Below the pieces are notes generated by a model. The model was not told the DNA's origin. It was given only the letters and a program-made list of their open reading frames with translations, and made no database searches. Below, piece by piece: positions 1-42,440 of a stretch of 42,440 nt of DNA; the stretch's first letter is position 1, and each line of letters opens with the position of its first letter. The stretch lies in the NCBI GenBank assembly GCA_038153405.1, contig JAYOYH010000038.1, positions 1 to 42,440 of the forward strand, given 5' to 3'. Position numbers and translations under genes: made by a program. The stretch comes from Gemmatimonadota bacterium (GTDB taxonomy: Bacteria; Latescibacterota; UBA2968; UBA8231).

Positions 1-95
1 CTGTCGGAAAGAAGTTGGTCTGTCCACAGCATTTGACGCTGCATATCGCCTCCGATCATCAGATGGTCTACCTTCTGTATCGGTGCGCGCGTCAT
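1..95 (-). CDS. 5' end of an unknown protein running off the window edge (MTRAPIQKVDHLMIGGDMQRQMLW...)
   Basis: ATG at 95-93 preceded by AAAGGA; frame open to the window edge; divergent from the PTS IIA gene. Confidence 0.35.
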   Translation of the reverse strand, partial: MTRAPIQKVDHLMIGGDMQRQMLWTDQLLSD

Positions 96-200
96 ATCCT
101 TTAAGTAAAAGGATGGCGATGAACACCGTTCAATGTACTGAACGACTACGGGGCGTCAACTACAAAGTGCGGTCGCTACCGCAAATGCGCGGCCTCCCTG

Positions 201-230
201 TTGACTTATATAGTTGTATACGCTTACTTT
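201..230 (+). promoter_or_regulatory. possible sigma70 promoter TTGACT-N18-TACTTT
   Basis: consensus-like hexamers about 30 nt upstream of the PTS IIA start. Confidence 0.35.
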
Positions 231-260
231 TGCTGGACAACCACCTGTGGAGACGGATAC

Positions 261-734
261 ATGACCCTCCTTGACATACTTTCGCCCGAGTCGACCACGG
301 TCGACCTGAAGGGCGAGACCAAAGAAGAAATTATTGCTGAGCTCGTCGATTCGCTGGCCGTTGGCGATGCTATAAGCGACCGGGACAAGGTCCTTCAAGC
401 CGTCCTTGAGCGCGAGAAGATCATGAGCACCGGTATCGGCGACGGCATTGCCATTCCACACGGCAAATCGGATTCCGTCGTCAAGCTAGTGGCTGCACTG
501 GGCACGCAGCGCCGCGGCGTGGATTTTGAAGCCCTCGACGGCGAACCGGCCTACGTCTTCTTCCTGCTCGTCTCTCCAGCTAATGTATCCGGACCGCATA
601 TCAAGGCACTCGCCCGCATTTCGCGTCTGCTTAAAAACGACGAGTTTAAGAAGAAGCTCATTTCGGCCTCTTCTTCCGCAGAGATTATCGCCGCCATCGA
701 AAGCGAAGAAGAGAACTACCCGAGCTCTTCTTGA
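261..734 (+). CDS. PTS EIIA component (fructose/nitrogen-regulatory PtsN-like)
   Basis: REKIMSTGIGDGIAIPHGK phospho-His motif, FEALDGEP, HIKALARISRLL; ATG at 261 after GGAG. Confidence 0.9.
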   Translation: MTLLDILSPESTTVDLKGETKEEIIAELVDSLAVGDAISDRDKVLQAVLEREKIMSTGIGDGIAIPHGKSDSVVKLVAALGTQRRGVDFEALDGEPAYVFFLLVSPANVSGPHIKALARISRLLKNDEFKKKLISASSSAEIIAAIESEEENYPSSS

Positions 735-750
735 TTGCTGAACCACCCCT

Positions 751-2832
751 TTGCAGTTCTTAAATCCAGCCGTACTGGCAGGGCTCGTTGCCGCGCTCAT
801 ACCCCTCGCCATACATCTTCTACACAGGGGTCACACGCAGCCCGTTCCCTTCAGCAACATTCAGTTTCTGCGCAAATTGCACCACGACCGCATGCAAAAG
901 GTGCGCATGCGGCAGTGGCTGCTGCTGCTGCTGCGCATCTTGGCCATCGCACTGATCGTCTCTGCTTTTGCTCGCCCGACCTACCACTCGGGTTCGCCTT
1001 GGGGCGGCCGCGTCGTGCCTGCCGCCGCCGCCGTTCTCGTCGATCAATCCTACAGCACGGCGTTTCGCATGCCTTCGGGCACCTTGGCCGACCAGCAGCG
1101 CCGCGCTGTCACTCAACTCGCCGAGGTATTCACCGAGCGCGATCGCGTGGCGCTCATTCCCTTTGCCACCACGCCCGTTGAGGGGTTATCGGTCTCACCC
1201 GATGAACTGCGCCAATTCGCCGCCGAGCTGACGCCGTCTCAGGAAGCGACCAACCTAGCTGGCGCCCTGCGCCAGGCAGGTACTCACCTAGCGCAATATC
1301 CCGAGCTCGACGGCGAACTCTACCTGTTTACAGACGGGGCGCGCCACGGTTGGAGCGAAGTGCCTGCCGCGCGCGACTTCATCGGCGAGGCGCGCGTCTA
1401 TCTGAATATGCCCGAGGGCATAGAGCGCAACAACGCCTATGTGAAAAACATCCTCTTTTCCCCTTGGATGGCATCTTCCAAAAGCGAGATGGTGCTGTAC
1501 GCAGACGTGCGCAATGCCGGCGACGCACCGCTGCGCAACCATTCCGTCGATCTCTTCGTCGACGGCGAGCGCGTGCGCCGTCGATCGATCGACTTGGATC
1601 CGAAGGGCGAAACGCAGGTCGAGCTCCGATTTACGCCGCGCCGCAGCGGCCGCATCAGCGGGTTCGTCGAGCTGGCCGAAGACGACTTGCCCATCGACAA
1701 TAGGCGCTACTTTGCCTTTGATGCCCCCGCTGCTATTAGCGTGCTCATCCTCGGCACGCAGCCCACATCGACCTATTACGCGCGCCGAGCACTGGGCGCT
1801 GCGGCGCTCACCGATCCCACCCTGAGCATTCGCTCGGGCCAGATCGCCGACCTGAGTGCGGATGCATTGCAAAGCGTAGACCTGCTGCTGCTGTGCGACC
1901 TGCAGCGCCTCGACCGCGCGCAAACCATCGCTCTACGCGACTTCGTCTCTGGCGGCGGCGGCCTCGTCGCCTTTCCCGCAGCCGCAGCCGATCTCAAGTA
2001 TTTAAACCGCGATTTTCTACCGGGTATGCTGCCTGTGCGCATGGGCGACATCATCGGCGATGCAGGAGACAAGGCGCAGTTCCACGTCTTCGACACCGAA
2101 GCCTATGCCCACCCCCTCTTCGCCAATTTACTGACGCAGGAAGGCGCCGACGTGGCGCACTTCTTCGCGCATTTTTCCCTCAAAGCGGAAAGCCACCTCA
2201 ATGCGCTGGCCTATTTTGACGACGGGCAAATCGCCCTAGCGTCGGGTTGGCGAGGGCGAGGACGCGCTGTCTGGGCAGCGTTCCCGCTCGACATGCGATG
2301 GAACGACCTGCCGCTGCACGGTCTGTTTGCCCCCATGCTCCACCGCTTAGTGCGCGAGTTTAGCCAGCGCCCAGGACACTACGCAGCCTATGACGTTGGC
2401 GCGAGCGCCCACCGCTATTTGAGCGATGTTTCCCTAGAGGCGGCGCTGAGCGCACAGTCGCCCGACGGCGAAGTGCTGCGCCTACAGCCGACCCTCGTCG
2501 GCGAGCGCTATGTGTGGGCGGTGCCCGCACTGCGCGAAGCGGGAATTTGGCAGCTCAAAGAAGACGACCGCCTCGTCGACAGCTTTCCCGTCAATATCGA
2601 CCCGCGCGAGTCCGATCTGAGCACCGTTGAACCGGCCGAAGTCGAACGCGTTTTCGGAACCGATATTCACGTCATGCAGCAGGGTGACGAGCTGCGCCTC
2701 CAGGTTTTAGGCAATCGCTACGGCCGCGAACTTTGGCGCGAATTTGTCGCCCTCGCACTCGTCCTGCTCCTCGTCGAACTCTGGTTGGGCAGAGCTCCGC
2801 GCGGAGCAGTGCCCGCAGCGCAAGCGGCATAA
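751..2832 (+). CDS. BatA/vWA domain membrane protein with Ig-like (CARDB-like) and GATase-like domains and a C-terminal TM helix
   Basis: N-terminal FLNP..LAGL.A..IPLAIHLL double-TM BatA signature; MIDAS-like DQSYS...TDG; DNRRY; C-terminal ELWR..LLLVELWL. Confidence 0.8.
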   Translation: MQFLNPAVLAGLVAALIPLAIHLLHRGHTQPVPFSNIQFLRKLHHDRMQKVRMRQWLLLLLRILAIALIVSAFARPTYHSGSPWGGRVVPAAAAVLVDQSYSTAFRMPSGTLADQQRRAVTQLAEVFTERDRVALIPFATTPVEGLSVSPDELRQFAAELTPSQEATNLAGALRQAGTHLAQYPELDGELYLFTDGARHGWSEVPAARDFIGEARVYLNMPEGIERNNAYVKNILFSPWMASSKSEMVLYADVRNAGDAPLRNHSVDLFVDGERVRRRSIDLDPKGETQVELRFTPRRSGRISGFVELAEDDLPIDNRRYFAFDAPAAISVLILGTQPTSTYYARRALGAAALTDPTLSIRSGQIADLSADALQSVDLLLLCDLQRLDRAQTIALRDFVSGGGGLVAFPAAAADLKYLNRDFLPGMLPVRMGDIIGDAGDKAQFHVFDTEAYAHPLFANLLTQEGADVAHFFAHFSLKAESHLNALAYFDDGQIALASGWRGRGRAVWAAFPLDMRWNDLPLHGLFAPMLHRLVREFSQRPGHYAAYDVGASAHRYLSDVSLEAALSAQSPDGEVLRLQPTLVGERYVWAVPALREAGIWQLKEDDRLVDSFPVNIDPRESDLSTVEPAEVERVFGTDIHVMQQGDELRLQVLGNRYGRELWREFVALALVLLLVELWLGRAPRGAVPAAQAA

Positions 2833-2862
2833 AAAAAAGCCCCTCTCTCTGCGAGAAGGGCT
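2831..2862 (-). terminator. Rho-independent terminator of the aro/rimO unit
   Basis: minus strand AGCCCTTCTC-gcaga-GAGAGGGGCT followed by a T run. Confidence 0.75.
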
Positions 2863-2881
2863 GGTCTTACATCCGACGCTA

Positions 2882-3208
2882 TCAGGCTACCGATTCATCT
2901 AGGTCGCGAAAGAAGTCAAAGGTGTATATGCCGTGGTCGTGGCCATCGGCCCATTCAATACGCAGCCCGTAGCGCCCAACAAAGTCGACGCGACGCGCTG
3001 CGGCCGTCGCCGAAACCGCATCGCCGCTGATCAGGTTGAGCCCGTCGCTGTTCTCGCGTGCCTCGCGACACACCGCACACGGACAGGAGCGACGCAGCCC
3101 GGCCAAATCGTAACGACTCTGGGTGCCGTCGCTCCAGCGCACGCAGAGCACGCCCTCCTCGGCGAGCAGATCGACGCTGCGCGGTTTTTTCTTGCGCTTA
3201 CCCAACAT
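2882..3208 (-). CDS. DUF971 / gamma-butyrobetaine hydroxylase N-terminal-like Zn-binding protein
   Basis: VRWSDG, LRRSCPCAVC, VGRYGLRIEWADGHDHGIY; ATG one base after the rimO stop. Confidence 0.85.
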   Translation of the reverse strand: MLGKRKKKPRSVDLLAEEGVLCVRWSDGTQSRYDLAGLRRSCPCAVCREARENSDGLNLISGDAVSATAAARRVDFVGRYGLRIEWADGHDHGIYTFDFFRDLDESVA

Positions 3209-3209
3209 T

Positions 3210-4529
3210 TTAGAAAGGCGCTCCAACGGCTTCGGCCTGCAGCTGGTAGGGATCGGCTCCGGTGATATGCACTTCGATAAATCGGCCGATCTCGGCGTGA
3301 CCAGTCTCAATGAGCACCTGGCCGTCTATTTCGGGCGCATCGCGCTGCATGCGCCCATAAAAGCCCTCGTCGTCGCGCTCGTCGACCAGCACCACCTGTC
3401 GGGTGCCCACCAGCGCATCGTTGATCTCCGTTGCAATGCGTTCTTGCAGCTGCGTCAGGCGACTATAGCGATACTCCTTCACTTCCTCGTCAATCTCTCC
3501 GTCCAAGCCGTAGGCGCTGGTGCCGTCCTCTGGCGAGTAGATAAAACCCGATACGTAGTCGAAACGCGTCTCCTCGACAAATTCCAACAGCTCCTCAAAG
3601 TCTTCGTCCGTTTCCCCGGGAAAGCCGACGATAAACGTCGAGCGCAGACCCACGCCCGGCATGCACGAGCGCAGCGCGCGCAGTAACTCGACCGTTTTTT
3701 TCTTGGTAGTCGCTCGCTTCATGCGCTGTAAGACGCGATCGGCAATGTGCTGCAAGGGCATGTCAATATAGGCGCACATCTTCGCCGACGATGCGTAAAA
3801 GTCCATCATCTCCTTGGTCCAAAATGCCGGGTAGGTATACATCAGACGCAGCCAGTCAATGCCCTCGACCTGTTCGAGCGCGGCCAGCAGTTCGACGAGC
3901 TGCGCCTTGCCGTACAAATCGGCACCATAGCGGACGGAATCCTGTGAGACGAGAACGAGCTCGCGCGCGCCCTGAGCCGCCAGCTGTTCGGCCTCGGCCA
4001 CCAGCGCTTCTATTGGCTCGCTCTTATGGCGGCCCCTGATGGTCGGAATCGCACAAAATGCGCATTTGTGATCGCAGCCATCCGATATGCGCAGATAGGC
4101 CCAGTGCGACGGCGTCGTCGTAGAGCGCGGCATCGGCGCCACGCGACTGCGGCGCGGCCGTCCTAACACGCGGTCAACCCGATGGACGATGTCCACTTCT
4201 TCGGAAATGGTCAATAGGTCATCGGCTTCGATCAGCTCATTGCGCAACTCTTCTTCATAGCGCGTGGCCAAACAGCCCGTCACAATAACGCCCTTGCACT
4301 TGCCCTGCTCTTTGAGGCGGTGAGCGGCCATAACGGCCTCAATCGATTCTTCCTTGGCTGGACCAATAAAACCACACGTATTGACGACGACGACATCGGC
4401 CTGGTCGGGCGCGTCGGTAATCTGGTAGGCGTTGCCCTGTAACAAGCCGAGCATGCGTTCGGAGTCGACCGTGTTCTTCGGACAGCCCAAGCTGACTAGG
4501 TGTACTCTTTGTGGCTCTTCGCGATCCAT
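3210..4529 (-). CDS. rimO: ribosomal protein S12 methylthiotransferase RimO
   Basis: SLGCPKNTVDSE, VNTCGFI, radical SAM CDHKCAFC, C-terminal TRAM with DAPEIDG. Confidence 0.92.
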   Translation of the reverse strand: MDREEPQRVHLVSLGCPKNTVDSERMLGLLQGNAYQITDAPDQADVVVVNTCGFIGPAKEESIEAVMAAHRLKEQGKCKGVIVTGCLATRYEEELRNELIEADDLLTISEEVDIVHRVDRVLGRPRRSRVAPMPRSTTTPSHWAYLRISDGCDHKCAFCAIPTIRGRHKSEPIEALVAEAEQLAAQGARELVLVSQDSVRYGADLYGKAQLVELLAALEQVEGIDWLRLMYTYPAFWTKEMMDFYASSAKMCAYIDMPLQHIADRVLQRMKRATTKKKTVELLRALRSCMPGVGLRSTFIVGFPGETDEDFEELLEFVEETRFDYVSGFIYSPEDGTSAYGLDGEIDEEVKEYRYSRLTQLQERIATEINDALVGTRQVVLVDERDDEGFYGRMQRDAPEIDGQVLIETGHAEIGRFIEVHITGADPYQLQAEAVGAPF

Positions 4530-4533
4530 AAAT

Positions 4534-5631
4534 TCAATACTTCTGCTGCACGCAGTGAATCGCCGCCAGCACCGCATCGTCGCTGACGTCGTCGTAGATA
4601 TCTACCCGTCCAATCGCCTCGGCCAGAATATAGCGCACCGTACCGTCTACGCGCTTCTTATCCGCTCTCGTGCGCTCGAGGATGTCGCCGGCGGCAACTG
4701 CAGCCAGCCCCTGCGGCACGCCTAGGCGCTCCCACAGCGCATCGTGCCGCGCCCGCTCTTGGGTGGGCAACACGCCGCGCTGGGCCGCAATTTGTCCAAC
4801 GGCCAGCGCGCCCAAGATAACGGCCTCGCCGTGGCGGTACCGCTTGTAGTTGGTCGCCGCCTCTATGGCGTGACCGATCGTGTGGCCGTAGTTGAGAATG
4901 GCGCGCAGTCCCCCCTCTTTTTCGTCGGCACTCACTACGGAAGCCTTGATATCGGCGTTGCGCGCAATGAGCCAGTCTAGCGCATCGGCGTCGATACGCA
5001 TGTCGACGATGTCCTCGACGCAATCTTCCAAAAAGGCAAAGAGCTCGGGGTCGCGAATGATGCCGTGTTTGACGACTTCGGCCATGCCCGCGACCAATTC
5101 GTCGCGCGGCAGCGAGCGCAGCGTATCGGTGTCGATAAAAACCAGTTTGGGCTGATGAAAGGCGCCAATGAGGTTTTTTCCCAGTGCGTGATTGACACCC
5201 GTCTTGCCGCCAATGCTGGAATCCACCTGCGCGACGATGGTCGTTGGCACCTGCACGCAGGGCACCCCGCGCAAATAGCACGCGGCGACAAAGCCCGCCA
5301 TATCGCCAACGATGCCGCCACCCAACGCCAAGACCCAGGCACCTCGATCTAAGCCCGCTTCAATAAGCCGAGCAAAAATGCCTTCGGCACCGCTCAGGTT
5401 CTTGTGCTGCTCACCGCCGGGATATACGACTTCGAGCACGGCAAAACCGGCACCAGCCAAACTCTCCGCAACGGGCTGCAGATAGTGGGTAGCGACCCGT
5501 TCGTCGGTAATCAGCGCCACCTGCCGGCCCAAGCCCAGCGCCTGGCACGCCTGGCCAACGGAGTGCAGCACGCCGTGCCCCACGCAGATTTCGTACTGCG
5601 CCCCTTCAGTCCGTACGGTTGCGCTCCTCAC
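4534..5631 (-). CDS. aroB: 3-dehydroquinate synthase
   Basis: GGGIVGDMAGF, QVDSSIGGKTGVN, GKNLIGAFHQP, LNYGHTIGHAIE; GTG start inferred. Confidence 0.95.
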   Translation of the reverse strand: MRSATVRTEGAQYEICVGHGVLHSVGQACQALGLGRQVALITDERVATHYLQPVAESLAGAGFAVLEVVYPGGEQHKNLSGAEGIFARLIEAGLDRGAWVLALGGGIVGDMAGFVAACYLRGVPCVQVPTTIVAQVDSSIGGKTGVNHALGKNLIGAFHQPKLVFIDTDTLRSLPRDELVAGMAEVVKHGIIRDPELFAFLEDCVEDIVDMRIDADALDWLIARNADIKASVVSADEKEGGLRAILNYGHTIGHAIEAATNYKRYRHGEAVILGALAVGQIAAQRGVLPTQERARHDALWERLGVPQGLAAVAAGDILERTRADKKRVDGTVRYILAEAIGRVDIYDDVSDDAVLAAIHCVQQKY

Positions 5632-6154
5632 TCCAATGCTCCAATAAGTCGATGAGTTTGTCCGCCGTCTGCTCAGGGGTAACCCCCTGGCTGGACAGCA
5701 TTTTAATATGCGCCTGATCGTAATAGGGCGCGCGTTCCGACAGCATTTGTTCAATCCTGGCGCGCTTGCCCGCCTCGTCCAGCCCCGACAGCAGTGGTCT
5801 ATCGTCGCGGCGACTAACGCGTTCGATAATGGTATCGATATCGGCCTCTAAGCAAACGAGGACACCCGCGCGTCGCACCGCCTGCAAATTGCGATTATGA
5901 ACGACGGCTCCTCCTCCCAGCGAAATTACCGCACCGCCGCGCCCACAGGCTGCTAGCACGCTTTCGTGTTCTAACTGGCGAAAGTGCGCTTCGCCCTCAT
6001 CGGCAAAGATCGATGAGATGGACTTGCCGGCCCGCACTTCGACCATTTCGTCCGTGTCTAGAAATTCGCGCCCCAAACGCCAAGCGAGAAAACCGCCGAC
6101 TTTGCTCTTACCCACTCCCATAAAGCCGGTCAGGAATATGGGACCTGTGAGCAT
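5606..6154 (-). CDS. aroK: shikimate kinase
   Basis: GFMGVGKS Walker A, DTD, GEAHFR, SLGGG, RPLL, R.PYY. Confidence 0.95.
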   Translation of the reverse strand: MLTGPIFLTGFMGVGKSKVGGFLAWRLGREFLDTDEMVEVRAGKSISSIFADEGEAHFRQLEHESVLAACGRGGAVISLGGGAVVHNRNLQAVRRAGVLVCLEADIDTIIERVSRRDDRPLLSGLDEAGKRARIEQMLSERAPYYDQAHIKMLSSQGVTPEQTADKLIDLLEHWSEERNRTD

Positions 6155-6324
6155 CAGCTGGCCTTCTTATCCGCACCGCGACGCATGCGCTTCTCCTCAT
6201 AGCACGCTTCGCAATTCCACAGCGGAGGTTTATTAAACGCATTATAGCGATCGTCTAATACATCGCGGCGCAGGTGGTCTACCTCAGTGCCACAGGTATC
6301 GCAGCGCATTTTCTTCTTTGCCAT
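6154..6324 (-). CDS. 56-aa putative zinc-finger small protein (MAKKKMRCDTCGTEVDHLRRDVLDDRYNAFNKPPLWNCEACYEEKRMRRGADKKAS)
   Basis: fills the argS-aroK gap exactly; two CxxC pairs; stop overlaps the aroK ATG (TGATG); below the ORF-track length cutoff. Confidence 0.8.
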   Translation of the reverse strand: MAKKKMRCDTCGTEVDHLRRDVLDDRYNAFNKPPLWNCEACYEEKRMRRGADKKAS

Positions 6325-6327
6325 TTC

Positions 6328-8061
6328 TCACATCCGTTCTACGGTGCCGATGCCCAATAAGCCGAGGCCGCGCGAAATCACTTTTGCCGTCAAGCTGCAC
6401 AGTTGCAAACGGCTATTGCGCACCGGGTCTTCGGCGCGCAGCACCGGACAGGTCTCGTAAAACTTCATGTACAATTCGGCCAACTCATAGAGGTAGTTGC
6501 ACAGGGCGTTCGGATAGCACTCGCGCACGACGGCCTCTACGACTTCGCCAAACTGCACGATCTTGACGGCCAGCGCGCGCTCGGCTGGTTCGCCAATTGC
6601 GATCGCACCCGTCAGCGCAGACTCATCCAGCTCAGCGCGGCGAAAAATGCTCTTCACCCTCGCGTACGAGTACTGCAGGTACGGCGCCGTATTCCCTTCA
6701 AAGGAGAGCATCTTATCCCAGTTGAAAATGTAGTCCGTCGTTCGATTGAGCGATAGGTCGGCGTATTTAACACTGCCTATTCCGACGACGCGGGCAATTT
6801 CGCGACGCTCCTCTTCGCTCAGCTGCGGATTCTTCTCACCGACCAACGCAAAGGCGCGTTCTTCGGCTTCGCTCAGCAGGTCCATCAGCTTGACGGTTCC
6901 CCCCGTACGCGTCTTGAACGGCTTGCCGTCATCGCCGAGCATAGTGCCAAAAGGGTGGTGTTCGAGTGCACATGAATCCGGTGCGTAACCGGCTGCGCGC
7001 GATACGGCAAATACCTGGCGCAGGTGCAACATCTGTCGCGCGTCGACGATGTACAACACGCGATCGGCCCCCAGCGCGCCGGCGCGATAGCGCACGGCGG
7101 AAAGATCGGTCGTCGCATAGAGATATCCACCATCGGATTTTTGCACGATCACCGGCGCGATTTCGCCGTCTTTGCCCTTGAATTCTTCGAGAAATACGCA
7201 CTGCGCACCGTCCGACTCACGCAACAGCCCCTTGTCGCGCAGGTCGCCAACAACCTGGGACAAGTCGTCATTGTAGGCGCTCTCGGCGCGCACGTCCTCG
7301 CGCCCCAGCGTTACGTCCAGCGTTTCGTATACCTCTTCGCAGTGGCGCAGAGACTCATCGATAAAGCGCTGCCACATTGCCCTGACGTGCTCGTCGCCGC
7401 CCTGTAGCTTTACGACATACTCGCGCGCCGTATTGGCGAACTCCTCATCGCTGTCGAACAATCTGCGTGCCGACTGATAAAAGCCCTCCAAATCAACTAG
7501 CTCCGACGAGGGGTCTTCTCCGGCCGAATCCAAGCGATCCATATAGGCAATGAGCATGCCAAACTGCGTGCCCCAGTCGCCAACGTGATTGTGCCGCACG
7601 ACCTCGTGCCCGCAAAATTCCAACGCGCGTGCGATGGCGTCTCCGATGATGGTGCTGCGCAAGTGCCCAACGTGCATCTCTTTGGCAAGGTTGGGATGCG
7701 AATAATCGATCACGACTTTGTGCAGCGGCTGCGCCAGCGGAACGCCGAGCCGCTCATCCGCCAGCGCGGTGTTGAGATGATCATTTAACCACGCCGACTT
7801 GAGCTTCACGTTGATAAAGCCCGGCCCAGCAATATCCACCGACTCGGCCACGTCGCTCAGGTCGAGATGTTCCAGGACGGCAGCGGCCAGCGCGCGCGGA
7901 TTCTTTTTGAGCCCTTTAGCGACGGCCATGACGCCGTTGGCCTGATAGTCGCCAAATTCCGGGCGCGTCGCCGACCCAACCAACGCCTTGCTACCGACCG
8001 GGGCACCTGCTGCGACCAGCGCGGCGGCGATGCGATCCTCTAAGTGCTCTTTAATGGCCAT
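6328..8061 (-). CDS. argS: arginine--tRNA ligase
   Basis: FGDYQAN, AGPGFIN, PNLAKEMHVGHLRS (HIGH-type), GDWGTQFG, GNTAPYLQY, DALR anticodon domain. Confidence 0.97.
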   Translation of the reverse strand: MAIKEHLEDRIAAALVAAGAPVGSKALVGSATRPEFGDYQANGVMAVAKGLKKNPRALAAAVLEHLDLSDVAESVDIAGPGFINVKLKSAWLNDHLNTALADERLGVPLAQPLHKVVIDYSHPNLAKEMHVGHLRSTIIGDAIARALEFCGHEVVRHNHVGDWGTQFGMLIAYMDRLDSAGEDPSSELVDLEGFYQSARRLFDSDEEFANTAREYVVKLQGGDEHVRAMWQRFIDESLRHCEEVYETLDVTLGREDVRAESAYNDDLSQVVGDLRDKGLLRESDGAQCVFLEEFKGKDGEIAPVIVQKSDGGYLYATTDLSAVRYRAGALGADRVLYIVDARQMLHLRQVFAVSRAAGYAPDSCALEHHPFGTMLGDDGKPFKTRTGGTVKLMDLLSEAEERAFALVGEKNPQLSEEERREIARVVGIGSVKYADLSLNRTTDYIFNWDKMLSFEGNTAPYLQYSYARVKSIFRRAELDESALTGAIAIGEPAERALAVKIVQFGEVVEAVVRECYPNALCNYLYELAELYMKFYETCPVLRAEDPVRNSRLQLCSLTAKVISRGLGLLGIGTVERM

Positions 8062-8902
8062 CCTTAACCCGTTCTAGCGCGGCGGCTACCATGTGGTCGA
8101 CCGGCGGCCGGATACCCGTCCATAGTTCAAAGGAGCGCGCTCCCTGCCAAGCGAGCATGCCCAACCCGTTGATGGACCGAGCTCCCACTGCTTCGGCCTG
8201 CTGCATCAGGCGCGTGTTTAGCGGCTTGTATACGATATCAGCGACGAGTAGATCTGCGTGTAAAACCGATGCGTCAACCAGCGGCGATGCATCGGCGTGC
8301 GGATGCATGCCAACCGATGTGGCGTTGATCAGCAAACCCACATCCCCTATCTCATTTGAGTCCATCGTTCCCACCCGCACCTTTCCGCTGCGATCCAGAT
8401 CGCCGGCCAGCGCTTCGGCTTTCGATAGCGTGCGATTGAGCAACAGAACGCGCTCGACCTGCGCACACTGCAGCAGGGCATACAGGATAGCGCGCGCAGC
8501 GCCACCGGCACCGAGCAGCGCGACGTTCGACGGCAGCTCTTCCATGCCGCCATCGCGCCTCAAACTTTCCATAATGCCAAAAGCATCGGTATTATAGCCC
8601 ACCAGTTTGCCCTGCCGATTGACGATCGTATTGACCGCGCCAATGGCTACGGCCTCTTCCGAAACTTCGTCAATATGGCTCATGACGGCTCGCTTGTGCG
8701 GCACCGTCACGTTGAGGCCGGCCATATCCAGCGCGCGCATTCCATCTATGGCACGGCCCAGGCCGTCTGACCGCACGTGAAAGGCTACGTAGGCGTAGTC
8801 TATGCCCAGCGCAGCAATCGCCGCATTGTGCATGGCCGGCGACGACGTATGACCTATGGGGTCGCCAATTACGCCGAGGATGCGCGTCGTGCCGGAGATC
8901 AA
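8051..8902 (-). CDS. aroE: shikimate dehydrogenase
   Basis: IGDPIGHTSSPAMHN, NVTVPHK, GAVNT, GYNTD, GAGGAARA, NATSVGM, GLGMLAWQG; TTG start inferred. Confidence 0.93.
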   Translation of the reverse strand: MISGTTRILGVIGDPIGHTSSPAMHNAAIAALGIDYAYVAFHVRSDGLGRAIDGMRALDMAGLNVTVPHKRAVMSHIDEVSEEAVAIGAVNTIVNRQGKLVGYNTDAFGIMESLRRDGGMEELPSNVALLGAGGAARAILYALLQCAQVERVLLLNRTLSKAEALAGDLDRSGKVRVGTMDSNEIGDVGLLINATSVGMHPHADASPLVDASVLHADLLVADIVYKPLNTRLMQQAEAVGARSINGLGMLAWQGARSFELWTGIRPPVDHMVAAALERVKDGH

Positions 8903-9039
8903 GCCAGCAGGTCCTCGACGAACTGATCGGCAATCTCGACGGCTTCGCTCCACGATACGTCGTACAACAAGCGAATGACAACCACGCCACCGCAGAACAG
9001 CACCGCGGCGAGCGCGGCCAGGCGCAATAGTGTCCTCAT
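8899..9039 (-). CDS. 46-aa single-pass membrane peptide (MRTLLRLAALAAVLFCGGVVVIRLLYDVSWSEAVEIADQFVEDLLA)
   Basis: ATGA overlap with the aroA-like stop, TTGA overlap with the aroE start, GAAGGAG upstream, hydrophobic N-terminal half. Confidence 0.72.
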   Translation of the reverse strand: MRTLLRLAALAAVLFCGGVVVIRLLYDVSWSEAVEIADQFVEDLLA

Positions 9040-10307
9040 CGTTTCTTCTCCTTCAGCGCAGCGAGCGCCTTGAAAAATTCGGGATGCACTTCCTCTATGC
9101 CCTGCGCATTGTCGACGACCACTTCACCTTCGGCCCACAGGCCCAACAGGGAAAAAGCCCGCGCAAGATGGGCGTCGCCGCGCGCGTCGAGCGACCCTCC
9201 CATCACCGGAAAGCCGCCCTTTATGACAATCCCCTCGGGAAATTCGCCGATGCGCACCTGCAGCGAACGCAGCGATTCAAAGAGATGCTGCACTCGATCA
9301 AATGCGCCCTCGCGCAGTAGCTGCACGTCGCGGATGACGATCTCTCCCGGCACGCGCGTAGCCAATACGGCCAGCAGCGCGACCTGTGCCAGCACGTTTT
9401 CAGCCCGCTGGCCGGCCACGCGCGTGGACTTTAACTCGCTCGGATGAACGTCCAGGTCGCAGGTCTCTTCGCCGTGCTCATTCAGCTTAAGTTCGCCGCC
9501 GATCTGGCGCAGCAAGTCGAGAAAGTGGCGCTGACCGGATCGCACGGCAACGCCCTTTATCACGACGTGCGAACCCTTGAGGACGAGCGCGGGTAGCATA
9601 AATGGGTAGGCCAAGTCCAGATCGCCGGCCACGTCCACATCCAGCGGCTGCACGGCCTGCCCGCCCTGCGTGGAAACGACGTACTCCTCACCGCTACGCC
9701 GCCGTTCGACCACGACCGCGCGCTGGCGCAGGAAGCGCTCCATGCGGTTGCGATTTTTGCTCGACTCGCGCATTTGCGTCACGCCTTCGCAGTAAAGCGA
9801 GGCCACCAGCACGGCGAGCTTATCATCTGCATTTATGTCCAATACTGCGTGTTGCACAGCGCTCGGCTCGCCCTTGCCAATAGCGTACACGCTCCGCGTT
9901 TCGCGCTGCGCCCCCATGCCCATAGCCGCCAGCAGAGACAGGGCACCGTGCGCCCAATCGCCCTCTTCGCCGAGCTGGACCCGAGTTACAAAGCGCTGCC
10001 CGGCGAGAATGGCCAGGAGCAACAGTCCACTCGCGCCCCATCCCTGCACGTCTACTATGTCTCCGGCAGGCGACAGCCCAGCTAGGCCTTTGCCGCGCAC
10101 GACCAGTCCATCGCGCTGCTGTTCGATCTCGACGCCGAGTGTTCGCAGGCACTCGACCACGCGCAGCGCACTGGGCGGCACAAAGCGCACGCGGCTCTCA
10201 CCCTCGGCAATGGCGGCCAGCAGCAGAGCGCGCTCGGCGGGCAGCTGCTCCCCGGGGACGCGCACCTCTCCCAGCACTTTCTTCGTAGGCGTAATAGACT
10301 GGCGCAT
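9036..10307 (-). CDS. AroA (EPSP synthase)-like protein with a degenerate active site
   Basis: GEVRVPG....RALLLAAIAEGES, V.GD, LR....DR, PEFF..L framework typical of AroA; full length; catalytic motifs substituted. Confidence 0.8.
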   Translation of the reverse strand: MRQSITPTKKVLGEVRVPGEQLPAERALLLAAIAEGESRVRFVPPSALRVVECLRTLGVEIEQQRDGLVVRGKGLAGLSPAGDIVDVQGWGASGLLLLAILAGQRFVTRVQLGEEGDWAHGALSLLAAMGMGAQRETRSVYAIGKGEPSAVQHAVLDINADDKLAVLVASLYCEGVTQMRESSKNRNRMERFLRQRAVVVERRRSGEEYVVSTQGGQAVQPLDVDVAGDLDLAYPFMLPALVLKGSHVVIKGVAVRSGQRHFLDLLRQIGGELKLNEHGEETCDLDVHPSELKSTRVAGQRAENVLAQVALLAVLATRVPGEIVIRDVQLLREGAFDRVQHLFESLRSLQVRIGEFPEGIVIKGGFPVMGGSLDARGDAHLARAFSLLGLWAEGEVVVDNAQGIEEVHPEFFKALAALKEKKR

Positions 10308-10319
10308 TATATCAACCGC

Positions 10320-10347
10320 ATGGTATTAGAGTCGCAATAGACGTCAA
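10320..10347 (-). promoter_or_regulatory. putative sigma70 promoter TTGACG-N16-TACCAT for the aroA-like unit
   Basis: hexamers in the AT-rich stretch; -10 ends 12 nt before the ATG, no Shine-Dalgarno. Confidence 0.45.
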
Positions 10348-10507
10348 AATTTGCTGCTGAGCAGCTTTTTTAAAACCGGCGGTAGAGCGGGTTTGAGGGT
10401 TGGTCCGGGAAACGGGCAGGCCCCGCACTCACCATTGCGCGTCGTTTCCCTTTCTGCTCGGCGACGCACACCATCCCTATGCAGTGCACTTGCGCGGCAA
10501 GATCGAT

Positions 10508-11602
10508 TCACGGGCGGCGCGCCACATAGCCAATGCCCTCCAATACCTCCAGCGCCTTTGCTGCCGCTGAATCGCTGTCAAATCCCAAGCGCAGCGTGCC
10601 CCCTTCGCCCTCGCGCACCTTCATTACCTCTATATCGCTGATATTGAGTTCGTGCTGCTGCAGGGCAGCGGCAATTTCAGCAATTACACCGGGGCGATCC
10701 TCTGCCACTACGAGGATCTCGTAGAGGGCGTGAATAAAGCCTTTGGCGTCGCGCGGAATCGAGCTGCGCACGCGATTGGCGTAGGCAAAATCATCGGATA
10801 AACTGCCGTCTTCCAACCGGTCGCGGGCATCCTCCAGCACGGCGATATAGCGATCGATCATGGCCCGCACGCGGTCGGCATTGGTCGCGTAAATATCCCG
10901 CCAAACCGGCGCAAACGGGCTCGAGGCAATGCGCGTCATATCGCGAAATCCGCCGGCGGCCAGCGGCAGAAAGTGGTCGCTCTCTTCGTTGAGTCGCCCG
11001 ACCATCTCCACTAGCGTCGTCGCCATGATCTGCGGCAAATGACTTATCGAAGCCACCGCCTGGTCGTGCGCATCGGCGTCCAACTCCAGCACGCGCGCGC
11101 CCACGCCCCGCAAGAGATCGACTAATGCGTCGTAGCGATCGCGCGGCACCTGCTCGTTCGGCACCAAAATGTAAATGGCGTTCTGGAACAAAAATGGATC
11201 GGCCGCCGTAACGCCCGCCTTTTCCGAGCCGGCCATCGGATGGCCACCGACAAAGTAGGTCTCCGCGCGGAAACACGCCCGAGCGCGCGCAACAATGCTG
11301 CGCTTGGTGCTGCCGACGTCGGTGACCAGCGCGCCATCCGCCACCAGCGAGGCCACTTCCTCCACCTGCTCTAGTATGCGCTGAATCGGCGTGCAGAGGA
11401 AGACGAGGTCGGCGCCGTCGAGCGCGCGCGCCATCTCGCCATAGCTCCACCCCTCGTCGATCACGCCCATATCCAGGGCCGTCTGCACGGTCTCAGGCCG
11501 ACTGACGCCGACGATCTGTCCGGCAAAGCGACCGCGCTTGAGCGCCAGCCCCATAGAGCCACCGATTAGGCCCACTCCGACTAAAACGACTCGATTGAAG
11601 AA
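10508..11602 (-). CDS. tyrA: prephenate/arogenate dehydrogenase with C-terminal ACT domain (start codon unresolved)
   Basis: RVVLVGVGLIGGS Rossmann motif, TDVGSTK, GGHPMAGSE, HD...ASISHLP, AAGGFRDMTRIASS, ACT EDRPGVIA. Confidence 0.9.
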   Translation of the reverse strand, partial: FFNRVVLVGVGLIGGSMGLALKRGRFAGQIVGVSRPETVQTALDMGVIDEGWSYGEMARALDGADLVFLCTPIQRILEQVEEVASLVADGALVTDVGSTKRSIVARARACFRAETYFVGGHPMAGSEKAGVTAADPFLFQNAIYILVPNEQVPRDRYDALVDLLRGVGARVLELDADAHDQAVASISHLPQIMATTLVEMVGRLNEESDHFLPLAAGGFRDMTRIASSPFAPVWRDIYATNADRVRAMIDRYIAVLEDARDRLEDGSLSDDFAYANRVRSSIPRDAKGFIHALYEILVVAEDRPGVIAEIAAALQQHELNISDIEVMKVREGEGGTLRLGFDSDSAAAKALEVLEGIGYVARRP

Positions 11603-11604
11603 GG

Positions 11605-11877
11605 CTAGTCCTCCTCTTCTTCGAGGTGCACCGCCTCGGCTATAATGCGGCGAAAGATTTCCTCAATGGCCACGTTGCGCATCGGTCCCTCGTTGTACTC
11701 TCGCAATTTTTGCAGCAATGCCTTTTCGCGCTCCGGATCGCGGATGGGACGGCCGTGTTCTTTTTTGATGCGGCCGATCGCCAGCGCACAGCGCATGCGC
11801 TCGTTGAGGCGTTCCAGTAGCTCTCTATCGAGCTGATCAATGCGCTCGCGCCACGCGCTGATATCCATATCGCTCAT
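11605..11877 (-). CDS. AroQ-type chorismate mutase
   Basis: WRERIDQLDRELLERLNERM..A..IGRIK, IRDPERE. Confidence 0.9.
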   Translation of the reverse strand: MSDMDISAWRERIDQLDRELLERLNERMRCALAIGRIKKEHGRPIRDPEREKALLQKLREYNEGPMRNVAIEEIFRRIIAEAVHLEEEED

Positions 11878-11878
11878 G

Positions 11879-12862
11879 CTAGCGCAACCCCATGGCCTGT
11901 CGCACATCGCGCATCGTCTCGTCGACAATGGGGCGCAAATACTCGACGCTGCGAGCGAGCACGCCGTCGATGTAGGACGGTTCGGCGCTGATTTCGGCGT
12001 AGCGAGCCTGAATGGGTTCGACCTCCGCCATTACCACGTCGAGCACGCCCTTCTTTAAATCGCCATAGCCCTTGCCGGCAAAGTGCGACTCGATCTCCTC
12101 CTTGCTCTGCCCGCTCAGCGCCCGGTAGATACCCAATAGGTTATTGACCCCCGGACGGTTCTCATCAAAGACGATCTCGGTCTGCGAATCGGTAACGGCA
12201 CGCATGATGGTCTTCTTGATTTTGTTGGGCGGATCGAGCAACTCGACGCTGTGGAACTGCCCCTCCCCCGATTTGGACATCTTTTTGGTCGGATCGTCGA
12301 GCCCCATAATGCGCGCACCCACTTCGCGGATAATTGGCTCGGGTATGGTAAAGACTTCGCCAAATTTGCGATTAAAGCGCTCGGCAATATCGCGCGTTAG
12401 CTCCACGTGCTGCTTCTGGTCTTCGCCCACCGGCACCTCGTGAGCCTGGTAGAGCAGGATGTCAGCTGCCATCAACGTTGGATACGTGAATAGTCCGGTG
12501 CTGACGCGCTCGCGCTGGTCGCCCGCCTTGTCTTTAAACTGGGTCATGCGCTCCAGCCAACCCATCGGCGTAACGCAGTTAAAAAGCCAAGCCAGTTCGG
12601 TGTGTTCGGGCACGTGCGACTGCACGAAAATATGCGCTTTCTCGGGGTCGAGACCGCAGGCGATGTAGAGGCCAACCAACTCGCGCGTGAGCACGCGCAG
12701 CTCTTCGGGGTCGTAGTCGACGGTGATCGCGTGCTGGTCGACTACGCAGAAAATATTCTCGCGCGCGTCTAAATCGGCAACCCAGTTGCGAATCGCGCCG
12801 ATGTAATTGCCAATGTGCAAGCGCGCCGAAGGCTTTACGCCCGAAAAAACCCGTTTCTTCAC
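11879..12862 (-). CDS. trpS: tryptophan--tRNA ligase
   Basis: HIGN, YPTLMAADIL, VPVGEDQKQH, KMSKS. Confidence 0.97.
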   Translation of the reverse strand: MKKRVFSGVKPSARLHIGNYIGAIRNWVADLDARENIFCVVDQHAITVDYDPEELRVLTRELVGLYIACGLDPEKAHIFVQSHVPEHTELAWLFNCVTPMGWLERMTQFKDKAGDQRERVSTGLFTYPTLMAADILLYQAHEVPVGEDQKQHVELTRDIAERFNRKFGEVFTIPEPIIREVGARIMGLDDPTKKMSKSGEGQFHSVELLDPPNKIKKTIMRAVTDSQTEIVFDENRPGVNNLLGIYRALSGQSKEEIESHFAGKGYGDLKKGVLDVVMAEVEPIQARYAEISAEPSYIDGVLARSVEYLRPIVDETMRDVRQAMGLR

Positions 12863-13638
12863 GTGCCTAATAGCTCCCTCACTTTGGCGCCGATATCCCG
12901 CTCGCGCATCAGCGCCTCACCCACTAACACCGCATCGACCCCGGCTTCGGCCAAACGCTCGACGTCTTCGCGGTGATTAATGCCGCTCTCGCTAACGACC
13001 AGTGCCCCCTCAGGCATATTGTCCAACAGTTCGAACGTGGTATCAAGCGTTGTCTTAAAGGTCTTTAAGTCGCGGTTATTGACGCCTATGAGCTGCGCTC
13101 GGGCTGCGGCCGCGCGCGCCAACTCGCTCTGATCATGCACTTCGACGAGCGCGGCCAATTCCAACTCGCCAGCTAGGCCGATGTAGTCGGCCAGTTGGCT
13201 TCCGTCCATGAGGGATACGATCAGCAAAACGGCATCGGCACCCAGCGCCCGCGCCTCGTAGAGCTGGTATTCTTCGACGGTAAAATCCTTGCGCAGCGAC
13301 GGCAGTTGACTGGCGGCACGGGCCGCTTGCAAATAGGCGTCGGACCCTTGAAAATAAGCCTCGTCGGTCAGAACGGAAAGACAGCGCGCACCGTTTTCAG
13401 CATAGGTGGCGGCAATGCGCTCAGGGTCAAAGTCTTGGCGAATCACCCCTTTGGAAGGCGAGGCCTTTTTAACCTCGGCAATCAGCGAAATGCCCTCTTG
13501 GTTAAGCGCGGCCACAAAGTCGGCGGGAGCGGGACTGTCGGCCGCGCGCAGGCGCACGTCCTGCAGACTGTGTCGGCGCTTGCGTTGGGCGACAAATGCG
13601 CGCTTGTACTCGGCGATTTCTTCTAGAATATTTGCCAT
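12859..13638 (-). CDS. trpC: indole-3-glycerol phosphate synthase
   Basis: IAEVKKASPSKG, LSVLTD, LRKDF, GVNNRDL, VSESGI, LVGEALM. Confidence 0.96.
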   Translation of the reverse strand: MANILEEIAEYKRAFVAQRKRRHSLQDVRLRAADSPAPADFVAALNQEGISLIAEVKKASPSKGVIRQDFDPERIAATYAENGARCLSVLTDEAYFQGSDAYLQAARAASQLPSLRKDFTVEEYQLYEARALGADAVLLIVSLMDGSQLADYIGLAGELELAALVEVHDQSELARAAAARAQLIGVNNRDLKTFKTTLDTTFELLDNMPEGALVVSESGINHREDVERLAEAGVDAVLVGEALMRERDIGAKVRELLGT

Positions 13639-14649
13639 CTATGCGTTGCTCAACTCCACCAACTTGTCCAGCGCGGCGCGCGCGGCACCCGATGCAATGG
13701 ATGCGCGCGCCGTTTCGACGCCCTCTTCCAGCGTTTCGGCAAGACCGCCTGCGGCAATAGCCGCTGCCGCGTTGAGCAGCACCACGTCGCGCGGCGCGCC
13801 CTCTTTGCCGTCGAGAACATCGCGCAGGATCTGTGCGTTGGCCGCCGCATCGCCACCCTTTAAGGCGCTGGCATCGACTACCTGCAAACCAACGTCGGCC
13901 GGGCTGATGTCGCGCGTGCTAACCCGCCCATCGCGCAATTCGCTGATGCGCGTTGGTCCCGTCAGCGTGATTTCATCTAATCCATCGCAACCGTGCACGA
14001 CAAAAGCGCGTTCGGAACCCAATTCGCCGAGGACACCGGCAATCTTTTCTGTCAGATCTGCTGCGTACACACCGATTAGTTGGCGCCGAGCGCCGGCCGG
14101 ATTGGTCAGGGGCCCCAGCACGTTAAACACCGTGCGCGTAGCAATTTCGCGGCGCGGCCCAATGGCGTGCCTCATGGCGCCGTGCAGCGCTGGCGCAAAG
14201 AGGAAGCCGATACCGGCCTCGTCGATGCACTGACCGACGCGCTCAGGCGCCACCTCTAAATTAACGCCCAATTCCGCCAATACGTCGGCCGATCCACACT
14301 GGCTCGACATGGCGCGATTGCCGTGCTTGGCGACACCCAAACCCGCTCCGGCCGCGACAAAAGCCACCGTCGTCGAGATATTAAATGTTCCCGAGCCATC
14401 GCCTCCCGTCCCGCAGGTATCCACCAGATCGGTGCGCGCCGTTTTGATCGGCGTGGCTTTCTCGCGCATGACCCGCGCACAGCCGGCAATTTCCTCTACC
14501 GTCTCGCCCTTCATGCGCAGCGCAATGAGAAAAGCGCCGATCTGCGCGTCGGTGGCCTGACCGCTCATGATCAGCTCCATCACTTCGCGCGCACCCTCGC
14601 CGCCGAGATCCTCGCCCGACACCAGCTTCTGAATCGCTTCCCGTATCAT
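13639..14649 (-). CDS. trpD: anthranilate phosphoribosyltransferase
   Basis: DTCGTGGDG, FNIST, KHGNR..SS..GSAD, GPLTNPA, DGLDE. Confidence 0.97.
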   Translation of the reverse strand: MIREAIQKLVSGEDLGGEGAREVMELIMSGQATDAQIGAFLIALRMKGETVEEIAGCARVMREKATPIKTARTDLVDTCGTGGDGSGTFNISTTVAFVAAGAGLGVAKHGNRAMSSQCGSADVLAELGVNLEVAPERVGQCIDEAGIGFLFAPALHGAMRHAIGPRREIATRTVFNVLGPLTNPAGARRQLIGVYAADLTEKIAGVLGELGSERAFVVHGCDGLDEITLTGPTRISELRDGRVSTRDISPADVGLQVVDASALKGGDAAANAQILRDVLDGKEGAPRDVVLLNAAAAIAAGGLAETLEEGVETARASIASGAARAALDKLVELSNA

Positions 14650-14668
14650 AGGTCGCTCCTCTGCGTTG

Positions 14669-15253
14669 CTAAAAAAGCCTGAGAAAGTTGTCCAATAGCG
14701 GCATGCCCGCTTCCGTCAGAATGGACTCGGGGTGGAACTGCACGCCCACAATGGCCAAGCGGCGATGGCTCAGGCCCATAACTAGCCCATCGGCCGTCTC
14801 GGCCGAGACGCGCAGCTCATCCGGCACGCTGTCGCGCGCTACCACCAGCGAGTGATAGCGCATCGCCACAAAGGGATTGGGCAGGCCGGCAAAGAGCGCG
14901 TCGCCATCGTGGTAGATCGCTGCCGTCTTGCCGTGCACGGGCTCCGGCGCACGCACCACGCGAGCCCCAAAAACGCTGGCGATTACCTGCATGCCCAAAC
15001 AGACACCCAACAGGGGGACGCAGCCGGCAAAGGCCCTCGTTACTTCGCGCGCGCGCGCCGCCTGTTCCGGCCTGCCGGGACCAGGCGATAGCACGATGCG
15101 CGCAGGAGCGATTTCCCTGATCTGCTCCAGCGAAACATCGCCGCCTACCACGACCACATCGCCGCCCAACACCTGCAAATACTGCATCAAATTGTAGGTA
15201 AAGGAGTCGTTGTTATCAAGTAGCAACACCTTCTGCACTCGGCTCAACTCCAC
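14669..15253 (-). CDS. stand-alone anthranilate/aminodeoxychorismate synthase glutamine amidotransferase (TrpG/PabA)
   Basis: DNNDSFTYNL, SPGPG, GVCLGMQ, RYHSL, QFHPES. Confidence 0.92.
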   Translation of the reverse strand: MELSRVQKVLLLDNNDSFTYNLMQYLQVLGGDVVVVGGDVSLEQIREIAPARIVLSPGPGRPEQAARAREVTRAFAGCVPLLGVCLGMQVIASVFGARVVRAPEPVHGKTAAIYHDGDALFAGLPNPFVAMRYHSLVVARDSVPDELRVSAETADGLVMGLSHRRLAIVGVQFHPESILTEAGMPLLDNFLRLF

Positions 15254-15406
15254 GCCCTAAAGCAGCCTGTTGGAACAGCGAAAACGGCGCCGATCACCGC
15301 GCACGGCGCCTCGGCACAACCGCTGTGCGCATGGCCTCCACAAACGCATTCAACCATCGATCCGCCAGCTGCGCCGCGCATCGATCGGACGCCTCTACCG
15401 CATCCA

Positions 15407-17548
15407 TCACTTGGCCAACTGCCCAATGACCTGCGCGACCAACTTCAGTCCCCAGTCGCCCTGCAGCGTCAGAATGGATTCCGGGTGAAACTGCACGGCG
15501 GCAGCGGGGTAGCTCTCGTGCGCTATAGCCATGATTACCCCGTCTTCCGTCTCGGCCAGCACCTTAAAGCAGTCGGGCAGCGCTTCGCGTACAGCATAGA
15601 GCGAATGGTAGCGCCCGGCGACGAATTCACTGGGAAAGCCCGCAAAAATGCCTTCGCCCGTGCAGCGCACCGTCGAAGGCTTGCCGTGCATGGGATAGGA
15701 AAGCACGCCCAGCCTTCCGCCGAAGGCCTCGACCATGCCCTGCAAACCTAGACAAACGCCAAATACCGGCAACTGGCGCCGCACGCACGCGCGCACGAGG
15801 TCGGGCACGCCAAACTCCTCGGGCGTGCCCGGTCCCGGCGAGACAAAGACCAGATCGGGTTGCACTTCGTCGAATACGTCGGGCGGAAAGCCGGCGCGCA
15901 CCGTGGTTATTTCGGCGCCCGTCTGGCGCACATAGTCGCCCAGCGTGTGCACAAAGGAGTCGCGGTTGTCGACAAAGAGCACCTTTTTCCCGTGCCCTGT
16001 GCGATCTATCTCGACGCGTCGATCGCCCTGCGCAGGGCGCACGCCGATCACTGCGTTGATAAAGGCCTCGGCTTTTGTACGCGTCTCGCGCTCCTCTTCA
16101 TCGGGCACGGAGTCGCACAGCAGCGTCGCACCGACGCGCACCCGCGCCTCGCCACCCTCTAGGTGGACGGTTCGAATCGTAATTCCCGTATTGATTTGTC
16201 CGTTAAAGCGCAGCATCCCAACGCACCCCCCGTACCAGCGCCGCGCCGAATTTTCTAGCTCCTCGATCTGCTGCATGGCCGCCGGCTTGGGCGCCCCCGT
16301 CAGGGTGACGGCCCACATATGCGAAAGCAGAGCGTCAAAACCATCGCATTCGTCCTTGAGCTCACCTGTTACGTAGTCGACGGTGTGAATGAGTTTGGAA
16401 TACAATTCGATCATCCTGCGCCCTTCGACGCGCACGGACCCAGCTTTGCAAATGCGCGCCTTGTCGTTGCGGTCGACGTCGGTGCACATGGTCAACTCCG
16501 CTTCGTCCTTTTTGGAGTTGAGCAGCGCGCGAATCTGCTCGGCGTCTTCGATGGGCGTGCTGCCGCGGCGAATCGTCCCCGATATCGGACAGGTTTCGAC
16601 GATCTGGTTCTCCACGCGCACGAACATCTCTGGCGATGCCCCCACCAGCTGCTCACCGCCGAGGTTGATGAGAAACTCATAGGGACTAGGATTGGTCGTG
16701 CGAATATTTTCGAATAGATCGCGCGGCGTACCCGCATAGCCCGCACTGAGCACCTGGCTCGGCACGACTTCGAAAAAATCGCCGCGCTGCGTGCCGGCAA
16801 TCACCTTGCGCACCTTGTCGGCATATTCGCCCGGTGCGTGGTCGCAGCGCACATCGCTGGCCACACCGCGCCCGATCTGCACGTCCGGCGTATCGCGCGG
16901 CAGTCCAGCCGTAGACAGATCGCCGCGGCAAAAGTCGTAGGTGTAGCGCAGCGCCTGCTCTTTGCGGTGGTCGACCACGATGAGTTGGTCGGGAATAAAC
17001 AGGTGCAAGTCGGGCTGGTCGGCCGCGCGCTCGTGGCGCAGCTCTATCGGCTCAAATTGGAATACCAGGTCATAACCCATCGCACCATAAAGGCCCAGGT
17101 GTGGCTCATCGTCGGCGCGCATTTGTTCGACCAAGGCGCGCAGCACGCTAAAAATTGTCGGCTGCTTTGAACGCTCCTCTTCGCGGAAGTGAGCCGGCAT
17201 CGGCAGCACGCGACCGCGCAGCTGACCGTCGCCCTCTTCCAGCTGCTCCAGGTGGGGATGTCCCTCGAGGCCCGCGCGCACAATCTGCAGCAGCACGCGG
17301 CCGCGCTCGTTGAGCGGACGAAAGGCAAATTCGCGCTGGCGCGCCTTCAGCTCCAGCGGCGGATTGGCAAATCCGATATCCCAACGGCTGTAGCGCCCCG
17401 GGTATTCGTAGCCGCTGGCAAAAAGTGCTCCGCACCGCCTGTTGAGCATAGCCAACACGTCTTCTAGCGGAGCGTTCAGCACTAACTCTTCCACCGCGCG
17501 CGCGATCGCTACGCCGCCCCTTGTCTCGTATGTCTCCGTCGTTTTCAT
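15407..17548 (-). CDS. trpE: fused anthranilate synthase components I and II
   Basis: SGYEYPGRYSRWD, NPSPY, GASPEMFV, PISGT, MCTDVDRNDK, TGAPK, followed by GATase DSFVHTL/GVCLG/QFHPES. Confidence 0.95.
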   Translation of the reverse strand: MKTTETYETRGGVAIARAVEELVLNAPLEDVLAMLNRRCGALFASGYEYPGRYSRWDIGFANPPLELKARQREFAFRPLNERGRVLLQIVRAGLEGHPHLEQLEEGDGQLRGRVLPMPAHFREEERSKQPTIFSVLRALVEQMRADDEPHLGLYGAMGYDLVFQFEPIELRHERAADQPDLHLFIPDQLIVVDHRKEQALRYTYDFCRGDLSTAGLPRDTPDVQIGRGVASDVRCDHAPGEYADKVRKVIAGTQRGDFFEVVPSQVLSAGYAGTPRDLFENIRTTNPSPYEFLINLGGEQLVGASPEMFVRVENQIVETCPISGTIRRGSTPIEDAEQIRALLNSKKDEAELTMCTDVDRNDKARICKAGSVRVEGRRMIELYSKLIHTVDYVTGELKDECDGFDALLSHMWAVTLTGAPKPAAMQQIEELENSARRWYGGCVGMLRFNGQINTGITIRTVHLEGGEARVRVGATLLCDSVPDEEERETRTKAEAFINAVIGVRPAQGDRRVEIDRTGHGKKVLFVDNRDSFVHTLGDYVRQTGAEITTVRAGFPPDVFDEVQPDLVFVSPGPGTPEEFGVPDLVRACVRRQLPVFGVCLGLQGMVEAFGGRLGVLSYPMHGKPSTVRCTGEGIFAGFPSEFVAGRYHSLYAVREALPDCFKVLAETEDGVIMAIAHESYPAAAVQFHPESILTLQGDWGLKLVAQVIGQLAK

Positions 17549-17566
17549 CGCATACCCATGCTAAAC

Positions 17567-17598
17567 AAAAAAACCGCGAACGCCTTAGCGCCCGCGGT
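17567..17598 (-). terminator. trp attenuator terminator hairpin
   Basis: minus strand ACCGCGGGCGC-taag-GCGTTCGCGGT-TTTTTT just upstream of trpE. Confidence 0.85.
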
Positions 17599-17627
17599 GT
17601 CGATTTCAGTGTACTCCAACAGCACAA

Positions 17628-17702
17628 CTAGGTGGACGCATCCCTTGCTCTATCAGCAGTATGCCAGCACCACTCGCGTCGATTAAGTCTGTTCGCGTCC
17701 AT
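17628..17702 (-). CDS. trpL: trp operon leader peptide (MDANRLNRREWCWHTADRARDAST)
   Basis: 24-aa ORF with W-C-W, lying between the promoter and the terminator hairpin upstream of trpE. Confidence 0.75.
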   Translation of the reverse strand: MDANRLNRREWCWHTADRARDAST

Positions 17703-17713
17703 AAGTCGCCATA

Positions 17714-17742
17714 AAGCTAAACGAGCAGTTGCCCCTTGTCAA
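17714..17742 (-). promoter_or_regulatory. sigma70 promoter TTGACA-N17-TAGCTT of the trp operon
   Basis: perfect -35, 17-nt spacer, TAnnnT -10, 11 nt before the leader ATG. Confidence 0.7.
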
Positions 17743-17824
17743 GCAGCACGTGCTACCCGTCTATCTTCCTGCTGCCAAACGCCTTACCAGCAGGAAGTAT
17801 AGCGCAACCCAAGCGGTGCGCTGT

Positions 17825-21076
<3,252 letters not shown>

Positions 21077-21102
21077 TTTAAGAGCACCGCGCACGCGCGC
21101 AG

Positions 21103-21140
21103 AAGGGGTGGCCATCCGCACGGATGGCCACCCCTTTTTT
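21103..21140 (+). terminator. Rho-independent terminator after katG
   Basis: AGGGGTGGCCATCCG-ca-CGGATGGCCACCCCT followed by a T run. Confidence 0.9.
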
Positions 21141-21159
21141 ATTTTACCGCTGCACTGCT

Positions 21160-21189
21160 TTGACCGACCCGTCGGTTGCCGCTTATAAT
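21160..21189 (+). promoter_or_regulatory. sigma70 promoter TTGACC-N18-TATAAT
   Basis: near-consensus hexamers upstream of the GT4 gene. Confidence 0.6.
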
Positions 21190-21249
21190 TTGTCGAACGA
21201 CCGCTGACCGAACCCATGCGCGCCACACTGAGGATATACGAGAAAACCA

Positions 21250-22356
21250 TTGTCCGCCCATCGCCGCACACGCATACTCTTTCTGGCACGCCGCTACCCG
21301 CCTAGCATTGGCGGCATCGAAACGCACTGTTACGAGCTGTATAGACGCCTCGTTGAGCGCGCCGACGTGCGGCTGGTCGCCCTCGGACACCGCTCCCTGT
21401 TGCATCTGGCCTGGTTTCTCCCCTACTGCCTGTGGATCACCTTCTGGACGGTGCTCCTGCGCCGCGCCGACGTGATCTACTTCGCCGACGGCGTGGCCGG
21501 CTTTATCGCGCCCTTTGTGCGCCCGTTCGGACCGGCCCGCTTTGTCATCACCATTTACGGCTTGGAAATGACCTACAAAAATTTCATCGCGCGCGCCCTT
21601 ATGCAGGCCGGCGCACGCGCCTGCGAAAAAGTGGTGGTCATCAGCCAAAACACCTACCGCATCACCGCCGACGTCGGCATCGACGAGGCCAAGCTCGAGA
21701 CCATCTATCTGGGTGTCGAACCGCCGACGCTGGCCGATGCCCAACTGCACGCGCTGCGCCAGCGCTTTGAAGAGCAGCACGCCGTGCGCTTTGGGCAGGA
21801 TCGCCTGCTCTTTATGTTTGGACGCCAGGTGCGCCGCAAGGGCATGGCCGATTTTATCGAGCAGGGCATGCCCCTGCTGGCTGGCGATATCAAGCTCATT
21901 GTCGGCGGCCGGGGTCCAGAGGCCGAGCGCATTGCCGCTGCCCGCAGCCAGCTCGGCTTTGAAGAGCGCATCGCCTTGCTCGGACGCGTCCCCGACGACG
22001 AGTTGACCATGCTGCGCTACAGTTGCGACCTGTTTATCATGCCCAATATTCGCGTGCCCAACGATGTCGAGGGCTTTGGACAGACCCAGCTCGAATGCAT
22101 GCACGCCGGCATGCCGGTCGTCGCCTTTGCCGTCGATGCGCTCACCGAGAGCGTGCGCGAAGGGGGCTATCTCATCGAACCGGATGACTACGCGGCGTTC
22201 GCCGCACAGATTGAAGCCTACTTCGCCCTTGATGAAGAGGCGCGCGAGGCCGTGCGCCAATCCTGTTGCGCCTACGTGCGCGCTAACTACACCTGGGACG
22301 CCGCTGCAGACCAGTACATGCACGTATTTGAAGGGAGATCGCCCCATGCGCGTTGA
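21250..22356 (+). CDS. glycosyltransferase family 4
   Basis: YPPSIGGIE, GRQVRRKG, EGFGQTQLECM..G.PVV. Confidence 0.88.
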   Translation: MSAHRRTRILFLARRYPPSIGGIETHCYELYRRLVERADVRLVALGHRSLLHLAWFLPYCLWITFWTVLLRRADVIYFADGVAGFIAPFVRPFGPARFVITIYGLEMTYKNFIARALMQAGARACEKVVVISQNTYRITADVGIDEAKLETIYLGVEPPTLADAQLHALRQRFEEQHAVRFGQDRLLFMFGRQVRRKGMADFIEQGMPLLAGDIKLIVGGRGPEAERIAAARSQLGFEERIALLGRVPDDELTMLRYSCDLFIMPNIRVPNDVEGFGQTQLECMHAGMPVVAFAVDALTESVREGGYLIEPDDYAAFAAQIEAYFALDEEAREAVRQSCCAYVRANYTWDAAADQYMHVFEGRSPHAR

Positions 22357-23395
22357 AGACCTCGATACACCGGCTCTATGCGTCGATCTGGACGTGTTGG
22401 AGAAAAATATATCCGAGCTGCAAAGCGCCTGTGACGCGCTAGCCATTCCCCTGCGCGTGCACACCAAAACACACAAGACACCGGCCATCGCCCACATGCA
22501 AATTCGCGCCGGCGCCATCGGCATTGTCAGCCAAAAAATCGGCGAGGCACAAGCCATGGCCGCAGCGGGCATACCGGATATTCTCATTCCCTACAACATC
22601 GTCGGCAAGACCAAGCTGCAGCGCCTGAGCCAACTGGTGCGCGAAAGCGACAGCGCGATTACCGTAGCGGCCGACTCCCCGACTACCGTTGACGGCCTGT
22701 CAGCCCAAGCTAGCGCCGATGGCTGCACCTTCCGCGTCTTGGTGGAAATGGACACTGGCGGCCACCGTTGCGGCACCCAATCACCGCAGGACACGCTGGC
22801 CCTAGCGCAGCGGATAGACGGTCTACCCGGCCTCGAGTTTATGGGCGTGATGACCTACCCGAGCAGCGAGCGCGTGCGGCCCATTCTCGAAGAGGTGCGC
22901 GCCATGATGGACGACACCGGCCTACCCTTGCACATTATCAGCGGCGGCGGCACTGGCTCACAGGAGATATCCAAGTCGCTGGGCTGCACCGAAACGCGCA
23001 TCGGCTCGTACGCCTACGAAGGCATGACGCGCGTCGGCAAGCGCGAAGACCTCGACCCAAGTCGCTGTCCGCTGCGCCTGCGCGTCACCGTCGTCAGCAC
23101 AGCGCGGCCGCAACAGCTCATCGTCGATGCAGGACAAAAGGCCTTTACCAGCTATCCGCCCACGCCCTATGGCTACTGCTTGGAACACCCGGAGATCTTT
23201 ATTAAAGGCATGTCGGTCGAGCATGGACACGTGGACACCAGCGCATCATCCCATACATTTAGCGTTGGCGAGCAGCTCTCCTTTATTCCCCTGCACGGCG
23301 GCATGACGACCAACCTGCACGATCGCCTATACGCCGTGCGCGGCGAGGACGTCATCGACGTGTGGAACGTAGCCGGACGCGGAAAGAGTCAGTAA
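22346..23395 (+). CDS. fold-type III PLP enzyme, D-serine dehydratase/D-threonine aldolase (DSD1-like) family
   Basis: LDTPAL.VDLD, RVHTKTHK (PLP Lys), EMDTGGHRCG, SGGGT, DAGQK, SVEHG, NLHD. Confidence 0.85.
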   Translation: MRVEDLDTPALCVDLDVLEKNISELQSACDALAIPLRVHTKTHKTPAIAHMQIRAGAIGIVSQKIGEAQAMAAAGIPDILIPYNIVGKTKLQRLSQLVRESDSAITVAADSPTTVDGLSAQASADGCTFRVLVEMDTGGHRCGTQSPQDTLALAQRIDGLPGLEFMGVMTYPSSERVRPILEEVRAMMDDTGLPLHIISGGGTGSQEISKSLGCTETRIGSYAYEGMTRVGKREDLDPSRCPLRLRVTVVSTARPQQLIVDAGQKAFTSYPPTPYGYCLEHPEIFIKGMSVEHGHVDTSASSHTFSVGEQLSFIPLHGGMTTNLHDRLYAVRGEDVIDVWNVAGRGKSQ

Positions 23396-23419
23396 CACTT
23401 TACTTCAGCGAGGACCGTA

Positions 23420-24298
23420 ATGGAAATTCAACCGCAAGCGCAAATCTTTGACGCCGACGAGAGCAATTTTGAGGAACTGATCATTCGCGGCTCCGAAGAG
23501 CGCGTGATCGTCATCGACTTCTGGGCGCCTTGGTGCGGCCCCTGCAAGACGCTGGGCCCCGTTATAGAAGAAGTGATCACTTCGCTCGGACCGGGTATCG
23601 CCTTGGCCAAGGTAAACGTCGACGAGAACCAACAGCTGGCCATGGCCTTCCGCGTGCAGGGCATACCGGCTGTCAAAGTGGTGTATCAGGGCAAGCTAGT
23701 ACACGAGTTCACCGGCGCCCTGCCCAGAGAGCAGATCGAAGCCATGCTGCGCCCGCTGGTGCCCAACGCCCCCGAACCGGACATCGAGCCGGCCGAGCAG
23801 GCCGCCCAGCGCGCGGCCATGGGCGACTTGGATGGCGCGGCCGTGATATTCAAAAGCATCTTGGAAGAAAAGCCCAACGACGGCGATGCCTTGCTCGGCC
23901 TAGCGCGCATCAGCTTGCAGCAGGGCCATATGGACGGCGTGCACGAATTCGTCAACCTGATCGAACAGGGCACGCCGCAGTACCAGCAGGCCCAGGCGCT
24001 GTTAGCGCAGATCGAATTCGCCCAACAATGCCAAGCAGCCGGCGGCAAGGCCGCCTGCGCACAGCGCGTGTTAGCCGCTTCCGACGACCTCGAAGCGCGC
24101 TACCAAATGGCCTGCTGCCAGGCCGCGGAGGGCCAGTTCGAAGAAGCACTAGCCGCCTGGCTGAGCATCGTCGAGCGCAAACCCGACTTCCAGGAAGGCG
24201 CTGCCAAAGACGCCATGGTCGCCGTATTCCACCTGCTCGGACGCGAAAACGAACTGGTGTCCAACTACCAGCGGAAACTCTACCAAACGCTCTACTAG
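23420..24298 (+). CDS. cnoX: thioredoxin-TPR chaperedoxin (CnoX/YbbN family)
   Basis: DFWAPWCGPCK, VQGIPAV, TPR-like helices, C-terminal YQRKLYQTLY. Confidence 0.85.
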   Translation: MEIQPQAQIFDADESNFEELIIRGSEERVIVIDFWAPWCGPCKTLGPVIEEVITSLGPGIALAKVNVDENQQLAMAFRVQGIPAVKVVYQGKLVHEFTGALPREQIEAMLRPLVPNAPEPDIEPAEQAAQRAAMGDLDGAAVIFKSILEEKPNDGDALLGLARISLQQGHMDGVHEFVNLIEQGTPQYQQAQALLAQIEFAQQCQAAGGKAACAQRVLAASDDLEARYQMACCQAAEGQFEEALAAWLSIVERKPDFQEGAAKDAMVAVFHLLGRENELVSNYQRKLYQTLY

Positions 24299-24302
24299 TA
24301 TC

Positions 24303-24340
24303 CGTGCCGCGCGGCATTATACCAGCCGCGCGGCACGTTT
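24303..24340 (+). terminator. 13-bp GC stem-loop after cnoX
   Basis: CGTGCCGCGCGGC-attatacca-GCCGCGCGGCACG then only TTT. Confidence 0.5.
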
Positions 24341-24477
24341 CCTCGCACGGGTCGGCTCTCAGCGACCTGATCGTCCTCCATCTTGTCACTCTATTCCAAT
24401 CGAACTATCATTCTCTCCGCCCGCTGCGATCCGTCGCATAGGGCTCCAATGGCTGTGCACCCACTACGCGAAAGACC

Positions 24478-24822
24478 ATGCTGCCCATCCGCCACCCACA
24501 GGGCCTATTTCTACCGCGCTCCTACGTTTGCTACCGCGTAGCCGATCCCGTAACCGTCGACGGCAATCTCGAAAAGAAGCCGTGGTGGGATGGCCCGTGG
24601 ACGGAGCCCTTTGAAGGCCGCCACCCGACCATTACGCCTCCACCCGAACGAGTCACGCGCGCGGCACTATTTTACCAGCGACACGTCCGGCTTATACGAG
24701 CACCAACGGGCGTCACTGACGCGCGAGCTGTACAGCCTTCGGGGCGGCGGCTATAAAGAGCGCCTATCGCTATGCCGACCCACCAGTTCTGCATCGGTTT
24801 TCGCTGCGTAAAACCGGCCTAG
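24478..24822 (+). pseudogene. remnant of a CBM9-like + FGE-sulfatase (SUMF1-like) domain gene
   Basis: PRSYVCYR..DPVTVDGNL....W...PWTEPF...TRA start; LRGGGY, SAYR and IGFRCVK end motifs in different frames. Confidence 0.55.
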
Positions 24823-24850
24823 CGCAGGCGCATTCAAAGGAGAAACTATC

Positions 24851-25912
24851 GTGAAAATAACCCACCTGCGCCGCGTCGGCGTGCGCGTGCCCTTTCTGCC
24901 CGGCATCCTGCCACCGCCCGACTACGAAGAACCCATGCCCGGCTATCCCCTGCCGCTGGGCGAGCGCCTGCAGGACGTGCTCTATGTGCATACCGACACG
25001 GGGCTAACGGGCTTGGGCATGAGCGGGCCCTATTTCGACCGACGCGACGAGACGCCTCCCGAGTTAATCGGCAGGGACGTGCGCCAATTCGAACCGCGCC
25101 AGCTGGGCGGCGGCGGCTGGCACATAGCCCTGCTCGACCTGATCGGCAAACACATCGGCTGGCCCCTGTGCCGCATCTTCGGCGGCAAGCTGCAGGACCG
25201 CGTGCTGGTCGACTATTGGATTTCTCGCATGGGCCCGGAGGATTCAGCAGCGGCCGCCAAGCGCGCGGCCGAGTTGGGCTTTCACGGCATCAAGCTCAAG
25301 TGCAAATGGGAAGACGACAACGTCGCCGAGCGCGTGTGCGCCATGCACGAGGCCGCACCCGGTCTGCGCATCGTCGTCGATCCCAACGAGCGCTTTCACA
25401 CGTTGGAAAACAGCCTGCAGCTAGCGCGACGCCTAGCGGCGGTCGACGGCCTCGACGTGCTCTTTGAAGACCCCTTTCCCAAACGCGATCTGCGCGAGTA
25501 TAAAACACTCAAAGAGGCGACCTCCATCCCCATCGCCCCACATTTTCAAAACCCGCGCCAGATCATTGAAGCCGTGCAGATGGAGGCCATCGACGCCTTT
25601 AACGTGGCGCCTTCCGACTGGGGTTTTCTCGATATGGCGCGCATTGCCGGCGCGGCCGACATACCCGTCTGGCAGGCCTCCAATGTCGATTTGGGCCTCT
25701 TCGACGCCTTTCGCCTGCACGCCTCGGCCGCTGCGCCCAACTGCACGCTGGGTAGCGATCTGTGCGGCAATTTCGTGCATGAACACAGCCTGCTCAACGA
25801 GCCGTTAGTCAGAGATGGCTACGCCATCGTGCCCGACGGACCCGGTCTCGGCGTCGAGCTCGACGAGGAGGCGGTGGCGCACTACGCCGTTTTTTCGGAG
25901 GAGTGGAACTAG
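24851..25912 (+). CDS. mandelate racemase/muconate lactonizing enzyme (enolase superfamily)
   Basis: IALLDLIGK..G.PL..IFGG, KLK, VDPNE, EDP, VPDGPGLGVELD. Confidence 0.88.
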   Translation: MKITHLRRVGVRVPFLPGILPPPDYEEPMPGYPLPLGERLQDVLYVHTDTGLTGLGMSGPYFDRRDETPPELIGRDVRQFEPRQLGGGGWHIALLDLIGKHIGWPLCRIFGGKLQDRVLVDYWISRMGPEDSAAAAKRAAELGFHGIKLKCKWEDDNVAERVCAMHEAAPGLRIVVDPNERFHTLENSLQLARRLAAVDGLDVLFEDPFPKRDLREYKTLKEATSIPIAPHFQNPRQIIEAVQMEAIDAFNVAPSDWGFLDMARIAGAADIPVWQASNVDLGLFDAFRLHASAAAPNCTLGSDLCGNFVHEHSLLNEPLVRDGYAIVPDGPGLGVELDEEAVAHYAVFSEEWN

Positions 25913-26799
25913 TCTCGAGTCGCTACGAAGATCTTGGAGTCAGCTGCTCCGTAGTAGAGCAGCCAGCGGCCTGCGTGCCGCACGAGCCCTTCGACAAAGA
26001 CGACTTGATTGACCTGCCCTTCCCGTTCACCGGTATCTTCTGGCTCTAAGAAGGGCTCGTTGAGGCGCTTGACGACCCTGCGCGGATCGTCCGGATGGAA
26101 GACGACGGCGCCGACGGCATAGCGCGTATCGGGCCAACGCGCCGCGTTGTAGATCAGCAGAATGCCCTCTTCCGTCCACAGCGGCGGCGGTCCCGGCTCG
26201 ACCAGACGCGAATCAAACAGCCCCTCGCGCGGCGACAGCACCGGCTCGGGATCCATTTCCCAGTGCAGCAGATCCGTCGAGCGCGCCAGCCACAGATGCG
26301 TATCGCCAAAATACATCAGGTACTCGCCGTTGACGGGCCGGTCGAGTATCGCCCCCGACTTACTCCACTCCAAGTGCGGAAAGAGCACGCCGTGCTTTTC
26401 CCACTGCACCAGATCGGCCGACGAAGCCAGACACAGGCGCGCGTGCTTTCCGTCGTATCCCGTGTAGGTCAGCCAGTAGCGCCCCTCGGCTTCGACCACG
26501 CGCGGATCTTCGCAGCCGCCGGGCAGCTCGTAATCCTCGCTCGGCTCGACGATCGGCTTGGCAGCGCGCACAAAGTGCAGCCCGTCGTCGCTGGTGGCCA
26601 ATCCGATCCGGCTGGTGCCGTTCCACTGGCCCGCACCGGAAAAATCCTCGGCGCGATAGAGCAAATGCACCCGACCGTCGCGCACGACAGCCGCCGGGTT
26701 AAACACGTCTTTGGCCTCCCAACTATCGCCCTGCGGGGCCATAATGGGATTGCCTTCCCAGCGCACAAAGTGCAGCGCGTCGATGCGCAGCGTCGTCAT
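25909..26799 (-). CDS. glycoside hydrolase family 130 (beta-mannoside-active)
   Basis: NPI, VFNPAA, LLYRAED, SRIGLA.S.DG, GCEDPRV, TYTGY, VVFVEG, YYGAAD. Confidence 0.88.
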   Translation of the reverse strand: MTTLRIDALHFVRWEGNPIMAPQGDSWEAKDVFNPAAVVRDGRVHLLYRAEDFSGAGQWNGTSRIGLATSDDGLHFVRAAKPIVEPSEDYELPGGCEDPRVVEAEGRYWLTYTGYDGKHARLCLASSADLVQWEKHGVLFPHLEWSKSGAILDRPVNGEYLMYFGDTHLWLARSTDLLHWEMDPEPVLSPREGLFDSRLVEPGPPPLWTEEGILLIYNAARWPDTRYAVGAVVFHPDDPRRVVKRLNEPFLEPEDTGEREGQVNQVVFVEGLVRHAGRWLLYYGAADSKIFVATRD

Positions 26800-26809
26800 A
26801 TCTGCCTTC

Positions 26810-27586
26810 CTACGCCACCAGCGCGTCGGTGCCAAAGATCATTGGAAAGCGCTCACCCGTGTTTCGCGACCGCGTCTCACCATCCATATAGGCGATGCTA
26901 AAGGCGCGCCGCGACTGTCCGCTGGGATTGGTGCCGGAGCGGTGCAGCAGCAGGTTGTGCAGTAAAATCACCTCGCCAGGTGCCGCCTCCAAATCGACCA
27001 CTTGTTCCTCTGGCGCGTAGCGGGCCAGCTCCTCGGCCGAGGGGAAGTGGCGCTCGGCAATCACGCCGTGTTTGTGGCTGCCTGGCACCACCTGCATACA
27101 GCCATTTTCCCGCGTCGATGGATCGAGCGCAGTCCACACGGTGATCGTCGGCATCGTATCCACGCCCCAGCCCCAACCAACATCCTGGTGCCAGGGCAGC
27201 TCCGTACCGCGCTCGGCCGGTTTGTTCATAAACATAGCGCGAAAAATCGACACGCTCTCGCCTATATAGTGGTCGGTGATTTGGCGAAAAAGCGGATGCT
27301 GCATATAGCGCAGAAAGAGCGGATCTTGCTCCAGGTCCATAATCTTGCGGTAGGCCAAGGTGGATCCTTTATGGCCAATGGTCTCCGGCGGCGCGTGCCC
27401 GTACACGCCGTCTTCGCTGTCCAGTTGGAAGCGCATATTATCGTATGGTATTTCGCCCAGCATAATGGCGTCGATGCGCGCCTGCAGAACGCCCAACTCG
27501 TCATGGTCTAGTACCTGACCTAAATAGGCGTAACCGCGCTCTTCAAACTGCGCTCGCTGCGCTTCAGTAAATAACTGCTCTGCCAT
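26810..27586 (-). CDS. PhyH-family Fe(II)/2-oxoglutarate dioxygenase
   Basis: FEERGY, PWHQD, VWTALD, ENGCMQVVPGSH, LLHRSGTN, RRAF. Confidence 0.9.
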   Translation of the reverse strand: MAEQLFTEAQRAQFEERGYAYLGQVLDHDELGVLQARIDAIMLGEIPYDNMRFQLDSEDGVYGHAPPETIGHKGSTLAYRKIMDLEQDPLFLRYMQHPLFRQITDHYIGESVSIFRAMFMNKPAERGTELPWHQDVGWGWGVDTMPTITVWTALDPSTRENGCMQVVPGSHKHGVIAERHFPSAEELARYAPEEQVVDLEAAPGEVILLHNLLLHRSGTNPSGQSRRAFSIAYMDGETRSRNTGERFPMIFGTDALVA

Positions 27587-27739
27587 GAAAATATCCTCCG
27601 TTGTGCCCAAAGACCCGTTCACCGTGCTATTGATTAACCAATGCACTCTCTGCTGTCAATTGCCCACCTTGTCCACACCCGTTCACTTTCTTAGCTTGCC
27701 GTCACCGGTGCTACACCGCACGCCAAGAGAGCAACAGCC

Positions 27740-29104
27740 ATGCCCCTAAACAGCCACCCCAACGTCCTCGTGCTCATGTGCGACCAGATGCAGCACAATC
27801 GCATGCACTTCCTAGACCCGGTTGCCCACACGCCCTTTCTCAACGCGCTGGCCGCCGAAAGCGCCCACTTCAAAAACGCCTACACCTGTCACGGCCAGTG
27901 CGTGCCGGCGCGCGCCGCCTTTCAGACCGGTCTCTACCCGCACGAGTGCGGCATTATGGCTATTTACGGCTTTCACGGACACGGGGCACGCCTAACGGCC
28001 AAGTACAAAACGTTGGGCCACTGCTTTGGAGAAGCTGGCTACGAGACGGCATACTTTGGCAAAACCCATTTCGGCGTGCCGCTGGACGAGCTAGGCTACG
28101 ATATCGGCGTTGAGCACCGCCCCATCGACGATGACGAAGCCGAATCACTGGGCACGCGCCACGTGCCCAAACCGCTGCGCCCCGACTACATGGCCTGTGA
28201 TCAAACCGTCGAGTTCCTGCGCAACTATCAGCCGGGCAAACGCCCGCTCTTTCTCACCTTCTCGACGAATTTGCCCCACCCGCCCTTTTTCACCGAGCCG
28301 CGCTGGGCCGAGCACTTTTGCCCACCTGCACTCGACTTGCCGAACAGCTACTACGCCGAGACCTTTGCCGACAAACCCCCTTTTCAACAAGAACACGCCC
28401 TCGACGACGACCACGGCGCGCGCGACGAATTGGCCCAGCGCCATGAGTTGGCCCAGTACTACACGATGATCGCCGAAATGGACAGCCACTTTGCCCGCAT
28501 TCGCGCCGAATACGAGCGGCTCGGCCTGTGGGACGACACCGTCGTGCTCTTTTTAGCCGACCACGGCGACATGATGGGTGCGCATAAGATGCGGCTCAAG
28601 GGCACGCTGCCCTACGACGAACTATACCGCATTCCCTGTCTGCTCAAGCTGCCGCGGGGAACGAACGTCGCACGCACGGCGATTGACGATCTGGTCTCTT
28701 CCGTTCAAGCGCCGGCCACGCTGCTCAAAGCAGCTGGTCTCAACGTGCCCGCTCAGTTTCACAACGGTCACTTTTACGACGCGCTCTTCCGCTCGAATGC
28801 GCTCGACGACGAGCACATCTTCTTTGAGCACTACGCCGCCTACTGGGGCATCCATCCGTTCTACGCCATGCGCGACCGTCGCTTTAAGTATATCCGATAC
28901 TACGGCGATGACGCCTGCGAAGAGATGTACGACCTGCAAGCCGATCCAGGCGAACTGCGCAACGTAGTTAACGACCCACGCCACGCCGAACAGCGGCGCA
29001 CACTGGCGCAGCGCGCCGACACATGGTGGCATCAAACGGACGGGCGCGATTTGGCCTATTACGAGTCGCCCGAGTTCAAATCCAACCAACACAATCGCGT
29101 ATAG
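27740..29104 (+). CDS. Cys-type sulfatase
   Basis: PNVLVLMCDQ, CVPAR (CxPxR), GKTH, PHPP, ADHGDM, YDLQADPGE. Confidence 0.9.
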   Translation: MPLNSHPNVLVLMCDQMQHNRMHFLDPVAHTPFLNALAAESAHFKNAYTCHGQCVPARAAFQTGLYPHECGIMAIYGFHGHGARLTAKYKTLGHCFGEAGYETAYFGKTHFGVPLDELGYDIGVEHRPIDDDEAESLGTRHVPKPLRPDYMACDQTVEFLRNYQPGKRPLFLTFSTNLPHPPFFTEPRWAEHFCPPALDLPNSYYAETFADKPPFQQEHALDDDHGARDELAQRHELAQYYTMIAEMDSHFARIRAEYERLGLWDDTVVLFLADHGDMMGAHKMRLKGTLPYDELYRIPCLLKLPRGTNVARTAIDDLVSSVQAPATLLKAAGLNVPAQFHNGHFYDALFRSNALDDEHIFFEHYAAYWGIHPFYAMRDRRFKYIRYYGDDACEEMYDLQADPGELRNVVNDPRHAEQRRTLAQRADTWWHQTDGRDLAYYESPEFKSNQHNRV

Positions 29105-29126
29105 CGCGACATAAAAGGGGAACTCC

Positions 29127-29453
29127 ATGCTCTACGAACTACGCACCTACATCATTCCCAGCGGCCGCATGAGCGATATTCTCAGTCGCTTTGAGAACGT
29201 CACTATGCGCCTTTTCAAAAAGTATTCCATGGAAGTGGTCGGCTTCTGGACGGTCAGCAAGCCCGAGGATAAATACGCGCTGGTCTACCTGATGCGCTAT
29301 GCCGACGAGACGTCTATGGAAAAGGCCTGGGCCGATTTTCGCGCCGACGAGGAGTGGATAGAGACGCGCAAGCGCACCGAAGCGAATGGACCGATTGTCG
29401 AAGAAGTCATCTCCGAGCACCTGATACCGACTTCTTTTTCGCCTTTGCAATAG
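29127..29453 (+). CDS. NIPSNAP family protein
   Basis: YELRTY, VGFW, WADFRADEEW, LIPTSFSPL. Confidence 0.88.
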   Translation: MLYELRTYIIPSGRMSDILSRFENVTMRLFKKYSMEVVGFWTVSKPEDKYALVYLMRYADETSMEKAWADFRADEEWIETRKRTEANGPIVEEVISEHLIPTSFSPLQ

Positions 29454-29480
29454 GCGCGTACGGGGCCAACGCATAGCCTC

Positions 29481-29509
29481 TTGTCGAGGATCAGCTCTTG
29501 TCCTATACT
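29481..29509 (+). promoter_or_regulatory. promoter TTGTCG-N17-TATACT, possibly driving a leaderless mRNA
   Basis: in-frame GTG begins 7 nt after the -10 box; no Shine-Dalgarno. Confidence 0.5.
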
Positions 29510-29515
29510 ACGCGC

Positions 29516-31798
29516 GTGACTGAAGAAGCCCACAACGCGCCCCCCGCGGCGCTCGATCTACTCGCCTCCGACGAACAGATTCAGTTCGCGCTTTCCACGG
29601 ACATCAAACTGGACGGCCTGTACGGTTCGGCTTGGCTATTGGCCACCAACAAGCGCCTGCTGGCCTATAGCCCCGACGGCGGCGGCCCGCCCGATATCGT
29701 CGACCTGCCGCTGAGTGAGATTACCTCTGTTGAAATAGAAGATCTGCACGGCAGCGGCGCTCTCAAGGCGCGCACGGCCGCACGCGGAGCAACCGTCGCC
29801 CTATTTTCCAAAACGCTGGGACCACAATTTGCCGACGTTCCAAAGCAAATTGAAGAGTTAGTACATCAGGCCCGACCCGAAGCGGCCGACGAGCGCATTG
29901 CCCACGGCCGTTTAGAGCGGGGCTTCCACCGCCAGCGGCGCTGCGAACGCTGCAACCAAGTCATTCCCCACCGCCTCGGCGTTTGCCCGGCCTGCCTCGA
30001 AAGCAGCAAGCTGCTGAGACGCTTTCTCAGCTACTCCGCACCCTACTGGCCGCTGGCCTTTGCCAGCCTACTCATCCTGCTTTCGGGCACCTTTATCGGC
30101 CTGACGCCGCCGCTCATGATGCGCACGCTCATCGACGACGTGCTCAAACCCGTCGCCGAAAACGGCAGCAACAGCGGCGTTGTATTGCCTTATTTGGGCG
30201 ACGTCACGGCGTCTTATGCACTCGGCACCCTCGTCGTGCTATTGCTGCTAATCAACGTCCTGCGCAACGTGCTTGGCGCTCTGCGCTCCTACCTGCTATC
30301 GCGCCTTGGCGAGCAGATCACCTACGACCTGCGCGGCGAAGTCTACCGGCATTTGCACCGCCTGTCGCTCAACTTCTACAACGACCGCGACACCGGCCGA
30401 ATCATGGCCAGCGTCACCCAAGACGTGAGCCGCCTGCAGGACTTTCTGAGCGACGGCCTGCAGGAGACGATTCGCAATATCCTGACCATTTTCATCATCG
30501 TTTCCATCTTGTTTTACCTCAATACCAACCTCGCGCTCTACGTGCTACTGCCCGTGCCTTTCATCATCTTTACCACGGTGCGCTTTGGTTCGTATCTAAA
30601 CCAACTATACCGTCCGCTCTTTCGCCGCTGGGCCGGCATTAGCGCACTGCTGTCCGACGTCGTGCCCGGCGTGCGCGTGGTCAAGGCCTTTGCCCAAGAA
30701 GAGCGCGAAGTCAGCAAGTTCGAGCGGCGCAGCCACTCGCTGCTGGAGGGCGAACTGCGCGTCGCCAAAACGCGCAGCATATTCAGTCCGCTGATGGCAT
30801 TTCTGACCTCGCTGGGCACGCTGGTTATCTGGTGGGTCGGCGGCAACAAGGTGCTCGACAGCGTGCTCACGCTGGGCGAATTCGTCGCCTTCACCAGCTA
30901 TATGTGGCAATTTTATGGACCCGTAGAAAGCCTCTGCCGTCTCAACCATCGTTTTCAGCGTGCGGCCACCTCTGCCGAGCGCGTCTTTGAGGTTCTCGAC
31001 AGCCAGCCCGACGTGGCCGATCCGCCCAGCGCGCAGACCATGGCCGAAATCGAAGGGCGCGTGGTATTCGACGACGTCAGCTTCTCTTATGAGGAGGGCA
31101 AACCGGCGCTGCGCAACCTCAGCTTTACGGTAGAACCGGGCGAGATGATCGGTCTGGCGGGCCACTCTGGCGCCGGTAAGTCGACGCTGATCAACCTGAT
31201 TTGCCGCTTCTACGAAATCGAAGAGGGCACCATCTACATCGACGGTATCGACACGCGCACCGTCAGCCTTAAGTCGATGCGCGAGCAGATCGGCGTCGTG
31301 CTGCAGGACCCATTCCTGTTCAACGGCAGCGTCGCCGACAACATCGCCTACGGCAACCCCAGCGCGTCGCTCGAGAAAGTCATCGCAGCGGCCAAGGCGG
31401 CTAACGCGCACGAATTTATCACCAACTTGCCCGACGGCTACGACTCCATCGTCGGCGAGCGCGCCGTGCGCCTATCGGGCGGCGAACGCCAGCGCCTATC
31501 CATAGCCCGCGCCATTCTGCGCGACCCGCGCATTCTCATACTCGACGAAGCTACGGCGAGCATGGATACTGAAACGGAAGCTAAAATTCAGCAGGCGCTT
31601 GCCCGTTTGATCAAAGGGCGCACGACCTTTGCCATTGCACACCGCCTATCGACTCTGCGCAATGCCGACCGACTCTTCATCATTGAGAAAGGCATGCTGC
31701 ACGAACAGGGCACGCACGACGAACTGGTCGCACAAGACGGCATCTACGCCAAACTAGTGCGCATGCAAACGGAAATGAGCCGGATCCGCGCCGTATGA
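29516..31798 (+). CDS. ABC exporter (TMD+NBD) with an N-terminal extension and Zn ribbon
   Basis: GHSGAGKS, LSGGERQR, ILDEAT, IAHRLST; TM domain; CERC..CPAC ahead of the TMD; start could alternatively be 29498. Confidence 0.9.
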   Translation: MTEEAHNAPPAALDLLASDEQIQFALSTDIKLDGLYGSAWLLATNKRLLAYSPDGGGPPDIVDLPLSEITSVEIEDLHGSGALKARTAARGATVALFSKTLGPQFADVPKQIEELVHQARPEAADERIAHGRLERGFHRQRRCERCNQVIPHRLGVCPACLESSKLLRRFLSYSAPYWPLAFASLLILLSGTFIGLTPPLMMRTLIDDVLKPVAENGSNSGVVLPYLGDVTASYALGTLVVLLLLINVLRNVLGALRSYLLSRLGEQITYDLRGEVYRHLHRLSLNFYNDRDTGRIMASVTQDVSRLQDFLSDGLQETIRNILTIFIIVSILFYLNTNLALYVLLPVPFIIFTTVRFGSYLNQLYRPLFRRWAGISALLSDVVPGVRVVKAFAQEEREVSKFERRSHSLLEGELRVAKTRSIFSPLMAFLTSLGTLVIWWVGGNKVLDSVLTLGEFVAFTSYMWQFYGPVESLCRLNHRFQRAATSAERVFEVLDSQPDVADPPSAQTMAEIEGRVVFDDVSFSYEEGKPALRNLSFTVEPGEMIGLAGHSGAGKSTLINLICRFYEIEEGTIYIDGIDTRTVSLKSMREQIGVVLQDPFLFNGSVADNIAYGNPSASLEKVIAAAKAANAHEFITNLPDGYDSIVGERAVRLSGGERQRLSIARAILRDPRILILDEATASMDTETEAKIQQALARLIKGRTTFAIAHRLSTLRNADRLFIIEKGMLHEQGTHDELVAQDGIYAKLVRMQTEMSRIRAV

Positions 31799-32307
31799 GC
31801 GAATTCGTTGAAAACGATTTCGAAGTAGTTATCTTCGACCCAAAGAATATCCATCTTCACATCGACGAATTTGCCGATCTCGTACTCGGTGTTGAGGGAA
31901 GCGAACCCGTGCGCGGCGTGCGTTTGACGCGCTGTTTCCCCATTTCTTCCGGCGATCGTCTTATCGCACTCAATGCGCACGATGGGACTGAACTGGGCCT
32001 CGTGCGCGACGTCAATGAACTCGATTCCGATAGCCAAAAGGCACTGCGCAGCGAACTGTCGCGCTCGTACTTCCGACCACAGATCCAGCGCGTTCTTTCC
32101 GTTACAGAACAATACCACGTGCCGCGTTGGGAAGTCGAGACCGACCGCGGCCCGCGCACCTTTGAAATCCGCAGCAGTCGCCGCGATATGCGCGTGCTGG
32201 CCGCCGGTCGCATTCTCATTCGCGACGCCGACGGCAATCTCTATGAGGTGCTAGACTATCGCCAACTCGATCCGCAGAGCCGCGCGTTAGTCGAAACGCA
32301 AGTCTGA
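31795..32307 (+). CDS. DUF1854 domain protein
   Basis: RCFPIS, ELGLV, EL.RSYF.PQI, WEVETDRG, IRDADG; ATGA-coupled to the ABC gene. Confidence 0.8.
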   Translation: MSEFVENDFEVVIFDPKNIHLHIDEFADLVLGVEGSEPVRGVRLTRCFPISSGDRLIALNAHDGTELGLVRDVNELDSDSQKALRSELSRSYFRPQIQRVLSVTEQYHVPRWEVETDRGPRTFEIRSSRRDMRVLAAGRILIRDADGNLYEVLDYRQLDPQSRALVETQV

Positions 32308-32356
32308 TACATTCGCGCGGCACAGCGGCCGCGCAGTTAAATACGGAAAGCGAATC

Positions 32357-33349
32357 ATGCGCGTACTCGTCACTGGCGGCACCGGCCGCGTTGGCCAAAC
32401 AGCCGTCCATCACTTGCTGTCTACGGGACATCAGGTACATATCATCGGCCTCGACGATTCTTTCGAGCTCGACGGCGTCACCTATGCTCGTTGCGATATA
32501 GATGATTTCGATGCGCTTTCTGCACACGCCAAAGGATGCGAAGGCATTGTGCACTTGGCCGCTATTCCCTATCCGGGCGGCGGCACGCCCGAGCAGCTAT
32601 TTCGCGTCAACTGCACCGGCACCTTCAACGTCTATCAAGCGGCGGCAGTCAACGGCATCGAGCGCGTCGTCAGCGCGTCGTCGATCAACGCCCTCGGATT
32701 TAACTTTGGCACGGTGCATTTCGACATTGAATACCTGCCCATTGACGAGGCACACCCCGACTTTACCACCGATGCCTATTCCTTTTCCAAGCGCATGCTC
32801 GAAGAGACGGCCGCCTACTTCTGGCGGCGCGACCGCATTACCGGCGTGCAGTTGCGCTTTCCCTTCGTCTATCTGCACGACGACAACAGCCGCTTTGCAC
32901 AGATGCGCCAGCACATGGGCCAGGCCTATGCCGAACTCGTGCAGATGGCACCCGACCAGCAGCGCCAGGCCATCGATCAGTTCTGGCAGCACTTCCTGCA
33001 CATGCGCCAAGAGCGCGCCTTTGAAAAGCCGTGGGAAGAGCGCATGCGCGACCGCGAAAAAAACGAGGACACACCGCGCCGCATGTATTTTGGCGTCTCC
33101 GACTTCTGGGCGGCCATCGACGCCCGCAACGCAGCCATCGCCATTGAAAAGGGTCTCAGCGCACCATACGAGGGCAGCCATCCGCTCTTTGTGTGCGATG
33201 CCAACAACTCCACCGGTATCGATAGCGAGACGCTAGCCGGGCTGTTCTATCCGCAGGTCGAAGCACGGCGCCAATCCATCGGGGGCACTGAGAGCCTCGT
33301 TAGCTTTGCTCGTGCCCGTCAGCTCATCGGCTACGAACCGATCTATTAA
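32357..33349 (+). CDS. NAD-dependent epimerase/dehydratase (extended SDR)
   Basis: VTGGTGRVG, VHLAA, ASS, YSFSK. Confidence 0.88.
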   Translation: MRVLVTGGTGRVGQTAVHHLLSTGHQVHIIGLDDSFELDGVTYARCDIDDFDALSAHAKGCEGIVHLAAIPYPGGGTPEQLFRVNCTGTFNVYQAAAVNGIERVVSASSINALGFNFGTVHFDIEYLPIDEAHPDFTTDAYSFSKRMLEETAAYFWRRDRITGVQLRFPFVYLHDDNSRFAQMRQHMGQAYAELVQMAPDQQRQAIDQFWQHFLHMRQERAFEKPWEERMRDREKNEDTPRRMYFGVSDFWAAIDARNAAIAIEKGLSAPYEGSHPLFVCDANNSTGIDSETLAGLFYPQVEARRQSIGGTESLVSFARARQLIGYEPIY

Positions 33350-33368
33350 ATCGCACGAGGAGGTCGTT

Positions 33369-33977
33369 TTGACGCATGCGGTAAAAGCGCTGCTCTTCGA
33401 TTTGGGCGGCGTGCTTATAGAAATTGACTTTGATCGCACCTTCCGCGCCTGGCAGGCCCTCACGCCCCTCAGTTCGGCCGAGATAAAAGAGCGCTTCTAC
33501 TTCGACGAGGCCTACCAGCGGCACGAGCGCGGCGAGATTGACAGGGCGGCCTACTTTGATCATCTGCGCACCGCACTAGACTTGAAGGGCAGCGACGAGC
33601 AGATTGCCGAGGGCTGGAACGCGCTATTCATCGCCGATATACCCGCGGTGCTAGGCGCCGTTGAGCGCGTAGCTGCCCACATTCCGTGCTACGCCTTCAC
33701 CAATACCAACGCCGAGCACCAGCGCGCGTGGTCGACGCAGTTTCCGCACGTCACCCCGCTCTTTCGCCGCGTGTTCTCCTCCTGGCAGTTGGGCCTGCGC
33801 AAGCCGGAGCACGAAGCCTTTCTCTGCATTGCCCAGCAGATCGACGTTCCCTGCGAATCCATTCTTTTTTTCGACGACACACTTGAAAACGTCGAGCACG
33901 CGCGACTCGCCGGACTCCAAGCCGTGCACGTGCGCCATGCCGCCGATGTGGAAAACGCGCTGGCGCAGCACTGCTAA
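33369..33977 (+). CDS. HAD-family phosphatase (YihX-like)
   Basis: LFDLGGV, TNTN, RKPE, FFDD..ENV; GAGGAGG before TTG. Confidence 0.87.
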   Translation: MTHAVKALLFDLGGVLIEIDFDRTFRAWQALTPLSSAEIKERFYFDEAYQRHERGEIDRAAYFDHLRTALDLKGSDEQIAEGWNALFIADIPAVLGAVERVAAHIPCYAFTNTNAEHQRAWSTQFPHVTPLFRRVFSSWQLGLRKPEHEAFLCIAQQIDVPCESILFFDDTLENVEHARLAGLQAVHVRHAADVENALAQHC

Positions 33978-34047
33978 GACCGAGCATTTTTAAAATTCAG
34001 CCTAAGCTCGATGCAATTGCATTACTAGGGTAAAGAGCCCGGCCTCC

Positions 34048-34321
34048 GTGCACATCAACCTCGATCTCTTTGACGGGGTCGAAGTGGACGCGCGAGGGCG
34101 AGCGCCATATCAATATCGACGCCCCGCTCTTCTACGAATCGCTGCAGTGGATGCGACTGCTGATTTACCTCGCGATATGACCAGGATGGCGCTGCCGGTT
34201 GGCTTAGCCCTGCTTGCCAACCACCAGGACATTCGCATTCCGCTGATCATCGCTGGCACTCTACACCTTCGGGCAGAAGTCCTTCGTGCGCGGCATTGCG
34301 CTGACGGATATGAAGGGCTAA
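34048..34321 (+). pseudogene. frameshifted 3' remnant of a carbohydrate ABC transporter permease (MalG-like)
   Basis: DLFD..EVD (EAA-like), W..LLIYL, ALPVGLA, IPLII, and in another frame LYTFGQKSFVRGIALTDMKG-stop. Confidence 0.6.
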
Positions 34322-34327
34322 AGGCCG

Positions 34328-35482
34328 CTAGCTCGTTGGCCGAAGCACGCGTGCAATAGCCCCCATTCCGGCGGCAACGTCTTCTGCCAGCAGACTGAGG
34401 ACCCAATAGCTGCCGCCGGTAAAGTCGTAGAAATAGCCCGGATGGACCAACGCGCCCTCGCGCTCCAGCAGGGTTAGCGCCAGCGCCTCTTCGTCGCCCT
34501 CGATGCGCAGCACGCCGTACCAGCCTCCTTCGCTGTTGATGACCTCGACCCCGTCAATTCCAGCCCATAGCAGTCGGTAGTTTGTTCGCACGCGCGCTAG
34601 CACGGTTGCCTGTATCGCATCACACGATGCCATCAGTGCGGGCAGAGCCTGCTGTATGCCACTGCCCACAGACAGATACGTGTCGGCGGCAATTTCTAGG
34701 CGTGCCAACGCCTCGTCGCGCAGAGCCGAATCGCCGCCTACGGCCATCCAGCTCAGCTTGGCCTGCGGCAGGGCCAGCGCCTTGGACAAGCCACCCAGCG
34801 CCACGTGCAGCCCGCGTCCCTCGTTGGCAAAGGAGACGCCTCGCTGCGTTCCCAGCGGATAGTCGAAGAACACCTCGTCGGACAGAATGGCTATTCCGCA
34901 TTCGCAGCACAGCGCTTCAACGGCCATGCGCTCCTCGGCGCTGAGATACGAACCCGTTGGATTGTTGGGATTGACCAATACGACGGCGCGCGTGCGCCCA
35001 TCCACGGCCGCAGCTAGCCGGTCTAGGTCGAGCGACCAGCGCGCGCCGTCATAGCGCAGCGGATAATAGCCCAGCTCTATGCCCTCTAAATCGGCCAGAT
35101 ACTGCAAGAGCGGATAGCTTGGACGCGGCACCAGCACGCGATCGCCCGGATCGGCCAGCACCTTGAAGAGCAGGGCATATGCCTCGCTCGTGCTGCTGGT
35201 CAGCAGCAGGCGATCCGCGCCGACATCGATGTCACGCGCCGCATAGTACGCGCTTACGGCGCGCCGTGCTTCGAGCAACCCGCGCGCGTCCGGCGCATAG
35301 CGACCGCAGTCTACATCGCGCAGCGCATTCCATATGTCATCGGGGTATGCCAGACCGGCGCGGGTCGGATTGGACAGGGTCAGATCTATGACGGGCAGGC
35401 CGCGCGCGCGCCGTTGCGCCAGCGCCGCACTGAGCGCGTTGGGTCGGCGCGGCCACGACGTGCGCTGCGAAAAATTCACCAC
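34328..35482 (-). CDS. PLP-dependent aminotransferase class I/II
   Basis: IDLTLSNPT, STSEAY, PSYP, VNPNNPTG, SDEVF.DY, GLSKAL; GTG start inferred. Confidence 0.88.
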   Translation of the reverse strand: MVNFSQRTSWPRRPNALSAALAQRRARGLPVIDLTLSNPTRAGLAYPDDIWNALRDVDCGRYAPDARGLLEARRAVSAYYAARDIDVGADRLLLTSSTSEAYALLFKVLADPGDRVLVPRPSYPLLQYLADLEGIELGYYPLRYDGARWSLDLDRLAAAVDGRTRAVVLVNPNNPTGSYLSAEERMAVEALCCECGIAILSDEVFFDYPLGTQRGVSFANEGRGLHVALGGLSKALALPQAKLSWMAVGGDSALRDEALARLEIAADTYLSVGSGIQQALPALMASCDAIQATVLARVRTNYRLLWAGIDGVEVINSEGGWYGVLRIEGDEEALALTLLEREGALVHPGYFYDFTGGSYWVLSLLAEDVAAGMGAIARVLRPTS

Positions 35483-35504
35483 CAACAGCCCTCGCCATGA
35501 AGTG

Positions 35505-36461
35505 CTACAGCCATTGTGCAAACAGTGCGTAGGCGCGCTCGCGCATGGCCGAGGGAAAATCGTGCGCACAGTCGGGATGTTCGACCCATAGCCGATCTTC
35601 GGCCCCGCAGAGCGCGTAGACGCGGCGAGCCGCCGCCGCAATAGCATCGACACTCTGCCAGTCAAAATTGTCGTCGTGCAGAGGCGCCGAGGCGAAGAAC
35701 GGACGCGGCGCCAGTGCCGCCACCATATCGTGAAAGTCAAAGGGAATCGCGGCTAGCGCATACTCTTTCAACCGCGGCATGTAGCACGAAGAGGTCCAGC
35801 CGGTGATATCGCCGTCCTTGTATACCTGATAGGAGTCAAATCCGCAGCTCGATACGACCGCCGCTAAGCGCCGGTCAAAGACCGCCGTATATATCGCATT
35901 GTGCCCGCCCAGCGAGTGACCGATAGCGCCGAACCCGCCTCTGTGCACCTCGTCCATGCTCTCCAACAGATCCAACCCGCGCACGTTGTCCCAGATCGCC
36001 TTCATCGTCCCGCTCGCATAACCCAGTGCCTGCCAGTCAGGGCGATACTGCGCCAGATGTGGGTAGGAGGGAGCCAGCGCTACAAAACCGCGCTCGGCCA
36101 GTTCGCTGGCATAAGCGCGGTTCGCCTTGCCACCGAGACCGACGACGACCTGATGACCTATCGCATTATCCGTTGGGTGCAGGCAGAGCACAGCGGGAAA
36201 CGGGCCCGGCCCCTTGGGCATCAGCAGGTAGGCCGGCACGCGCTCACCCGGCTCGCTCGCATAGTCGATCAGCCGGCGCACATAGCGGCCGCAGTCGATC
36301 TCTTCCCGCATGCGCACGTCTAGCGAGCAGCGCTTTTCCTCGCCCGGCAGCGCTCCCATGACCTCCTGCATAGCGGCCAACACCCGCGCGCGCTTAACCT
36401 CCCATGCGGCACGAGATGGCAGGGCGATGGGTTGGCCTGCCGCATTCACTAATTGGTTCAA
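35505..36461 (-). CDS. alpha/beta hydrolase (dienelactone hydrolase/esterase-like)
   Basis: GHSLGG nucleophile elbow, LAPRP, HDF. Confidence 0.85.
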   Translation of the reverse strand: MNQLVNAAGQPIALPSRAAWEVKRARVLAAMQEVMGALPGEEKRCSLDVRMREEIDCGRYVRRLIDYASEPGERVPAYLLMPKGPGPFPAVLCLHPTDNAIGHQVVVGLGGKANRAYASELAERGFVALAPSYPHLAQYRPDWQALGYASGTMKAIWDNVRGLDLLESMDEVHRGGFGAIGHSLGGHNAIYTAVFDRRLAAVVSSCGFDSYQVYKDGDITGWTSSCYMPRLKEYALAAIPFDFHDMVAALAPRPFFASAPLHDDNFDWQSVDAIAAAARRVYALCGAEDRLWVEHPDCAHDFPSAMRERAYALFAQWL

Positions 36462-36474
36462 TGCCAGCCGTCCT

Positions 36475-37824
36475 TCAGTTGCTATAGGCGACCGTGCCGC
36501 GCGCGCCCACTGGGTAGCTCCAGCGCTCTAAGTATACCGGTCCGGGTAAAAAATCGTCGCCGCGCGCCGCTAGCTGCTGCTGTAGGTCTCCTTCTAACTG
36601 GCGCCACACCGCATCGTATTCAGCGGCGCCCAATAGGTTGTTCTGCTGATAGGGATCGGCCTCGTTGTCGTAGAGCAGCCACGGCCCCTCCAGCGAGCGC
36701 ACGTAGGTGTAGCGCGCCGTCCGCAGGCCGCGAAAGGAGCGGCCGCCGGCGCCGGGCCACCACTGGCCAAACGGATGCGGACACTGCAAAAAGGCCACTC
36801 CATCGGAAGGATCTTCGCCGCCGCCCATATAGCCAGAAAAATCGCGGCCCTGCACCGTTGCGGGAATATCCAAACCGCATAAGCTCAGCACCGTTGGCAT
36901 GATGTCCGGAATATCGATGGGGGCATCCAGCACGCGTCCATCGCGACCAAACGCAGCTGGATATCGCAGCAGGAAAGGCACGCGCACCGATTCATCCCAC
37001 GGCTTTTGCTTGTTGTTCATGCCGTGCGAGCCAACCATATCGCCGTGGTCGGAGAAAAAGAGGAAGATCGTATCGTCGGCTAGGCCCTTTTCATCCAGCG
37101 TTTCCAGCAAATCCCCCGCGCACGCGTCCAGCGCCGTGCAGTGCGCGTAGTAGCCGGCCAGCCACTGGCGCGCCGTATCGGCAAAGGCGGGCGGCACGTT
37201 GGGCCGCAGCTCCAGTTCCTGTGGGTCGTAGAGCGCGCGAAACGCTTCGGGTGCCGTCGGATAGGGATCGTGCGGCGGCCCCCAAGACAGCACCATTAGA
37301 AAAGGCTTTTCGCCGCTGTGATCGCGCAGATAGGCCTGTGCATCGCGCGTCTGCTCAATGGCGTCGTATCCATCCCAGCGCAGCTTTTCGTCGGAATCGC
37401 CCGCGTAGTAGAACGAGTTGTTATAGTCGTGCGTGCACTCGAGCACCTTCCAATAGTCAAAGCCCTGGCGCCGCTCGGGTGGTATGTAGTTGGAGCGGCC
37501 GCGGCCGTCGACGTGCCACTTGCCGATATAAGCCGTGTCGTAGCCCCCCGCCGCAAAGGCCTGGGCGATGCTCGTGGCTCGATCGCTCAGCGGCACGTCG
37601 TTGACAATCACTCGATGCTCAAGCGGCCACTGCCCCGTCAGCAGCGAGGCGCGTGCCGGACAGCACACCGGACAACCCGAGACGGCGTTGCGAAAGTTCA
37701 CGCTCTCAGCCGCCAGCCCATCCAGATGGGGCGTCTGCACATTGGCATCGCCGGCATAGCCCAGCGCCTGTGCGCGCCACTGATCGCCAAAGACCAAGAT
37801 CACATTGGGTTTTTTATCGTTCAT
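36475..37824 (-). CDS. Cys-type sulfatase
   Basis: PNVILVFGDQWR, CCPARASLLTG, GKWH, PPHDP, SDHGDM. Confidence 0.92.
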   Translation of the reverse strand: MNDKKPNVILVFGDQWRAQALGYAGDANVQTPHLDGLAAESVNFRNAVSGCPVCCPARASLLTGQWPLEHRVIVNDVPLSDRATSIAQAFAAGGYDTAYIGKWHVDGRGRSNYIPPERRQGFDYWKVLECTHDYNNSFYYAGDSDEKLRWDGYDAIEQTRDAQAYLRDHSGEKPFLMVLSWGPPHDPYPTAPEAFRALYDPQELELRPNVPPAFADTARQWLAGYYAHCTALDACAGDLLETLDEKGLADDTIFLFFSDHGDMVGSHGMNNKQKPWDESVRVPFLLRYPAAFGRDGRVLDAPIDIPDIMPTVLSLCGLDIPATVQGRDFSGYMGGGEDPSDGVAFLQCPHPFGQWWPGAGGRSFRGLRTARYTYVRSLEGPWLLYDNEADPYQQNNLLGAAEYDAVWRQLEGDLQQQLAARGDDFLPGPVYLERWSYPVGARGTVAYSN

Positions 37825-37846
37825 ACGTTTTCCTCTAATCGCTCCT

Positions 37847-39136
37847 TTACTGCCTGGCATCGATCCACTTGAGCACGAACTCGCCAAAGAGCGAATTAGC
37901 CCAGGCAAACCAGGGCCGGGTAAACTGCTGCGGATCGTCGGGATGAAAACCCTCGTGCATATACTCGGTGCCCGCGTCCGTGCGCTCCAGCATATCGACG
38001 AGTGCGTTCATCTCTCCTAAATCGTTTGACGTCAATCCCTGTATACACAGGCTGATCGGCCAAATATAGCCGTCCGGCGTGTGCGGACTTCCCACTCCGC
38101 GCGCGTATTTCCCCTCGTGGTAGTAGGGGTTATCCGCGCTCAGCACAAAGCGGCGCGTATTCTGATAGAGCGGATCATCGACCGACGCGTAGCCCAAGTA
38201 GGCGATAGACAGCAGGCTGGGCACGTTGGCATCGTCCATCAAATTGTAGTGGCCCATGCCGTCCGTCTCGTAGGCGTAGATCGCGCCAAATTTTTCGTGC
38301 TCATAGAATGCGTGGGCAGCAATACCCGAATCAATCTCTGCGCGCAAGTCTGCAGCGCGCTGCGCCAGGACATCGTCCGCATACACTTGGCGCACGATTT
38401 GCTCGCCGTAGCCCAGCACCACAACGGCAAACATATTCGACGGCACCAAATAGCCATAGGCGCAGGCGTCGTCGCTCGGACGAAAGCCCGACCACGTCAT
38501 ACCGGTATGGGCAACAGGCGTTCCCAACCCATCGTGCGTCAGCGTATCGCTGGGCGGCCCACTAAAGCGTTGAAAGCGATAGGGCGAATCCGAACCGTGG
38601 TTTTGCTCAACGCGCCACAGGTTGATAACTGCCTCGAACATCGCCTTCCACGCCGCGTCAAAAATCTGCGTTCTGCCCGTCGCCTGCCAATAGAGATAGC
38701 TCAGCTGAATGGGATAGCACAGCGAGTCGATCTCGTATTTGCGCTCCCATACCCACGGGTTGCGCTCGGTCTCGTCTACTTCCCAACACTGGCCATTAGC
38801 CTCGCGGTTAAAGGCGTTGGCATAGGGATCGATACCCACGTACATCACCTGGCGCGCAATAAGCCCTTCAATAATGCGCTGCACATCGGCGTCCCCTGCA
38901 GCCAGCGGCACGTAGTGGCGCACCTGCGCCGTCGAGTCGCGCAGCCACATGGCCGGAATATCGCCGGTAAACACGTAGCTCGTGCCGTCGGCAACCAGTT
39001 GGGTGGTCGTCTCTAGCGTGTTGGGATAGCAGCGGCGAAACATCCGCGCCAGCTTGGGACGATCGCCGAGCCTCTCTTCGACTTCGACTATTTTTTCGCG
39101 CACGGCGCGCGGCAGTGCCAGTTCGCTCTCCTTCAC
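37847..39136 (-). CDS. glycoside hydrolase family 125 (exo-alpha-1,6-mannosidase-like)
   Basis: TGDIPAMWLRDS, DPYANAF, ERKYEIDS, FRPSDD, MDDANVPSLL, GSPH, MHE, FAWANSLF; GTGA overlap with the upstream gene. Confidence 0.92.
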   Translation of the reverse strand: MKESELALPRAVREKIVEVEERLGDRPKLARMFRRCYPNTLETTTQLVADGTSYVFTGDIPAMWLRDSTAQVRHYVPLAAGDADVQRIIEGLIARQVMYVGIDPYANAFNREANGQCWEVDETERNPWVWERKYEIDSLCYPIQLSYLYWQATGRTQIFDAAWKAMFEAVINLWRVEQNHGSDSPYRFQRFSGPPSDTLTHDGLGTPVAHTGMTWSGFRPSDDACAYGYLVPSNMFAVVVLGYGEQIVRQVYADDVLAQRAADLRAEIDSGIAAHAFYEHEKFGAIYAYETDGMGHYNLMDDANVPSLLSIAYLGYASVDDPLYQNTRRFVLSADNPYYHEGKYARGVGSPHTPDGYIWPISLCIQGLTSNDLGEMNALVDMLERTDAGTEYMHEGFHPDDPQQFTRPWFAWANSLFGEFVLKWIDARQ

Positions 39137-39939
39137 GGCTGGTGCTCCGTATTGATGGGCGCCTCGCCCTTTTCCAAAAAGCGCTCGATCGTGTTGCTCG
39201 TGGCAGGACTGGTGCGGAAGTCGGCGATCCACGGCTCGCGAAAGTAGGCTTGGCGCTCGCGCGACAGCCCCGCGATAATTTCCGGTGCCAGCGTCAGGCG
39301 ATGCCAGTGCGTAGCCAGATGCGCATAGGCGAAAAACACGGCTACGCGCGGCGTTTCGCGCTGCCAAACAGGCCCGGCGTGACACAGGTTCTCCGTAAAG
39401 AACAGCGCGCTGCCGGCCGGACAGGAATAGCCGCGCAGAAACGGACTGCGCTTGCCCTCTTCCAGCGACATGTGATCGGGGTGCATGGGAAAGTTCGACT
39501 TGTGGCTGCCGGGAATAAAGACCGTGGCCCCGTCCTTCTCGTCGATATCCGTTAGTTCAAAGGCCACCCGCACCATACCGGCGTGAATGCGCCCATTCTG
39601 CACGCGATAGCCAAAGATCGGATCGATTTGCTGCGGCCCACCGCCATGTAGGTCACCGTGGCGCTCGCCCTGTTCGCGCACCATCGAAAAGGCGCCCTCC
39701 AGGCGAATATTGGGACCAATGATCTCGTGCAGCACCTCGATTACTTTGGGATGGTCGATGAGTATCTGCGAAGCACCGCCGGGCACGGACCGCTCGTGCG
39801 GGGCCAACGACTGCGGATCGCGCTTCATCCGCTCGACTTGGTCTTTGATCTCGGCGATCTCATCGGCGGTCAAAATAGCCTCGCGCAGCAGGTAGCCGTT
39901 GAGGTCAAAGCGAAACTTCTCTTCGTCGGTCATGCCCAT
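39133..39939 (-). CDS. PhyH-family Fe(II)/2OG oxygenase with a non-canonical HxG motif
   Basis: FDLNGY, DHP, LHGGG, ELTD...DGAT.FIPGSHK, ENLCHAG, PRVA. Confidence 0.85.
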   Translation of the reverse strand: MGMTDEEKFRFDLNGYLLREAILTADEIAEIKDQVERMKRDPQSLAPHERSVPGGASQILIDHPKVIEVLHEIIGPNIRLEGAFSMVREQGERHGDLHGGGPQQIDPIFGYRVQNGRIHAGMVRVAFELTDIDEKDGATVFIPGSHKSNFPMHPDHMSLEEGKRSPFLRGYSCPAGSALFFTENLCHAGPVWQRETPRVAVFFAYAHLATHWHRLTLAPEIIAGLSRERQAYFREPWIADFRTSPATSNTIERFLEKGEAPINTEHQP

Positions 39940-39951
39940 GGTGTGTGGCTC

Positions 39952-40695
39952 CTAAACGGGTGGCTGGGTTGTTCGATTAAATTGCATGCGGTCCTGGCCA
40001 GCGACTTGTATCAGCGCGTGCTCCGGCGCATCCCACGTCAGCACCTTGACGATGGGAATAATGACGCGCACCGCCAGGCCAATGCGCCGTTTCTGCGAGC
40101 GGTTGGGCTCTGAATGGTGCACGCTGCGCTCGTTAAACAGCACAAACTGACCTGCTTTCATCTCCAGATTTACTAGCTGGCTAGTATCTATGTAGTCTGG
40201 GTCGCCCATCTCGGCAAAGACCATATCGTCGGTCGCTTTTATATGAGGCAGCGTCTTGCGGTGTGAGCCGGGAATCATCTGCAGACAGCTGTTTTCCACC
40301 GTGGCTTCGTCAATGGCAATCCACGCCGAGGCGATAATGGGCGGCTCCAGCGGCCAATAGTTGTGGTCCTGGTGCCAGGGAATCTCTTTGGCGCCAGGTT
40401 CTTTGACAAAGAAGTTAGTGCGCCACAGCAGCAGTTCCGGCCCGTAGAGGCTCTGCATGCGCTCGACAATGGGCGGGCGCGTGGAAAGATCGTATACCTG
40501 TTGGCTATCGAGATGGCGGTTGTGCGCGCGCGTGCCGTGATCGGGCGCATCGCTTTCCAACACGCGCTCCAAACCCGGTCGCAGCGCGGCCATTTCCGCT
40601 TCGCTGCACAGGTCGAACGGCCCGAGATAGCCGTCCCTGCGAAACGCATCCATTTCCGCTTCACTCAGTGAAAATGCCATATCTGCAGCGGTCAT
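39952..40695 (-). CDS. PhyH-family Fe(II)/2OG dioxygenase (SyrB2-like framework, HQD triad)
   Basis: FRRDGYLGPFD, FFVKEPG, PWHQD, MKAGQFVLF, VHHS.PN, RRIGLAVR. Confidence 0.9.
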   Translation of the reverse strand: MTAADMAFSLSEAEMDAFRRDGYLGPFDLCSEAEMAALRPGLERVLESDAPDHGTRAHNRHLDSQQVYDLSTRPPIVERMQSLYGPELLLWRTNFFVKEPGAKEIPWHQDHNYWPLEPPIIASAWIAIDEATVENSCLQMIPGSHRKTLPHIKATDDMVFAEMGDPDYIDTSQLVNLEMKAGQFVLFNERSVHHSEPNRSQKRRIGLAVRVIIPIVKVLTWDAPEHALIQVAGQDRMQFNRTTQPPV

Positions 40696-40723
40696 ATTAT
40701 TCTCTCCCCATATTTCGCCTATC

Positions 40724-42097
40724 CTATGCGTCCAGCAGCGGATCGCTTACCGCGCGCATCCACTCATCCAGCGCCTCCTGTAAACGCGCCACGTGCCCCT
40801 CTTCCCGCTCGGATAGATCGTCCATCTCCCACGGGTCATTCTCCAAGTCAAAGAGCTGCACGCGCTCGCAACCGGCCTGTCCGTCCGCAGAGCGATAGTA
40901 GCGAATCAATTTCCAGCGCCCGTCGCAGACCATGCGCTGCACGTCTTTATAGTGCGAGTAGACCGTCTCGTGTAGAACGGCCCCTCCATCGCGCATCAGC
41001 GGCAGCAGACTGCTGCTCTCGACGCTGTCGGGCACGTCGATACCGGCCAATTCGCACAGCGTCGGATAGATATCGTACGTCAGACTCAGCGCATCAACCG
41101 CCTTTCCAGAGGGTATACCGTCCCCGCACACAACCAGCGGCACCGACACGCTGTGCTCATACATATTCTGCTTGCCCATCAGCCCGTGCTGTCCCACCGC
41201 CAACCCGTGATCGGCCGTATAGACGACGAGCGTATCGCCGGCGTGCCCGTTCGCCTCCAGCGCTGCGAGTACCTGCCCGATCTTGGCATCCATATGCTCG
41301 ATCATGCCGTAGTAGTCGGCAATGTGCTGACGCACTTCCTCCTCCTTACGGGGGAAACCGGCCAATACTTCGTCGCGCAGGCGCATATCGCCGTTGTCAA
41401 AGGGATGTTCGGGCACGAAGTTGACCGGCAGGTCGACGGCCGCTGGATCGTAGGCATACCCTTCCGGCGGCGTGCGCGGATCGTGCGGCGCGGTAAAGGA
41501 CAGATAGAGAAAGAACGGCGCTTCTTCGCTATATCCATTCAGAAAATCGATCGCCGCATCGGCAAAGAGATCCGAGGAAAACCCATCTCCGACGTAGCTG
41601 GCGTCGTCTGGATAATGGCCCGTCGCATCAAAGTCGTGCAGCGGCACCCGGTCGTGGTCGCTCATGCCGCCAAAAAATATATTGGCCCCGTCGGCAAACG
41701 AGCGCGCAAAAGACGCGCGGCAGTTGTGCCACTTGCCCGTGGCAAAGGTGTGATAGCCCGCCTGGCGAAAGGTCTCGGCCATTAGCGCCTTGTCCGGACG
41801 TAAACGCAGCAGGTCGCGGTAGCCGTCGACGTGCGCGCCCACCGAGGCGCGAAAGGGATGCGATCCGGTGTGCAGCGCCGCCCGCGCCGGCACGCAAACA
41901 GCTCCACTCAATCCTCCGAGCATATAGTTGCGGCGAAAATGCGTGCCCGAAGCGATCAGCGCGTCGAGATGAGGCGTGCACACACACGGATTGCCGCAGG
42001 CCGCTATCGCGTCGTGGCGGTGATCGTCGGCCATGATAAAGAGCACGTTGGGCCGACTGGCAGAATGCAGATCGATGGATGAGTCTGTTTGCGACAT
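40724..42097 (-). CDS. Cys-type sulfatase (choline-sulfatase-like)
   Basis: PNVLFIMADD, CVPAR, GKWH, APHDPR, ADHGLAVGQHGLMGKQN. Confidence 0.92.
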   Translation of the reverse strand: MSQTDSSIDLHSASRPNVLFIMADDHRHDAIAACGNPCVCTPHLDALIASGTHFRRNYMLGGLSGAVCVPARAALHTGSHPFRASVGAHVDGYRDLLRLRPDKALMAETFRQAGYHTFATGKWHNCRASFARSFADGANIFFGGMSDHDRVPLHDFDATGHYPDDASYVGDGFSSDLFADAAIDFLNGYSEEAPFFLYLSFTAPHDPRTPPEGYAYDPAAVDLPVNFVPEHPFDNGDMRLRDEVLAGFPRKEEEVRQHIADYYGMIEHMDAKIGQVLAALEANGHAGDTLVVYTADHGLAVGQHGLMGKQNMYEHSVSVPLVVCGDGIPSGKAVDALSLTYDIYPTLCELAGIDVPDSVESSSLLPLMRDGGAVLHETVYSHYKDVQRMVCDGRWKLIRYYRSADGQAGCERVQLFDLENDPWEMDDLSEREEGHVARLQEALDEWMRAVSDPLLDA

Positions 42098-42312
42098 GGG
42101 GCTATTTCCCGTGTTTTTATGTCCACGTGTGCTGGCTCGCATGGCCTAGTAACGCGCGACGTGGCTCAAGATAGGGCCCCCTATAAACAGCGACAAGTCA
42201 CAGCGAGACCTCACGCCGAGATAGCCGGTTGACCGCCAACGGCAAATCGCGTTTTATAGAGCCCCTATACGCCAACCAACTCGTCCAAAACTCATCCGAA
42301 AGGATAACGGCT

Positions 42313-42440
42313 ATGTATGTAGGCGTCCAAGGCATCGGCACTTCCCGGCACGAACTGCAGTTTCTCCTCCGGCACGGCGTGACCCATATGGACACGGAAA
42401 TCGACCCCGACAACCTCGGTCGCATCGCGCAGCAGCGCGA
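42313..42440 (+). CDS. 5' part of a probable mannonate dehydratase/xylose-isomerase-like TIM-barrel protein (truncated by the window)
   Basis: AAAGGA upstream; MYVGVQ...ELQFLLRHGVTHMD resembles UxuA N-termini. Confidence 0.45.
   Translation, partial: MYVGVQGIGTSRHELQFLLRHGVTHMDTEIDPDNLGRIAQQR

Follow-up and report, generated by a model that had tools for sequence, protein, structure and literature searches.

The EPSP synthase AroA (EC 2.5.1.19), the target of glyphosate, is treated as a monomeric enzyme with a single function. The EPT/RTPC fold superfamily also includes the RNA-acting RtcA and the non-catalytic Rcl1, an inactive homologue of RNA 3'-phosphate cyclase that works through a protein partner; Rcl1 is a eukaryotic ribosome biogenesis factor and derives from RtcA, not from AroA. 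A regulatory role is known for one MurA paralogue, MurZ of Listeria. In Pseudomonas syringae, an N-terminal deletion of about 200 residues in the AroF part of a TyrA-AroF fusion is coupled with the gain of a stand-alone aroF, according to one passage of Song et al. (2005, PMC1173090); another passage of that article calls the change a C-terminal truncation and marks it as a pseudogene, and the two are inconsistent on which end was lost.

The locus described here lies in a 42,440-nt stretch of DNA (the window) from a Gemmatimonadota bacterium assigned by GTDB to Latescibacterota (GenBank assembly GCA_038153405.1, contig JAYOYH010000038.1). A conserved supraoperon occupies positions 4534-17548 on the reverse strand, with the order trpE(G)-trpG-trpD-trpC-trpS-chorismate mutase-tyrA-dead aroA-small protein-aroE-argS-aroK-aroB. 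The gene called dead aroA is, as originally predicted, an intact open reading frame of 423 aa without stops (9036-10307, reverse strand); it encodes a class II AroA with the EPSP synthase fold. Upstream of it, tyrA (10508-11575, reverse strand; the start is perhaps a few codons further upstream) encodes prephenate dehydrogenase carrying an ACT domain at its C-terminus; downstream lies aroE for shikimate dehydrogenase (8051-8902, reverse strand), for which homologue starts make TTG 8902, rather than 8953, the most likely start. Between dead aroA and aroE is a gene for a predicted membrane protein of 46 aa (8899-9039, reverse strand), whose ATG overlaps the stop of dead aroA (ATGA) and whose stop overlaps the TTG of aroE. 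The original prediction had dead aroA follow chorismate mutase and tyrA and head an aroE-aroK-aroB unit; the first part stands, but argS lies between aroE and aroK, and the 46-aa ORF precedes aroE. Directly upstream of dead aroA, a weak sigma-70-like site (10320-10347, reverse strand, 9 of 12 matches) was found once where 0.2 were expected, which is no evidence of function.

Several other features of the window were recorded. The anthranilate synthase gene is a TrpE-TrpG fusion (15407-17548, reverse strand) followed by a stand-alone second trpG (14669-15253, reverse strand), and other genomes of family f1 have an unfused trpE of ~530 aa at this place. Relatives carry two types of argS at the position of the window's gene (6328-8061, reverse strand), with ~70% and ~35% identity to it, which suggests replacement in place. 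Judged by eye, positions 17825-21076 hold a catalase-peroxidase (katG-like) gene and, divergent from it, an OxyR-like LysR regulator, positions 29498-32307 (forward strand) an ABC transporter that is much extended at its N-terminus, with a 170-aa gene behind it, and the second half of the window many sulfatase-like and PhyH-like dioxygenase genes.

The Pfam EPSP_synthase family (PF00275) covers residues 6-415 of the dead AroA (E 4e-42), and the AlphaFold model (pLDDT 95.3) has the two-lobe EPT fold over its full length, both in agreement with the predicted framework. The best Foldseek matches of the model are class II AroA, and the closest class II AroA by sequence is 3rmt of Bacillus halodurans (E 4e-46); the class I and class II labels are presumptive throughout, being taken from the nearest solved enzymes and from characteristic motifs. 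Against the AroA equivalog model TIGR01356 the protein scored 143 bits, below the cut-off of 287, and an active orthologue from family f6 scored 417 bits. The motif losses first read by eye were borne out by HMMER alignments to the solved class II enzymes 3rmt and 3tr1, relative to which PGDKS has become PGEQL, NSGTT(T/A)R has become GWGASGLL, SAQVK has become NADDK, IDE has become LAQ, (V/R)(K/V)KE(T/S)(N/D)R has become REGAFDR and DHR has become DAH. Of the 18 E. coli shikimate/PEP-site residues given in Table S25 of PMC9137983, 14 were mapped via an active orthologue of the same phylum, with A95, S170, Y200 and K411 left unmapped. Eleven of the 14 are replaced (K22, S23, N94, T97, R124, Q171, D313, K340, E341, H385 and R386), and the equivalents of R27, G96 and R344 are kept. 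The lack of the MurA loop noted at the outset was likewise confirmed: there is no Cys/Asp loop, and the TIGR01072 score is 33 bits against a cut-off of 393.

The erosion of the site extends to relatives. Of 19 active-site positions, 1-7 are kept in 93 full-length dead forms of families f1-f4 and 0-2 in 10 forms of the f10 type, compared with 16-19 in eight full-length active orthologues. The replaced cleft positions are variable among dead forms, with no new set of residues fixed.

The chemistry itself has another source in the genome, as the original prediction had anticipated. Four PF00275 genes were found, namely two murA genes over cut-off, dead aroA and an intact aroA on contig C2 (136917-138218, reverse strand) that scored 350 bits with TIGR01356, above the cut-off. 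This aroA has all motifs and is closer to class I enzymes, and it likely performs the EPSP synthase reaction in place of the dead gene. Its type, with the motifs PPSSKNYTTR, RLKECDR and HHDHR, is unusual and reaches no better than E 2e-52 against solved enzymes; most f1 genomes share it at 63-93% identity, and it lies outside any shikimate operon. The genome also encodes chorismate synthase, DAHP synthase, prephenate dehydratase and dehydroquinase, and its pathway is whole without the dead gene. Of 24 f1 relatives, 23 carry a second AroA-like gene (of the C2 type in 16 whole and two partial cases and of another type in five, one of them weak); in the exception, G012, a 90% complete genome, none was found. 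All 16 of the f2-f4 relatives have one (six sequences were read, with motifs intact), as do all 10 f10 genomes, where it is of a third type among the matches listed. The replacement AroA genes thus belong to three different types across the sub-lineages.

A survey of 111 genomes of the phylum, in which the matches were in part read individually, placed the dead gene in 83 of 86 same-class relatives (39/40 in f1, 27/27 in f2, 1/2 in f3 and 16/17 in f4), and a more divergent dead form in nine of the 10 genomes of family f10. The 80 loci compared below carry mostly Candidatus Latescibacterota or Gemmatimonadetes/Gemmatimonadota MAG labels, and one is labelled Handelsmanbacteria. In eight genomes of f5, f6, f9, f11 and f12 the class II AroA of this lineage is active, and its gene lies beside tyrA in f5 and f6 and away from it in f9, f11 and f12. 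In the five genomes of f7, f8 and f13 that were searched the dead gene was not found; the only genes of this kind that turned up were murA, in all five, and a class I-like aroA, in four. The dead gene has been cleanly deleted in G077 and G063, was not found in G026, and in one locus (L194:7877-8480, reverse strand) is apparently frameshifted and further truncated, with ~160-174 aa in frame, which may reflect decay or an assembly error. Proteins of the dead type are often annotated as 3-phosphoshikimate 1-carboxyvinyltransferase, an annotation that would mislead pathway reconstruction and the classification of glyphosate sensitivity. Two short metatranscriptome contigs from two estuary samples of one study are identical to positions 9424-9662 and 9895-10107; they are not counted as expression because DNA carry-over is possible.

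Selection was assessed as dN/dS by the Nei-Gojobori method in pairs with dS of 0.1-0.7, which are not independent of one another. The window's gene has values of 0.13-0.15 to its three nearest relatives, which speaks for purifying selection rather than decay. Across the full forms the median was 0.25 and the maximum 0.38 (289 pairs among 39 of 62 sequences), and in close full-length pairs the two lobes are equally constrained (0.25 for the N-terminal and 0.245 for the C-terminal lobe). Simple decay, which had been considered at the outset and would give dN/dS near 1 with frequent disruption, does not describe these data, one frameshifted form having been seen. Among nine neighbours tyrA had the lowest values (0.09-0.11); the others ranged up to 0.22 (aroK), apart from chorismate mutase at 0.41. 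A dead gene that changes faster than most of its neighbours (0.25 against 0.09-0.22), that can be cleanly deleted or frameshifted, and whose downstream genes are translationally coupled, might be a passive relic in slow decay, whose reading frame and fold persist only because misfolding, and polarity on those genes, would otherwise follow. However, clean deletion, though possible, is rare, since the class relatives retain the gene over divergence down to 26-35% identity, and two further observations set out below, the family-specific invariant arginines R260 and R267, which folding constraint alone would not be expected to produce, and the continued selection on half-length forms, also stand against this explanation, which is quite improbable.

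With residues lost, fold kept, an intact aroA elsewhere and purifying selection in orthologues, the maintained pseudoenzyme of the original prediction is upheld. By sequence criteria the dead AroA is a pseudoenzyme that has the fold of the enzyme, lacks its catalytic residues and is maintained by selection; it falls outside the EPSP synthase equivalog and is neither a MurA nor a decaying pseudogene.

Half-length forms of 215-227 aa bear on what is being maintained. Their carriers are family f3 and, within f2, genus g19 (20 of 20). They consist of residues ~1-19 fused straight to residues ~225 to the end, the whole N-terminal lobe being gone. In the window's gene, the excised lobe corresponds to residues ~20-226 (9630-10250, reverse strand), which are under purifying selection in full forms, and the lobe that is kept, together with residues 1-19, corresponds to residues ~227-423 (9036-9629, reverse strand). 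The N-terminal lobe is delimited here by the boundaries usual for the fold, a span also covered by 1p88 and 3ti2, entries for the N-terminal domain in isolation. In the f2 half forms the join falls between two similar PG(D/N)P motifs. The model of a half form (pLDDT 96.7) is a single AroA lobe with a TM score of ~0.8 to class II AroA, and half forms have a median dN/dS of 0.19 and a maximum of 0.33 (77 pairs among 15 of 16 sequences). Half-length PF00275 clusters were also seen in the ESM Atlas, where they may be fragments. The f2 half forms nest among full-length f2 and f4 forms, the f3 half forms branch apart, and a single origin of half forms was rejected (p-AU 0.002; 26 rows, C-terminal 200 residues), which indicates that the N-terminal lobe has been lost independently in two lineages.

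The two losses of the whole N-terminal domain speak against a reaction in the cleft between the domains. An enzyme with a new activity, or a sensor of small molecules, that used this cleft would be in keeping with full-length forms that retain both lobes under selection and model confidently, but the replaced cleft positions are variable, with no new set fixed, and the cleft is absent from two lineages, so this alternative is very improbable. The new activity and the ligand sensor named in the original prediction are weakened accordingly, as the function outlasts both the N-terminal domain and the cleft.

Conservation points to the lobe that is kept. Columns conserved at ≥90% number 26 of 197 in the C-terminal lobe compared with 11 of 207 in the N-terminal lobe, where the most conserved columns are Gly, Leu, Ala and Ser. 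Every near-invariant polar residue lies in the C-terminal lobe, including all charged conserved columns (R260, R267, R296, R326, D327, R332, D337, R347 and E355); the lobe also carries T295 beside R296 and G354 beside E355. R260 is present in 99% of the f1-f4 dead forms and 90% of f10-type forms, and is not among the three commonest residues at that column in 81 outgroup class II enzymes. Marks of the lineage are R260, R/K267, T295-R/K296 and G354-[ED]-hydrophobic, and most of them are already present in the active orthologues of the phylum: R/K267 and G354 are common to these and the dead forms, and part of the conserved patch is present in the active AroAs of five other families. The f10 forms keep only R260, R/K267 and the G354 hairpin and do not keep T295/R296, R326 and R347. 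The invariant residues G321, D327, L331, R332, D337, G359 and G364 are widespread among class II enzymes generally and may have a structural role. The C-terminal lobe probably has a binding surface, and likely works as a protein-binding module; as the gene has been cleanly deleted in two genomes (G077 and G063), the module would be non-essential.

Catalysis has been lost more than once. When the best 150 representatives at 50% identity, 147 of them new, were screened for six motifs, the new ones comprised 30 dead and 117 active-like sequences. Dead or degenerate forms outside the Latescibacterota set include the P0261 cluster, members of which are named Ca. Zixiibacteriota; this cluster groups with active enzymes that have the same hairpin as well as a basic insert at the hinge (support 89/83). 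A common origin of all 16 dead rows was rejected (p-AU 0.016; 32 rows, LG+G4, long branches present), which indicates that catalysis has been lost again in the Zixibacteria-labelled group. The hairpin motif G354-[EQD] occurs in 29 of the 30 dead but 4 of the 117 active-like representatives, a contrast that is inflated because the search profile carried the motif. The basic helical insert before the hinge, ELERRL[RA]K-like, is common to active and dead members of this AroA subfamily (seen in L176, L178, L180, L182-L207, P0261, P0266, P0267 and P0302), and the window's protein has only VERRR at this place.

Repeated loss of catalysis, whatever the neighbouring genes, in a subfamily with an xGE[LFY]xDG hairpin and a basic hinge insert (ELERRL) would fit a partner outside the operon, either another protein or an RNA such as the operon leader or a tRNA. 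Six near-invariant arginines in the C-terminal lobe and the aminoacyl-tRNA synthetase genes within the operon are consistent with such a partner. The lobe is not basic overall, however (27 K/R and 28 D/E), and among the best Foldseek matches listed only AroA and MurA appear, with none of the RNA-acting relatives; a partner of this kind seems unlikely.

Within the operon, the usual order in relatives is tyrA, dead aroA, 46-aa membrane protein gene and aroE, almost without exception. In the set of 80 loci, tyrA is directly upstream of the dead gene in 75 of 77, the small ORF immediately follows it in 78 of 80 (the two misses were called without a profile recheck), and aroE is within 800 bases in 75 of 77. 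Where the order is broken, the dead gene stays with tyrA, both when aroE splits off (L139) and when the small protein gene and aroE split off together (G057), TyrA being the only neighbour never parted from the dead form in these two rearrangements. In L139 (2511-10048), the insertion after dead aroA and the small protein gene that splits off aroE consists of large AAA/STAND-like ATPase genes (395 aa and 1812 aa), judged by eye to be possibly a defence island. As further variants of the locus, L218 and L245 (G043) have two tandem aroE genes directly after tyrA with aroA absent between, and in L244 (G041:C335:1813-1953) a short aroE remnant lies behind active aroA and the small protein gene, a whole aroE not being found in G041, a 92% complete genome.

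Tentatively, TyrA is regarded as the favoured candidate partner of the dead AroA C-terminal lobe, in view of its place next to the dead gene, the two rearrangements, its low dN/dS, which marks the strongest constraint in the operon, and the P. syringae case. DAHP synthase, ArgS, AroK, AroC and the replacement AroA were discounted, since they vary in type or position where the dead gene does not, and AroK, AroE and AroB, which had been proposed as pull-down partners, are less well supported than TyrA and the 46-aa protein. Genomes without the dead gene conserve TyrA to about the same degree (45-50% identity to the window's) as genomes with it (52-55%), which counts against this partner. Few TyrA columns separate the two groups of genomes, no more than in AroE or AroB, and such columns as a trace of interaction are explained equally well by ancestry. 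Inter-protein mutual information gave the same background rate of high scores with TyrA, AroE, AroB and AroK (65-84 paired rows, ~40 effective). No TyrA-AroA fusion of the PRK14806 type was present among 298 AroA-like ORFs in the fetched loci; an apparent AroE fusion (P0020) has garbled stretches and small-protein read-through that suggest an assembly frameshift, and long open frames in five genomes are not fusions. Because tyrA-aroA adjacency is ancient and common, the link to TyrA may be inherited gene order only.

The other neighbour to be weighed is the 46-aa protein, which has a hydrophobic helix followed by the acidic motif SWxE[SA]x[ED]IADxFxxDLL. It matches no Pfam or NCBIfam family and only unnamed clusters in the ESM Atlas. 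The gene was identified in 172 of 185 loci, one of these being a false pick, has a median dN/dS of 0.30 (423 pairs, wide spread) and, by profile, follows eight of nine f10 dead forms and the active forms of f5, f6 and f11. It is unlinked in f12 and was not found in G026 or in the f7, f8 and f9 genomes searched. The protein in f10 has Cys-rich tails (CPVCC, KCPCCK). This is a previously unannotated family of membrane proteins with conservation over most of the phylum. Acidic residues conserved in the 46-aa protein (E32, D38 and D43) complement the conserved arginines of the dead AroA, the small gene is translationally coupled to the dead gene and stays with it when aroE moves (L139, L278 and L132), and G026 and the f7 and f8 genomes searched yielded neither of the two. 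Bound to the acidic helix, the C-terminal lobe might accordingly be one of two parts of a module tethered to the membrane, which could, for instance, anchor enzymes of the pathway or feed quinone synthesis. Against this, the 46-aa gene persists where the AroA gene is gone (G077, G063 and G053), moves together with aroE in G057, and did not turn up in two f9 genomes, ~90% complete, that have an active orthologue; moreover, positive residues at its N-terminus could, by the positive-inside rule, place the acidic helix in the periplasm. Such a module is unlikely.

The reading preferred here, plausible though short of probable, is that the dead AroA is a class II EPSP synthase with a lost active site, kept by selection for a C-terminal lobe that would act as a binding module, most likely on TyrA. 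In the proposed course of events, the resident AroA of the lineage would have had a second surface on its C-terminal lobe, formed by the R260/R267 helix together with a strand-hairpin set (T295-R296, R326, R347 and G354-E355-aromatic). Unrelated aroA genes of at least three types would then have reached different sub-lineages and made catalysis redundant, after which the active site may have eroded and, in two lineages, the dispensable N-terminal lobe been deleted in frame between two similar PG(D) motifs. The binding lobe alone would be retained, as a feature that predates the loss of catalysis and outlives it when a foreign aroA takes over, and it would likely serve to stabilise TyrA or to adjust it at the prephenate branch, perhaps jointly with the membrane protein whose translation is coupled. 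A wider proposal, speculative and rather doubtful, is that the class II EPSP synthases of a whole subfamily moonlight, with the C-terminal lobe as an ancient docking module that couples TyrA, and the small membrane anchor, into a complex of the aromatic pathway. If true, this would explain the tyrA-aroA gene order, the repeated TyrA-AroA fusions and the survival of dead or one-lobed forms each time a foreign aroA replaces the chemistry. The series of active, dead full-length and one-lobe forms, in which losses recurred independently, would separate a hidden second function from catalysis and map it to ~200 residues, and the natural half protein of 217 aa is a ready reagent for finding the partner.

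No description of the dead AroA family was found in the literature covered, which largely excludes subscription journals. Compared with class II EPSP synthases (3rmt, Coxiella 3tr1/3slh, S. pneumoniae 1rf4 and CP4 2gg4), the dead AroA shares the two-lobe fold at 24-28% identity, has the canonical position after tyrA and branches with the active class II enzymes of the phylum, but it differs in that 11 of the 14 mapped residues are replaced, its TIGR01356 score is under the cut-off, the genome has another aroA and there are one-lobe relatives. MurA and MurZ enolpyruvyl transferases belong to the same fold superfamily, but the dead AroA is without their Cys/Asp loop and the genome has two ordinary murA genes. 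Rcl1, which resembles it in being inactive, is not among the best Foldseek matches listed for the half form. The nearest published case is the TyrA-AroF protein of P. syringae, in which, in the account given in those passages of PMC1173090, a remnant of AroF was kept on TyrA after a similar deletion and replacement. That remnant is fused and described there for one species, whereas the dead AroA is free-standing and under purifying selection across a class, in both full and half forms.
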